Assembly: GCA_964435885.1 (NCBI GenBank)
Contig: CAYTAS010000008.1
Location: 5,953-69,952 of the forward strand
DNA: 64,000 bases
Reading direction: 5' to 3'
From: an uncultured Nitrospira sp.
GTDB taxonomy: Bacteria; Nitrospirota; Nitrospiria; Nitrospirales; Nitrospiraceae
Of this stretch, positions 1 to 64,000 are shown one piece after another. The position numbers and the translations under genes were made by a program. The notes below the pieces were generated by a model that worked only from the letters and a program-made list of their open reading frames with translations, was not told where the DNA came from and made no database searches. Positions within the stretch are counted from its first letter, which is position 1, and the number at the start of each line of letters is the position of its first letter.

Positions 1-1900
1 CCCAATTCAACGTCTTCGTCAGGTGAGCGATATTCTCGGGAAAGAGATCGAAGTCCTCTCGATGCAGCAAAAGATTCAGGCGCAAGCCAAAGGCGAGATG
101 GACAAGACCCAACGCGAGTATTTTCTCCGGGAACAACTCAAGGCCATCCAAAAGGAGTTGGGCGAGCTTGATGAGCGGGCGGAGGAAATCACGGAATTCC
201 GCAAACGCATCAAAGACGCCAAGATGCCGGAGAAAGTTCTGAAAGAAACCGAGAAACAGCTCAAACGGCTCGAAAAGATGCACCCGGACACCGCCGAATC
301 CGCAACCGTCCGAACATACCTGGAATGGATGGTCGAATTGCCGTGGTCGAAGCGGTCGAAAGACAACCTTGAGTTGAAAGCGGCTGCAAAAGTATTGAAC
401 GACGATCACTATGATCTTGAAAAGGTCAAGGAACGGATCCTGGAATACCTAGCCGTGCGAAAACTGAAAGAAAAAATGAAGGGACCGATCCTGTGCTTCG
501 TCGGTCCGCCGGGTGTCGGAAAAACCTCGCTCGGCAAATCGATCGCCCGCGCATTGGGTCGAGAGTTTGTGCGCATCAGCTTAGGCGGCGTGCGCGACGA
601 GGCTGAAATTCGTGGGCACCGCCGGACCTATGTCGGCGCGTTACCCGGACGCATCATCCAAGGAATGAAGCAAGCGGGCACCGGCAACCCTGTCTTCATG
701 CTCGACGAGGTGGACAAGGTCGGCATGGACTTTCGGGGCGATCCGTCCGCGGCCTTGCTGGAGGTCCTCGACCCGGAACAGAACAGCGCGTTCACCGACC
801 ATTATCTCGGCGTCCCGTTCGACCTGACCGAAGTCATGTTCATCACCACGGCCAATTTGATCGATCCCATCCTGCCCGCGCTGCGCGATCGCATGGAGAT
901 CATTGAAATTCCCGGCTACACGGAAGAAGAGAAACTCGGCATTGCCCAAAAATACCTGATTCCACGTCAGCTTGAGGAACACGGTATCACGAGCAAACAC
1001 GTCCGGCTGACCGAGCAGGCCATCAGGCAGATTATTGCCCACTACACCAGAGAAGCCGGCGTACGGAACCTCGAACGTGAAATCGCCAATGTCATGCGCA
1101 AGGTTGCGAAGAAAGTTGCGGAAGGCAAAGGCCAGGGGTTTCCGATCGATCATTCCAATCTCCACAAGTATCTGGGCGTCCCGAAATATGTACCGGAAGC
1201 AGAACTCGAGAAAGATGAAATCGGGGTGGCGACCGGCCTGGCCTGGACCGAATCAGGCGGCGACGTGCTGTACATCGAGGCGACCGTCATGAAGGGAAAG
1301 GGCCAATTGACCCTCACCGGACACCTTGGAGACGTGATGAAGGAATCCGCGCAAGCCGCGCTCAGCTATGTCCGCTCACGAGAAAAGACCTTAAATCTGA
1401 ACCCTGGGATGTTCAGCAGACAAGACCTCCACATCCATGTCCCGGCTGGAGCGATCCCCAAAGACGGTCCCTCAGCTGGCATCACGATGGCCACGGCAAT
1501 TGCTTCGGCATTTTCTGGCATTCCCGCAAGGCGAGATCTTGCCATGACCGGGGAAATCACCTTGCGCGGTCGCGTGCTTCCGATCGGAGGACTCAAAGAA
1601 AAGATCTTGGCGGCGAAACGGGCTAAGCTCGCGACTGTGATCCTCCCGCGCCGAAACAAAAAAGACCTCGAAGAAATTCCAAAGCACCTCCTGAAAGGCA
1701 TCCAGTTGGCCTTCGTCGATACCATGGACGACGTCATGAAGATCGCCCTTCGGCGGAGAGCCAAGGCGCCGTCAGCCTCGAACAAGCCGTCGGTGCCTCC
1801 GGCGCCCGCCCGTATCCGGCCGTTACGATCCGGCAAAGGCCGGCGATCGCACGAGCTTCCTGCCGCGTTGAAAGCCAGGCGCGAGCCGGCTCGCTCGTAG
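1..1900 (+). CDS. lon: Lon protease, 5'-truncated by the window edge
   Basis: Frame is open from base 2. Walker [19 protein letters not shown], Walker B MLDEVDK, catalytic Ser motif PKDGPSAG and catalytic Lys in GGLKEK. Confidence 0.97.
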
Positions 1901-1909
1901 GACCGTATC

Positions 1910-2950
1910 GTGGCCCCGCATACGGCCGAACCCATTCAGGAATTCGCTCTGATTCGAGAGTTGAAGAAACAGTTTGGCCGTCAAGCGCCTGGCGTGATCC
2001 AAGGCATCGGTGACGACGCAGCCGTCATCGAAGCCGTCTCACCGGCATGGTGGCACCTCACGACGGACTTGCTCGCCGAAGGAATCCATTTTGACCTGAA
2101 CTCTGCTACTCCCGAGTCGATCGGATACCGAGCCGCGACAGCCAACCTCAGCGATCTTGCCGCAATGGGGGCGGCGCCTCGGTATCTGCTCATATCACTC
2201 GCCATCCCTAAACAGGTACGTCAACCACAAGTCTACGACTTGTACAGAGGGATGATGAGGGCCTGCCGTATTCATGGCGTGGCGTTGATCGGTGGAGATA
2301 CCTCCGCATCCAAGGCGGGCCTCTTTCTCAGCATCACCCTCCTTGGGACGACAGCACAACACCAAACACTGTTTCGTCACGGCGCGCAGGTGGGAGACGA
2401 GATTTATGTCTCCGGCACTCTGGGAGATTCGCTCGCCGGTCTCCGGCTGTTAGGACATGGCACACCCTCTGGAGCATCCGAGAAGAAACCGTCACAATTG
2501 TCTCGTTTCCATCGACAATTTCTGATACGCCGCCACTTGCAGCCTACGGCGAGGGTCGCCGAAGGCCAGTGGCTCAATAACGGACGACTAGCCTCTGCCG
2601 CCATCGATCTATCCGATGGTCTCTCCGGAGACCTTCAACATATTTGTGAGGAAAGCGGGGTCGGAGCAGAAGTGGAGACTGACCACCTTCCGCTCTCGCC
2701 GGCCTGCCGAGCCTACGCGAAAGCCTGTGTCATCTCGGCGGTTCAACTCGCGATCACCGGAGGCGAGGACTACGAACTGCTGTTTACCGCATCGCCGAGA
2801 TTTCATCGCACTCTCGAACGACAAGCACGGGCACGAGGCTATCGCATCACCCGCATCGGAACCATTCGCCCGAAAAAGTTCGGCATCCAGATGACAATCC
2901 AAGGCCGAACGCAACCTCTGCCACCGACCAGTTACGAGCATTTTCGCTGA
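1910..2950 (+). CDS. thiL: Thiamine-monophosphate kinase
   Basis: GIGDDAAV, NLSDLAAMG, LIGGDT, AIDLSDGL and GGEDYELLFT motifs. Confidence 0.95.
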   Translation: MAPHTAEPIQEFALIRELKKQFGRQAPGVIQGIGDDAAVIEAVSPAWWHLTTDLLAEGIHFDLNSATPESIGYRAATANLSDLAAMGAAPRYLLISLAIPKQVRQPQVYDLYRGMMRACRIHGVALIGGDTSASKAGLFLSITLLGTTAQHQTLFRHGAQVGDEIYVSGTLGDSLAGLRLLGHGTPSGASEKKPSQLSRFHRQFLIRRHLQPTARVAEGQWLNNGRLASAAIDLSDGLSGDLQHICEESGVGAEVETDHLPLSPACRAYAKACVISAVQLAITGGEDYELLFTASPRFHRTLERQARARGYRITRIGTIRPKKFGIQMTIQGRTQPLPPTSYEHFR

Positions 2951-3465
2951 TGACGGAAGCAGGCAAACATCCTTCTGCAAGGGGAACTCGCTCGTTCCGG
3001 GCACTGCTGCGGCAAGTGCTCCATATTCAAGAGTCACCGCAACGCACGGCGCTGGCATTTGCCTTGGGAGTCTTTATCGCCTTCTCGCCTGCCTATGGTC
3101 TTCATACTGCGATGGTGGTCCTCTGTGCCTGGCTGTTCGGTCTTAATTTTTTGGTCCTATTTACTGGGGCATTGATCAACAACCCTTGGACGATCATTCC
3201 AATATTAGGTGCGACCTATTGGACCGGCGCCCTGTTATTAGGCCAGACACATACGCCGACGTTTGATTGGCACGACATGAGTCCCAGTGGTATCTACGAC
3301 CAGGTCCTTCCATACGCGGGCCCCTTTGTGCTGGGGGGACTCGTGCTCAGTGTGCTCGGAGCATTGTTGTCGTATCCGTTCGCGTATGTTTTCTTTTCGA
3401 AATATCGCCAGCCGTCAGGCACTCTCGCGGCCAAACCATTGCCGCCTTCCGACTCAGTGGGCTAA
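2950..3465 (+). CDS. DUF2062-family membrane protein
   Basis: ESPQRTALAFALGVFIAFSP and NNPWTIIPI pattern, hydrophobic segments, overlaps the thiL stop. Confidence 0.8.
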   Translation: MTEAGKHPSARGTRSFRALLRQVLHIQESPQRTALAFALGVFIAFSPAYGLHTAMVVLCAWLFGLNFLVLFTGALINNPWTIIPILGATYWTGALLLGQTHTPTFDWHDMSPSGIYDQVLPYAGPFVLGGLVLSVLGALLSYPFAYVFFSKYRQPSGTLAAKPLPPSDSVG

Positions 3466-3479
3466 GATAGCTTTTGACT

Positions 3480-4898
3480 ATGGAACGTGCAGACCGATCG
3501 AACGCTCCGTATGATGGATCGGCACTGATCGCTGATCCAATTCACAAATACGTCACCTTCACCGTTCCCTACGCGACTCCTGATCCTCACGAGCTGACTG
3601 AGAAGGATCTGATCGATTCTCCATGGGTCCAGCGTCTCCGATACATATATCAGCTCCAAAGCGCCCGCTGGGTCTATCCGTCCGCAGAGCATACCCGCTT
3701 CGTCCATTCCTTGGGGACGATGCACGTGGCCGGACGATTTGCCCGACATCTGTATCCTTTTCTCAAGAAAGTCGTCAAAGACGTTCCTTCGGCCAACTTC
3801 GTAGAAGAGCTCTTACGGGTCACAGCCTTGGTGCACGATATCGGCCACGGTCCGTTCTGTCATTTCTTCGACGACAACTTCCTTCATGCCATTGGTCTCA
3901 CTCACGAACGTTTGGGTCAAATCATCATTCGCGAGCACTTGGCTCCCGTGATCAGGAAAATCCGAAGAAGCCCGTCCGGGCCCTTCGACAAGGGCGAAGA
4001 GTTGGACCCGGACCAGATCGCGCACCTCATCCTCAAGGAAAAAGGGAAAGATAATTCCCGCCTTCCGCGTTGGCTCAGTGTACTCCAACCCGTGATCTCC
4101 GGAAGTTACACCGGGGACAATCTCGACTATGTGTTGAGGGATTCCTACATGTGCGGCGTGGCCGTGGGCCCCGTCGATCTGACACGGTTGATTCATTACA
4201 CGATCGTGACAGAGAAGGGGTTCACCATTCACAAGACTGGGCTTCCCGCGCTCCAAATGTTCTTGAACACGCGCATGTACCTCTATTCCAACGTGTATTT
4301 TCACCGCACGACCAGAGCGATCGACATCCACCTTCGAGATATATTCGGTGAGACGATGAAGCTACTGTGCCCTTGTGATCCGCGAAAGAAGATGGAGGAA
4401 TATCGCACTCTGACGGATTGGTCGCTCCTGGAAGAGGTTCGAAGTTGGAGACATTCCCGCCAGAAAGTCCGCCGACAATTGGGCCATGAATGGACGCGCA
4501 TCCTAGACCGCGACGTCAAATGGAAGATGGCCTACAGCACGACCCTGAAGGAAAAAGGCCAGGAGCGCGGCATGGCGTTTCCCGGCCATCGGCATTTTGA
4601 ACAGCAGATTGTCAAAGAATTGCCAGCGGGATTGAAGCGACTCCACTTCCAGGTAGACATGGCCCTCTTGGATCCACGACCCGATCCCAAAGACCGACGC
4701 GGGAACCCCTTATACGTCTACGATCCCGGCACTGGTCAGGTTTCTCCCGAACCACTGGAAGAATTCCTGGATCTCCTGCCAACGCAACTTATTCAATTTC
4801 GAATCTACTCGCTGGACCATGCCCACGACGCCGCCCTGTCGCAAGCCGCCGCGACCGTGTTGAGTAAAACGCCGACCAGTCTGGAATCGAACTACTAA
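3480..4898 (+). CDS. HD-domain phosphohydrolase (SAMHD1/YwfO-like dNTPase family)
   Basis: QRLRYIYQL, HTRFVHSLG, HDIGHGPF, DNLDYVLRD and VYFHRT motifs. ATG at 3480; the ORF track uses TTG at 3474. Confidence 0.88.
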   Translation: MERADRSNAPYDGSALIADPIHKYVTFTVPYATPDPHELTEKDLIDSPWVQRLRYIYQLQSARWVYPSAEHTRFVHSLGTMHVAGRFARHLYPFLKKVVKDVPSANFVEELLRVTALVHDIGHGPFCHFFDDNFLHAIGLTHERLGQIIIREHLAPVIRKIRRSPSGPFDKGEELDPDQIAHLILKEKGKDNSRLPRWLSVLQPVISGSYTGDNLDYVLRDSYMCGVAVGPVDLTRLIHYTIVTEKGFTIHKTGLPALQMFLNTRMYLYSNVYFHRTTRAIDIHLRDIFGETMKLLCPCDPRKKMEEYRTLTDWSLLEEVRSWRHSRQKVRRQLGHEWTRILDRDVKWKMAYSTTLKEKGQERGMAFPGHRHFEQQIVKELPAGLKRLHFQVDMALLDPRPDPKDRRGNPLYVYDPGTGQVSPEPLEEFLDLLPTQLIQFRIYSLDHAHDAALSQAAATVLSKTPTSLESNY

Positions 4899-4954
4899 TC
4901 GACTAATTACTGAATTTTAGTTCTACATGATGAATGCGTGGATAACTAAGCAAG

Positions 4955-5107
4955 CTATGGCTGCTTAGTCTGCGCTACGCCCGTATCCCGAACGGCAGGC
5001 CTTCCATCGGCTGGGATTTTCTTATCGTCACCATAGCCCGCTGCGAGAAGGCCAAGAATGCCAACCCAATAAGCCGCCACGTCCGGAAATTGCCACCTAT
5101 CAAGCAT
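4955..5107 (-). pseudogene. 50-aa sORF resembling a lipoprotein with a Cys-to-Tyr lipobox change
   Basis: Manual translation MLDRWQFPDVAAYWVGILGLLAAGYGDDKKIPADGRPAVRDTGVAQTKQP*, preceded by GGAGG. Below the 60-aa cutoff of the ORF track. Confidence 0.35.
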
Positions 5108-5280
5108 CGCAACTGCCCTCCACGTTCAGCTTCTAATGATCAACCGTACCAACAAGTCTTGGATTATCGCCTAAGAAATGCGCCGTATTATCAATGGATA
5201 TGGCGCTGTATCGTCCATGGTTCGGACGCACTTGTTCGTCTTCTTGCTCACTAAGGCATCGCGGTCTTTTTGGGGAAAGC

Positions 5281-5296
5281 TGGCAGGCATCCTGCA
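5281..5296 (+). promoter_or_regulatory. Candidate sigma-54 (-24/-12) promoter
   Basis: TGGCAGGCATCCTGCA has correct GG-N10-GC spacing, about 50 bp upstream of the ATG at 5345. Confidence 0.5.
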
Positions 5297-5344
5297 ATGA
5301 TTGGGCGTATACCCAACTCACAATGTCCGCCGAAGGAGGCTGGT

Positions 5345-5716
5345 ATGATGGTTCTAGGGAAATGGATGATCGCTGCCTGTGGGCTTTTTCTCGTCCTGGT
5401 TCTTCCCTCCTATGCGCAACTCGGCGGGGGGCAGCAGGGAGCGGAAAGAGTCCTAAATAGTATGCCTCCGGATATGCTGGTGAAGGTCCAATCTTTGGCG
5501 CAGATCCTCCAGCAGAGCATCAAAGAGGGAAAACTCACAGACGACGAAGTCCAACGAGATCTGATCTCAGGTCACCTGGAGGAACGGCTGAAACAATTGA
5601 GCCCCGAAGCAGGGCGGCTCTTATCTGAGATCAGCGAAGCGTTGAAGAAAGGCAAGGGACCCGGCGAAGAAAGCCTGATGCCGCTGCTCGGAGGTTTGGG
5701 CATCTCGCCGGAGTAG
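5345..5716 (+). CDS. Secreted hypothetical protein (helical)
   Basis: AGGAGG RBS before ATG 5345; signal-peptide-like N-terminus ending LPSYA. Confidence 0.75.
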   Translation: MMVLGKWMIAACGLFLVLVLPSYAQLGGGQQGAERVLNSMPPDMLVKVQSLAQILQQSIKEGKLTDDEVQRDLISGHLEERLKQLSPEAGRLLSEISEALKKGKGPGEESLMPLLGGLGISPE

Positions 5717-5746
5717 AGAAGAGGCTCAAGACCTACCGATGGCCTC

Positions 5747-6103
5747 CTATCCAGGGTTCGGCGCAATTCTCTCCGAAGTCTTCTCCACCTCAAACATGAT
5801 TCCACACCAAACCGGCAAAGCCAACCAGATCCAGACCCTATCGCGAACCTCGGGCAACATACTCCTATGCTTGTCTTAATATCAGTGAAACTCCTCCTGC
5901 GCTTCCAATTCTTCAGCTGTAAAAGAAGAACGGAAGAAGTATTCATCGGGACTATACTGGTCATCAAACCACATGCAAAATAGCTCTACCGAAACATCTG
6001 CGATAGAAATATCGGTCTCATAATTCAACTGCCCCTGTTCCGAACAGACCAGCCGGAGCAGATCGATCATCCTCAGACGTGGATCTGGAATGTCAGTTGC
6101 CAC
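5747..6103 (-). pseudogene. Pseudogene of a small acidic hypothetical (immunity-protein-like) with two in-frame stops
   Basis: The 73-aa ORF ends EEFH*, but the frame continues Y*DKHRSMLPEVRDRVWIWLALPVWCGIMFEVEKTSERIAPNPG* to 5747. Stops lie at 5882-5884 and 5876-5878. Confidence 0.65.
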
Positions 6104-6172
6104 CTTCAGTCAATATCCAGATTGCTACCATCGGAATTTCGTCTCTTGTTCTTTCGAGGTGTTCACTTCCTC

Positions 6173-6385
6173 TTAATCAAGTCCTTCCTTATCAGACGAT
6201 GGTGATGACTTTCTCGTACGCTCTTCTCGATGCTCCAAAATGAGCGCGGCTGCAATCAGCAGCTGGATGCCGATGAGAAGGAGGAAGAGTGCTCCCTTGA
6301 ACTGACCCGTCTGCTCGGCCAGCACAAATTGATGAGCGGCAAGCAGGAGGGAAATGATGGAAAGAACAAACAGGAATATTCTCAT
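6173..6385 (-). CDS. Small two-helix membrane protein
   Basis: 70 aa, two hydrophobic stretches and a charged C-terminal tail. Confidence 0.6.
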   Translation of the reverse strand: MRIFLFVLSIISLLLAAHQFVLAEQTGQFKGALFLLLIGIQLLIAAALILEHREERTRKSSPSSDKEGLD

Positions 6386-6480
6386 GTTTGATGCCCGTAG
6401 AATGAATCAGAGGGTATGTCGACAGTGGGATCAGGTCAACGAGAAGCATGCCGGTACAACGGAAACGAAGGGTGCCTGAA

Positions 6481-7473
6481 TCATGGTTCCGGCGAGCCGA
6501 CACCGGATCCTGGATCGGTGATGGAGACCGGAGCCGCCGATTGCACACGTCCCTTAAACGGCAGATCCAGCAAAGCATAGGGGTTCACGCGCGCGCCGTT
6601 GAGTTTTACGCCCCAATGTAGATGGGGGCCGGTCGCGCGACCGGTGGCGCCCACTTTCCCCACGATCTCTCCGGCCTTCACGAGATCACCCTCCTTGACC
6701 AGCACTTCGGAGAGATGGAAATACATTGAGTACAAGCCGAGTCCGTGGTCCAGGAATACACCCTTCCCTGAGAAAATATGATCGACGGTCAGCCGTACAA
6801 TGCCATCGTTCGTCGCAACGACCTCGGTTCCGAGCGGAGCGCCGATATCCTCGCCGTTGTGAGGATTGCGCGCCTGACCGTTCATAATCCTGACACTGCC
6901 GAAGATCCCGGTTCGTTTGCCGGCTACAGGTTCGACGAACCCCCTCTGCCATAATTTCGTGAGAGAATCGTTTGCCAGCACTTCCTTGACCTGGGCTTGT
7001 TCCGCTTTCCATCGAGCCAAACTCTTTTTATCAAGATCGACCTTGCTTTTCGGTAGTGTGAGGCGCTCCACGTGAAATTGCTCTTTGAGGACCTGTACAT
7101 GGTACGTCATCGTCTGACTCTGCTCTTCAGTCTTGGCTTCGACGGTCAGCTCATGGATTCCCGGTTCATCTTGCAGGTCGATCCCGATCAATCCAATAAC
7201 CCCGCTCGGCTCTTCAGGTCGCGTATCGGGAAAGAAACTGACGGAGCGACCGAGAAAAGTTCCTTGCACGCGAGCGACTCCCCTCTCGGTGGGAATCTTC
7301 ACCATAAGGATTTGCCCTTGCTTGCCGCTATAATGAGCGGTAACGGCATAAGAGCTTGGTGGAGGATCCGCAAAGAGATCGACGGGGAAGAGACCAACAA
7401 GCAGAACGATCGCCCCAAATCGGAACCGCCTGCCGTGACCAGATTGAACTCTCAGATCATGCGCCGGTGTCAT
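6481..7473 (-). CDS. M23-family metallopeptidase, exported
   Basis: HNGEDI (HxxxD) and GPHLHW (HxH) motifs. ATG at 7473 overlaps the pafA TGA (ATGA). Confidence 0.9.
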   Translation of the reverse strand: MTPAHDLRVQSGHGRRFRFGAIVLLVGLFPVDLFADPPPSSYAVTAHYSGKQGQILMVKIPTERGVARVQGTFLGRSVSFFPDTRPEEPSGVIGLIGIDLQDEPGIHELTVEAKTEEQSQTMTYHVQVLKEQFHVERLTLPKSKVDLDKKSLARWKAEQAQVKEVLANDSLTKLWQRGFVEPVAGKRTGIFGSVRIMNGQARNPHNGEDIGAPLGTEVVATNDGIVRLTVDHIFSGKGVFLDHGLGLYSMYFHLSEVLVKEGDLVKAGEIVGKVGATGRATGPHLHWGVKLNGARVNPYALLDLPFKGRVQSAAPVSITDPGSGVGSPEP

Positions 7474-8846
7474 CGATAAAACCGTCCTCCGGATACTTGG
7501 GAAATCAATTCTTCGACACGCCGATTGACTGCGCTGAACGGATCCATACACAGAATCGTTTCTTCCCAGTACCCGTTCAATTTGAGATAGGTCCAATCGA
7601 CCGTATAGGATCGGTTCTTTGCCCGTGCGAATCGAATAAAGTCTCCACGGACTTTGGCCCTCGTCGTCTGCGGCGGCGTGGACATGGCTCGTTGAACCGC
7701 CCCTTCCTCCACCACCCGTTCGGTCAACCCGCGAGACTCCATCAGATAATACAACCCACGCGTCCGCTTCACATCATGGTACTGCAAATCCAACAAGAAC
7801 ACCCGCGGGTCGTCCCATCCGCAATGTCGCTTCTCGACGTACGATTGGATCACATGTTTCTTGGTGATCCAGTCGATCCGATGCGTGAGCTGCATGGGAT
7901 CTTCCTCCAACTGCTGAAGCACGGACTCCCACTTGTCGCACACATCGTCCAGGATCGCCTCGTGATCCTCCTGAGTCAAATATTCTCGAGCCCGCGCCAA
8001 ATAGACTCGTTGGATTTCGATCGCCGTCATTTGCCGACCGTCGTCCAGCTTGACTTTCTTTTTCAGCGTCGGATCCCTCGACACTTCCCTAATGGCTTTG
8101 ACCGAATCTTCCAATTCCATCCCATGCACCGTGTACCCTTCTTCGATCATCGACAGCACCAACGCCGCCGTCCCCACCTTGAGGTACGTCGCGTACTCGG
8201 ACATGTTCGAATCTCCGACGATGATATGGAGCCGTCGATAGCGTTCCGCATCAGAATGGGGTTCATCTCGCGTATTGATGATGCTCCTGGAAGAGGTCGT
8301 GGAGGATGACGTTTTTTCATGAATATGCTGAGCCCTCTGCGAGATGAAGTATTGCGGTTTTCCTGAGACTTTCAAGACTTTTCCCGCCCCGCTGAAGACT
8401 TGTCGCGTCACAAAAAACGGGATCAGCTGTTCGGTGACTTTCCAAAAATCCACGTCACGCCGCATGAGGAAGTTCTCGTGACATCCGTACGTATTGCCCA
8501 GGGAATCCGTATTGTTCTTAAAAATGTAGATCTCCCCGGACAGACCTTCCTCGCGAAGCCGCTCTTCTGCCGCCGGCAAACAGGCTTCCAACAGCCGTTC
8601 TCCGGCCTTGTCATGGACCACAAGATCAAGGATGTTGTCGCATTCCGGAGTCGAGTACTCAGGATGACAGCCGGTGTCTTGATAAAACCGCGCCCCATTG
8701 ACTAAAAAGGCGTTCGACGGCCAGCTGTTGGGAATCAATCCTTCGAAGATGTACCCGAGCACCTTCTCCATGGGAAGGTAGATTCGGCCATTGGGAGAAA
8801 AAATGAGGCCGTACTCGTTCTCGAGACCGAATATCCTTTGTTTCAT
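7470..8846 (-). CDS. pafA: Pup--protein ligase
   Basis: RIFGLENEYG, FYQDTGCHPEYSTPEC, YGCHENF, RRLHIIVGDSNM and LDLQYHD motifs; last gene of the proteasome cluster. Confidence 0.93.
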   Translation of the reverse strand: MKQRIFGLENEYGLIFSPNGRIYLPMEKVLGYIFEGLIPNSWPSNAFLVNGARFYQDTGCHPEYSTPECDNILDLVVHDKAGERLLEACLPAAEERLREEGLSGEIYIFKNNTDSLGNTYGCHENFLMRRDVDFWKVTEQLIPFFVTRQVFSGAGKVLKVSGKPQYFISQRAQHIHEKTSSSTTSSRSIINTRDEPHSDAERYRRLHIIVGDSNMSEYATYLKVGTAALVLSMIEEGYTVHGMELEDSVKAIREVSRDPTLKKKVKLDDGRQMTAIEIQRVYLARAREYLTQEDHEAILDDVCDKWESVLQQLEEDPMQLTHRIDWITKKHVIQSYVEKRHCGWDDPRVFLLDLQYHDVKRTRGLYYLMESRGLTERVVEEGAVQRAMSTPPQTTRAKVRGDFIRFARAKNRSYTVDWTYLKLNGYWEETILCMDPFSAVNRRVEELISQVSGGRFYR

Positions 8847-8879
8847 AGGACCTGATGGCGACATACAGGCTATAGAAAC

Positions 8880-8908
8880 AGGTTACACGCCAGTTCTCGG
8901 ATGTGCAA
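8880..8908 (-). promoter_or_regulatory. Candidate sigma-70 promoter of pafA
   Basis: TTGCAC-17 nt-TAACCT with an extended TG in the prcA-pafA spacer. Confidence 0.5.
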
Positions 8909-8935
8909 CAAACGACGCGTTCACCAAAGTGGAAG

Positions 8936-9622
8936 CTAGGGAGAGAGGATTCGACGGATGTCGCTCACCGACAAACGGCGAAACTTTCGGCCGGTGCGGG
9001 ATCGGTCTAAGACCGCCACTTCCAAGCCTTCGGGTTGCAACTTCTGATTCGCCGTTTGTTCAAGCGCCGCGACGCACAGTTTCAACGCCGCGTCGAGTGC
9101 GGGAGTTCGCTCGGGGCTCGTGTCCTTCAAAACAGTCTGGACGGCTTCCGATTTTCCCCCGATCACCGCAAAATTCTTTTCATCGATGATGCTGCCGTCG
9201 AATGAAATACGATAGATCTCATTCGGGTACTGGGTGGTACCGGCCTGCACGACTAGAATCTCCACCTCAAGCGGTTTCATTTCCTGGCTGAATACGGTGC
9301 CGAGGCTTTGCGAGTAGCCGTTGGCCAGAGAACGGCCGGTGACATCCTCACGACTATACATAAACCCTTTGAGATCGGCGTGACGGATTCCTGCCTTCCT
9401 CAGATTCTCGAATTCGCTATACTTGCCGGCCCCGGCAAACGCGATGTTGTCGTAAATTTCGGAAACTTTGTGCAGAGAAGCGCTCGGGTTATCCGCCGTC
9501 AACAGGATGCCGTCGGCATACTCCATCGCGATGATGGAACGGCCTTTCGCAATCCCTTTCTTGGCATACTCGGCCTTGTCCTGCATCATCTGTTCGGGGG
9601 AGACGTAATAGGGCATCGGCAT
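8936..9622 (-). CDS. prcA: 20S proteasome alpha subunit
   Basis: PYYVSPEQMMQDKAEYAKKGIAKGRS N-terminus, AFAGAGKYSEFENLR. Confidence 0.95.
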   Translation of the reverse strand: MPMPYYVSPEQMMQDKAEYAKKGIAKGRSIIAMEYADGILLTADNPSASLHKVSEIYDNIAFAGAGKYSEFENLRKAGIRHADLKGFMYSREDVTGRSLANGYSQSLGTVFSQEMKPLEVEILVVQAGTTQYPNEIYRISFDGSIIDEKNFAVIGGKSEAVQTVLKDTSPERTPALDAALKLCVAALEQTANQKLQPEGLEVAVLDRSRTGRKFRRLSVSDIRRILSP

Positions 9623-9624
9623 GA

Positions 9625-10440
9625 TCAGGTCTCCCTTGAACGACGTGCGGTCATCATCTCGGCATACACAGCTTTCAGGTTGTCATCGGCGACATCGGTG
9701 ATGCCTTGAGCAGTCACAAACTTGGCGGTCGGATAGATCCCCCGTATGAGGTCCGGTCCACCTGTCCCGACATCGTCATCCGCGGCATTGTAGAGCGATA
9801 GCAAGCCCAGCCGGAGCGCATCAGCATCTGAAAGATTCTTCCGAAAATGCTCTCGCATCGTATTGCGGGCGTCTTTCCCGCCGGAACCGATGGCATGGTA
9901 GTCGGATTCCTCGTATCTCCCACCCGTGATATCGTACTTGAAGATGCGCCCTTCCTCGCGTTTGACGTCGTACCCGACATACAGCGGCATCACCACCAGC
10001 CCCTGGAACACCATCGGGAGATTCGCTTTGACCATCTGCCCAAGCTTATTGGCCTTTCCTTCGCACGACAACACCGTCCCTTCCAGTTTCTCGTAGTGCT
10101 CCAGCTCGGTCTGAAACAATTTGGCCATCTCGATGCAAGGCCCGGCCGCTCCGGCAATCGCCATCGCCGACCATTCATCGATCTTGAACACCTTCTCAAT
10201 ACGGCGATCCGCGATCTGAAATCCCTCCGTCGCTCGACGATCTCCGGCGATCACGATACCATCGCGATACTTGATCGCCAACACCGTCGTCGCGTACGGC
10301 ACGGCCATGGGCCCGACGGTTCGCATCTGGTCCGATGTCTGGATCGAGCCATGCCCCCCCGGCGTCAATCCCGGGTAATGTTTGGTGAGAAAATCGAAAA
10401 AACTGGAGTCGTCGTGATCGGGAAGATACGGCAGCTTCAT
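9625..10440 (-). CDS. prcB: 20S proteasome beta subunit (propeptide plus Thr1)
   Basis: TTVLAIKYRDGIVIAGDRRAT, EKVFKID, GSGG. Start moved to ATG 10440 (MKLPYL). Confidence 0.95.
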   Translation of the reverse strand: MKLPYLPDHDDSSFFDFLTKHYPGLTPGGHGSIQTSDQMRTVGPMAVPYATTVLAIKYRDGIVIAGDRRATEGFQIADRRIEKVFKIDEWSAMAIAGAAGPCIEMAKLFQTELEHYEKLEGTVLSCEGKANKLGQMVKANLPMVFQGLVVMPLYVGYDVKREEGRIFKYDITGGRYEESDYHAIGSGGKDARNTMREHFRKNLSDADALRLGLLSLYNAADDDVGTGGPDLIRGIYPTAKFVTAQGITDVADDNLKAVYAEMMTARRSRET

Positions 10441-10462
10441 CGTGATCTTAGGCCACCATCTC

Positions 10463-11962
10463 TCACACCTGGAGTCTTTCGAGCAAATCATCGATCGAAT
10501 CTGCGGTATCCAACAGTTCTCGTGTCAACGATTGCGTGCCGCGATGCGGATCCATCAGCGGCACTTTCTTGATGGTGTCATTGCCGACATGGAACAGGAC
10601 GGACGTCCAACTCGCGCCGTAGAGCGCATTCGAGAATTTCCGCACACAGCGCCCACGAAAATAGGCGCGTGTTCCGATCGGAGGATTGAGCTCAGCCCGC
10701 TGAACCTCCTCTTCCTCAACGATTCGATCAATGAGGCGACCCCGTTCTAGCGTATAAAATAACCCTTTCTCGGGACGGACATCGTGGTACTGGAGATCCA
10801 TCAGTTTCATTCGTGGGTCACCCCACCCGCACCCTTTGCGCTCCATATAGGACTCGATCAGATAACGCTTGGCCACCCAATCCAACTCCTTCACGAGTAG
10901 CCGCGGGTCGCGTTCCAGTCTGTTCAACACATCATCCCAACGGACCAGCACATCCTGCGTGGCGGCTGTGCAGGGATGGCCGGTATAAAAAGTCTGGGCG
11001 GCTTTCAGGTAGGCTCGCTGAATCGCAATCGCCGTGGTCGGCCTTCCACCGACCAGCTTCACCGTCTGCTTCACATCAAGGTCGCGCGAAACTTGCTTGA
11101 ACACCCGAACCGGCTCATCAAGTTCCAACTGAGGCATGTCGGCTCTACCTTCAAGCAACTCCAACACGATATCCAACGTTCCTACCTTCAGATAGGTGGA
11201 AACTTCGGCCATGTTGGCATCACCCGTGATGACATGCAATCTTCGAAATCGCGCCGCATCGGCATGTGGTTCGTCCCGCGTGTTAATGATCGGACGCTTG
11301 ACCATCGTATTGAGGTCCATGAGACACTCAAAGAAGTCTGCGCGCTGCGAAATTTGATATTCCGCCGGACTGGTCTGGTTTTCCGCGCCGACTTTTCCCG
11401 CTCCGGCAAAGATCGGCCGAGTTACCAGGAATGGGGTCAACACCCGTGCGATCTTGTCAAACGACACGGCCCGGGAAACCAGGTAGTTTTCATGATATCC
11501 ATAGCTGTTGCCTTTGCCGTCTGAATTATTCTTGTATAAAAGACACTGCTCGCTCCCCCTCACTCGAGCCATCTCCTGAAGACTCTTCGCCAGGATTCGC
11601 TCTCCCACACGCTCAAATGCTACAACCTCGCGGGCAGTTGAACATTCCGGCGTCGAATACTCCGGGTGGGCTCCATCGACGTACAAGCGCCCCCCGTTCG
11701 CCAGTACTTTATTCAATTGCCGGTTATAGTCGGGATTGGGACGCTCTCGTTCGCCATCGACTTCAAAGCCCCGAGCATCCAGGAGAGGATTCTCGTTTTC
11801 ATAATCCCAGATCGCTCCGGGCGCCGGCAAATCAGGGTAGTGGCCGATCACGGCCAAAGAAGCGGAGACAGGGTCTATCGCGGACCCGTCCTTTGCGGCA
11901 ATGCCAAACTCCGTCTCAGTGCCGACGACCCGTACACGGTTCGTTGGAGTGTATTCTTGCAT
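10463..11962 (-). CDS. dop: Pup deamidase/depupylase
   Basis: VVGTETEFG, NGGRLYVDGAHPEYSTPEC, SYGYHENY, RRLHVITGDANM. Start moved to 11962. Confidence 0.92.
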   Translation of the reverse strand: MQEYTPTNRVRVVGTETEFGIAAKDGSAIDPVSASLAVIGHYPDLPAPGAIWDYENENPLLDARGFEVDGERERPNPDYNRQLNKVLANGGRLYVDGAHPEYSTPECSTAREVVAFERVGERILAKSLQEMARVRGSEQCLLYKNNSDGKGNSYGYHENYLVSRAVSFDKIARVLTPFLVTRPIFAGAGKVGAENQTSPAEYQISQRADFFECLMDLNTMVKRPIINTRDEPHADAARFRRLHVITGDANMAEVSTYLKVGTLDIVLELLEGRADMPQLELDEPVRVFKQVSRDLDVKQTVKLVGGRPTTAIAIQRAYLKAAQTFYTGHPCTAATQDVLVRWDDVLNRLERDPRLLVKELDWVAKRYLIESYMERKGCGWGDPRMKLMDLQYHDVRPEKGLFYTLERGRLIDRIVEEEEVQRAELNPPIGTRAYFRGRCVRKFSNALYGASWTSVLFHVGNDTIKKVPLMDPHRGTQSLTRELLDTADSIDDLLERLQV

Positions 11963-11969
11963 ACGATCG

Positions 11970-13739
11970 CTAGAGATAATGGCCGGTGCTGATGGTTTCA
12001 ATTTGCCGATGTTCCGCCGGCCCGCCGCTGATGGTCCGGATGTGAACGATCTTTTCACCTTTCTTGCCGGCGACTTTCGCCCAATCATCCGGATTGGTCG
12101 TGTTAGGAAGGTCCTCGTGCTCCTTGAACTCTTCGCGAATGGCGCGTATCAAGTCGTCTGAACGCAGGCCCGAACCTTCTTGCGCGATCACACGCTTCAC
12201 GGCAAACTTCTTCGCGCGCGAGACGATCCCTTCGATCAGCGCCCCGCTGGCAAAGTCCCGGAAGTAGAGCACTTCCTTTTCACCGTTCGCATACGTCACT
12301 TCGATGAACTTGTTTTCCTCGCTGGCCGCATACATCGTTTCGACCGTCACCGATGTTAATCGATCAACGAGGGCCTGTCGATCTCCTCCATGTCGCGCTA
12401 AATCCTCATCGGCGAACGGGAGATCCGTCGAGATATATTTCGAAAAAATGTCTCGTGCCGCCGTGGCATCCGGCCTTCCCACTTTGACCTTGACGTCCAA
12501 TCGGCCCGCACGAAGCACGGCAGGATCGATCAAGTCCTGGCGATTACTTGCCCCGATGACGATGACATTCCGCAACCGCTCTACCCCATCGATCTCGGAG
12601 AGGAATTGGGGAACGATCGTGGACTCAATGTCCGACGAGATCCCCGTCCCGCGAGTCCGAAACAGCGCGTCCATCTCATCGAAAAAGACGATCACCGGAT
12701 GGCCGTCCTCGGCCCGTTCTTTTGCCTTTTTGAAGACCTCCCGCACCTGTCGTTCCGATTCACCCACGTACTTATTCAGCAGTTCGGGTCCTTTGACATG
12801 GAGAAAGTAACTCCGAATTTCTTTACCGGCTCGATGGCCCAATTTCTTGGCGATCGAGTTCGCCACGGCTTTCGCAATCAGTGTCTTTCCGCAACCAGGC
12901 GGACCATAGAGCAGAACTCCTTTGGGCGCGCTGAGTTTATACTCGGAAAACACCTGTGGATGCAGGAACGGCAGTTCGACGGCATCGCGCACGTGTTCTA
13001 ATTCCTTTTGAAGACCGCCGATATGCTCGTAGTCGACGTCAGGAACCTCTTCTAATACGAGCTCCGCCGCTTCGGACTTCGGCAACTTTTCGATCACATA
13101 GCCTGAACGGGAATCATACAGGAGATGATCCCCGACGCTCAGCCGTTCCGCCAGCAGCGGATCACCCAACTCGGCCACTTTCTCTTCATCGAAATGGAGC
13201 GTCACGAGGGCCCGCCCCCCCTCCAGCACGTCTTTGAGTCGAACGACCTCGCCCTGACTATCGAATCCCTTCACCTCGATCACATTGAGCGCTTCATTGA
13301 GAACAACTTCTCGTCCCTTACGCAACTCCGTCGGCCTGATCGAGGGATGGAGACTGACCTTCATTTTCCGTCCCGACACATACACATTGCCGGTTCCGTC
13401 GGCGTTCATGCTTGAAAAAATGGCATACGCCGACGGCGGCGCCGTCAGTTTTTCAACTTCAGTCCGGAGCGCCTCGATCTGGGCCTTTGCTTCCTGCAGC
13501 GTTGCGGCAAGCCTTTCGTTTTGCTTATTGGCTTGATCGAGTTGATGTCGTGACTGATACAATCGACGAATCTCTTCTTCCATCGACTGAATCTGGACAC
13601 GCAGTTTGTCCACTTCCCGAGTGTGTTCGTCGTTCTTAGGGATCATCTCTCCTTCACCCTCAGACAGCCGATTCCTCATCTTCTTGACGGAATCTCGGAG
13701 GGACCGGAGTCGATTTGGCTGACCCTTGTTTTCCGCCAT
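11970..13739 (-). CDS. arc: Proteasome-associated AAA ATPase (ARC/Mpa)
   Basis: N-terminal coiled coil, GPPGCGKT, KGPELLNKYVGE, FFDEMD, and C-terminal GHYL docking motif. Confidence 0.95.
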   Translation of the reverse strand: MAENKGQPNRLRSLRDSVKKMRNRLSEGEGEMIPKNDEHTREVDKLRVQIQSMEEEIRRLYQSRHQLDQANKQNERLAATLQEAKAQIEALRTEVEKLTAPPSAYAIFSSMNADGTGNVYVSGRKMKVSLHPSIRPTELRKGREVVLNEALNVIEVKGFDSQGEVVRLKDVLEGGRALVTLHFDEEKVAELGDPLLAERLSVGDHLLYDSRSGYVIEKLPKSEAAELVLEEVPDVDYEHIGGLQKELEHVRDAVELPFLHPQVFSEYKLSAPKGVLLYGPPGCGKTLIAKAVANSIAKKLGHRAGKEIRSYFLHVKGPELLNKYVGESERQVREVFKKAKERAEDGHPVIVFFDEMDALFRTRGTGISSDIESTIVPQFLSEIDGVERLRNVIVIGASNRQDLIDPAVLRAGRLDVKVKVGRPDATAARDIFSKYISTDLPFADEDLARHGGDRQALVDRLTSVTVETMYAASEENKFIEVTYANGEKEVLYFRDFASGALIEGIVSRAKKFAVKRVIAQEGSGLRSDDLIRAIREEFKEHEDLPNTTNPDDWAKVAGKKGEKIVHIRTISGGPAEHRQIETISTGHYL

Positions 13740-13798
13740 ATCGAAACGACAAGGTGATTCGCGACATCGGATGGACCGCGGAATGATCTGGTTTTTGG

Positions 13799-13827
13799 AT
13801 TCTAACACCCGACCTAGGGGTGGTCAA
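13799..13827 (-). promoter_or_regulatory. Sigma-70 promoter of the proteasome operon
   Basis: TTGACC-17 nt-TAGAAT with TGn extension. Confidence 0.7.
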
Positions 13828-13879
13828 CTCCAACGGGCGATCTCGCGCGATTCATGCGCACGCCAAGCGGTTCAACGGC

Positions 13880-14506
13880 TCACATCTTCAACGCGCAGGT
13901 GAACTCACGGACAGCTGCGTCGATATCGTTGCGTGTCAACAGCGCTCCGATGACGGCAACTCCGTGTGCACCGGCATGACGAACCGAATGGACCCGCTCG
14001 CACGTGATTCCCCCGATGGCAAAGACCGGGGTAGACGAGTTGCGACAGACATCGGTCAGCAGATTGAGTCCAAGGGGGGGACCAAAGGAACGTTTGGAGG
14101 GAGTGTCGAAGATAGGACCAAACACGACGTAGTCGGCGCCGTCGTCACCCGCGCGACGCACATCTTCCGCCGAATGAGCAGAGACACCGATCAGTCTCTG
14201 GGGACCGACGATCCGGCGCACGAATCGAGCCGATAAACTATCAGCCCGCAAATGAACGCCTTGCAGGTCAAGCGCCATCGCGAGATCCACTCGATCATTC
14301 ACGATCAACGAGACAGCGTTCGGTGTCGTCATGGCTTGAGCCGCTCCCGCCAACGAGAGGAGTTCTCCGGTTGAGAGATCGCGCTCTCTCAACTGAATGG
14401 CCCGCACACCGGCCTGGATTGCGTCCTGAAGCGCTTCTAACAGGGAGCGCCCTTGAACTTGGTGACGATCAGTGACCAGGAGCAACCGAAAATCTACTGG
14501 AGGCAT
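13880..14506 (-). CDS. thiE: Thiamine-phosphate synthase
   Basis: IQLRER, IVNDRVDLA, GVHL, IGVSAH, DYVVFGPIFDTPSK, AIGGI. Confidence 0.92.
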   Translation of the reverse strand: MPPVDFRLLLVTDRHQVQGRSLLEALQDAIQAGVRAIQLRERDLSTGELLSLAGAAQAMTTPNAVSLIVNDRVDLAMALDLQGVHLRADSLSARFVRRIVGPQRLIGVSAHSAEDVRRAGDDGADYVVFGPIFDTPSKRSFGPPLGLNLLTDVCRNSSTPVFAIGGITCERVHSVRHAGAHGVAVIGALLTRNDIDAAVREFTCALKM

Positions 14507-14517
14507 CAGTAGAAGAT

Positions 14518-14626
14518 TGAGACCGAAGTACTGGGTACTGAGATCGTTGAACGCTGCCCATGCAAATCGCTCTTGCCATTTCTCTTATTATTGACCAAAC
14601 TCTGCACTCCACACTCCCTACCGTTC
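14518..14626. repeat. Paired inverted period-7 degenerate repeats in the thiG-thiE spacer
   Basis: TGAGACC/GAAGTAC/TGGGTAC/TGAGATC from 14518 and ACTCTGC/ACTCCAC/ACTCCCT from 14599. Confidence 0.55.
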
Positions 14627-14630
14627 GCTT

Positions 14631-15404
14631 TCAGAGCATCCCCTCAATTGGGCTGCTGGCTGTCGCGTAGAGCTTTCTCGGAATGCGGCCAGCCTTGTAG
14701 GCGAGCCGCCCGGCATGAACGGCATACTTCATCGCCTCCGCCATGGCAATCGGATCCTGCGCCCCTGCAATGGCAGTATTCATGAGCACGGCATCGGCGC
14801 CGTACTCCATGGCCAAGGCGGCATCCGAGGCGGTTCCGACACCGGCATCGACGATAATGGGCACGTTGACGGTTTCCATGATGATTTTCAGATTGTACGG
14901 GTTACGAATGCCGAGTCCGGATCCGATGGGAGCAGCCAAGGGCATGACGGCTGGACACCCGATATCCACAAGCTTCTTGGCGACGATCGGATCGTCATTC
15001 GTGTATGGCAGGACAATGAATCCTTCCCTAATAAGGATCTTGGCGGCTTCAATCAAGCCTGCCGTATCCGGAAACAATGTCCTCTCGTCGCCGAGCACTT
15101 CCAACTTCACTAAGTCAGAGACCCCGGCGGCTCGAGCCAATCGCGAATATCGCACCGCATCTTCCACGGTGTAGCAGCCGGCAGTATTGGGAAGGATGGT
15201 GTACTTCTTCGGATCGATATAATCGAGCAAATTCTCTTTTGACCGATCCGTGATATTCACACGGCGAACCGCCACGGTCACGACATCGGCGCCCGACACT
15301 TCAATCGCCTTTTGTGTTTCAGCAAAATCTTTATATTTCCCAGTCCCAACCCATAACCTGGACTTGAATTCACGCCCAGCAATAATCAGCCGATCATCCG
15401 CCAT
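14631..15404 (-). CDS. thiG: Thiazole synthase
   Basis: [43 protein letters not shown]. Confidence 0.97.
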
Positions 15405-15413
15405 CTTGTCCTC

Positions 15414-15632
15414 TTAACATGACCCGCCGCCGATAAAACTCAGAATTTCAACCCGGTCTCCATCCTTGAGTGACCGTTGATCGAACGTCGCGCGATCGAG
15501 GATTTCCAGATTCAGCTCCACCGCGACTCGTTCTGTTTTGATCTCGAGTTCGCGTAACAGATCGGCAACCGTTGCCCCAACCCGCGTGATTCGGGTATCA
15601 CCGTTCACATAAATCTCAATAGTAGCTTCCAC
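15414..15632 (-). CDS. thiS: Sulfur carrier ThiS with a C-terminal Ser-Cys extension
   Basis: VNGD...VAVELNLEI...GDRVEILSFIGGGSC*. Directly upstream of thiG; GTG start proposed at 15632. Confidence 0.9.
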   Translation of the reverse strand: MEATIEIYVNGDTRITRVGATVADLLRELEIKTERVAVELNLEILDRATFDQRSLKDGDRVEILSFIGGGSC

Positions 15633-15639
15633 AGCTGTC

Positions 15640-15669
15640 ATCCTATGAGACGGGAATCCGGCTTGTCAA
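15640..15669 (-). promoter_or_regulatory. Sigma-70 promoter of thiS-thiG-thiE
   Basis: TTGACA-18 nt-TAGGAT; the -10 overlaps the ORF-track ATG at 15641. Confidence 0.6.
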
Positions 15670-15719
15670 CGAAGGCCTCTTGCCTGGCACATCGAGAAAA
15701 CCGCACAATAGGTCCCATT

Positions 15720-16190
15720 ATGAAACAACAGAACCTCCAGCTCGCCGGTATCTTCCGCTCGATGGCCGACCTCCTGTCGTCTCAACGAGCGAATCCCTAT
15801 CGAGTGCGGGCCTATCGTCGCGCTGCGGACTCGCTGCTTGCATTGGATGAAGACGTAGCAACCCTTGCGGAGCGCCAGACACTTGAGGAGATTGACGGGA
15901 TCGGGACAGACCTGGCGAAAAAAGTCGAAGAGTTTCTCGCGACGGGAACCATCCGTGCCTATGAAGAGCTTAAGACCCCTCTCCCACCGGAAGTCCAGGA
16001 CTGGGCGACGCTTCCTGGACTCTCCGATTCACTTGTGATTTACCTCTACTTCCGACTGAGGATTCGGACGCTTACAGATCTCGATCAACTCGTCCGATCA
16101 CACCTGATACGAACGTTGCCGAATTTTTCGGGTTCGGAAGAACAGTTGCTGCGGGCCGTTCAACAACGCATACGGACTTCCAACCCCTAG
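15720..16190 (+). CDS. Stand-alone N-terminal (8 kDa/HhH) fragment of an X-family DNA polymerase
   Basis: NPYRVRAYRRAA and IDGIGTDLAKKVEEFLATGTI; 156 aa with a clean stop and no palm or PHP domain. Confidence 0.8.
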   Translation: MKQQNLQLAGIFRSMADLLSSQRANPYRVRAYRRAADSLLALDEDVATLAERQTLEEIDGIGTDLAKKVEEFLATGTIRAYEELKTPLPPEVQDWATLPGLSDSLVIYLYFRLRIRTLTDLDQLVRSHLIRTLPNFSGSEEQLLRAVQQRIRTSNP

Positions 16191-17545
16191 GAGACCTTCA
16201 GTTCCTTGAATATCTTCCAGCTCTTCAACAACTCCACCGCCTTCTGCAGCTGGATATCCTGTTCAAGCGAGAGCTCCCCTTCCACGGGCAACGAGGGTGG
16301 ACTCGTTCCGTTTTTGGAACCAGCCTCGTCCGGAGACAACTTTCCATCTTGGGGTAAGACATCCTTGCCGACCGGAGGTTTGCCCGCCTTCCCCTCTGCT
16401 TCCTTCTCGCCGGATTTACCCTCAGCTGCTTTCGCCTGGGAGGAGTTGGGTAGTTTCACCACAATGTCCGGAGTAATCCCCGTTGACTGAATAGACCGAC
16501 CTTTTGGCGTATAGTATTTAGCCGTCGTGAGACGAAGTCCCGAGCCATCCCCCAAAGCCAGGATTGTCTGCACAGATCCTTTTCCGAACGACGTATTCCC
16601 TACCACGACCGCTCGCCCCCAATCTTGGAGTGCCCCGGCCACGATCTCCGACGCACTTGCCGACCCCTCGTTGACCAGGACGATCACCGGAAGATCTTCC
16701 AGTTGGTCTTTGGACTTGGCAAGCCACTCGTCCTTTTTCCCTTCACGACTTTTGGTATAGACCACCAACTTGCCGCTGGGGAGAAATTGTTCGGACACAT
16801 CGACGGCTGCGGTCAATAGACCGCCCGGATTATTTCGTAGATCGAGAATCGCGCCTTGCACTTTCTGGTCACGAAACTGCTTGATGACTTTGGCGAGATC
16901 TCGTCCGGTTGCTTCTTGAAACTGCGTCAGCCGGACATAGCCAAGATTGTCGATCATCTTTGACTTCACGCTTTCTATCTTGATGGTGTCCCGGACAAGG
17001 GTGAAGACCAACGGCTCCGGTGCACCGTCTCGTTGGATGGTCAAGTGGACTTTACTGCCCTTCGGCCCTCGCATCTTGGTGACGGCGTCCATCAAAGTCA
17101 GATCTTTGGTCGGATCGTCATTGACCTTGATGATGAAATCGCCGGCCTTGATGCCGGCGCGATACGCGGGCGTCCCTTCTATCGGAGCGATGACCGACAA
17201 ACGGTTGTCCTTGACTCCGATTTGAATGCCGACTCCTCCGAATTCTCCTCTGGTCTCAACCTGCATTTCCTTGTACATCTCAGGGGTCATGTAGGCTGAG
17301 TGCGGATCGAGCGTCGCCAACATGCCGCGAATGGCGCCTTGAATGAGGTCTTTGGGCTTCGTCTCTTCAACATAATGTTTTTGAACCTGATTGAGCACTT
17401 CAGAAAATGTCTTAAGCTCCTCGTAGGTTTCGCTCGCGTGTCCGGTCCGCTCCCATCCTTTTCCAATGACGACTCCACAGAGCAGGGCGAGTGCGATCAT
17501 CGGCCCGACTACCCAAGAGTTCCGCCGCGGCTGCTGTTCCATCAT
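16187..17545 (-). CDS. ctpA: C-terminal processing protease, S41 family
   Basis: LDPHSAY, PDZ GGVGIQIG, DLRNNPGG, SASASEIVAGALQD, SFGKGSVQ. Confidence 0.93.
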   Translation of the reverse strand: MMEQQPRRNSWVVGPMIALALLCGVVIGKGWERTGHASETYEELKTFSEVLNQVQKHYVEETKPKDLIQGAIRGMLATLDPHSAYMTPEMYKEMQVETRGEFGGVGIQIGVKDNRLSVIAPIEGTPAYRAGIKAGDFIIKVNDDPTKDLTLMDAVTKMRGPKGSKVHLTIQRDGAPEPLVFTLVRDTIKIESVKSKMIDNLGYVRLTQFQEATGRDLAKVIKQFRDQKVQGAILDLRNNPGGLLTAAVDVSEQFLPSGKLVVYTKSREGKKDEWLAKSKDQLEDLPVIVLVNEGSASASEIVAGALQDWGRAVVVGNTSFGKGSVQTILALGDGSGLRLTTAKYYTPKGRSIQSTGITPDIVVKLPNSSQAKAAEGKSGEKEAEGKAGKPPVGKDVLPQDGKLSPDEAGSKNGTSPPSLPVEGELSLEQDIQLQKAVELLKSWKIFKELKVS

Positions 17546-17609
17546 TGTGATTCCCCTTCTTTCCTAGGTCATCCGACGGTTCGACCACCAAACGCCGGCG
17601 AAAACTGAC

Positions 17610-18797
17610 TCATCGCTTCGCCAGCCAGTGAAGCGGATCGACCGGCTCGGCTCCTTCACGCAACTCAAAGTATAATGTATTTTCTCCGATCATGCCCGTA
17701 TCCCCGGTCTCTCCGATTGCTTGGCCTTCGACGACTTGTTCGCCGACGACGGCCAGTATTTTCGAAGCATGCGCATAGAGTGAAAAGAAGCCGTTGGCAT
17801 GATCCAAGATTATAACGAGTCCATACCCTTTCAGCCAGTCTGCGTAGACCACGCTCCCGGGCATGACTGCATGAATCAAACTGCCCTCCGTGGCTCTAAT
17901 CTCGATTCCTTTTCGCTGAACATAGGTATCGAACGTCGGGTGCTTCTGACGTCCAAAGAACGAGACGATCTTGCCCTCGACCGGCCACGGCAACATGCCC
18001 CTGATACCACGCGGCGGCGGTGGCGACAACGTCGTCGGTGGGCTCATCGCCATCATCCGCCGACGCGTTTCCAGTTCGTGCAACAGACCGTCCAATCGCG
18101 AAGCGGATCGCTCCAGCTCCTTCACGGCTCGATGATAGGAATCTTTCTTATGCCTGATCTTTGCAAGATACCCTTTCTTTTCTTTTTGAAGGACTCGGAT
18201 GTCCGTGAGTTTTTTTTCAATGTTTTGCTTGAAGGCAACCATTCCGGCTCTGGCCTCAGCGCGCTGACGTTCAGCTTCCTCCATACGAACCATATCGGTC
18301 CGGAAGGACTCGAGCAACTCATAGTCCTTTTGCGAGACAGTAGAAAGATATTGCGCTCGGCGCTGAAGATCTCCATACGAATCGGATGTTAAGAGCGCCT
18401 TCACATGACCAAACCGCCCTTCCATATATTGCACCCGAAGCCGTGAGAGAATCGCCTCGCGTCTGGCCTGGATGCCGGTTCGCATCGCCACGAGCTGTTC
18501 CGTAATCTCTTCAATTTCTCGGTCTTTTTGCCGAAGTTTCTGCTTGATATCCCGATGATCCTGTCGATGGCGAATCATTCGTTCATCCAGCGATTGGATG
18601 CCTTGGAGCACCGATTCCCACTTTTTTTCCGCTTCGTCCGCGCGCTTCCGTTTTTCTTGTATCTTGTCCTTCAACGCTTCGAGGGTCTTTCGTTGGCGTT
18701 CGATCTTTTCAGAAATTGAATCGTCCGCCCCTCCCGCAACCGATGCCGCTCCACCGAGCGCCGCACAACAGAGCAGGATAGACCACAAGATTTTCAT
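17610..18797 (-). CDS. envC: Murein hydrolase activator EnvC-like (coiled coil plus degenerate M23)
   Basis: Long coiled coil, LPWPVEG, degenerate LytM (RKGIEI, LYFELR); follows ftsX with ATGA overlap. Confidence 0.82.
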   Translation of the reverse strand: MKILWSILLCCAALGGAASVAGGADDSISEKIERQRKTLEALKDKIQEKRKRADEAEKKWESVLQGIQSLDERMIRHRQDHRDIKQKLRQKDREIEEITEQLVAMRTGIQARREAILSRLRVQYMEGRFGHVKALLTSDSYGDLQRRAQYLSTVSQKDYELLESFRTDMVRMEEAERQRAEARAGMVAFKQNIEKKLTDIRVLQKEKKGYLAKIRHKKDSYHRAVKELERSASRLDGLLHELETRRRMMAMSPPTTLSPPPPRGIRGMLPWPVEGKIVSFFGRQKHPTFDTYVQRKGIEIRATEGSLIHAVMPGSVVYADWLKGYGLVIILDHANGFFSLYAHASKILAVVGEQVVEGQAIGETGDTGMIGENTLYFELREGAEPVDPLHWLAKR

Positions 18798-19693
18798 GCG
18801 CGTCCCTCTCCGACTCGGAGGAGTGAGACCACACTTCCTGCGAGGCCCAACCCCATTCCTGCCATCACGAGGGCGACGCAAAAAGAAAACGGAAAGAATG
18901 ACAGCATGCTCTCAATGCCACTGAACCGACCAGTCAACTGCATCTGCTGACGAAACAGTTCAAACCCAACTTTCATGATCCCCAATGACAATGCACTCCC
19001 GAAGGCTCCAAGCACGGCCCCTTCGAGAAAATACGGAATACGAATGAAAGTGCGCGTCGCGCCTATGGAACGAAGAATCTCTATCTCCTCCCGCCTGGTA
19101 AAAAGTGCGAGCCGAATCGTGTTGCCGATGATCGTCACCGAGGCGGCAGAAAGCAACATGCCCACCGCGATCGCAACCAGCTCGATGTAACCGATCAACT
19201 CAGCCAACACGTTGATCCATTCTTGATTATAATCGACCTTGGCGACGCCTTCCATCGTTTGCACCCGTTTGGCCCAGCCTTGCATCGACTCCGGAGACCG
19301 ATAATTCTTGGCAAGCGTGACGACGAACGACGCCGGAAGCGGGTTCTCACCTAATCCCTCAAGCAAATGAGAATCCGCGGGGAATTGTGCGCGAAACTCC
19401 CTCAGGGCTTGCTCCTTTGAAATAAACAGCACCCCTGATACCATCCGATCCACCTTGAGCTGTTGCTCAAGCGCCTGCCTCCCATCATGAGAAACTCCGT
19501 CATCCAGATAGACCATGATCTTGACGTCTTCCTGGAGCGATCCGGCTGCATTCCGCAAATTCACGTACAAGAGCAGAAAAATGCCGACGCAGGCCAACGT
19601 AAAGGCTGTGGTCAAGACGGCCACGATCGTCGTCGTGCGATTGGTCCTCATATTGGCCCACGCTTCACGAACGATATACACGAACCGTCTCAT
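18794..19693 (-). CDS. ftsX: Cell division permease FtsX
   Basis: ENPLPASF, IIGNTIRLALFTRREEIEI, GAT..FIRIPYFLEG. Confidence 0.93.
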   Translation of the reverse strand: MRRFVYIVREAWANMRTNRTTTIVAVLTTAFTLACVGIFLLLYVNLRNAAGSLQEDVKIMVYLDDGVSHDGRQALEQQLKVDRMVSGVLFISKEQALREFRAQFPADSHLLEGLGENPLPASFVVTLAKNYRSPESMQGWAKRVQTMEGVAKVDYNQEWINVLAELIGYIELVAIAVGMLLSAASVTIIGNTIRLALFTRREEIEILRSIGATRTFIRIPYFLEGAVLGAFGSALSLGIMKVGFELFRQQMQLTGRFSGIESMLSFFPFSFCVALVMAGMGLGLAGSVVSLLRVGEGRA

Positions 19694-20379
19694 GCTTCGA
19701 CTCGCTCAGTCGATCGGCGTTCCGCCGTCAGCACTCCGTCCACCAGCGTCACCGTCCGACGATTAATCTGCTTCACGACCTGAGGATCGTGCGTGGCGAC
19801 AATAACGGTCGTCCCACGGGCATTGATCAACTTGAATAACTCGATAATTTCCCCGGTGCGCTCAGGATCGAGGTTTCCCGTCGGTTCGTCGGCAAGGAGT
19901 ATGACCGGTCCATTGACAATCGCTCGTGCAATGCACACACGCTGCTGTTCTCCGGCCGAGAGACTGTTCGGAGGCTGATCCTGCTTGTGATCGACACTCA
20001 CAGCGCGCAACGCCTCCGTCACTTTCCGCCGGATGTCCTTCTCGGACAGGCCTTGAACGACCAGCGGCAGCGCCACATTGTCGAAAACGGATTTTTTCGA
20101 TAGGAGACGAAAATCCTGGAATACCGTCCCGATCTTCCGTCGGAGATACGGAATCTCCGATAGTTTCAGCTTGGTCACGTTTCGGCCGTGCACGAAGATC
20201 TGTCCTTCATCGGGCTGCTCGTCGCCAATCAGCATGCGAAGTAAGGTAGATTTACCCGCTCCGCTTGGCCCCATGAGAAGAACGAATTCCCCCTTCTCGA
20301 TCTCAATCGTGACATCGAGGAGCGCCGCGCGCCGGTCGTAGGATTTCGAAACATGGATGAGTTGAATGATCGCGTCCAC
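19690..20379 (-). CDS. ftsE: Cell division ATPase FtsE
   Basis: GPSGAGKST, VFQDFRLL, LSAGEQQR, LADEPTGNLD. Confidence 0.95.
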   Translation of the reverse strand: MDAIIQLIHVSKSYDRRAALLDVTIEIEKGEFVLLMGPSGAGKSTLLRMLIGDEQPDEGQIFVHGRNVTKLKLSEIPYLRRKIGTVFQDFRLLSKKSVFDNVALPLVVQGLSEKDIRRKVTEALRAVSVDHKQDQPPNSLSAGEQQRVCIARAIVNGPVILLADEPTGNLDPERTGEIIELFKLINARGTTVIVATHDPQVVKQINRRTVTLVDGVLTAERRSTERVEA

Positions 20380-20408
20380 GGAATTCCCTTACAGAAGGAC
20401 AAGAGTTG

Positions 20409-20789
20409 TCACGGCTCAGTGACGTCAAACGCGTTCTGGACGTGCTCGATGTGTCCCTGCGCAGAAGGTCGCCCATGGACCAACACGACATCAAATCGGC
20501 AGACCTTGTCGGACCAGTGGCGCCGTGCCAAGTACAGTCCGGCCAGTTTTGCCAATTTGGCCCGCTTGCGATGGTTGACCGCCAGCAACGCCCCGCCAAA
20601 AGCTTCGGTCGCCCGACCTTTGACTTCGACAAAGACGACGACTCCACGGTCTTCCGCCACAAGGTCTAATTCTCCGATGGAAGTCCGTACGTTGCGATCG
20701 AGGATCCGATAGCCCTTGGCACGCAGAAGCTGTTCGGCCAAGCTTTCGCTGGCTTGACCATACACATGACGCTGGTCCGGAATAGTCAT
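20409..20789 (-). CDS. yraN: YraN (UPF0102) family putative endonuclease
   Basis: GYRILDRNVR..GELDLVA, VFVEVK, RFDVV. Confidence 0.9.
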   Translation of the reverse strand: MTIPDQRHVYGQASESLAEQLLRAKGYRILDRNVRTSIGELDLVAEDRGVVVFVEVKGRATEAFGGALLAVNHRKRAKLAKLAGLYLARRHWSDKVCRFDVVLVHGRPSAQGHIEHVQNAFDVTEP

Positions 20790-20793
20790 GCGC

Positions 20794-21453
20794 TTACAGC
20801 TCGAAGAGCCTAGGGCTTTCCGAAGGAGCAGGGCCCATCTTTGCCGCACTCATCACGTCCTGCACTGGGGAGAAGGTTCGACGGTGTATGGAACAGGGGC
20901 CATGACGAGCAAGTCGTGCTAAGTGTTCCGCCGTACCATAGCCCTTGTGAGACAGGAAGCCATATTCAGGGAACGTCTCGTGATAGTTCGCCATCAGGCG
21001 ATCACGCGTAACTTTCGCGACGATGGACGCGGCAGCAATCGATATAGAGAGGGAATCCCCCTTAATAATGTGCCTTGTCGGCACCTTGAGCCCGGGAAGC
21101 ACTACGGCATCAATAAGTACATAATCCGGAAGGGGAGCCAGTTGATCGATGGCTCGGCGCATCGCCAACCGGGTCGCGGCCAGGATATTGAGTCGGTCAA
21201 TCTCCGCAACCTCCGCCGACCCGATGCCAACCGCCACGGCCAGTTCAAGAATCTCGGCATACACATGCTCACGATCCTTTGCCGACAGTTGCTTCGAATC
21301 GTTGATCCCGAGCAGCGGACATCGTATTGGGAGGATGACCGCCGCCGCAACCACGGGCCCAGCCAGGGGGCCTCTCCCAGCTTCATCGATACCGGCAATG
21401 CGTCGATAGCCACGGAGCCTGGCGACCCGTTCGAACTCCTGGGTGGGCCCCAT
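20794..21453 (-). CDS. rnhB: Ribonuclease HII
   Basis: AGIDEAGRGPLAGPVV, DSKQL, KGDSLSISIAAASIVAKV, HKGYGT. Confidence 0.96.
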   Translation of the reverse strand: MGPTQEFERVARLRGYRRIAGIDEAGRGPLAGPVVAAAVILPIRCPLLGINDSKQLSAKDREHVYAEILELAVAVGIGSAEVAEIDRLNILAATRLAMRRAIDQLAPLPDYVLIDAVVLPGLKVPTRHIIKGDSLSISIAAASIVAKVTRDRLMANYHETFPEYGFLSHKGYGTAEHLARLARHGPCSIHRRTFSPVQDVMSAAKMGPAPSESPRLFEL

Positions 21454-21521
21454 CAAACACTCCCTCACCGGCAATCATGCGATCATCTGGCCATGATGGA
21501 ACATAGGTTCAGGGATGTGAC

Positions 21522-21941
21522 CTATGCCGTGACTGTCGTTTCTGTCGCTTCTTCCGATGCAGCGGGCTGCGCGGACGTTTTGCTCCCTCCCCCTCCTACA
21601 AACTCCCGCTCCTCAACTTTTGCGAACCTCCCCTTTTTGCCGCGCAAGTAGTAGAGTTTCGCGCGTCGAACCTTCCCCTGTCGAACCACGTCAATCTTGG
21701 CGACAATCGGAGAATGCACCGGGAAAATCCGCTCAACCCCGACTCCGTACGAAAGTTTTCGAACCGTAAACGTTTCCGTATTCAAGCTTCCCTTGCGGGC
21801 AATCACCGTTCCTTCGTAGACCTGAATCCGTTCTTTTTCGCCTTCGACGACTTTCACGTGGACCCTGACGGTATCCCCGATCTCGAAGTGAGGCACTGAC
21901 TTCTTCGTCAACGATCGCTGAATTCGTTCCAACTGATTCAT
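21522..21941 (-). CDS. rplS: 50S ribosomal protein L19
   Basis: [29 protein letters not shown]. Confidence 0.98.
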
Positions 21942-21945
21942 ATCC

Positions 21946-22731
21946 CTATCCCTCCTCCCTGCATGCTATCGGAGCCGTCACCAAGCCTTCGCTCATCAAC
22001 TCATCTAACAACCGTCGATCCTCACTCGTAAACAGCCGATCGTGCAAAAGATCGGGGCGTCTCAGGTACGTGCTGCGCAACGCTTGCTTTCGACGCCACA
22101 ATCGAATCGCCTCATGATGGCCAGACAGCAAGACTTCGGGCACCCCGATTCCACCGATCTCGGCCGGTTTCGTATATTGCGGATACTCCAACAGCGATTC
22201 TGAAAAGGACTCGTCCAACGCAGACCGTGGGTCTCCTAAGACACCAGGAACCAAGCGTGCGGCGGCATCGATCAATACCAGCGCTGGTAATTCTCCTCCG
22301 GTCAGGACATAGTCCCCGAGTGACACCGCCTCGGGGGCCAAGGCCAGCCGCACACGTTCATCCACTCCTTCGTAATGCCCGCACAGAATCACGATGCGGC
22401 GACGCTCACCGGCCAACTCGTGCGCGTATTGTTGCGTCAATCGGCGACCATGAGGAGTCGGAAACACGATCCGAATATCCTCTCCATTCGACTGTGCGCC
22501 TTCCCGTACCGCGGCAACCGCCCGAAGAATCGGCTCCGCCTTCATGACCATCCCGGCCCCGCCTCCATAGGGCGTGTCATCCACCACTTTATGGCGATCT
22601 GTCGCGAAGTCCCGCACGTTATGGATGTTCACGCGAAGAAGGCCCTTCTCTTGTCCTCGCTTCAATATACTGTGAGTCAAAACCGGCTCAAACATCCCCG
22701 GAAACAATGTCAATATTTCGAACCGTAACAT
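21946..22731 (-). CDS. trmD: tRNA (guanine-N1)-methyltransferase
   Basis: [37 protein letters not shown]. Confidence 0.97.
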
Positions 22732-22732
22732 G

Positions 22733-23251
22733 CTAGCCATCCAATCCGTCGATCATCCGAACTGTCATCATTCGAGCGTGAAGATCAACCGCTCGAACCA
22801 GGTCTTTCGCCGCCGGGATCAAGAGTTCTTTCTCTTCGTGACGGACAACAAATACCGGATTTCCAGGCAAATTCCAAATTTCTTCCACTCGACCGACGAT
22901 CCGTCCTTCCTCGGTATGCACGGTCAACCCGATCAAATCACACTCGTAATACTGCCCCTCCGGAAGGTCGGGCACCGATCCACGAATCGTCTGAATGTAA
23001 CCTCCACGCCAAAGAGACGCTTCCTCCGGTGTGGTGAGACCGACCAGTCTAAGTATGAACCGAGCGCCAGCCCGTCTCACATGCGTGACGCTAGTCTCAA
23101 GACTCCGTCCATCTCTTCCAATCAGACCGACTCGCCGCAACCCTTCAAATCGGCCGGGCACATCCGAAAGCGGGCGAACCTTGATCTCCCCTCGGACGCC
23201 AAACGGACGTTCGATCTGGCCCACCGTCACGGTCTCGAGTTGATCCGCCAT
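22733..23251 (-). CDS. rimM: Ribosome maturation factor RimM
   Basis: PFGVRGE, YYECDLIG, LLIP; position between rpsP and trmD. Confidence 0.93.
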   Translation of the reverse strand: MADQLETVTVGQIERPFGVRGEIKVRPLSDVPGRFEGLRRVGLIGRDGRSLETSVTHVRRAGARFILRLVGLTTPEEASLWRGGYIQTIRGSVPDLPEGQYYECDLIGLTVHTEEGRIVGRVEEIWNLPGNPVFVVRHEEKELLIPAAKDLVRAVDLHARMMTVRMIDGLDG

Positions 23252-23260
23252 CCTACGACG

Positions 23261-23554
23261 TTATGATTTGGCCGGCGTCTTTTTTTGCGCGGCCTTTTCG
23301 GCTTCAAATTGCTTCCAGACCCCGGCCCTGCGCAGCAAGGTCCGCACGGTGACCGTGGGCTGAGCACCGTGGTGCAGCCACTTGAGCACACGATCCTGCT
23401 TGAGTTCCGGGACACCGGCCTCTTTTAGGGGATCGAAGATCCCAAGGATCTCAAGGAAACGTCCGTCGCGGGCCTTCCGTGAGTCCGCCGCTACCACTCG
23501 ATACATCGGTCGTTTGTGTCTTCCCGTTCGAGCCAGCCTCAAATGTACAGCCAC
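23261..23554 (-). CDS. rpsP: 30S ribosomal protein S16
   Basis: LRLARTG..RPMYRVVAADSR..RDGRFLE, GAQPT. Confidence 0.97.
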   Translation of the reverse strand: MAVHLRLARTGRHKRPMYRVVAADSRKARDGRFLEILGIFDPLKEAGVPELKQDRVLKWLHHGAQPTVTVRTLLRRAGVWKQFEAEKAAQKKTPAKS

Positions 23555-23589
23555 AACTGTCCTCCTTCTCCCGCCTATGTGAAGACCGC

Positions 23590-24936
23590 CTACCGAGACC
23601 GTAAGAGCTGGGCGAGCTGCCGACGCCCACCCGAACCGGTCATCGCTTTTGCCAACTTCTTTGCGGACAAGAATTGCTTGATCAGGCGATTCACGTCCTG
23701 CACCGTGGTACCGCTCCCGCGGGCAATTCGCTTTTTTCGGCTCCCATTGATGATCGTATGATCTCGGCGTTCCCGCGCGGTCATCGAATCGATCACGGCA
23801 ACGACCCGACCGATCTCGCGCTCCGGCCTATCGCCTTCGAGCGCTTGTTTTAACTTTTGACCGCCCGGAAGCATGCCCAACATTTGCTCCAAGGACCCCA
23901 TCCGACTCACCTGCCCCAACTGAGTCCGAAAATCCTCCAGCGTAAACGTATTACTGCTGAGCCGCTTCTGCGATTCCTCCGCTTGCTCCCGAGTGATGCT
24001 CTCTTGCGCTTTTTCAATGAGCGATAAGACGTCGCCCATCCCCAGTATGCGGGAGGCCATCCGATCCGGATGAAACGGTTCAAGAGCATCCAACTTCTCG
24101 CCGACACCCAGAAACTTGATGGGCTTGCCAGTCGCAGCTCGAACAGAGAGAACCGCTCCCCCACGTGCGTCACCCTCGACTTTCGTTAGAATCACGCCGG
24201 TGAGCCCAACCTTGTGGTCGAACTGGCCGGCCATCGTGACGGCATCCTGACCGGTCATCGCATCTGCAACCAGCAGCACTTCATGAGGAGACACTGCGGA
24301 CTTCACGGCGATCAGTTCGCCCATCAATTCTTCATCGATATGCAAGCGACCGCCGGTATCCAATATGACGAGGTCGAAGCCCTGCTCTTGTCCTCGATCG
24401 ACCCCTGCGCGACAGATGCGCACGACATCGGCTTGTGAAGCCTGGGCATAATCGATCCGATGAACGTCCACTCCAAGATCACGACCCAGGGCCTCCAATT
24501 GCTCACCGGCTGCGGGTCGGCGAGGATCAGCCGCAACGAGGAGCACGCGCTTGCCTTGATTCTTAAAGAGACGCGCGAGCTTGCCGCTCGCCGTCGTCTT
24601 TCCGGCGCCTTGCAAACCGACCATCATCACGATCGTCGGCGGTCTGGAGCTCAGGGCTAGGCCAGCCCGTTCATGCCCCATCATTGCACGCAGCTCATCC
24701 CAGACGACCTTGACGACCTGGTGCCCAGGCGTCAAACTCTGGAGCACCTCCTGCCCGATCGCTTTTTCACGGACCCGATCGATAAACTCTTTGACAATCT
24801 TAAAGTTGACGTCCGCTTCGAGCAGCGCAAACCGCACTTCTTTCAGCGCTTCGGTAATATTTTGCTCCGTGAGCACACCCTGCCCGCGAAGCTTCCGTAA
24901 GACCTTCTCGAACTTCTCGCTCAGCGCATCAAGCAT
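23590..24936 (-). CDS. ffh: Signal recognition particle protein
   Basis: ALLEADVN, GLQGAGKTT, DTGGRL, TKVEGDARGG, FHPDRMASRILGMGD. Confidence 0.97.
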   Translation of the reverse strand: MLDALSEKFEKVLRKLRGQGVLTEQNITEALKEVRFALLEADVNFKIVKEFIDRVREKAIGQEVLQSLTPGHQVVKVVWDELRAMMGHERAGLALSSRPPTIVMMVGLQGAGKTTASGKLARLFKNQGKRVLLVAADPRRPAAGEQLEALGRDLGVDVHRIDYAQASQADVVRICRAGVDRGQEQGFDLVILDTGGRLHIDEELMGELIAVKSAVSPHEVLLVADAMTGQDAVTMAGQFDHKVGLTGVILTKVEGDARGGAVLSVRAATGKPIKFLGVGEKLDALEPFHPDRMASRILGMGDVLSLIEKAQESITREQAEESQKRLSSNTFTLEDFRTQLGQVSRMGSLEQMLGMLPGGQKLKQALEGDRPEREIGRVVAVIDSMTARERRDHTIINGSRKKRIARGSGTTVQDVNRLIKQFLSAKKLAKAMTGSGGRRQLAQLLRSR

Positions 24937-25025
24937 GCCGTCTGACCGCCACAAAGAAAGAGGCCATCGAGGCCTTGAACCAGGCCTTCGATCGCCTCGA
25001 AAATCCTAGAAAAAGATCATCGGGG

Positions 25026-25054
25026 AGTCTATAGGACCGGGAAAGACAAGTCAA
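25026..25054 (-). promoter_or_regulatory. Sigma-70 promoter of the ffh-rpsP operon
   Basis: TTGACT-17 nt-TAGACT. Confidence 0.6.
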
Positions 25055-25078
25055 GGCCGTCACAAGTCAGTAGTTTTA

Positions 25079-25108
25079 TTGACATGCCGCAAATCTTCGG
25101 AGTATGGT
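25079..25108 (+). promoter_or_regulatory. Divergent sigma-70 promoter of the DUF4321 gene
   Basis: TTGACA-18 nt-TATGGT. Confidence 0.5.
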
Positions 25109-25165
25109 GCATTTTAAGCACGACGAACTTCACGAGTTGATCCTGTACGGAGGACAAGCGGTCGC

Positions 25166-25426
25166 GTGAGAAAATCGCCCTGGGTACTCCTCATGTTTGT
25201 GCTGATCGGTGGCCTGCTTGGCGGAATCCTCGGAGAAGTTCTCCACCTTATGGCACCCCAAGGGACCATCCAGAGCATCTTCTCGACTCATTTCACGCCC
25301 GGTATCGACCCGCCTCTCACCATAGACCTCGTCTTGATCAAGCTCGTACTAGGGTTCGGTGTGAAGATCAACATTCTGAGCGTTCTCGGGATGTTTATCG
25401 GCATCTACCTCTACAAGCACGTTTAG
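25166..25426 (+). CDS. DUF4321-like small membrane protein
   Basis: [10 protein letters not shown]...PLTIDL...KINILSVLG pattern. Confidence 0.7.
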
Positions 25427-27420
25427 GATTCCGCATTCAACGCGTGAAGCCGCAACGATCGAATCTGGTTGCGCAATTCCGCAGCCCGTTCGAAGGCCAG
25501 CTCTTTGGCCGCCGCTTTCATCTCCGTCTCCAATCGTTCGATCCGTTGATCGATTGATTCGGTACCCCCATACGGCGCCACCGACTCCGCCGCAAGATCC
25601 AGCTGCACATAATCCATGTCGCCGACCCCATACTCGAGCGGAGGTATATTCTTCGTAATCCCAACAGGAGTGATGCCATGTGCTTGGTTATACTGAGCCT
25701 GGATGGCTCGGCGTCGGTTTGTTTCCTCAATCGCTTGTGTCATCGAATTAGTTACAACATCACCGTAAAAAATCACCCGTCCGGCAAGATTGCGCGCCGC
25801 TCGACCTGCCGTTTGGATCAACGCGCGATACGAACGCAGATAGCCTTCCTTATCGGCGTCCAAAATAGCGACAAGACTGACCTCGGGGAGATCGAGCCCT
25901 TCGCGCAGCAAGTTGATCCCGACCAGCACATCGAAGATCCCGCATCGGAGATCGCGGACGATCTCGGCTCGCTCGAGCGTCTTGATGTCCGAATGCAGAT
26001 ACCGAACCTTCACGCCAAGGTCGTGAAAATACTCCGTCAAATCTTCCGCCATCCGCTTCGTGAGCGTCGTGACCAACACCCTGCCGCCCTTGGCAATCTC
26101 CGAACGAACCTGACCAAGCAGCTGATCGACTTGCCCCTTTGCCGGCGCCACCTCGATCGGCGGATCCATGAGCCCGGTTGGACGCACAATCTGTTCGATC
26201 ACGTCAGGGCCGGCATGCCGGAGCTCAAATGCGCCGGGCGTGGCGGAAACATACACCACCTGGTTAAGACACCGCTCGAATTCGGCAAATTTGAGCGGGC
26301 GGTTGTCGACTGCCGACGGAAGTCTGAATCCATACTCCACCAGTGTCCGTTTTCGGGAATAGTCGCCTTCATACATGCCCCCGACCTGGGGAACGGTCGC
26401 GTGTGACTCATCGACAATCAAGAGAAAATCCTTCGGAAAATAGTCCAGCAACGTGGGAGGCGCTTCACCCGGAATCCGGCCGCTGAGATGGCGTGAGTAG
26501 TTTTCGATGCCATGACAATAGCCCATCGCTCGGATCATTTCGAGGTCGAATTTGGTGCGTTGCTGAATTCGTTGCGCCTCCACCAAGCGTCCTGCTTTCC
26601 GGAAATACGACACGCGCTCATCGAGCTCCTCCTCGATGCCGGTAATGGCTCGTTCATAGTGGTCGGGAGCGATGAGATAATGGGTATTCGGGTAGATGGC
26701 GACCTTGGGCAACTTGCCCATCGACTTTCCGGTGAGCGGGTCGATTTCATGGATGGCATCGACGACGTCTCCGAACAACTCGATGCGCACCGATTTCGCC
26801 TCGGACGAAGCCGGGAAAATCTCGATCACATCGCCTCGCGCCCGAAATGTCCCTCGATGAAAGTCCACATCATTCCGCTCGTATTGGATCTCCACTAACT
26901 TCGACAAGATCTTTTCCCGCCTCGTCTCTGTCCCCTCCTCCAGGTAAATGAGCATGTCATGATAGACCTCCGGAGACCCCAACCCGTAAATACAGGACAC
27001 GGAAGAGACGATCAGGACATCGTTCCGTTGGAGCAGTTCGGTCGTGGCAGAATGGCGCATCTGATCGATGGCGTCATTGATCGACGCATCCTTGGCAATA
27101 TAGGTATCGCTCTGGGGGATGTACGCCTCCGGTTGATAATAATCGTAATAGCTAATGAAGTATTCCACTGCATTATGGGGAAAGAACTGCTTGAACTCTT
27201 GATAGAGTTGTCCGGCGAGGGTCTTGTTGTGGACCAGCACCAGAGTCGGCTTCTGCACCCGCTCAACGATATTGGCCATCGTAAAAGTCTTGCCCGAGCC
27301 CGTGACCCCGAGCAAAACTTGATGCTTCTTCCCAGTCAGGATACCGGTCGAAAGCTTGTCGATGGCGGCGGGCTGATCCCCGCAGGGTTTGAAGGGAGCT
27401 GAAAGCTTAAAATGCGGCAC
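25423..27420 (-). CDS. uvrB: Excinuclease ABC subunit B
   Basis: [39 protein letters not shown]-terminal UVR domain. GTG start proposed from the GGAG spacing. Confidence 0.97.
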
Positions 27421-27479
27421 GATCATCTCCTGTAACAACCAGGATCCACTACGGGAACGTCTGGTCCTGTGGCCCAATG

Positions 27480-27512
27480 AAAAAAGGGCTGCCGGAGGTT
27501 CCGGCAGCCCTT
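27480..27512 (-). terminator. Rho-independent terminator after the RRM gene
   Basis: AAGGGCTGCCGGA/TCCGGCAGCCCTT stem, 3-nt loop, U-run on the minus strand. Confidence 0.85.
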
Positions 27513-27537
27513 CGTCTCACATACGGCAGATTCGCAG

Positions 27538-27834
27538 TTAGCCGCGGCCGCCGAATCCTCCTCGCCCTCCTCCGCCGGAACGGGGCTCCTGAGGACGCGC
27601 TTCATTCACCGTTAAGGTGCGCCCGCCGAATTGCGTGTCGTTCAACGCAGTAATCGCTGCCTGTGCCTCACCGTCCGCCGACATTTCGACAAACCCGAAT
27701 CCTCGCGACTGACCGGTAAACTTGTCCGTGATGATCCGCGCCGACGCGACGGTTCCGTGCGCGGCAAACAAGTCGCTCAGTTCTTGCTCGGTCGTTGAGT
27801 AGGGTAATCCGCCAACATAGATCTTCGCACCCAT
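27538..27834 (-). CDS. RRM RNA-binding protein with a Gly-rich tail
   Basis: RNP2 IYVGGL, RNP1 RGFGFVEM, LTVNEARP, GGGRGG tail. Confidence 0.95.
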   Translation of the reverse strand: MGAKIYVGGLPYSTTEQELSDLFAAHGTVASARIITDKFTGQSRGFGFVEMSADGEAQAAITALNDTQFGGRTLTVNEARPQEPRSGGGGRGGFGGRG

Positions 27835-28085
27835 CAGCTCCTCCTTATGACACAATGATGTTGTCTTGGACGCGAGAAAACAGCGATGAAGGGATGGGCC
27901 GAAGACGTCAACACAACGGCGATTTAGCTCTGTCTTCCGATCAGATTCCCAGGCGAGCCCAAAACAACATTCGTCCAGGCCTTGTCACTCTCCGCGCCGG
28001 TCTTGCCAGGCCTTTCGCACACCGGCAACGCGATGCTACTCCAGACCGCTGGAAAAGGCAAGCTTGAGATGAACCCGGCCGGCCG

Positions 28086-28886
28086 TCAGTAGGCCGGCGG
28101 GGAAGACAGCGGCCGGTGAGAAAAGAGCGGAACCGCGTGGAAACTATCGAAAAACATCGCGGATTTCCCGACCAAGACGAATCCGACCAGGCCTAATCCC
28201 AGCGCTTGGTCCTCAACGGAAAGAACCAGCGTGCCATCGACAGACACCTCGATAAAATCTTTACTGATGATGGTATTCCGTTGCACCCTGAGGGAATGCC
28301 AATCGCTCTCCTTGAGGTTGACGAAAGCCTGAGCGAGGGGCGTCCCGCGGCCATCGGAGATACGCAGCACTTGTGCGTGGCGTTGTCCCGAATCGACAAC
28401 CGCAGCGTAGAAATTCTTGGCGTCGCGCGCACCCAGGACCAGCCCCCCGACTCCCACGCCGCCCGGCGTATGAAAGCGAACGCTGAGGTCCGGATATTCA
28501 TACTCGAGTCCCTTGACCAACAACACCTGAAAGCACTGCTGCGCGCAGACGGATGAGCCGGCAACGACATTCGGCGGGGACGGTGCATTCGTGCTCGCCC
28601 GTACCAGCCACGTCGCTGGAAGCTCATCGTCGGAGATGCCTGGCTCGAAGCCCTCCGGAAGGTTATGGATCTGATCCTGATCGAAAGTCCACTTTTGGAA
28701 GAGCCCGCCGGTCGCTTGCTGTTTGAGATTGGCGGCCTTTTCTTCACGGGTTTCGGACTGAAGGCCATAGCTCGAACCGGCTTCCACCAGCCAACCCAGG
28801 GCGGCCAAGAGCAGGACGAACCGCATAAGTTGGAGTTGTCTCATGAAAGGCGGCTGAGCGCGATCCAGCGACCACACACCTCTCAC
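28086..28886 (-). CDS. Exported hypothetical, probable concanavalin/lectin-like beta-sandwich
   Basis: Signal-like segment; GGLVLG..D.KNFY, WHSLRV, VSVDG..V...ED beta-strand pattern. Confidence 0.6.
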   Translation of the reverse strand: MRGVWSLDRAQPPFMRQLQLMRFVLLLAALGWLVEAGSSYGLQSETREEKAANLKQQATGGLFQKWTFDQDQIHNLPEGFEPGISDDELPATWLVRASTNAPSPPNVVAGSSVCAQQCFQVLLVKGLEYEYPDLSVRFHTPGGVGVGGLVLGARDAKNFYAAVVDSGQRHAQVLRISDGRGTPLAQAFVNLKESDWHSLRVQRNTIISKDFIEVSVDGTLVLSVEDQALGLGLVGFVLVGKSAMFFDSFHAVPLFSHRPLSSPPAY

Positions 28887-29137
28887 CTTGTGTTGAGTGG
28901 TTTCTTAATTTGAAGAATCTCGCGTTGTAACCGGTCGCGTTCGTCGAGAATTTTCTTTCTGCGCGCCCATCGATCCCACGTCCACCACCGCAGCTTTTCC
29001 TTAAATGTCACCGTCGGCGGCTTAGCGCTGCCACCTGGAGCCTGCTGAAATGAATAGCCTTCATGGCTGTCGCGTTGCTCGAAAAAGCGTCGGTACAAAT
29101 GATCGTATAGTCCTTTTCCTAACTCTCCGCCTGCCAT
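28883..29137 (-). CDS. Hypothetical protein (84 aa)
   Basis: GGAG RBS before ATG 29137; stop overlaps the next gene start. Confidence 0.6.
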   Translation of the reverse strand: MAGGELGKGLYDHLYRRFFEQRDSHEGYSFQQAPGGSAKPPTVTFKEKLRWWTWDRWARRKKILDERDRLQREILQIKKPLNTR

Positions 29138-29301
29138 ACTCGCTCCGTTACCATAGGATCGCTCTTTATCCTCTTGGCTCGACGACCGACCCAAGCGATG
29201 CTAAATAGTACCTGGGCGCAATGTGGCTCTGCAACCTGCATAGCCGGCTATGCTATGATCTGAATGGTGAAGAAGTTGCCCTCTACGGTCAGGATTTTAC
29301 C

Positions 29302-30843
29302 ATGAATTCCACACGGCGCATCAAGGAACTATGGGTGTGTCGTCTCGTCGTCGTTCTGGCGCTGTTGCTCGTAACGGACCGGCCGTTCACTCAAGCTCAA
29401 TCGTCTGAGCCGGCCCTGGAAGCTGCCATCGAAACGCTTTCCTCCGACCGGATGCTTGCCGATATCCGAACCCTGAGTGGGCCATCGTTTAATGGACGGC
29501 AAACCGGGACCAAGGACGACTTCGAATCAGCGCAGTGGGTGGCACAAAAGTTTCTATCGGCTGGGTTACAGCTCCCACACATTCAGAATGGGTCGCTGCC
29601 CCTTCCCTTCCTCACCGAACACAATGGCACCTCACAGGGAGCGATGGCAACCCTTGTGCCTCTCGCCAGGATGTTGTCGAACCCGGCACTTAGGATCGGC
29701 ACGGGAGACGGTCTCACGGATAGACAAGCCGGTACCGATTACTTTCCCATCTTCGACTCCCCATCCGCTGATATCCAAGGCCTGGTCGTCTTCGTCGGAT
29801 ACGGTATCGTTGACTCGGCTTGTGGCATCGACGACTACGCCGGTGTTGATGTGACCAACAGCATTGTGCTGTTTCTTCGCGGCAAGCCGGAGCATTACCG
29901 AAAGCCCGTCAGCCATGCCGATAAAGTTCGATGGGCACGGGAACGGGGCGCCATCGGCTATCTGACAGCTACGGGACCAATCCTACATCCGTATGAAGCC
30001 CGCCGTGGGGTCACCGGTCAGCCCAGCGCTTTCTATGGGCAGCTGCCTCCCGACCAAGCCATTCCAGGTGCTTGGATCAGCACGGCCGTTGCCCAGGCAC
30101 TGCTGGCTGGGGCAAATAGCGACACGCCCGATCGCCTCCGCGCCTTTCAGGAACAATTGAACAAAGCCCCGTCACCGCACGCCACGCGGACCGATCAATT
30201 TGCGTCGTTACACTGGAGGACCACGATCGAGGACGGCATATTGGCCAATGTGGTGGGGATGATCCCGGGGACAGGGACAGAAACCGTGATCATCGGAGCG
30301 CACCGTGACCACTTCGGTCGCCCCGGGGGGATACTCTTTCCAGGCGCCGACGACAACGCATCCGGAACAGCCGTCATCTTAGAGGTGGCGCGGGCCTTGG
30401 CACAAGCCGACCTGCGTCCCTTACGGACGATTCTTTTTGTCTCGTTCAGCGGAGAAGAGCGCGACCTCCTCGGCTCACGGCTCTATGCATCGCGACCCAT
30501 CGTTCCACTGAACTCGACCAAGGCCATGATCAACATCGACCATGCCGGCGTTGGGAACGGACGGCTCACCGTGGGAGTGACAGGTCTGGAAAACGATCTC
30601 CTTCAAGATGCAGAGAAGCGCGCCGACGTTGGCGACAAAGTCGATCTGTATGGATTCTTCCCCGGAGGCGATCATGTGCCTTTCAAGGAAGCCGGTGTCC
30701 CGACGGTCACCGTGGTGAGCGGAGGTGTCCATCCATACTTTCATCAACCGACGGATACCGCTGATACCATTGATCCAGGCATCTTACACAGCGTGGCCAG
30801 ATACGTGTTAGCTGTGGCGTGGCAACTAGCCTGTCAACCGTGA
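29302..30843 (+). CDS. M28-family metallopeptidase with PA domain, exported
   Basis: VFVGYG..DDYAGVDV (PA), GAHRDH, GADDNASG, SGEERDLLGS, NIDH, GDHVPF, HQPTDT. Confidence 0.9.
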   Translation: MNSTRRIKELWVCRLVVVLALLLVTDRPFTQAQSSEPALEAAIETLSSDRMLADIRTLSGPSFNGRQTGTKDDFESAQWVAQKFLSAGLQLPHIQNGSLPLPFLTEHNGTSQGAMATLVPLARMLSNPALRIGTGDGLTDRQAGTDYFPIFDSPSADIQGLVVFVGYGIVDSACGIDDYAGVDVTNSIVLFLRGKPEHYRKPVSHADKVRWARERGAIGYLTATGPILHPYEARRGVTGQPSAFYGQLPPDQAIPGAWISTAVAQALLAGANSDTPDRLRAFQEQLNKAPSPHATRTDQFASLHWRTTIEDGILANVVGMIPGTGTETVIIGAHRDHFGRPGGILFPGADDNASGTAVILEVARALAQADLRPLRTILFVSFSGEERDLLGSRLYASRPIVPLNSTKAMINIDHAGVGNGRLTVGVTGLENDLLQDAEKRADVGDKVDLYGFFPGGDHVPFKEAGVPTVTVVSGGVHPYFHQPTDTADTIDPGILHSVARYVLAVAWQLACQP

Positions 30844-30892
30844 CGAGTCGCCCATTGTGCGGGGTAGAGGGATACTCGTGGAGTAGGTTTCT

Positions 30893-31348
30893 TTATGGAA
30901 TCTCGTCGAAGATGCCGGACTCGATCGGAGGCAACGGAGCAGTTTGACGTGGTGGACCCGGGAGGACAGTCGCCGTTCCTACTTGATTCGCGCCCTGGAT
31001 GAGGCCGATAGACAGCTGGGGACCGAAGGTCATGACGGCTCCACTCCAGGCCTGCCCCGTCGTTGGATTTCGAAAGTTATAGGATTGAACACTCTGTCCA
31101 GGGGAGAACAGAAACCCCTGTGTCCCCTGCTGATCAGCATACAGGCTCCCCCCGCCTAACCTAAACAAAGTACCGATCCCTCCATCAAAAGAACGCACAC
31201 TCGAAGCGCCTGACACGCTTTGCGCCCATACCGATGGGCAGGCATTCAGGCCAACGATCATCAGAACACACAACATACCGCCGATCGTACCTCCCCATCG
31301 AAACCAAGAACATGACTCTTCAATGCAAGGAGGAGAATGAATCTTCAT
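30893..31348 (-). CDS. Exported hypothetical protein
   Basis: Signal-like segment ending VWA, Gly-rich body; start uncertain. Confidence 0.55.
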   Translation of the reverse strand: MKIHSPPCIEESCSWFRWGGTIGGMLCVLMIVGLNACPSVWAQSVSGASSVRSFDGGIGTLFRLGGGSLYADQQGTQGFLFSPGQSVQSYNFRNPTTGQAWSGAVMTFGPQLSIGLIQGANQVGTATVLPGPPRQTAPLPPIESGIFDEIP

Positions 31349-31411
31349 GACAAGACCCCTCACACGATTTATAGTATGCTCTCTTTCCAATCGCCGATCA
31401 AGGAGGCGCCT

Positions 31412-32977
31412 ATGGATTGCAGATCCTCAGTCGGCCCGTTTTCCCTCGCGATCATCTCGATCGCGTGCATGGGGGGCCTTACATCTCCACTCAAGAGCTG
31501 GAGCTTGGACATCACTCAACCGATCCCCGAGGAGCGTCGTGAAACCGTCTCGTTGGCGGATGCAGCGGTTCGCGCACTGCAGCACAACCTAGACATCACC
31601 ATCAGCCGCCACACGAAAGAAAGCCGCCTGGCCGACATTACGGTTGAACAAGCCAAGTTCGATCCGACCATCAGTATGAACGGTCAGTACAATCGGACCG
31701 TCAACCCATTGAACAGACCCGTGTTCGGTGGAACGGTCGGCATTCTGGATGAGATCACGACCTTCGACCAACGGAGTCATTCGTTGACGTTCGATGCATC
31801 GACTAATCTCATCACCGGGGGAAATTTCAATGTGAACTATGCCCCGGCCCGTAGCAGTATCAATCAAAATGTCGCTCGAGGATTCTTGTTCAATCCGGCA
31901 TGGACAGGCGGATTGGCCTTCACATTCACCCAACCGCTGCTCCGAAACGCAGGCATCTCGATCAACAACACGTTCATCAAGGTCGCACAAAATAATGCCG
32001 CGGTCGAAGAGCATGTCTTTCGCGACCGGGTGATGACCGTCGTCGCCACGATGGAACAGACCTACTGGGAGCTCGTCTTTGCGAATGAGAATCTGCATGT
32101 CGCACAGGCCGCCATGAAAGCCGCCGAGGAACTCTTGGCGACGAACCGCGCCAAGGCCAAAGCGGGTATCATGTCGATCGTCGACGTACTCCAAGCGGAA
32201 GCAGCGGTTGCGTCGAGAGTGGAACAGGTCTTGGTGGCAGAGAAAGCCATTCGCGATCAAGAAGATCAGCTCCGACGTCTCTTGAACCCTGGAGAAGAGG
32301 AGCTCCGGCACGACGTGCGGCTCACGCCGGCCGATTCTCCCGTGACGTTCCTGGAGCCTATCAGTCTTCAGGAAGCCATCGATACCGCGATCGAACAGCG
32401 ACCGGAAATCGCCCAGGCCAAGAAGAATATCGAATCCGGCGAACTGAGCAAGCAATTCGCCAGGAACCAACTACTCCCGACGTTGTCGTTTCAAGGCACC
32501 ATGGGTCTTGCCGGACTGGGCGCTGACTACGGGGACTCCTTCACTAAAAACTTCAGCGGTGACTTCTACAACTACGGAGCCGGCCTGGTTTTCAGCTATC
32601 CGCTCGGCAACCGATCGGCCATCAGCACCTACAACAAAAGGAAACTCGAGGCTCATAACGCCGAGGTGACGCTCGCCAATGTGCGACAGCAAATCATCGT
32701 CGGCATCCGTGAGGCGGTGCGTCGTGTCCAGACCGACTTCAAACGCATCGAAACTACCAGGTCGGCGCGCATCATGGCGGAGAAGCAATTGCAAGCCGAG
32801 CAAGAGCGATTGAAAGTCGGACTCAGCACGACCCGCTTCGTGCTGGAGTTTCAACGAGACCTCGCCACCGCCCAAGGCAACGAGCTGCGAGCCATCGTCG
32901 ATTACAACAAGTCCTTGTCGAACCTCGCGCGCCATAAAGCGACGACGCTGGACCGTTATCATCTCGAACTCTCGTAG
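31412..32977 (+). CDS. TolC-family outer membrane protein
   Basis: AGGAGG RBS; FTQPLLRN, RNQLLPTL, ERLKVGLSTT..VLEFQRDL. Confidence 0.9.
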   Translation: MDCRSSVGPFSLAIISIACMGGLTSPLKSWSLDITQPIPEERRETVSLADAAVRALQHNLDITISRHTKESRLADITVEQAKFDPTISMNGQYNRTVNPLNRPVFGGTVGILDEITTFDQRSHSLTFDASTNLITGGNFNVNYAPARSSINQNVARGFLFNPAWTGGLAFTFTQPLLRNAGISINNTFIKVAQNNAAVEEHVFRDRVMTVVATMEQTYWELVFANENLHVAQAAMKAAEELLATNRAKAKAGIMSIVDVLQAEAAVASRVEQVLVAEKAIRDQEDQLRRLLNPGEEELRHDVRLTPADSPVTFLEPISLQEAIDTAIEQRPEIAQAKKNIESGELSKQFARNQLLPTLSFQGTMGLAGLGADYGDSFTKNFSGDFYNYGAGLVFSYPLGNRSAISTYNKRKLEAHNAEVTLANVRQQIIVGIREAVRRVQTDFKRIETTRSARIMAEKQLQAEQERLKVGLSTTRFVLEFQRDLATAQGNELRAIVDYNKSLSNLARHKATTLDRYHLELS

Positions 32978-32984
32978 CCATCCA

Positions 32985-33692
32985 GTGGCGTCCGGACCGG
33001 ACCAGTCGCCCCTCTCTCACACTCCCACTATCGGAGCGGCGCTGGCGCTGTTCCCCGTCGGAGCCACGATCGGCTACTACGGACTTCCCGCTTCCTTCCA
33101 AGAACAACTCCTCGTCCAATTTGCTCCACAACTCATGGCCTATATAGGTCTCGGCCTCTGGGCAAGGGATGCGTCTTACGTTCCGGCTCGTCTTGGTCTG
33201 GAATGGGAAAAGGCATGGAATGGATTCCGTTGGGGAGCGCTGACAGGACTGGGGCTGGGGGCGATGAACACGTGCGTCATTCTCGTGGTCTATCCATCCT
33301 CAGGCTACGACATCACCTTCCTGAAACACACCCCGCACGGTCGGCTTCCCGCCCTCCTCATGGTGCCGTGGGTGATCTGTGGTATCGCGACGTTCGTAGA
33401 GGTGAACTTTCGCGGGTTCATCTTGGGCCGTCTGGCCGAACTCGAATCACATCGGCGACGGTCCGATTCTTCTCCTCGGCTCGCGCCCCTTGCCCTTCTC
33501 GCCAGCGCGCTCACATTTGCATTCGATCCATTCCTGGTCAATACGTTTCAGTATCTTCACTGGATCGCTCTCTGGGACGGCATGATCTGGGGAAGCATTT
33601 GGCTCAGATCCCGCAACCTCTGGATCACGATCGTGGCGCATGCGGTTGAGGTCGTCATCATGTACAGCGCGGTCAGAGTCGCGATAGGATGA
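32985..33692 (+). CDS. CPBP (Abi/CAAX) family intramembrane protease
   Basis: FVEVNFRGFI and late AH motif (AHAVE); multiple TM segments. Confidence 0.78.
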   Translation: MASGPDQSPLSHTPTIGAALALFPVGATIGYYGLPASFQEQLLVQFAPQLMAYIGLGLWARDASYVPARLGLEWEKAWNGFRWGALTGLGLGAMNTCVILVVYPSSGYDITFLKHTPHGRLPALLMVPWVICGIATFVEVNFRGFILGRLAELESHRRRSDSSPRLAPLALLASALTFAFDPFLVNTFQYLHWIALWDGMIWGSIWLRSRNLWITIVAHAVEVVIMYSAVRVAIG

Positions 33693-33803
33693 GGCCCCAA
33701 TGGTGTGCCGCTGAACTGTGGCGCGGAAGGGCAAGGAGAACGAAGCCGACATCACCGCGCGGGAAGCCATGGAAGCGTTTCACGGCAACGAAGAGGAGGC
33801 TCT

Positions 33804-34142
33804 GTGAATGGTCTTGGTAAGTATCTGCTCTATTTCTTGTTAGGCGGCGGTATCGTGAGCTTCTCGACCTATCTTGGCTCACAGGGGAAATCGTTCCTGG
33901 CCGCGATGGCCAGCACCTTTCCCGCAATCACCGGCGTGACATTCATCCTGCTCTATGCGAAGGGCGGTGGAGTGACCACGGTGGCGTACGCAAAGAATCT
34001 GCTCTGGTTTGTTCCGCCCTGGACCATCTACGTCTTCGCTATGATCCTGGGCATTCCGCGCCTCGGCTTCTGGCCCGCAATGGTTGGCTCGCTCGTCCTG
34101 TATATGGCATGTATCGGGCTTGTGAAGATGCTGCTGCGTTAG
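33804..34142 (+). CDS. Small membrane protein (GlpM/DUF3147-like)
   Basis: GAGGAG RBS before GTG 33804; four hydrophobic segments, STFPAIT. Confidence 0.65.
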   Translation: MNGLGKYLLYFLLGGGIVSFSTYLGSQGKSFLAAMASTFPAITGVTFILLYAKGGGVTTVAYAKNLLWFVPPWTIYVFAMILGIPRLGFWPAMVGSLVLYMACIGLVKMLLR

Positions 34143-34163
34143 ACTCGCGCAGCCGCCGGATCG

Positions 34164-34265
34164 TCACTCCACCACCGTACCATTCGGACTCACCATGAGC
34201 ATGCTGCTGTTGGTACTGATCGTTTCATAATCGACATCGATGCCGATGATCACAATTGCACCGCG
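34164..34265 (-). pseudogene. ybjQ: 3' remnant of a ybjQ (UPF0145) gene
   Basis: Manual translation RGAIVIIGIDVDYETISTNSSMLMVSPNGTVVE* matches the YbjQ C-terminal pattern [31 protein letters not shown]; no N-terminal half. Confidence 0.75.
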
Positions 34266-34339
34266 GTTCCTGGATTCACCGGTTTGAAACTTTTCCACCC
34301 TTCGCCATCGATTGCGGTAAGCCAGCGCGTCCTTTTCCC

Positions 34340-35776
34340 TTATTTCATCGCCGTTTTCGCCGACTTGCCTGCTTGCAGATACTGATTGATCCCTGCCGCC
34401 ATCTTACGTCCTTCGGCGATGGCCCAGACGATGAGCGAGGCGCCCCGCTTGGTATCGCCGCCAGCGAAGACGCCGTCGAGATTGGTCATGAAATGCTGAT
34501 CGACCGCCACGGCGCCGCGCGCGTCGTATGTCACACTTAGGTCATCAAGAAGACCGGTTTTGATCGGACCGGTGAACCCCATGGCCAGCAACACCAAATC
34601 GGCATTCATCTCAAACTCAGTGTTGGGAACAGGCGCGAACTTCCCGTTCTCAAACTTTACTCGATGCGCATGCAGCTTTGTGACATGGCCATTGTGGCCG
34701 GAGAACTTCGTCGTTGACACGCTCCATTGCCGGTCACACCCCTCTTCGTGGGCGTGAGAAGTACGCAACTGCATCGGCCAGAGCGGCCAAGGAGTCGACG
34801 TGGACCGGGTCGGCGGCGGTTCAGGCAACAACTCAAATTGATGCGCTTCGACACAGCCTTGACGGTGCGCGGTACCGAGGCAGTCGGACCCAGTGTCACC
34901 CCCGCCGATGATCACAACCCGTTTGCCCTTTGCGGTGATCGGCTCATCGGTGACAGGAATGCCAGCCGCACGCTTATTTTGTTGAGTCAGATATGCCATA
35001 GCAAGATGCACACCCTTGAGCTCACGGCCAGGGATCGGCAGCTCGCGAGCCTGCTCGGCACCCATCGTCAATCCCACGGCATCGAACTGACGGCGCAACT
35101 GTTCGCCGGTGATATCCTTGCCGACGGCAACGCGGGTTTGGAACTTCACTCCTTCGGCTTTCATTTGCTCCAAGCGACGGTCGATGACCCATTTCTCCAT
35201 TTTGAAGTCGGGGATGCCGTAGCGCAGGAGGCCGCCGATCCGATCGGATTTTTCGAAGACCGTCACCTCATGGCCGGCGCGAGCCAATTGTTGTGCGGCA
35301 GCCAAACCCGCCGGGCCGGAACCGACGATCGCAACCGTTTTCCCTGTCTTGACGACCGGCAAGACCGGAGCGACCAGCCCATCGTTGAATCCGCGATCGA
35401 CGATGTTCCATTCGATGATGCGGATGGAGACCGGATCCTCATTGATACCGAGCACACAGGCCCCTTCGCAGGGCGCTGGGCAAAGCCGACCCGTGAATTC
35501 GGGAAAGTTATTCGTCGTGTGCAGCGCTTTGAGGGCATCTTTCCAGCGGCCGCGATACACCAGATCGTTCCATTCAGGGATGAGATTGACCACGGGACAA
35601 CCCGTACTGCCTTGACAGAACGGCACACCGCAATCCATGCAGCGCGCGCCTTGAGTCTTGAGCTTCTCCTCCGAGATAGGCTCGTACATCTCTTTCCAAT
35701 CGAGTACGCGTAACTCAATCGGCTTTCTCTTCGGGCCCTCACGGGCGTATTTTAGGAACCCCTTAGGATCACCCAT
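34340..35776 (-). CDS. gltD: Glutamate synthase small subunit
   Basis: RCMDCGVPFC, GRLCPAPCE, GSGPAG, GGLLRYGIP, GGGDTGSDC. Confidence 0.97.
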   Translation of the reverse strand: MGDPKGFLKYAREGPKRKPIELRVLDWKEMYEPISEEKLKTQGARCMDCGVPFCQGSTGCPVVNLIPEWNDLVYRGRWKDALKALHTTNNFPEFTGRLCPAPCEGACVLGINEDPVSIRIIEWNIVDRGFNDGLVAPVLPVVKTGKTVAIVGSGPAGLAAAQQLARAGHEVTVFEKSDRIGGLLRYGIPDFKMEKWVIDRRLEQMKAEGVKFQTRVAVGKDITGEQLRRQFDAVGLTMGAEQARELPIPGRELKGVHLAMAYLTQQNKRAAGIPVTDEPITAKGKRVVIIGGGDTGSDCLGTAHRQGCVEAHQFELLPEPPPTRSTSTPWPLWPMQLRTSHAHEEGCDRQWSVSTTKFSGHNGHVTKLHAHRVKFENGKFAPVPNTEFEMNADLVLLAMGFTGPIKTGLLDDLSVTYDARGAVAVDQHFMTNLDGVFAGGDTKRGASLIVWAIAEGRKMAAGINQYLQAGKSAKTAMK

Positions 35777-35780
35777 ATAC

Positions 35781-35852
35781 TTACTCGTCGCTCATATTTC
35801 GCATCTCGTCATTCGCAAGCAATTTATACTTCACAAACGACTCTTCACGTTC
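35781..35852. repeat. Period-7 degenerate repeats in the gltB-gltD spacer
   Basis: TTACTCG TCGCTCA TATTTCG CATCTCG TCATTCG followed by TTCAC-type units. Confidence 0.55.
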
Positions 35853-38800
35853 AATGCACCGCACTCGCTTTCCGTCTCCGTTCTTCGAGGACGCGTTTGT
35901 AATCGACCGGCATCACTTTCACAAACCTCGGCAAGGTGGGCTCGAATACATCGAGCACCTGCTTCGCCTTACGGCTCCCGGTGTACATAAAATGTTTCGT
36001 AATCAACCCGTGGAGCAGTTGCTTGTCTTCTTTCACGGTGACCGCTTCCAGCTCCACCATCCCAGTGTTACAACGACTTTGGAACGTCCCGGCGTCGTCC
36101 AACACGAACGCCACTCCACCGGACATGCCAGCTGCGAAGTTTCGGCCTGTCCTGCCGAGCACCACGACCACGCCGCCCGTCATGTATTCACACCCGTGGT
36201 CGCCCGTCCCTTCCACGACGGTCTGTGCCCCGCTGTTCCGAACGGCAAACCGTTCGCCCGCGCGACCGTAGAAGTAGGCTTCACCCTGCGTCGCCCCATA
36301 AAGCGAGGTATTACCGATCACAATGGTTTCCGCCGGATCGTACAGCGCATCCTTCGGTGGATACACGATGATCTTCCCGCCGGAGAGCCCTTTGCCGATA
36401 TAGTCGTTCGACTCCCCTTCCAACGTCAACGTGATTCCTCGCGCGAGGAACGCGCCGAAGGATTGCCCCGCCGACCCATTGAACTTAATCGAGATCGTAT
36501 CCTCCGACAGCCCTTCGAGGCCATATTTCTTCGCGATTTTGCTCGACAGTACCGTGCCCGTCGTCCGATTCACGTTGCGAATCGGCAACTCGATCGTCAC
36601 CTTCTCGCCGTTGTCGATCGCCGGGCGACATCGCTCAACCAGTTCATTATCAAGAATGTGGTCGAGACCATGGTCCTGCTTCTGCACGCAATACCGGGCC
36701 ACGTGCGGCCCGACGTCGGGTATGGCCAAGAGCGGCGAGAGATCCAATCCCTTGGCCTTCCAGTGATCAACCGCCTTGGTGATCTTAAGCATGTCGACGC
36801 GGCCTACCATCTCGTTGATCGTCTTGAACCCCAGCTTCGCCATGAGTTGCCGGGCTTCTTCAGCGACGAAGAACAAGTAGTTCACGATATGCTCAGGCTT
36901 GCCGTTAAATTTTTTGCGCAATTCGGGATCTTGCGTCGCAATGCCGACCGGACAGGTGTTCAGATGGCACTTGCGCATCATGATACAGCCTTCGACGATG
37001 AGCGGCGCCGTCGCAAACCCGTACTCCTCCGCGCCCAGCAGCGTGGCGATCACCACGTCACGGCCCGTCTTCATCTGTCCGTCCGTTTCAACCCGAATGC
37101 GCCCACGCAGATCGTTGAGCACCAGCGTTTGATGGGTTTCCGCCAGGCCCAACTCCCACGGGATGCCTGCGTATTTGATCGACGACAATGGTGATGCGCC
37201 CGTGCCGCCAGAATCCCCGCTGATCAGCACCTTGTCCGCGTGGGCTTTTGCGACGCCGGCGGCGACGGTCCCGACGCCGACCTCGGCCACGAGCTTGACC
37301 GAGACCCCGGCCTCCGGATTCGAATTCTTCAGGTCGAAGATCAACTGGGCCAAATCTTCGATGGAATAGATATCATGATGCGGCGGAGGCGAAATCAGCT
37401 GCACGCCCGGCGTGGAATATCGGAAGCGCGCGATCTGTTCGTCGACCTTGTGCCCCGGCAACTGCCCGCCTTCGCCGGGTTTCGCGCCCTGCGCCATCTT
37501 GATTTGCAATTCACGGGCATTCACCAGGTAATGCGCGGTCACGCCGAACCTGGCCGACGCCACTTGTTTGATATAACTGTTCTTCGAGTCGCCGTTCGGC
37601 ATGGGCTTGAAGCGCTCAGGATCTTCTCCGCCTTCCCCGGTGTTGCTCTTGCCCCCAAGCCGATTCATGGCGATCGCAAGCGTCTCATGGGCTTCTTTGC
37701 TGATGGATCCGAACGACATCGCGCCCGTGTTGAAACGCTTAACGATTTCCTTGGCAGGCTCCACCTCTTCGATGGGAATCGGCTGGGGCGCGAATTTGAA
37801 CTCGAGCAGCCCACGCAGGTTCGAGCGTCGTTGACTCTCATCATTGACCAGCTGAGCGAACTCGGCGTAGGTCTTCTCGTCGTTGGCACGGCTGGCATGC
37901 TGCAGTTTATAGATCGTGTCCGGATTCCAATTATGATGTTCGCCCTGGATACGGTAGTGGACTTCTCCGCCGAACTCCAGTTGTCGGATCGAGGCCGGCT
38001 CGTAGGCGGCGCGATGTCGCCGCAAGGTCTCCTCACCGATTTCTCGAATCCCGACGCCATCGACACGTGACGCCGTGCCCGTGAAGTACCGATCGATGAG
38101 TTCGTGATTCAACCCGATCGCCTCGAAAATCTGCGCGCCGCAGTAGGATTGCACGGTCGAGATGCCCATCTTAGAAAAGATCTTGAGCAAGCCCTTGTTG
38201 ATGGCCTTGATAAACTTGCCCTCCGCCGTTTGCGCATCGAGCCCCTCAGGAAGATACCCATCACGCTCCATATCGACGATCGTTTCGAACACAAGATACG
38301 GATTGATCGTGCCGGCGCCGTAGCCGATCAAGGATGCAAAGTGGTGCACATCTCGGGGTTCCCCTGTTTCGAGGATCAATCCGACTTCCGTCCTCGTGCA
38401 CTCCCGCACCAGATGATGGTGCACGGCCGAGATACCGAGCAGGCTCGGAATCGGAGCCCACGCTTCATCGACCCCGCGATCACTGAGAATTAGGAATTTA
38501 TACCCCTCCTTGATCGCGAGTGAAGCCTCTCGGCACAGCTCATCGACCGCGGCACCCAGGCCGTCGGCGCCTTCGGCGACGCGAAACAACATGCGCAACG
38601 TCTTGCACTTGAAATGTGGATCGGAAATCCCACGGATCTTTTGCAGATCCGCATTGGTCAAAATCGGCTGTTGAACCTTAATGCGACGGCAAGACTCCGG
38701 CGACTCATCCATCAGGTTGGGCTTCGGCCCGATGTTCGTGACGAGCGACATCACAAGCTGCTCGCGAATCGGATCGATAGGCGGATTGGTCACCTGAGCA

Positions 38801-40368
38801 AAGAGCTGCTTGAAGTACTTGAACAAGAGCTGCGGTCGATCAGACAAAACCGCCAAGGGAGTATCGGTGCCCATCGAAGAAATCGGCTCCTCGCCATTGA
38901 CGATCATGGGGGAGATGACCATCTTGAGCTCTTCGACGGTGTAGCCGAACGCCTGCTGCCGCTGCCTGATCGTCGGATGATCCGGCTGCGGGACATTCAA
39001 CGGTTCGGGCAGTTCATCGAGGGACACTCCGTATTGGGTCACCCAACTGCGGTACGGTTTCCGCTTCGCCATATCGGTCTTGATCTCTTCATCGTCGATG
39101 ATCCGGCCTTGGACCGTATCGACGAGGAACATCCGCCCGGGCATGAGCCGGCCCTTGATCCGGATGTTCTTGGCCGGAACCGGTAACACCCCGGCTTCCG
39201 ACGCCAGCACAACCGTCTCATCCGTCATCACCTGATAGCGGCAGGGGCGGAGTCCGTTACGATCCAAGGTCGCCCCGATCATCTTGCCGTCGGTAAAGCA
39301 GACCGCCGCCGGCCCGTCCCAGGGCTCCATCATCGCCGCGTGATACTGGTAAAATCCCCGGCGATCTAAATCCATCTGCGGATTCGCCACCCATGGCTCG
39401 GGAATCAACATCATCATGGCGTGCGGCAATGACCGTCCTCCAAGCAGAAGGAATTCGAGGGTATTGTCCAGACAGGCCGAGTCGCTTTGATCCTCGGTCA
39501 CGATCGGGAACAGTTTCTCCATGTCCTTGCCGAACAGATCGGAATGGAGGCGGCCTTGTCGGGCCTTCATCCAATTGACGTTCCCCTTCAGTGTGTTGAT
39601 CTCGCCGTTGTGACAGACGTACCGATAGGGGTGGGCCAACGGCCAGGTCGGGAAGGTATTCGTGCTGAAGCGGGAATGCACCAACGCCAGAGCGCTCACC
39701 ATCCGTTCATCGGTCAGATCCTGGTAATACGCGGCCATTTGATGGGGCAAGAGCAGTCCTTTGTAGACGATCGTGTGGGCCGATAAACTGGGCACATAAA
39801 AATGTTCTCTCCCCTGAATCGCCGATTCGATAACCGCTTTTTCCACTCGCTTTCGAATCACATACAGTTTTCGTTCAAACTGAGCCTCGTTGAGCGCGTC
39901 ACGCGCGATGAAAATTTGCCGCATGAACGGCTCGGTCTTTCGCGCTTGCACGCCGATACTGTCGCTTTTGACCGGCACATCGCGCCATCCGAGCAACCGG
40001 AGCCCTTCCTCGGCGATGATCTCGGCAAACAGCTTTTCGCACAGTCGTCGAGACTCCGCATTCGGCGGCAGGAATAACTGCCCAACTCCATACTCGCCGA
40101 CTTCCGGCAATGACACACCGGCGTCCCCTGCAACCCGTTTGAAAAAGGTGTGCGGAACCTGCACTAGAATCCCGGCGCCATCTCCCGTACAGGGATCGGA
40201 TCCCTGCGCCCCGCGGTGAGTCAGATTCTCTAGAACCTGAAGTCCCTTACGGACAATGTCATGGGACTTCTTGCCCTTGATATTGACCACAAACCCGATC
40301 CCGCACGAGTCTTTCTCATGCCGAGGATCATAGAGACCTTGCCGACCGGGAAAACCTGGAGTACTCAT
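35851..40368 (-). CDS. gltB: Glutamate synthase large subunit
   Basis: CGIGF amidotransferase start, [40 protein letters not shown]. Confidence 0.98.
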
Positions 40369-40498
40369 CTATCTATCTCTTTAACTTTTTAAAAGATTGA
40401 GGCTTTCTCTGTTGGATGGAGTTGAGCGTGAGCCAAAAGCCGGGGTGGATGACCCCTAATCGTCTGCAGGATGGCCCACAGCCGATTGTCACGCTCAG

Positions 40499-40528
40499 AA
40501 CTTACTGGAAGGCTCATTCCTCTGTCAA
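40499..40528 (-). promoter_or_regulatory. Candidate sigma-70 promoter of gltBD
   Basis: TTGACA-18 nt-TAAGTT. Confidence 0.5.
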
Positions 40529-40560
40529 GGTGACAATGGGCCTATACCCCTTTCATTTAC

Positions 40561-40590
40561 TTGACTTTATTTCCCCGGCTGCCATACCAT
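40561..40590 (+). promoter_or_regulatory. Sigma-70 promoter of the polyprenyl synthase gene
   Basis: TTGACT-18 nt-TACCAT, with 7 nt between it and ATG 40598. Confidence 0.6.
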
Positions 40591-40597
40591 CCCCCGC

Positions 40598-41602
40598 ATG
40601 ACGCAAGGTCCAGTCATCGCAACTCCACAGAGCATGTCTGACGTATGGGACGCCTACCGGAGTGAGCTGGACGGGCTGGAGGATCGGGTGCGGAAAAACC
40701 TCGACTCCAGTGTCGCCCTGGTCAATACGGTGGCCGCCCATATTCTGAGCGGCGGTGGCAAGCGCATCAGGCCGCTGCTTTTGCTCTTGTCTGCCCGCCT
40801 CTGCGGGTATCCCGGCGCAGAACACTATCAACTCGGCAGCATTGTGGAGTACATCCACACGGCCACCCTGTTGCACGACGACGTCGTGGACGAGGCCGAC
40901 CTGCGGAGGGGAAGAAGAACGGCTCGAAAGGTGTGGGGAAACCAAATCAGCATTCTGGTCGGCGATTTTCTCTATACCAAGGCCATGTGTAACGTCGTCG
41001 AGTTTCAGAGTCAGGGAATCAATGAAGTGATCTCTGAAGCCTGCAACAAAATGGCCGAAGGCGAAGTCCTGCAGCTGTACTACAACGGCAATCCCGCGAT
41101 GCCGGAAATCGATTACATCAAGATCGTCGAACACAAAACCGCCGGATTGATCGCTGCAGCCTGCCAGATGGGCGCCATTCTAGCTGACGCCACTGAGCCC
41201 CAACAGCAAGCCCTGTTCCGCTTCGGCCAATATCTGGGGATCGCGTTCCAGGTTGCCGACGACACTCTGGATTACATCGCGAACGGCGAATCGTTGGGGA
41301 AAACGATCGGACAAGACCTTCGGCAAGGCAAAGCCACGCTGCCGCTCCTTCATCTGCTGCAACATTGCTCGGAGCAGGACCGGCAAATGATCAAAGACCG
41401 AATGGAGACCCGGACGCTCAGCACCGCCGACTTGGAGCGCATTTTGTTCCTCATGGGGGAATTCGGGTCGATCGTCTATGCCATGGATCGGGCCAAGGCC
41501 TACATCGAGGCGGCCAAGCATGAGCTCGATCAATTCGACGATAGTACGCCACGGCGTGCGCTATCGGTAACCGCTGATTACATGATTACCCGCGACCGGT
41601 AA
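40598..41602 (+). CDS. ispB: Long-chain polyprenyl diphosphate synthase
   Basis: GGKRIRP, LLHDDVVD (FARM), FQVADDTLD (SARM), DLRQGKATLP. Confidence 0.88.
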   Translation: MTQGPVIATPQSMSDVWDAYRSELDGLEDRVRKNLDSSVALVNTVAAHILSGGGKRIRPLLLLLSARLCGYPGAEHYQLGSIVEYIHTATLLHDDVVDEADLRRGRRTARKVWGNQISILVGDFLYTKAMCNVVEFQSQGINEVISEACNKMAEGEVLQLYYNGNPAMPEIDYIKIVEHKTAGLIAAACQMGAILADATEPQQQALFRFGQYLGIAFQVADDTLDYIANGESLGKTIGQDLRQGKATLPLLHLLQHCSEQDRQMIKDRMETRTLSTADLERILFLMGEFGSIVYAMDRAKAYIEAAKHELDQFDDSTPRRALSVTADYMITRDR

Positions 41603-41728
41603 GTGTTTTCCCGCCGACCGGTAGGACGCTGAGCCGTGGAAGCGGCGCGGCCTAGAGCGAAAGGACCTCGTCCTCTCCTGTAACCATCAACCCGTCGTCG
41701 CCGTCACGACACAGCCAAGAGGTTGTTC

Positions 41729-43051
41729 ATGTCACAGATTTTTCCGTTTCAGGGTATGCGGTACGACCAGGCCACTGTGGGCTCCATCAAGGACGTCGTG
41801 GCTCCGCCGTACGACATCATTGACGCGGAGGGGCAACAACGGCTCCATGATCGTCATCCCCACAACATCATCCGTATGGAGTTGGGGCTCGAACAGACCG
41901 GTGACAGCCCAGCCCATAACCGATATACCCGTGCAGCCGCGGCCCTGCAATCCTGGATCAAAGCGGGAATCCTCAAGCGAGACGAGCGACCTGCCGTCTA
42001 CTATCACACGATTGAGTACCGTCCGCCGTACTCGGCTCCTGATGCGCCGAGCCAAGTGCTCCGAGGGTTTCTCGCCCTGGCCAAACTAGAGTCGTTGGAC
42101 TCCGGACATATCTATCCGCACGAAAACACACGTGCCGCGGCAAAGACCGATCGGTTGAACCTCATCGAAGCCTGTCGCGCGAACTTCAGCCCGATCTGGT
42201 CACTCTATTCCGATCCCGCCGGCGCCATCATCCGACTGCTCGAAGCGGAGACAAAGGGGAAGCCGGCGCAGTATGACTTTCAGGATGATGCAGGCTGTCG
42301 CGAATGCCTCTGGGCCGTGACCGATGCAACTGTCCTGAAACAGATCGCCGACCTGATGCAAAGCAAGCCCCTGTTCATCGCGGACGGTCACCATCGCTAC
42401 GAAACCGCGTTGAACTATCAAAAGCTCCGTCGACAACAGCCGGGCTCTCCGACCGGACCGCAGCCATATGACTCGGTCTTGATGCTGCTCACCCCGCTTG
42501 AAGATCCGGGGTTGACGGTGTTGCCGACGCATCGAGTGGCGACCACCGAACTGCCGCCTTCCGATCAGATCACACAACTGCTCGGAGACGTATTCGACTT
42601 CAGAGCATTCCCTTTTTCCCCGTCGACTCAGACTCAAGTCCGTCAGCAGTTCTTGACCGCCTTGAGAACCGAAGGCCAAACGATTCCGGTATTCGGGCTG
42701 ACTCGACAGGGCGACAACACGTACAGGCTGCTCACGCTGAAGCCCGCCTATCGCCCCTCCAGCCAAGCATCCCCTCGGGCCAAACTCGACGTCTCGCTGC
42801 TGCAACAACTGATCGTGACGAAGCTCTGCCCGACACAACAGGAACAAGAAGCCATCCTCTATACCAAAGACGACCATGAGGCGCTCGACTGGGTGGCTCG
42901 TGGAACAGGAACCGGCGCCTTGTTGCTCAATGCCACAAAGGTCAGCGAAGTCCGAGCTGTGGCAGCCGCGGGTGAACGTATGCCGCACAAATCAACCTAT
43001 TTTTACCCGAAGCCGCTGACGGGTCTTGTCCTCAATGTCATGAACGGTTGA
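41729..43051 (+). CDS. DUF1015-family protein
   Basis: APPYDII, YPHENT, IADGHHRYETA, MPHKSTYFYPK. Confidence 0.9.
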   Translation: MSQIFPFQGMRYDQATVGSIKDVVAPPYDIIDAEGQQRLHDRHPHNIIRMELGLEQTGDSPAHNRYTRAAAALQSWIKAGILKRDERPAVYYHTIEYRPPYSAPDAPSQVLRGFLALAKLESLDSGHIYPHENTRAAAKTDRLNLIEACRANFSPIWSLYSDPAGAIIRLLEAETKGKPAQYDFQDDAGCRECLWAVTDATVLKQIADLMQSKPLFIADGHHRYETALNYQKLRRQQPGSPTGPQPYDSVLMLLTPLEDPGLTVLPTHRVATTELPPSDQITQLLGDVFDFRAFPFSPSTQTQVRQQFLTALRTEGQTIPVFGLTRQGDNTYRLLTLKPAYRPSSQASPRAKLDVSLLQQLIVTKLCPTQQEQEAILYTKDDHEALDWVARGTGTGALLLNATKVSEVRAVAAAGERMPHKSTYFYPKPLTGLVLNVMNG

Positions 43052-43083
43052 ATGCCGATGACCATCGACCGAAGCTTAGAGTG

Positions 43084-44448
43084 ATGCACGCGAAGATTCT
43101 TATCGTGGATGACGATGCCGACATCGTCATGATGTTGGAGGACCGGCTGCACGCTTCCGGGTATGACACGGTCGCTGCATCGGAAGGGCAGCAGGCGCTG
43201 GACCAAATCGCTCTTGAATCTCCACAGTTAATCCTCCTCGATCTCACCTTGCCCAAATTGTCGGGTCTTGATGTCCTCAAGCGACTTTCTCACATGAAGC
43301 CGTCGGACCACATTCCCATCATTGTCATGACTGCGCATGGGTCCATCGAGGCCGCAGTGGACGCGATGAAAGAAGGAGCGTACGACTTTCTGACCAAACC
43401 TCTCGACAATGAGCATCTCCTGATCGTCATCCGCAAAGCTTTGGAGCGCGACTCCCTTCGGCGGCAAGTCGCGTACCTGCGCTCCGAGGTCGACGGACGT
43501 TATGCCTCCATCGTCGGAAACAGCGGATCCGTACGCGCTGTCGTGGAGGCGGCGCAACGGGCCGCCAAGTCGGATGCCAGCGTCTTGCTCCTCGGTGAAA
43601 GCGGGACCGGGAAAGAACTCTTTGCGCGATCGATCCATCAATGGAGCTATCGTTCCGCCATGCCGCTGATCGTCATCAATTGCGTGGCCTTGACGGAGAC
43701 CTTGCTGGAGAACGAGTTATTCGGGCACGAACGCGGCGCCTTTACTGGAGCCGATCGCCAACAGAAGGGAAAGTTGGAGATGGCCGACGGCGGGACCGTG
43801 TTCCTCGACGAGATCGGCGACATGTCGCTGCCGCTGCAAGCCAAGCTGCTCAGGGTCCTGCAGGACCGGGAATTCCAGCGTGTCGGAGGAACCAAAACGG
43901 TTTCCGTCAACATTCGCATCATCGCCGCCACCAACAAAGACCTGAGGCGAGCCGTGAAGGCGGGACAGTTCAGAGAAGACCTTTACTTTCGGCTGAACGT
44001 CGTCACGCTGACGTTGCCGCCGCTTCGTGAGCGACCAGACGACGTCCCGGCCCTTGCACAGTTCTTTCTCGATCGCCATACGCGGGACGCAAAGCGGCCC
44101 GGCATGGCTCTCAGCCCAGCTGCACTCGAAGCCCTGGCCCATTATCCATGGCCGGGGAATATTCGGGAGCTGGACAATGTGATCGCCCGCGCCGTCGTCT
44201 TAAGCCCAAAAGATACGATCGAGCCGGATATGTTGGCGCTGATGGCGGACGACGCCGGCCTCTGTCGACGAGCGGATGGCCCACTGCCGTATCTGGACTT
44301 GTCCTACCACGAATCGATGGAGCAACATAGCCGCTATATCATCACCCGCGCGATGGAACGGGCGGATGGAAACCAAACGAAGGCTGCGGACTCGCTCAAG
44401 CTCCAGCGCACCTATCTTGCCCGACTGCTCAAGCAGCTGAAAGACTAG
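43084..44448 (+). CDS. Sigma-54-dependent response regulator (NtrC/AtoC family)
   Basis: Receiver (VDDD, LLDL), GESGTGKE, GAFTGA, FLDEIG, WPGNIREL, C-terminal HTH. Confidence 0.95.
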   Translation: MHAKILIVDDDADIVMMLEDRLHASGYDTVAASEGQQALDQIALESPQLILLDLTLPKLSGLDVLKRLSHMKPSDHIPIIVMTAHGSIEAAVDAMKEGAYDFLTKPLDNEHLLIVIRKALERDSLRRQVAYLRSEVDGRYASIVGNSGSVRAVVEAAQRAAKSDASVLLLGESGTGKELFARSIHQWSYRSAMPLIVINCVALTETLLENELFGHERGAFTGADRQQKGKLEMADGGTVFLDEIGDMSLPLQAKLLRVLQDREFQRVGGTKTVSVNIRIIAATNKDLRRAVKAGQFREDLYFRLNVVTLTLPPLRERPDDVPALAQFFLDRHTRDAKRPGMALSPAALEALAHYPWPGNIRELDNVIARAVVLSPKDTIEPDMLALMADDAGLCRRADGPLPYLDLSYHESMEQHSRYIITRAMERADGNQTKAADSLKLQRTYLARLLKQLKD

Positions 44449-44469
44449 CGGATCAAGCGCGCCCTCTGT

Positions 44470-45228
44470 TCAGTTGTGTGATGTCTGCGGCTCAAGAGGC
44501 TGGCGGTCAACGAGGCGAATCAGTCCGGCTCGCACATCTTTCTCTGCCTGCGCATACCGCTCGGTGGTTCCGACATCGGACCAGTAGCCATGGAGGTCGT
44601 AACCGAGGATTCGTTCGCCTCGTTCAATGGCCGCGATGTATGGATCGATGATCGACGAAACGACCCCCTTCGGGACCTGCTGAAGAAGGCGCGGATGCAA
44701 AATGTGAATCCCCGCGAACATCCGGGGAACGGCTGGAGACGGAGACGAAAGACCTTTACCCGTGATGCGCATAATCTGATTATCGGCTCCCACCTCGACC
44801 AGCCCCCACCGCGCAGCATCTGCATCCCCTCGCAACACCAACGTCGCCACCGCTTCGTGTGTTCGGTGGAAATCCCACACTGCCCCGAGGTCCACTTCGA
44901 CAAGCGTATCTCCGTTCAGGATCAACACCGGCTCGCCCGAAAAGTGAGGTTCAGCTTGTTTGATTCCTCCCCCCGTGCCCAAGATGACCGGTTCATGTGA
45001 ATAAATCATCCGAACGCCGAATTGTGAGCCGTCACCCAAGACCTGTTCGATCATCGGACCGAGGTGGTGAAGATTCACGACGATTTCACGACACCCATGT
45101 CGTTTCAGCAGCAGGATGTTCCAGACAATGAGTGGAGTTCCTCCCACCGGCAAGAGAGGCTTGGGAATGGTGTTGGTCAAGGGTCTGAGACGGGTCCCGA
45201 GACCCGCCGCAAGAATCATGGCCTTCAT
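44470..45228 (-). CDS. murU: Nucleotidyltransferase, MurU-like
   Basis: KAMILAAGLGTRLRPLT..PKPL; adjacent to an AmgK-like kinase. Confidence 0.7.
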   Translation of the reverse strand: MKAMILAAGLGTRLRPLTNTIPKPLLPVGGTPLIVWNILLLKRHGCREIVVNLHHLGPMIEQVLGDGSQFGVRMIYSHEPVILGTGGGIKQAEPHFSGEPVLILNGDTLVEVDLGAVWDFHRTHEAVATLVLRGDADAARWGLVEVGADNQIMRITGKGLSSPSPAVPRMFAGIHILHPRLLQQVPKGVVSSIIDPYIAAIERGERILGYDLHGYWSDVGTTERYAQAEKDVRAGLIRLVDRQPLEPQTSHN

Positions 45229-45239
45229 ATGAGTAAAAA

Positions 45240-45328
45240 GTGAGCTGTGAGACGTGAACGGTGAATTGCCCTGCTTTCTCAGCTGTCCAAGCTTGTCGTG
45301 TTACATTTTACGCTTCACTTTTCACTAG
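45240..45328. repeat. Paired inverted period-7 repeats
   Basis: GTGA at 45240/47/54/61 and TYAC at 45301/08/15/22. Confidence 0.7.
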
Positions 45329-45333
45329 TTCGT

Positions 45334-46437
45334 TTACTGCAATTCCGGCACATACGGGGTGATGTGTCTCCGGAGCGTCTCCAGTTCTGGGTATTTGCAG
45401 AGGTTCCGCTTGACATAGCTCAAGACACGAGGGACATCACTCAGGAATTTGGCGTTGCCCTTGACTCGCTCGATATAGACGAACCGACCGGCGGCCTTCA
45501 AATTTCGCTGAATGCTCGTCAGGTCGAACAGGCGGCGAAACGCGGCGCGGTCGACCCAGACGAGACGACGTTCCGCTGCTTGATCGAGGTAATAGGCCAC
45601 CAAATCGTCGATGAGGGCTTCGTCGAGCTGAAGGTACGCGTCCCGCAAGAGCGAAGCCAAGTCATACGTCGCCGGCCCCATCAAGGCATCCTGAAAATCA
45701 ATGACGCCAAGCCGCACTCCGTCGACCATTAAGTTGCGCGAGTGGTAATCGCGATGAGTGAAGATACGGGGCTGGGACGCCAAGAGGTCGGCAATGCGTT
45801 CGAACTCCCGTCGAATGGCCAACTTATCTCTATCGGGTAAGGACCCGCCATTGCGAGCCTCGATTCCATACTCCAGGAAATGATCGAACTCCCACATGAG
45901 CAGAGGCGCGTCGAAACTCCGATGGAACGCCAGGCACCCAGGATCTGCCGGAGTGGTCGCGTTGAATTGCATCTGTACCAAAACATTGATGGCTTGTTTG
46001 TAACGAGACTCTAGATTCTGGGCATCCGCACGGCTGACGGTTTCTGCCAACGTCACATCTCCGAAATCTTCGAGATACAGCAGTCCGGCGGCTCGATCAT
46101 AGTAATGCAGCGTTGGGACAGGAACGTTCGCCTTGGCGAGATGAGCCATAATATTGGTGAACGGCAGTTCTGAAATTTGATGTGCCGCGCCACTGACCGC
46201 CTCCTCAGACTGTTTAAACGCTTCCGGTTCGGCCAGTTGCATCACGATCACGGAATGCGGTGGTCCACCCGTCACGATGGCACGGTAGTACCGTCGATTC
46301 GATGCATCTCCCGCCAACGGAACTAATCCCCTGAATGCCAAGCCAGGTGGAAGGTACGTCTTAATGGTCTGTTCGACAAGAGCGTGATTGGGAGGCGGTA
46401 ATGGAGATTTAGGAAGTGCGGGATTCGCCGTTACCAT
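45334..46437 (-). CDS. amgK: Aminoglycoside-phosphotransferase-fold sugar kinase, AmgK-like
   Basis: LAGDASNRRYYR, LEDFGD, HRDYHSRNL, IDFQDA, QRNLKAAGRF. Confidence 0.75.
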   Translation of the reverse strand: MVTANPALPKSPLPPPNHALVEQTIKTYLPPGLAFRGLVPLAGDASNRRYYRAIVTGGPPHSVIVMQLAEPEAFKQSEEAVSGAAHQISELPFTNIMAHLAKANVPVPTLHYYDRAAGLLYLEDFGDVTLAETVSRADAQNLESRYKQAINVLVQMQFNATTPADPGCLAFHRSFDAPLLMWEFDHFLEYGIEARNGGSLPDRDKLAIRREFERIADLLASQPRIFTHRDYHSRNLMVDGVRLGVIDFQDALMGPATYDLASLLRDAYLQLDEALIDDLVAYYLDQAAERRLVWVDRAAFRRLFDLTSIQRNLKAAGRFVYIERVKGNAKFLSDVPRVLSYVKRNLCKYPELETLRRHITPYVPELQ

Positions 46438-46498
46438 AACTGAGGGATTATACCGATCACCCTGTGACTTGTCACGAACACACCATATTCGTTCGTTG

Positions 46499-46900
46499 CT
46501 ACGGTTCCACTTCGGGAATCGAGTTCACCGGTCTGAAATTGACTGCTCGATGCATGGCAAGCACACCGAGTATGGCACCGATCGTATCGGCTACCCAATC
46601 AAGCACATGTGAATACCGAAATGGAACAAATGATTGATGAAATTCGTCGGTCGCCCCATAGAACGACGCCACCACGATAGCCAGTGGAATCGACCACCGC
46701 CTCCAGGAGGCATTCAGCGTCCCTTGGAAGGCCCGGTAACACAACGCCCCCAGCGCCGCATATTCGATGGCATGCAACACCTTATCGCTGAAATGACTGA
46801 CAATCGGCAGGTGTTCTTCCGGATGGGACAAGGAGGACAAATAAAAAATGACACTGGCATAGGCACACACCGGCCCCCAATACCGAAGAAATATCAGCAT
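46499..46900 (-). CDS. VanZ-family membrane protein
   Basis: DKVLHAIEY, TDEFHQSFVP.R, DWVAD. Confidence 0.88.
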   Translation of the reverse strand: MLIFLRYWGPVCAYASVIFYLSSLSHPEEHLPIVSHFSDKVLHAIEYAALGALCYRAFQGTLNASWRRWSIPLAIVVASFYGATDEFHQSFVPFRYSHVLDWVADTIGAILGVLAMHRAVNFRPVNSIPEVEP

Positions 46901-46974
46901 CTCACGCCCTCATAAATAATCGACACGACGACACGCTACGGATTACATCCACAGATTGCAGGCCTACCACCCCT

Positions 46975-49212
46975 ATGACATACTTCACAGGCGAAGGGAA
47001 CCCACCGCCGATGAAACATGTCCACGTATGTTTTTTCTGGCATATGCACCAGCCTTATTACACCGATCCGCTGGTCGGTTCAGCCAGTATGCCCTGGGTA
47101 CGCCTGCACGCGACAAAAGCCTACTACGATATGGCTTACCTCCTGGACAAATTCCCGGAGATGCACGCCACGTTCAATTTTACCCCGTCGCTGCTCATGC
47201 AGTTACAGGAAATCGGCAGCGGCAAGGTCCTCGACCTCTTTCTGGAACATGCCCAGCGTCCGGCAGCCGACTTGACCCTTGAGGAAAAGGCCTTCTTGAT
47301 CCGTCATTTCTTTTCAGCCGACCGGACGACGATGGTGCGACCCTACCCACGATACCATGACTTGCTGGTGAAACGAGGGGTGGACCTCCATGGACACGAT
47401 CTGCATCACATCGCACGCAGGTTTTCCACGCAGGAGTTACTCGATTTACAGGTCTGGCACAACCTCGCCTGGTTCGGGTATGGCCCCCTTCGACAATATC
47501 CCCGACTAGCCGCACTGCGCCAGAAAAATCGCGGCTTCACGGAGGAGGACAAACACGAAATTCTGGGGATTCAACGCATCGCCGTGCAAGACATCGTCCC
47601 TCGATATCGACGCCTGCTGGATCGCGAACAGATCGAGCTGACCACGACGCCTTTTTTTCACCCTATCCTGCCGCTGGTGATCGACACTGACATCACCCGG
47701 CGCGCGAGACCCGACCTCCCCTTACCGACTCGCTTCCGGGCGCGCGAAGATGCGGAAGCCCAACTTCGGCAAGCGGTGGAGTTCCATCGATCGACATTCG
47801 GACGTCCTCCGATAGGACTGTGGCCTTCTGAGGGATCGGTCTGTCCGGAAATGCTTCCCCTCGTCCATCAGACCGGCCTTCGCTGGCTGGCGACCGATGA
47901 AGGCATCCTCGCCCGCTCTCTGGGGATGTGTCACTGGCCATGGCATCGGCAGGCCGCGCTTTATCAGCCTTACCGGATCGGAACTGTCGAACAGCCCCTC
48001 ACGATCTTCTTTCGTGACCGTGAAATCTCCGATGCCTTCGGGTTTGTCTACCATAAGACGACGCCCGAATCTGCGGCTGAAGATGTCCTGCGTCGGCTCC
48101 TGGCCATCTCGCATGATACGCCGCACGATCGAATCGTCGTCTCCATCATTTTGGACGGCGAAAACCCGTGGGAACATTATCATGACGGAGGTGAACGGTT
48201 TCTTTCACTCCTCTACCAAGCCTTCACCGATCATGACTTGGACCGCACCGGACAGAGCACGACTCACGCCTCCACGATGTCCGAGGCCATCGCCTCCGTT
48301 CCACCGACCCAACACCTTCCCTGTCTGCACTCAGGCTCATGGATCAATGCCGACTACAAGATCTGGATCGGACACCAGGAAGACAATCAAGGATGGGACC
48401 TGCTCGGTCACACCCGATCAAGGCTCATGGAGCGAGCCCCCGATCTGCCTCCCGATCGGGCTCAGGCGGCGTGGCAAGAACTGTACGCCGCCGAGGGCAG
48501 CGACTGGTTCTGGTGGTACGGGGACGATTTCGACACTGATTTCAAACCAGAGTTCGACCGGCTCTTCAGAACGCATCTCCGCAATGTGTGGATACAGATG
48601 GGCCTTTCGCCTCCCACTCAACTGAACCACCCGATCTCCACGAGAGGAATCGGCGCTGAATCCGACTTGGTCCGACTCCCGGTTCGATCGCTCACACCCA
48701 CCATCGACGGGCTGGTGACCGACTTTTTCGAGTGGCACGGTGCCGGTACCATCGCGACTCAGCCTCCGCTGGGAGCCATGTGGAAATCTGATAGGATCTT
48801 CACGGCCATCCGGTTCGGCTGGAGCCTGGATCAGTTCGTGATCAGATTCGATCCCGACGAGACGGTCGCTAGGAAACAAGGCCTTGAAGTCGTAATCGTG
48901 ATGCAAGGCCCACAAACGAGCATTCGTCTGACCTTTCCCCTGTCCTTCCAGAAGACCGGGGAATTTCTCCTGTCTCAACAGACGGCCTCAGGGACATGGC
49001 AGGAGATCGCTCGCTGTCGAACGATCAGCTCGCATTCCATTATCGAGTTGAGTGTTCCCTGGAAAGACGTTCAACTCCGACCCGGACAAATCGCGCACCT
49101 GTCGATCATCGTCCGAGAGCATGGGCTGGAAGTGGCTCGCTACCCTGGCCCCAAGCCCGCCGTCCTGGCCGTGCCGGGACAGGACTTTGAGGCAGAGCTT
49201 TGGAGAGTATGA
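46975..49212 (+). CDS. Glycoside hydrolase family 57 (amylopullulanase-like)
   Basis: WHMHQP, HPILPL, WPSEGS (nucleophile), LDGENPW (acid/base), AEGSDWFWW. Confidence 0.9.
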   Translation: MTYFTGEGNPPPMKHVHVCFFWHMHQPYYTDPLVGSASMPWVRLHATKAYYDMAYLLDKFPEMHATFNFTPSLLMQLQEIGSGKVLDLFLEHAQRPAADLTLEEKAFLIRHFFSADRTTMVRPYPRYHDLLVKRGVDLHGHDLHHIARRFSTQELLDLQVWHNLAWFGYGPLRQYPRLAALRQKNRGFTEEDKHEILGIQRIAVQDIVPRYRRLLDREQIELTTTPFFHPILPLVIDTDITRRARPDLPLPTRFRAREDAEAQLRQAVEFHRSTFGRPPIGLWPSEGSVCPEMLPLVHQTGLRWLATDEGILARSLGMCHWPWHRQAALYQPYRIGTVEQPLTIFFRDREISDAFGFVYHKTTPESAAEDVLRRLLAISHDTPHDRIVVSIILDGENPWEHYHDGGERFLSLLYQAFTDHDLDRTGQSTTHASTMSEAIASVPPTQHLPCLHSGSWINADYKIWIGHQEDNQGWDLLGHTRSRLMERAPDLPPDRAQAAWQELYAAEGSDWFWWYGDDFDTDFKPEFDRLFRTHLRNVWIQMGLSPPTQLNHPISTRGIGAESDLVRLPVRSLTPTIDGLVTDFFEWHGAGTIATQPPLGAMWKSDRIFTAIRFGWSLDQFVIRFDPDETVARKQGLEVVIVMQGPQTSIRLTFPLSFQKTGEFLLSQQTASGTWQEIARCRTISSHSIIELSVPWKDVQLRPGQIAHLSIIVREHGLEVARYPGPKPAVLAVPGQDFEAELWRV

Positions 49213-49224
49213 TCGGCGGGAGGA

Positions 49225-49305
49225 GTGAATGACGAATGGAACATGGTTAATGGTTGAGCCGTCGATGCCCACTCCACATAATTCACCATCATACATACAA
49301 CATTG
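49225..49305. repeat. Paired inverted period-7 repeats in the GH57-galT spacer
   Basis: GTGAATG ACGAATG GAACATG GTTAATG, then CAT at 49287/49294/49301. Confidence 0.55.
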
Positions 49306-49316
49306 CTAGGAGGCAC

Positions 49317-50321
49317 ATGCCAGATCTGAGACGTGATCCTATCGTCGGTCGCTGGGTGATCATTTCCACGGAACGGAACGGACGCCCGCATGATTTTGTC
49401 AAGCCGCAGCAGGCTCGACCGGTTTCCGCAACGCTCTGTCCCTTTTGCCCGGGGCAAGAACGGCTCACGCCGAAGGAAATCATGGCCTATCGTCCTCAAC
49501 CAGGCGAGGCCAACTCCCCGAACTGGAGCGTCCGGGTCATCCCCAATAAATTTCCGGCGCTGCAGGTCGAAGGCGACATGGGCCGCGAGGGGATCGGACT
49601 CTACGATCGCATGAACGGGGTGGGAGCGCACGAAGTCATCATTGAAACCCCAAACCATATCGAAGGTTTCGCCGATATGCCGAGCAAACGGATTGAAGAC
49701 CTGTTGTGGGCCTATCGCGACCGCATGCTCGACCTGAGAAATGACGTACGGCTCCGCTACATCCTGATTTTTAAGAATCATGGCGCCTCGGCGGGAGCCA
49801 CATTGGAACATAGCCACTCCCAACTCATCGCCTTGCCGATCGTCCCGACCAGCGTCCAAGACGAGCTCGACGGATGCCGCACTCACTATCAACAGAAGGA
49901 GCGCTGTATTTACTGCGATATCCTCAGACAAGATCTCTCGAACGGCGATCGGGTCGTCGCCGAAAATCCCGAGTTCTTATGCGTGACCCCCTTTGCGCCA
50001 CGCTTCCCGTTCGAAATGTGGATCCTTCCCAAGCGCCATGCCGCCTATTTCGAGGACAACCAACGAGCCCAATTCGAGTTTCTGGCTCCCATCTTATCGG
50101 AGTCGCTCCGTCGTATGGATAAGGTGTTGGCTTGCCCTCCCTATAACTTCATCCTCCATAGCTCGCCGCTCCATGAAAAGACCGGCGAGTATTACCATTG
50201 GCACCTGGAGATCATCCCCAAGCTGACTCAAGTGGCCGGTTTCGAGTGGGGCACAGGTTTCTACATCAATCCGGTGTCCCCTGAAGAAGCCGCGAGGTTT
50301 TTGAGAGAAACGGTGATCTAG
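49317..50321 (+). CDS. galT: GalT-family hexose-1-phosphate nucleotidyltransferase
   Basis: CPFCPG, NKFPAL, GAHEVIIE, HSHSQ (HxHxQ), HWHLEI. Confidence 0.85.
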   Translation: MPDLRRDPIVGRWVIISTERNGRPHDFVKPQQARPVSATLCPFCPGQERLTPKEIMAYRPQPGEANSPNWSVRVIPNKFPALQVEGDMGREGIGLYDRMNGVGAHEVIIETPNHIEGFADMPSKRIEDLLWAYRDRMLDLRNDVRLRYILIFKNHGASAGATLEHSHSQLIALPIVPTSVQDELDGCRTHYQQKERCIYCDILRQDLSNGDRVVAENPEFLCVTPFAPRFPFEMWILPKRHAAYFEDNQRAQFEFLAPILSESLRRMDKVLACPPYNFILHSSPLHEKTGEYYHWHLEIIPKLTQVAGFEWGTGFYINPVSPEEAARFLRETVI

Positions 50322-51707
50322 ATGCCCGTTCGTTTTCGCATCGAGGACCCCACGCTTGCGAGAACGCTTCGCAGAATTGAGCAGGCGGTTCGCCGTCATG
50401 GCGGAAGAACCTGGCTGGTCGGCGGATGTGTCCGAGATCTGGTGCTCGGTCGACAGCCCCGCGATCTAGATATTGAAATCGCCGGGCTCCCCCCCGGGGA
50501 GCTCCACGCCCTGCTGTCCGAACACTTCTCCGTCCAATTCGTCGGGAAGGCCTTTGCCGTCTTCAAGCTGCATGGGCTACCCATCGACATTTCCATCCCC
50601 TCCCGTATTCTCATCGACGAAAGCACCTCCATCTCCGGTCTGGTCCGGCAGGCCGACCCCGGCATGGCGATCGACGAGGCCCTTTCCAGACGTGACTTCA
50701 CCATCAATGCGATGGCGTGGGACCCGGACACGAGAGAACTTCGCGATCCCTTCAACGGACGGGGAGACCTCGACGCCCACGTCTTGCGACACGTGTCGCA
50801 CCAATTTACAGAAGATCCGCTGCGTGTCTTGCGTGGGATGCAGCTATCCGCGCGTTTTGACTTGACCGCTTCGCCGGAGACTGTAGCCCTGTGCCAAACC
50901 CTCTCGCAAGACCATCACCCTCGTGAACGTCTCTGGGAAGAATGGAAGAAGCTCCTGCTGCAAGGGTGCACGCCGTCGCTGGGTCTGCGTTTCCTGGATC
51001 AATGCGGGTGGCTGTGCTTCTATCCGGAGCTCGCGGCGCTGCAGGACTGCCCACAGGATCCCATTTGGCATCCCGAAGGCGATGTATGGATTCACACCCT
51101 CCACTGTTTGGATTGGTTCGCTGCCGAACGAACCGGGAAGGATCAGGACGACTTGATCGTGGGGCTGGGTGTGCTCTGTCACGACTTCGGCAAACCGGCC
51201 ACCACCAGAGAGGATGACGGGCGGATTACCTCCCGCGGGCACGAACCTGAAGGCGAGACCCCGACACGATGCTTTCTTGAACGGCTGACCAACCAACAAG
51301 ACCTGGCGGACGAGGTCTTGCCTCTGGTGTTGTGCCATCTCCGCCCCCGTGCCCTCTATGATGCACGGGCTTCGGACAGCGCCGTCCGTCGACTCGCCCG
51401 GCAGGTCAAACGTCTCGACCGTTTAGTGCGTGTAGCAAGAGCCGACCATGCCGGTCGTCCGCCAAAACCGTTTGATGGATTCCCGTCCGGCGAGTGGCTG
51501 CTGAACCGAGCGAAGCAGCTGCAGGTTGAGGATCAGGCCCCCGTCCCGATTCTCATGGGGCGTCACTTGTTGGAGCTGGGAGTTCAGCCCGGTCCTGACA
51601 TGGGCCGACTACTTGACGAGTGCTACGAGGCGCAACTTGATGGAGAATTTGCGACCGTGGAAGAGGGGCTTATTTACGCAAGGAACAAGGTTTCATCACT
51701 CTATTAA
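50322..51707 (+). CDS. cca: Class II tRNA nucleotidyltransferase with HD domain
   Basis: VGGCVRD, DLDIE, RRDFTINA, EDPLRVLR, HPEGDV..HT, CHDFGKP. Confidence 0.85.
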   Translation: MPVRFRIEDPTLARTLRRIEQAVRRHGGRTWLVGGCVRDLVLGRQPRDLDIEIAGLPPGELHALLSEHFSVQFVGKAFAVFKLHGLPIDISIPSRILIDESTSISGLVRQADPGMAIDEALSRRDFTINAMAWDPDTRELRDPFNGRGDLDAHVLRHVSHQFTEDPLRVLRGMQLSARFDLTASPETVALCQTLSQDHHPRERLWEEWKKLLLQGCTPSLGLRFLDQCGWLCFYPELAALQDCPQDPIWHPEGDVWIHTLHCLDWFAAERTGKDQDDLIVGLGVLCHDFGKPATTREDDGRITSRGHEPEGETPTRCFLERLTNQQDLADEVLPLVLCHLRPRALYDARASDSAVRRLARQVKRLDRLVRVARADHAGRPPKPFDGFPSGEWLLNRAKQLQVEDQAPVPILMGRHLLELGVQPGPDMGRLLDECYEAQLDGEFATVEEGLIYARNKVSSLY

Positions 51708-51792
51708 CCGGCTTGTCTACTCTCGCCCTTTGTCTTTTCTTCATGGCCGTCCCCCCTTGCCCATCCACCTTGCACCGTTTATCATGGCTCCC

Positions 51793-51987
51793 ATGCATGT
51801 GCAATTGAACCATCCTGTACGCTCGATCGAAGTCAAAGGACCGAAGAGAGTTAAGGATTTGCTCAGGGAACTGAATCTCGTCGCGGAAGCGCACCTAGTT
51901 ATTCATGGGGACGAATTGGCCACTGAAGACGAGATGCTGTCGGATCAGGATCAGGTCGAAATCCGACCGGTCATCTCGGGGGGATGA
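51793..51987 (+). CDS. ThiS/MoaD/TtuB-like ubiquitin-fold sulfur carrier
   Basis: 64 aa ending VEIRPVISGG*. Confidence 0.85.
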   Translation: MHVQLNHPVRSIEVKGPKRVKDLLRELNLVAEAHLVIHGDELATEDEMLSDQDQVEIRPVISGG

Positions 51988-52124
51988 CCTCCTCCTACTC
52001 TGGCACGGTACGGGAACCGCTCTGGTACTCCCAAACAGGCCAGTAGCTCGCCAAAGCCCACAGCCTCGTTTTTCACCTTGCAATTGAAACAACAATGCCT
52101 CTAACCTTGCTCCCTATCGAGCGA

Positions 52125-52142
52125 GTGCCACCTAGGTGGCAC
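52125..52142. promoter_or_regulatory. Perfect 18-bp palindrome, putative operator
   Basis: GTGCCACCTAGGTGGCAC, 34 bp upstream of ATG 52177. Confidence 0.5.
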
Positions 52143-52176
52143 ATACTTTTATAACTTTCTTACAGGGGGTTTCCTC

Positions 52177-52374
52177 ATGAAGCGCATAGTAATGGCAGTG
52201 ATGGCAGTGGCAGTCGCATTAACTTTTAACGCCCCGGCCTTCGCCAGCGAGGATAAAAAGGAAGACAAGAAGGGTGGCCATGTCCTCTATAGCGATGACA
52301 AGAAGGATGAGAAGAAGGGCGGGCATGCCACGTATGGTGACGACAAGAAAGACGAACACAAGGGCGGACACTGA
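52177..52374 (+). CDS. Small secreted repeat peptide (3 x D/E-K-rich unit ending KGGH)
   Basis: Signal peptide ending AFA, then SEDKKEDKKGGH / VLYSDDKKDEKKGGH / ATYGDDKKDEHKGGH; GGGGG RBS-like sequence upstream. Confidence 0.85.
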   Translation: MKRIVMAVMAVAVALTFNAPAFASEDKKEDKKGGHVLYSDDKKDEKKGGHATYGDDKKDEHKGGH

Positions 52375-52431
52375 GAGCCTCCGCCGAGCCAGGGCCTTCT
52401 CAACCTGACTCGATTTGAAATCGACCATACT

Positions 52432-52458
52432 GGGGGCCTTCGTGTTGTGAGGGCCCCC
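52432..52458 (+). terminator. GC-rich hairpin after the repeat peptide gene
   Basis: GGGGGCC...GGCCCCC stem; no U-tract. Confidence 0.4.
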
Positions 52459-52519
52459 ACGCGATTGTCCCCATTCATATCGGAACGCACCAACCATCCA
52501 GCTCTAGGGTGTTCTTCTC

Positions 52520-52549
52520 TTGACCCCCTCTCCCCAAGGACTGTATAAC
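52520..52549 (+). promoter_or_regulatory. Sigma-70 promoter upstream of tRNA-Arg
   Basis: TTGACC-18 nt-TATAAC with TG extension. Confidence 0.6.
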
Positions 52550-52647
52550 CAACCTCCGGGTACGTGCAGTGGCGGGGTTTCATCTCCCCTTGTTTCTCTT
52601 GATCCGGCGTTACCTTGGAACCCATGCCGTCACTCAGCATCTGACAT

Positions 52648-52723
52648 GCGCCCGTAGCTCAATGGATAGAGCATCTGACTACGGATCAGAAGGTTACAGG
52701 TTCAAGTCCTGTCGGGCGCACCA
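52648..52723 (+). tRNA. tRNA-Arg(ACG)
   Basis: GCGCCCG/CGGGCGC acceptor stem, anticodon arm TCTGA-CTACGGA-TCAGA, GGTTCAAGTCC T-loop, encoded CCA; 76 nt. Confidence 0.97.
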
Positions 52724-52855
52724 TTTTTCAAGCACCTACGAACCGCCCCCTGTTCTCTTCTCCTCGCCGGTACTGCCTGGGAAGCGCGTTACCATACCAT
52801 TTTTAAGCTGGATCTAATGATCTCGTGCTCTGGAAATGATTTATGACAGCTAGAC

Positions 52856-53284
52856 ATGAAGACGATAGCCGAAAATCTAGAAGCCCTAGCTGAGTCGCTC
52901 AAGAAAACAATCGCGGTCCTTATGCAACACCCATCACTGTATCGCCGAAATGAACCAGGAAGCACGATATCGTTCTTGGGAAGTGGCGATTACGAATGGA
53001 GAGATTTAGGTGTAGAAGGACGGCAAGCCCAAGCCAAGGCCATAAAAGAGTATCGCCATTTGAAGGCAATTTCGTCCACCCTCCTTACAGGACAACCTCA
53101 AACGAGTCTTGATGCTTTCGAAAACAAATGCATAGTCCCCCGCCCCACGATTTCCTTGGACACACAACTGGGGCATATTGCCTCCTCGTTGAAGAAGGGG
53201 TCCCTGCGAAATCGAACGTCGGGCGACGGTGGTTTCGCTCGCGGAAAAATGGTGAGGCAGTCTTGGCTTGTTGCGGGGCGATGA
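52856..53284 (+). pseudogene. Truncated foreign gene remnant downstream of the tRNA
   Basis: The first ~90 codons are protein-like and visibly AT-richer than the flanks; after ~53130 the frame reads like non-coding sequence. Confidence 0.45.
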
Positions 53285-53346
53285 ACTGGATCTTGCGTCA
53301 CGAGACCTGGGCATCACGGCTGCCACGCCCCCGGCAGATCCCCGAT

Positions 53347-54063
53347 CTACAAGTGCGCGATCTCGTCTCGTTCGTCCTTCTCCTTCTCCTTCGCCTTCCG
53401 CCACCGGCGCTCCAGGGCGTCTCGCGCAATGTTCCGTCCTCCCAGCCCCACGGCGATCGCCACGGCCAGCACGACCCCGCCGAACACGATCGTGAATGCG
53501 GAGACGACGATTTCCTTGGCGATGCCGAGCTGCGTCAAGACCATGGCGGCCGTGAGAAGAAAAATCCCCCAGCGCACCAGCCCCGCGATGAAGCGTGCCT
53601 CCTGAATCTGCGCGTTGACCGTCGCAATCAACGTCGCCTCCGCCAAGAAGTTCCCAAGGAGGGCCCCGACGAGTATCAACAGCCCTGCCGCGATCACACT
53701 CGGCAAGTACCCCAGCAGTTGTCCCATCAAGTCGGCCGTCGTCGGCAGCCCGAGTGCATCCACACCCATGAAGATGAAGATGACGAACACCGTCCAGAAG
53801 GCCAGACGGCCCACAACCTGGGAGAACGGTTGTTTGATGCCTGCCTTCGCCAACGAGGCTTGCAATCCCCATCGTTCGCTCAGCCCATCGACACGGGCCG
53901 CCCGCAACAGGTGGTGAAGAGCCGCTCGAATCATCACGGCGGCAAGGAGACCGAGCGCGATGAAACTCACCAGGGCGAACAGCTTCGGGAGAAAGAGCGC
54001 CATCCGCATCATCATGTCGCGAAACGCTTCCACTATTGCGTCGCCCCACACATCACTCATCAC
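53347..54063 (-). CDS. Membrane protein with conserved TM-helix repeats (MscS-family N-terminal-like)
   Basis: FLPKLFA..., YLPSVIAAGLILLVG, AVAIAVGLGGRNIA; no cytoplasmic cage domain. Confidence 0.75.
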   Translation of the reverse strand: MMSDVWGDAIVEAFRDMMMRMALFLPKLFALVSFIALGLLAAVMIRAALHHLLRAARVDGLSERWGLQASLAKAGIKQPFSQVVGRLAFWTVFVIFIFMGVDALGLPTTADLMGQLLGYLPSVIAAGLLILVGALLGNFLAEATLIATVNAQIQEARFIAGLVRWGIFLLTAAMVLTQLGIAKEIVVSAFTIVFGGVVLAVAIAVGLGGRNIARDALERRWRKAKEKEKDERDEIAHL

Positions 54064-55351
54064 TCCACCTCCATCGCTGAATCAGGTACGATTTCATGGC
54101 TTCAAATTCAACCGCTACGCGTTCCAATTCCTCCTCCATGCGCTTCCCCGGGAGCGAGCGCGTCGTCAAGATCAGCGACGCGGTATGGCCGAGGTACAGC
54201 GGCGTCAGCGACTTGAGCAGGTGCTCACGGTGGAGAAGCCTATCGTGATAGGCCAAGGCCAAGTCATAGACGACTTGGACCCAGAGACCGGAGGGAAACC
54301 GAAAACTATCCGCGTCATCGATACCTAACTCCAAGATTTTCTGAAACGTGTCGGGCGCCAACACGATCTGCCAGATCGGGACCAGGTCGCGAAGACCCTG
54401 TCGAAATCCGTGGATCATACGATCGACATGCAGCGCTCCGACGGACTCGCCCAATTCGGCCGGTTCTCCGATCATTGGAACCGCCTTCGATCCTTGTATC
54501 GGTTCCCACGTGCTTTGATAGCGCTCCATCATATGAAAGATGCAGCCGACGGACTGAGCGATGATGGTCGACAAGTCACCCATCGGCTTGCCTTGGCGCA
54601 AGCGCGGTCCCAGACTCGCCTCATAGACCTCGGCCTGCTCGGCCGCCGCCAACGTCGTGACCCATCCATCGATCCCGTACACGGCGATTTCCTTATCCCA
54701 GGGCTGCCGCAGCAACAACGACCGCACGAATCGATTGGAAAACGCATAGCCTCCGCCCTGGTGATAGACCATCCGTTTCCCATACAGCGCTCGGGTGAGA
54801 GGCGCCAGCAGGGTATTAGTCAATGTACCTTCGTAGCGATTACGCGAGAAGTGCGGCAACACACAGTCCGCCTCTTTGTCGAGAATCGGCGCCGCAAGGA
54901 GTTCGGACCAGCGCGGATGAGCCGATTTCACGTTGCCGTCGACGATCAGGCACGCCTTGGCCGTGAGACGCTCGGCTACTTCGGCCAATAGCCGTATCGC
55001 CGCGTCGCGTCCCGGCACGCCGGACTCGGATAACACGTGCAATGACGACCCCGAGACCGCATGGCGAACCGCCCAGAACGGCGCATCATGCCCGGCAGCC
55101 TGTTCAATAAGGTCCGGGGTGCCGTCTTGCGATCCGGCGTCACAATTGACCACGAGCACCCGTTTCTCCGGGGCATAGCGGCGGAATCCCTCGAGCAATC
55201 CCTTCACCACGACGGGCGCCGTCGCCCCGTCATTGAAGGTGAGCACCCCTACGACGATATCCGTCGGCTCCGCCCGTTCGAGCAACGTGGGGACCAGGTC
55301 CGGCAAGGACGGCTCGGTGAGGGGACGCTCGTTCGATGTGGGCCGATCCAT
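54053..55351 (-). CDS. GT2 glycosyltransferase related to glucosyl-/mannosylglycerate synthases, motifs degenerate
   Basis: DIVVGVLTFN, DAGSQDGT, RYEGTLTN..LTRALYG, YGIDGWVTT, LTPLYLG; DxD position reads DGN. Confidence 0.72.
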   Translation of the reverse strand: MDRPTSNERPLTEPSLPDLVPTLLERAEPTDIVVGVLTFNDGATAPVVVKGLLEGFRRYAPEKRVLVVNCDAGSQDGTPDLIEQAAGHDAPFWAVRHAVSGSSLHVLSESGVPGRDAAIRLLAEVAERLTAKACLIVDGNVKSAHPRWSELLAAPILDKEADCVLPHFSRNRYEGTLTNTLLAPLTRALYGKRMVYHQGGGYAFSNRFVRSLLLRQPWDKEIAVYGIDGWVTTLAAAEQAEVYEASLGPRLRQGKPMGDLSTIIAQSVGCIFHMMERYQSTWEPIQGSKAVPMIGEPAELGESVGALHVDRMIHGFRQGLRDLVPIWQIVLAPDTFQKILELGIDDADSFRFPSGLWVQVVYDLALAYHDRLLHREHLLKSLTPLYLGHTASLILTTRSLPGKRMEEELERVAVEFEAMKSYLIQRWRWSDE

Positions 55352-55355
55352 ACCG

Positions 55356-56564
55356 TCACTCGGAACAGAGCAGTTTTAACAAGGTGAGGTGGTCGCCGAG
55401 GTGCCGGGTGATCAGAAAGTTGCGTCGTACATGCTCCTTCGCAGTTGCGCCCATCCTGGTCATCACCCCGGGATTGCTCAGGAGATACCGAATGCGAAAT
55501 GCCGCGCCTTCAACCGAATGGACAATGAACCCCGTGGCGCCGTCGACGATTTGCGCGGACACGCCGCCGGCGGTTCCGCCAATGACCGGCTTCCCTTTCC
55601 ACATGGCTTCGGACACGGCGACGCCGAATCCTTCTTTGAGCGCTTTTTGAACCACGACGGAGGCAGCCCGTTGCAGGACATTGATCTCTCGGTCCGCTTC
55701 CGGCGGCAACTGGAGAATGTGGATATCGGGGTCATGGCCGGCCGCTTCCTGCACCTCACCCAGCACCGCTTCCCCTTCCGGATCGTGGAGCACTCCGCTC
55801 CCGGCCAGTACGAGCCGGCAATTATGATGTTTCTTCACGATGCGGAAGGCTCGAATCGTACCGAGCTGATCCTTGAATCGATCGTACCGCGCGACTTGCA
55901 ATAGAATGGGCTTCCCTCTTGGGATGCCCAGGCGATCGAGTCCCTGCGCGATCTCTGCGCGGGACAGTTCCCGATTCTTTTCGGTCAGCGGATCGATCGA
56001 TGGATAGATCAAGAGTTTCGGGATCGGCAGACGCTGGGCGAATCCCGGAAGCGAAAAGACCGCGGCGTCATATTTCACGACGTGGCGACGAAACAGAGTC
56101 CAGATCGAACGGTAGGGACGCCCCGTGTCCAAATGACACCGCCAGACCCACTTGCCGCCCTTTCGATGATCGATCAAGGCCGCGGGTTGCGGGTCATGAA
56201 CGACCACCAGATCCGCGTCGAGATTCAAAGCCTTCGCATTTCTGGCGGTGATTTCAAGATAGGTGGCATACATCTCGTTCGTGATGGTTTGAGGTCTGCC
56301 TTGCAATCCATCCGCGATCCGTCTCGTCACCTCGGCGAATTCCTGCGTGCCGGCGATGACTTCCCAACGGGCTTCGATGCCCAGGGCTTTCATGACCGGC
56401 ACCAATCGCCGCAAAATTTCCGCCATCCCGCCGCCATAGCGCACGGCGCTGATATGCAGAAACTGTTTTCCCTGTACCAGATCGCTCAGTCGGCGCAGAA
56501 AGTCGATCGTGCCTTTCGGGGCCACCTCCCGGTACTGCTCCAACTCGCCGATCATGGCCTCCAT
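55356..56564 (-). CDS. treT: GT4 trehalose synthase (TreT-like)
   Basis: GGGMAEIL, HDPQP, WRCHLD, RYDRFKD, EGFGVAVSEAMWKGKPV; GAGGAG RBS at 56564. Confidence 0.82.
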   Translation of the reverse strand: MEAMIGELEQYREVAPKGTIDFLRRLSDLVQGKQFLHISAVRYGGGMAEILRRLVPVMKALGIEARWEVIAGTQEFAEVTRRIADGLQGRPQTITNEMYATYLEITARNAKALNLDADLVVVHDPQPAALIDHRKGGKWVWRCHLDTGRPYRSIWTLFRRHVVKYDAAVFSLPGFAQRLPIPKLLIYPSIDPLTEKNRELSRAEIAQGLDRLGIPRGKPILLQVARYDRFKDQLGTIRAFRIVKKHHNCRLVLAGSGVLHDPEGEAVLGEVQEAAGHDPDIHILQLPPEADREINVLQRAASVVVQKALKEGFGVAVSEAMWKGKPVIGGTAGGVSAQIVDGATGFIVHSVEGAAFRIRYLLSNPGVMTRMGATAKEHVRRNFLITRHLGDHLTLLKLLCSE

Positions 56565-56589
56565 GTTCTCCTCGTCCTGCGTCGCATCG

Positions 56590-58266
56590 TTACAACACCA
56601 TCTGTTCGATCCCGTACGCGCCATCCGAAGGCGACACGCTAAGGTCGAGCCAATAGTACCCATAGGGAGCCAACGTCAGGACATACGGCCGCTCCGTTAC
56701 CGTGGGAAACCGCGACTCGCCCAACACCTCCATCGGAGTCGCGCCAGCAAACGCGGTGAGATCCAACTCGACCGATTGCGACGACCCGGCGAGATTGTGA
56801 ACGAGCAGGAGCGCGACGTCGTCGTGCCGCCGCACATAGGCCAGGACTTTCCCGTTTGCCGGGCGCAGAAAGGTGATGGCTCCTCGTCCGAACGTCGGAA
56901 ATCGCTTGCGGACGCCGATCATCCGTTTCATCCATTGGAGCAGCGAGTGAGGCGCTTCTTTCTGCGACTCCACGTTGACCGCCTGGTAGCCATAGACGGC
57001 ATCCGCGACGACGGGCAGATAGAGTTGCGCCGCGTCGCAACTTGAAAATCCCGCGTTGCGATCCATTGTCCATTGCATCGGCGTCCGCACGCCATCTCTG
57101 TCTTTTAATTTGATGTTGTCCCCCATTCCGATTTCATCTCCGTAGTAGATGATCGGACTGCCCGGCAGCGTGAAGACGAGGCTATGGAGCAACTCGATTT
57201 TTCTGCGGTCATTGTCCAACAACGGCGCCAACCGGCGGCCGATGCCGATGTTGCGCCGCATGGACGGATCCCGCGCATAGGTGTAATACATGTAGTCCCG
57301 TTCCTCGCCGGAACACATTTCAAGGGTCAGCTCGTCGTGATTGCGGAGAAACAGGCACCACTGGCAGTTCGCCGGAATTTCCGGCGTGTGGGTAAACATG
57401 TCGATGATGGGGTCGCGCGTTTCGCTCCGGACCCCCATATAGAGTCTCGGCATGAGGGGAAAGTGAAAGGCCATGTGAAACTCATCCCCCTCGCCGAAAT
57501 AGGGCCGCACGTCCGTGGGCCATTGGTTCGCTTCGGCCAACAAGACACGCCCCTGATACGAGGCATCGATCCGCCGGCGGATACTTTTCAAATAGTCGTG
57601 CGTCTCGGGCAGGTTTTCGCAGATCGTGCCTTCCCGCTCGAAGAGATACGGAACCGCGTCACACCGGAATCCATCCAGCCCCTGATCCAGCCAAAAGGTC
57701 ATGGTGTCCACCATGGCCTGTCGCACCTCGGGATTATCATAATTCAAGTCCGGCTGATAACTGAAAAACCGGTGCCAGTAGAATGCCTTCGCCTCGGGAT
57801 CCCAGGTCCAATTCGATTTTTCCGTGTCGATGAAGATGATTCTGGCCTTCTCGTACTTGCGGTCGGTTTCGCTCCAGACGTAGAACCCGCGTTTCGACGA
57901 GTGTGGAGACTGACGCGATGCCTGAAACCACGCATGCCGATCGGAGGTGTGGTTCAGGACCAGATCGACGATCACCCGAATCCCGCGGCGATGAGCTTCG
58001 TCCAACAGCCGTTTGACGTCCTGCAAGGTGCCGTATTGCTCCGCCACGGCGAGAAAATCCGCCACGTCATAGCCGTCGTCCCTGAGCGGCGACGGATAAA
58101 ACGGCAAGAGCCAGATGCAGTCCACTCCGAGCCATTCAAGGTAATCCAATTTACCGATCAGTCCCTGGAAGTCACCGACTCCATCGCCGTTGCCGTCGGC
58201 ATAGGCTTTGACAGGAATCTCGTAGAAGACCGCGTCCTTATACCAGAGGGGATCGTTGCTCACCAT
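56590..58266 (-). CDS. treS: Trehalose synthase / maltose alpha-D-glucosyltransferase (GH13)
   Basis: [53 protein letters not shown]. Confidence 0.95.
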
Positions 58267-58292
58267 CGCGTCGTGCCCATCTCCTCTTCTCC

Positions 58293-58961
58293 TTACCCGC
58301 CCTTCGCCAATTGATCGTCGCACATGGTCAACAAGCTGGATCGCAGCCGTTCAAGACTGCCCAAGTAAGGATTCAGCGCCCGCATGCGGCCGGCCAATTC
58401 TGGCAATTGCAGGCCGGTTCGAATCCAGGCCGAAAAATCGTTCTCCTCCCGTTGCAAGCGGAGATGCGATTCGAAGACGTGAAAATAGATCACGCTGACG
58501 TCCACCTCTGCGATCGCCGCGCGAAACTCGCGCAGGGTTCGCGCTTCCCAGCCGGTCGGAATCTCCAGAATGCGGGAGCGGCTGAAATAAAACGGTGTCC
58601 CGAATCCTGCGCGAGGTACCGTGGCGAGACCAGAGAGATGGTCGTCGATCAAGGACACAAGATCTTCCCTCAGCGCCTCTAGGCTGGAATATTCGAACGG
58701 GTCCACCACCGACAGCCGTTCCGCAAGCACATGGTCTCTCACTTGCTCGCCGACCCATTCCGCGAAATCGTTCGGATAGGTCCGTTCAATAAACCGATGG
58801 CGCAAGAAGAAACTGTGAGTATGGAAGTAGATGGAATCGAGCGGCACCTCTTCCAACAATTCGGCCAGGGTACGCTCATCCTCCGCCTGTTTGCCAAGAA
58901 TTTCCTGGATCTCGCTACAGCCGAGAAACCGAAAGGCGTTATCAGGCGTCGCAGTAGTCAT
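58293..58961 (-). CDS. DUF5752-like protein with two internal repeats
   Basis: Two copies of F.F....E....A.....L......IYFH......NDF..W. Confidence 0.75.
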
Positions 58962-58993
58962 GATCGATGCTGAACCCTCCTCTTGATCAACCG

Positions 58994-60817
<1,824 letters not shown>

Positions 60818-60829
60818 CGGTGCTCCTCG

Positions 60830-62410
60830 TCACGCGACCTGCTTGTGCATGAGACTTCGAATCCCCTGCAGCGGGATCGGCAACCAATCTGGCCTATTGT
60901 GCAATTCGTACTGCAATTCATACAGCGCCTTGTCGAGCTCGTAGACCTGAAGGACCCGCATCGCGTCCTCCCAAGTATCGGGCAAGAATTGCACCTCCCC
61001 CGGTTTGGCGACCGAGCGATACCCGTCAAGAAACACCGCACGTGCCGCCTGTTCCCAATCCGTCACGGTGACACCCTCGGAAACGGAGATCGGCTGGCGC
61101 TGTTTCAGCACCGCTTGAGCCGCGTAGTCGAACGAACGCAACATGCCCGCGACGTCTTTGAGGGGACAGACCTTCATGCGGCGCTCTTCGAGCGACCGAG
61201 CCGGCTCTCCTTCGAAATCGATCACAATAAATCCGTCTTCCGTTTTAAGAACTTGACCGAGATGATAGTCCCCATGACATCGAACTTTTGCCGATCGCCC
61301 CTTCGCCAAAAGGCCGAGCTGTTCGAATCGACTCCGGCAAACTCTCTCCACACCGTCCGCTTCGTCGAGGGACAATCCCATCAGCGTTTGTTGCTCGACC
61401 GGCAAGCCTCGCAGATCATGACACACGTCGGTTAGCAGCTGCATCATCTTCGCATGCCATCCTTGAACGTCATCGGCCGTAATCGGCTCCGGCCGAAATG
61501 CGTCCAGCTCCGTACTCGACGCCAGCGCAAGATGGAGCGTTCCGGTGAGCGTTCCAAGGTGGCGGATCTCTTCAAGGAACGCGTCCAACCTGTCACCTCC
61601 CGGTTTCGATGGGATGCCTGGGTGGTCCTGGTCGCTCTCCCTGAAGCGCTTTAGTAATTCCTCCAGCCGCATGAGCGTGTAACTCCAACCATCCCCCTTG
61701 TTGGGAACGAATCCTTGGACCACCACGATGGTTCCCTCGGCGCTCGTTTCCTCGGCGTGGTTATCGTGATACGCCATACGCCCAAGCAGCGGCGGCACAT
61801 CCCGGCATGCGGTCTGCGTCGCAAGGAACTCCAAGACCTCGTACTCTGGATTAATGCCTAGATCCAGCCTTCGGATCAATTTCATGATCACCCGCCGGTC
61901 CAGCAGAACCGAGGTATTGCTCTGTTCAGCCGAAAGAACCTTCACCCGATCGACCGGTGCGGCCAATTCATCCTGCTTTCCTGATACGGTCATTCCCGTC
62001 AAACAATCAGAATGTCCTATGATTTCCTTCTCCTCTCCGACGGCGGCGTACAATGCGCGCCAGACATCCTCTTCACTCGTGGCATCACAGACCCATTGCG
62101 AGGCGGACGCGCCTGGCACGGCGGCAATGGCCATGGCGTCGTCCTCGTCTATTCGCAGCCGGATCGACAGCGGTGTCACATAGCGCTCTTGCACCCCGCC
62201 GCGATATTCCACCAGCAGAACCGCCAGCAAACGCGGAATCGCTCCGGACGACAATTCGAACCCATCCACGAAGCGGACGTCAGCCACTGACCTGCCTTTC
62301 CCACGAAACCAGCGCTGGCGCTGGAGATACTCGATGACCGGCCCACGCCCCTGCGCTTCGAGCGCGGAACGGACTCGATCAGTCCATGGAGATTGGCCGG
62401 CCTGTGACAT
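60830..62410 (-). CDS. mak: Maltokinase (Mak/Pep2)
   Basis: QRWFRGK, EQSNTS, HGDYHLGQVL, IDFEGEP, DVAGMLRSFDY. Confidence 0.85.
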   Translation of the reverse strand: MSQAGQSPWTDRVRSALEAQGRGPVIEYLQRQRWFRGKGRSVADVRFVDGFELSSGAIPRLLAVLLVEYRGGVQERYVTPLSIRLRIDEDDAMAIAAVPGASASQWVCDATSEEDVWRALYAAVGEEKEIIGHSDCLTGMTVSGKQDELAAPVDRVKVLSAEQSNTSVLLDRRVIMKLIRRLDLGINPEYEVLEFLATQTACRDVPPLLGRMAYHDNHAEETSAEGTIVVVQGFVPNKGDGWSYTLMRLEELLKRFRESDQDHPGIPSKPGGDRLDAFLEEIRHLGTLTGTLHLALASSTELDAFRPEPITADDVQGWHAKMMQLLTDVCHDLRGLPVEQQTLMGLSLDEADGVERVCRSRFEQLGLLAKGRSAKVRCHGDYHLGQVLKTEDGFIVIDFEGEPARSLEERRMKVCPLKDVAGMLRSFDYAAQAVLKQRQPISVSEGVTVTDWEQAARAVFLDGYRSVAKPGEVQFLPDTWEDAMRVLQVYELDKALYELQYELHNRPDWLPIPLQGIRSLMHKQVA

Positions 62411-62420
62411 ATGTCGTCCG

Positions 62421-64000
62421 TTAGAAAAAGTAATCGAATTCCTGTTCACGATGGGTCCATCGCCGCACGGCATAGATCACAGCCGGTTCGACCTGCGGGT
62501 CCAGTCGAACCGAATAGACCCCGCCCTTCACAAGATCGCGCTGATTCGTGATCAAATTGTGCAATTGATATATTTCGTCCGACTTGATGCCGAACAAGCT
62601 GATCGGAATCTGCAGCCTCGTTTCCTGGACCTGAAACGGATTGAGATTGACGGCGACCAACAGAATATTGCGACGGTCCGGCGTGCTTTTCCCGTAGAAG
62701 AGGACGTGCTCGTTGTCGGCTTCGTAAAACTCGATATTCTCCATTTCGTGCAAAGCAGGATTCTCTCGCCTGATGCGATTGATCGTCGTCACGTACTCGA
62801 CGAGATTGCCGGGGCGATCCCAGTCCCAGAGCTTGATCTCGTACTTCTCCGAGTCGAGATACTCTTCCTTTGCCGGCAAGGCTCGGTTTTCGCACAGTTC
62901 GTACCCGCTATAGATACCGTACGACGGGGACAGCGTCGCCGCCAGCGCCAGCCGGAACTTGAACGCAGGCCTGCCGCCGTGCTGAAGGATTTCCGGCAGA
63001 ATGTCCGGTGTATTCGTAAAGAAATTCGGTCGGAAATACTCTTTCATCTCGCTGCGAGACAATTCGATCATATAGTCCGTGAGTTCCTGCTTGAAATTGC
63101 GCCATGTGAAGTAGGTGTACGATTGGGTAAATCCCGCCTTAGCCAACACCTTCATCATTTTCGGCCTGGTGAAGGCCTCGGATAAGAAGATGGCGTCCGG
63201 GTAGCGGTCCTGCACCTCGCGGATCAGCCACTCCCAAAAGGCCACCGGTTTCGTGTGCGGATTGTCGACGCGGAATATTCTCACCCCGTGATCCGCCCAG
63301 AACAGAATCACCCGCTTCATCTCGTTCCAGAGCCCATACCAGTCTTTGCAGTAGAAATCGACGTTGTAGATATCCTGGTACTTCTTGGGTGGATTTTCCG
63401 CGTACTTGATCGTGCCGTCCGGACGATGAGCGAACCACTCCGGATGCTCTTTGACGTAGGGATGGTCCGGCGAGCAATTGATCGCAAAGTCCAAGGCGAG
63501 TTCCATCCCCTCCGCACGCACAGCTGTTTCGAACCGATCGAAGTCTTCGATCGTGCCCAAACTCGGCTCCACGGCGTCGTGGCCCCCTTGGTCGTTCCCG
63601 ATCGCGTATGGACTGCCGGGATCCGTCGGAGTCGCCGCGAGGGAATTGTTCTTTCCCTTGCGGTTCGTGCGGCCGATCGGGTGGATCGGCGTAAGATACA
63701 GCACATCGAACCCCATTGCCTTGATCGCCGGCAATCGTTTCTCACATTCCCAAAAGGTCGATCCCCGTTCAGGATCGTTTCCTTGAGAGCGGGGGAAGAT
63801 TTCATACCAGGCTCCGTATCGCGCACGGACACGATCGACCACCACCTCCAGCTCCCTCTGGTACGAGGTCCAACCCACCCGTTCCTGATGACGTTCTACA
63901 AGTTGAGAGAGTTCCTCGCCGAGCGCCACAGCAAGTCGGGCTTCTTGCGTATCGGACGATCGCCATTGTTTGAGAAACAATTCCAATCGGGATTTATCTG
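62421..64000 (-). CDS. glgE: Alpha-1,4-glucan:maltose-1-phosphate maltosyltransferase, 5'-truncated by the window edge
   Basis: WYEIFPRS, PIHPIG, YAENPPKKYQDI, FRVDNPHTKP, SEAFTRP, TPDIL; frame is open to base 64000. Confidence 0.95.
   Translation of the reverse strand, partial: DKSRLELFLKQWRSSDTQEARLAVALGEELSQLVERHQERVGWTSYQRELEVVVDRVRARYGAWYEIFPRSQGNDPERGSTFWECEKRLPAIKAMGFDVLYLTPIHPIGRTNRKGKNNSLAATPTDPGSPYAIGNDQGGHDAVEPSLGTIEDFDRFETAVRAEGMELALDFAINCSPDHPYVKEHPEWFAHRPDGTIKYAENPPKKYQDIYNVDFYCKDWYGLWNEMKRVILFWADHGVRIFRVDNPHTKPVAFWEWLIREVQDRYPDAIFLSEAFTRPKMMKVLAKAGFTQSYTYFTWRNFKQELTDYMIELSRSEMKEYFRPNFFTNTPDILPEILQHGGRPAFKFRLALAATLSPSYGIYSGYELCENRALPAKEEYLDSEKYEIKLWDWDRPGNLVEYVTTINRIRRENPALHEMENIEFYEADNEHVLFYGKSTPDRRNILLVAVNLNPFQVQETRLQIPISLFGIKSDEIYQLHNLITNQRDLVKGGVYSVRLDPQVEPAVIYAVRRWTHREQEFDYFF

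Follow-up and report, generated by a model that had tools for sequence, protein, structure and literature searches.

The pup gene of an uncultured Nitrospira is encoded apart from its Pup-proteasome operon

The 64,000-nucleotide stretch analysed here, which we call the window, corresponds to C8:5953-69952, C8 being one contig of a 241-contig draft assembly (a MAG with an estimated contamination of 3.3%). On its minus strand the window carries arc, dop, prcB, prcA and pafA in this order, and the NCBIfam equivalog models, all five of which are matched above their curated cut-offs, confirm the operon order proposed in an earlier reading made from the letters alone (the sequence-only reading). The gene for the proteasome AAA ATPase, arc/mpa, spans 11970..13808 when given as its longest open reading frame, with the likely start at the ATG at 13739 (TIGR03689, 738.4 bits against a cut-off of 504.75). 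It is followed by the depupylase gene dop (10463..11962; TIGR03688, 538.9 bits against 492.3), whose product has 499 aa when translation begins at the ATG at 11962; the longest frame for dop extends to 12088 and thereby into arc, an overlap that the ORF caller probably introduced. The 20S proteasome is encoded by prcB (9625..10440; beta subunit with propeptide; TIGR03690, 295.7 bits against 191.9) and prcA (8936..9622; alpha subunit; TIGR03691, 309.1 bits against 139), and the Pup-protein ligase by pafA (7470..8864; TIGR03686, 561.9 bits against 551.3).

The catalytic motifs of Dop and PafA and the docking tail of Arc are intact, as the sequence-only reading had noted. Dop aligns over its full length with the solved Dop 4B0R (442 bits), with conservation of GxExEYG, of the catalytic aspartate (LYVD) and of the LYVD..HPEYSTPE stretch, while PafA aligns end to end with the solved PafA 4B0T (377 bits), with GLENEYG (the GxExEYG motif) and the catalytic aspartate (FYQD) conserved. 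The translation of arc ends in ...STGHYL, so that the GxYL proteasome-docking tail is present.

The canonical position of pup, between dop and prcB, is empty. The spacer there (10441..10462 on the minus strand; GAGATGGTGGCCTAAGATCACG on the coding strand) is exactly 22 nt long, as quoted earlier, runs from the dop stop codon TGA (10463-10465) to the prcB ATG (10438-10440) and holds no open reading frame, so the window lacks the canonical order with pup between these two genes; that arrangement is a trait of the textbook locus, not of the biochemistry. The absence of pup extends to the rest of the window, in agreement with the sequence-only reading: a Pup HMM search over the whole genome returned no match within it, and a six-frame scan found a single stop-to-stop frame ending in GGE (31134-31340). 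This 68-codon frame, ending in QGGE, was rejected as a pup gene: it lacks a usable start codon and is not matched by the Pup HMM.

The same genome-wide search over all 241 contigs revealed one strong Pup match, on contig C32 (PF05639, 76.6 bits, E 9.5e-21, cut-off 27; TIGR03687, 61.2 bits, cut-off 41.45). The gene (C32:5451-5648) encodes a 65-aa protein, MEKQERKQEPRRDPQGKEEVKANPKVVEAGKKIKEDIDKLVDEIDDVLEKNAEEFVKNYVQKGGE, with the canonical GGE end (...FVKNYVQKGGE). It follows hppA, which encodes a pyrophosphate-energised pump, and is followed by recJ and then relA/spoT. A promoter-like site of sigma-70 type (TTGACG-N18-TATGGT; C32:5357-5386) and a Shine-Dalgarno sequence (GGGAGGTG) lie upstream of pup and are conserved across Nitrospira, being kept even in lineages whose other flanking sequence has diverged; a GC-rich inverted repeat, not scored by the terminator scan, is found at the 3' end of hppA, ahead of pup. 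A second promoter-like site, TTGACA-17-TACAGT, is located between pup and recJ (C32:5711-5739; L001:1755-1783). We found no terminator-like site 3' of the C32 pup, and in family f4 of the order the gap between pup and recJ is only ~20 nt, so that pup may be transcribed together with recJ-relA. The headline of the sequence-only reading, that this is a Pup-proteasome operon with no pup gene, thus fails, because an intact, canonical 65-aa GGE Pup, the very finding that reading had named as decisive against it, is encoded elsewhere in the same genome. Among the four explanations it had offered for the missing gene, the relocation of pup is the one that stands, the C32 gene occupying a position conserved across the order, while a UBact-like tag, a tag-independent proteasome and a loss during assembly do not hold, as discussed below.

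A search for UBact, which had been suggested along with that for Pup, led to contig C22, where a complete UBact-type locus (C22:18988-25725) comprises an AAA ATPase, a Dop-like protein, UBact, PrcB-like and PrcA-like subunits and a PafA-like protein. Conjugation-proteasome loci of this kind were reportedly described from Gram-negative phyla by Lehmann and colleagues in BBRC in 2017. The tag (C22:22352-22543; 63 aa; NF033388, 74.5 bits; PF20513, 69.3 bits) ends in ...RYRQRTGE and is encoded between the dop-like and prcB-like genes, an arrangement absent from the window's operon, which differs also in having Pup-type enzymes and a cognate GGE Pup. That UBact, or another divergent tag from a different locus, serves the window's enzymes gains some credit from the presence of UBact in the genome, but we regard it as very unlikely. 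UBact sits in its own complete locus with its own enzymes and 20S genes, and these C22 enzymes do not reach the Pup-type cut-offs (434 against 505, 466 against 492 and 323 against 551), which the enzymes of the window exceed. Moreover, most genomes in the window's genus carry UBact, but family f2 lacks it throughout, as do several genomes of f3 and f4, and the sampled members of these three families have pup unlinked from prcB all the same. The operon lacks pup in the same way in relatives that have no UBact, so the arrangement can be explained without it, and a canonical, strongly conserved Pup is present in any case. Judged by family scores and co-occurrence, PafA and Dop of the window would act on the C32 Pup and not on UBact, and UBact appears as a parallel system, not as the missing tag.

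Pup and the operon lie on separate contigs of a MAG, and the non-zero estimated contamination raises the question of whether the C32 pup was binned in from a contaminant genome. We consider this extremely improbable: the GC content of C32 agrees with that of C8 (56.4% and 56.2%), the hppA, recJ and relA of C32 are 88–96% identical to their counterparts in named Nitrospira MAGs, and C32 is collinear with the segment of the chromosome that adjoins the operon in the closed relative G023. In that genome the interval from operon to pup measures 51 kb and maps collinearly onto C8:13965-40094 and then onto C32:23630-668, with the exception of a 2.7-kb stretch that maps to C34 instead. This suggests that C8 and C32 are neighbours. 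A ~31-kb part of C8 (C8:40100-71493; ~34150-64000 in the window) has no counterpart in the syntenic interval of G023 and may represent an insertion or a rearrangement. With this ~31 kb of C8 added beyond the collinear part, the distance from the operon to pup, which lies upstream, would come to at least ~80 kb, provided that the two contigs are indeed adjacent.

The split arrangement is shared by the whole order to which the window's genome belongs. We surveyed 151 genomes of the class Nitrospiria with Pup and PrcB models, 80 of them from this order, and Pup is retained in 148. In the other orders pup is found 110–350 nt upstream of prcB on the same strand in 66 of 68 pup-bearing genomes, the two exceptions being a contig break and a genome without a strong prcB match; in the window's order pup is adjacent to prcB in none of the 80. 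In 48 genomes of this order both genes fall on one contig, and the distance between them ranges from 44 kb to more than 1 Mb. It is 44–64 kb in the genus of the window, reaches 220 kb in the other genera of its family, and in family f2 runs from 92 kb to beyond 1 Mb. The order hppA-pup-recJ-relA recurs in the Nitrospira, Nitrospiraceae and Nitrospirales loci L028-L043, except for those cut by contig ends and for L040, where hppA alone was detected beside pup, and it is found in representatives of all four families (f1-f4) of the order. The linked order arc-dop-pup-prcB-prcA-pafA occurs in two MAGs labelled "Nitrospiria bacterium", in Acidimicrobiia and in other Actinobacteria. Read most simply, this distribution means that pup was relocated once, at the base of the Nitrospira-containing order, and has kept its new place since. 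With an intact canonical pup on another contig, in a position that is order-wide, we are dealing with a split locus and not with a tag-less system.

In family f11, which belongs to another order of the class, a second Pup-like paralogue exists besides the canonical operon pup (L108:1576-1794 and L109:4913-5116). It combines a Pup-like body with a UBact-like R-S-G-E tail (...VQRSGE) and adjoins a sigma-54-type activator and folE. We considered these second copies (genomes G048 and G057) as possible duplication intermediates and rejected them, as they are not beside hppA or recJ and end in RSGE, not GGE.

The dop-prcB junction was compared in 12 relatives, as had been proposed, and in 11 of them, including a closed single-contig genome, it is as tight and pup-less as in the window, with a spacer of 0–30 nt. 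The sole relative with a long spacer is G002, of the same genus, where an insert of ~190 nt (L025:1159-1353) is non-coding and palindromic, with terminal inverted repeats (CAGGATGCTGAAAAAG...CATTTTGAGCATCCTG), and looks like a small palindromic mobile element. The idea that the assembly simply dropped ~200 bp with pup at this junction draws on the draft state of the genome, in 241 contigs, and on nothing more direct; as the same tight junction recurs in 11 independently assembled relatives, one of them closed, as each of the relatives compared has a single pup, located at the conserved site between hppA and recJ (the f11 paralogues belonging to another order), and as the flanking reading frames are intact, there is next to no likelihood left for it. 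Nor does the spacer look like the scar of a clean excision, as it had struck the earlier reader. We considered its TAA as a remnant of the pup stop codon and rejected this, since close relatives do not share the triplet. The junction is no recent scar either, having lacked pup from the base of the order onwards.

Selection on the system has been strong. Pup is 85–97% identical across the genus, and dN/dS, calculated from the closer pairs alone since synonymous sites are saturated against distant relatives, amounts to 0.013–0.027 for pup, 0.045–0.06 for dop and ~0.08 for prcB. Purifying selection acts strongly on pup, dop and pafA (the dN/dS figures being those for pup, dop and prcB), so a tag-independent proteasome, which had been among the explanations put forward, is unnecessary. 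Such a proteasome, or a decaying system with pafA and dop as relics, has only the absence of pup from the operon to speak for it, and hardly any probability remains for it given dN/dS of 0.01–0.09 for dop, prcB and pup, reading frames free of disruptions, conserved catalytic residues, enzymes above the equivalog cut-offs and the retention of Pup almost throughout the class.

It is very likely, then, that the window's Pup system is normal and functional, with its tag gene encoded in trans. Starting from the gene content, conservation and relocation that we observe, and taking the biochemical steps from the family membership of the components, we propose that it works as follows. In the common ancestor of the order, pup would have moved away from its original place between dop and prcB, and it would now be transcribed from its own conserved sigma-70-like promoter and translated from a strong Shine-Dalgarno sequence. 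The product, PupE, with its GGE end, would be ligated by PafA to substrate lysines without prior deamidation, a step that is not needed because the C-terminus of Pup is already a glutamate. Arc would then bind Pup and thread the conjugate into the PrcAB core, while Dop would serve as the depupylase that removes Pup.

The gene order in pupylation loci has been described as 'rigidly conserved' (Barandun et al., 2012; PMC3511204) and Pup as 'invariably' adjacent to a gene of the PafA family (Iyer et al., 2008; PMC2588565). The taxonomic order to which the window's genome belongs is an exception to both generalisations. In the locus of Mycobacterium tuberculosis, mpa-dop-pup-prcB-prcA...pafA (PMC3511204), pup occupies the classical slot. 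The Nitrospira system shares with the actinobacterial one its six components, from the same equivalog families, and the order of the five enzyme and proteasome genes, and the C-terminal half of its Pup is highly similar (...DEIDDVLE.NAE.FV..YVQKGG[EQ]). It differs in that pup is not between dop and prcB but at least 44 kb away, with a promoter-like site of its own, and in that the tag is PupE (GGE), which does not require deamidation. Closer by, sister orders retain arc-dop-pup-prcB-prcA-pafA, for example at L047 (JBDSOK010000043) and L049 (DATNMI010000142), where arc, dop, prcB, prcA and pafA are 53–75% identical to those of the window and the matched part of Pup 78–81%.

Two systems side by side are known from the same phylum. 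Leptospirillum ferrooxidans has two complete loci, L1 and L2, with one tag ending in GGE and the other without GGE (PMC3511204, Fig. 2 legend); the latter is a UBact-type tag. The window's genome likewise contains two complete, divergent conjugation-proteasome systems. In Leptospirillum, however, the two loci are reported to share one context, each with its tag gene present, while here the UBact locus keeps its tag and the tag gene of the Pup locus is distant. No description of an unlinked pup in Nitrospira was found in the full-text literature that we searched.

Separation of the tag from its enzymes appears to occur elsewhere. Several MAGs of Rokubacteria, Methylomirabilota and Binatia (L046, L050, L055, L098, L051 and L048) carry canonical pup genes ending in GGE or GGQ, and no arc, dop, prcB or pafA was found within ~6 kb of pup at these loci, so pup may have become unlinked independently outside Nitrospirota. 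At several of these loci the neighbour of pup on one side is a dCTP-deaminase-like gene and on the other a LysR regulator, after which comes an AIR-synthase/SelD-like gene; one Methylomirabilota contig (L065) has a canonical pup locus.

What might the relocation have brought about? It could have put the tag under separate control, through its own promoter and possible read-through into recJ-relA, so that the supply of Pup would be tuned independently of the ligase, the depupylase and the proteasome, perhaps in coupling with stringent-response or DNA-repair genes, and a free-standing pup might even be shared with, or compete with, the UBact machinery. We offer this as speculation that we ourselves think unlikely to be right as a whole.

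In summary, the window displays a fully canonical system that departs from others in how its genes are arranged and in which no tag is missing. The apparent anomaly is thereby removed: these nitrite oxidisers run neither a tag-less proteasome nor one that depends on an unknown tag. The 'rigidly conserved' gene order, a rule drawn mostly from Actinobacteria, does not hold for an entire order of Nitrospirota, owing to one ancient relocation, and pup appears to be unlinked in Rokubacteria and Methylomirabilota too. Pipelines for annotation or genome comparison that search for pup next to dop and prcB and nowhere else will misscore these lineages as pup-less. With Pup and UBact side by side, Nitrospira is a natural place to test the specificity between tags and their enzymes.
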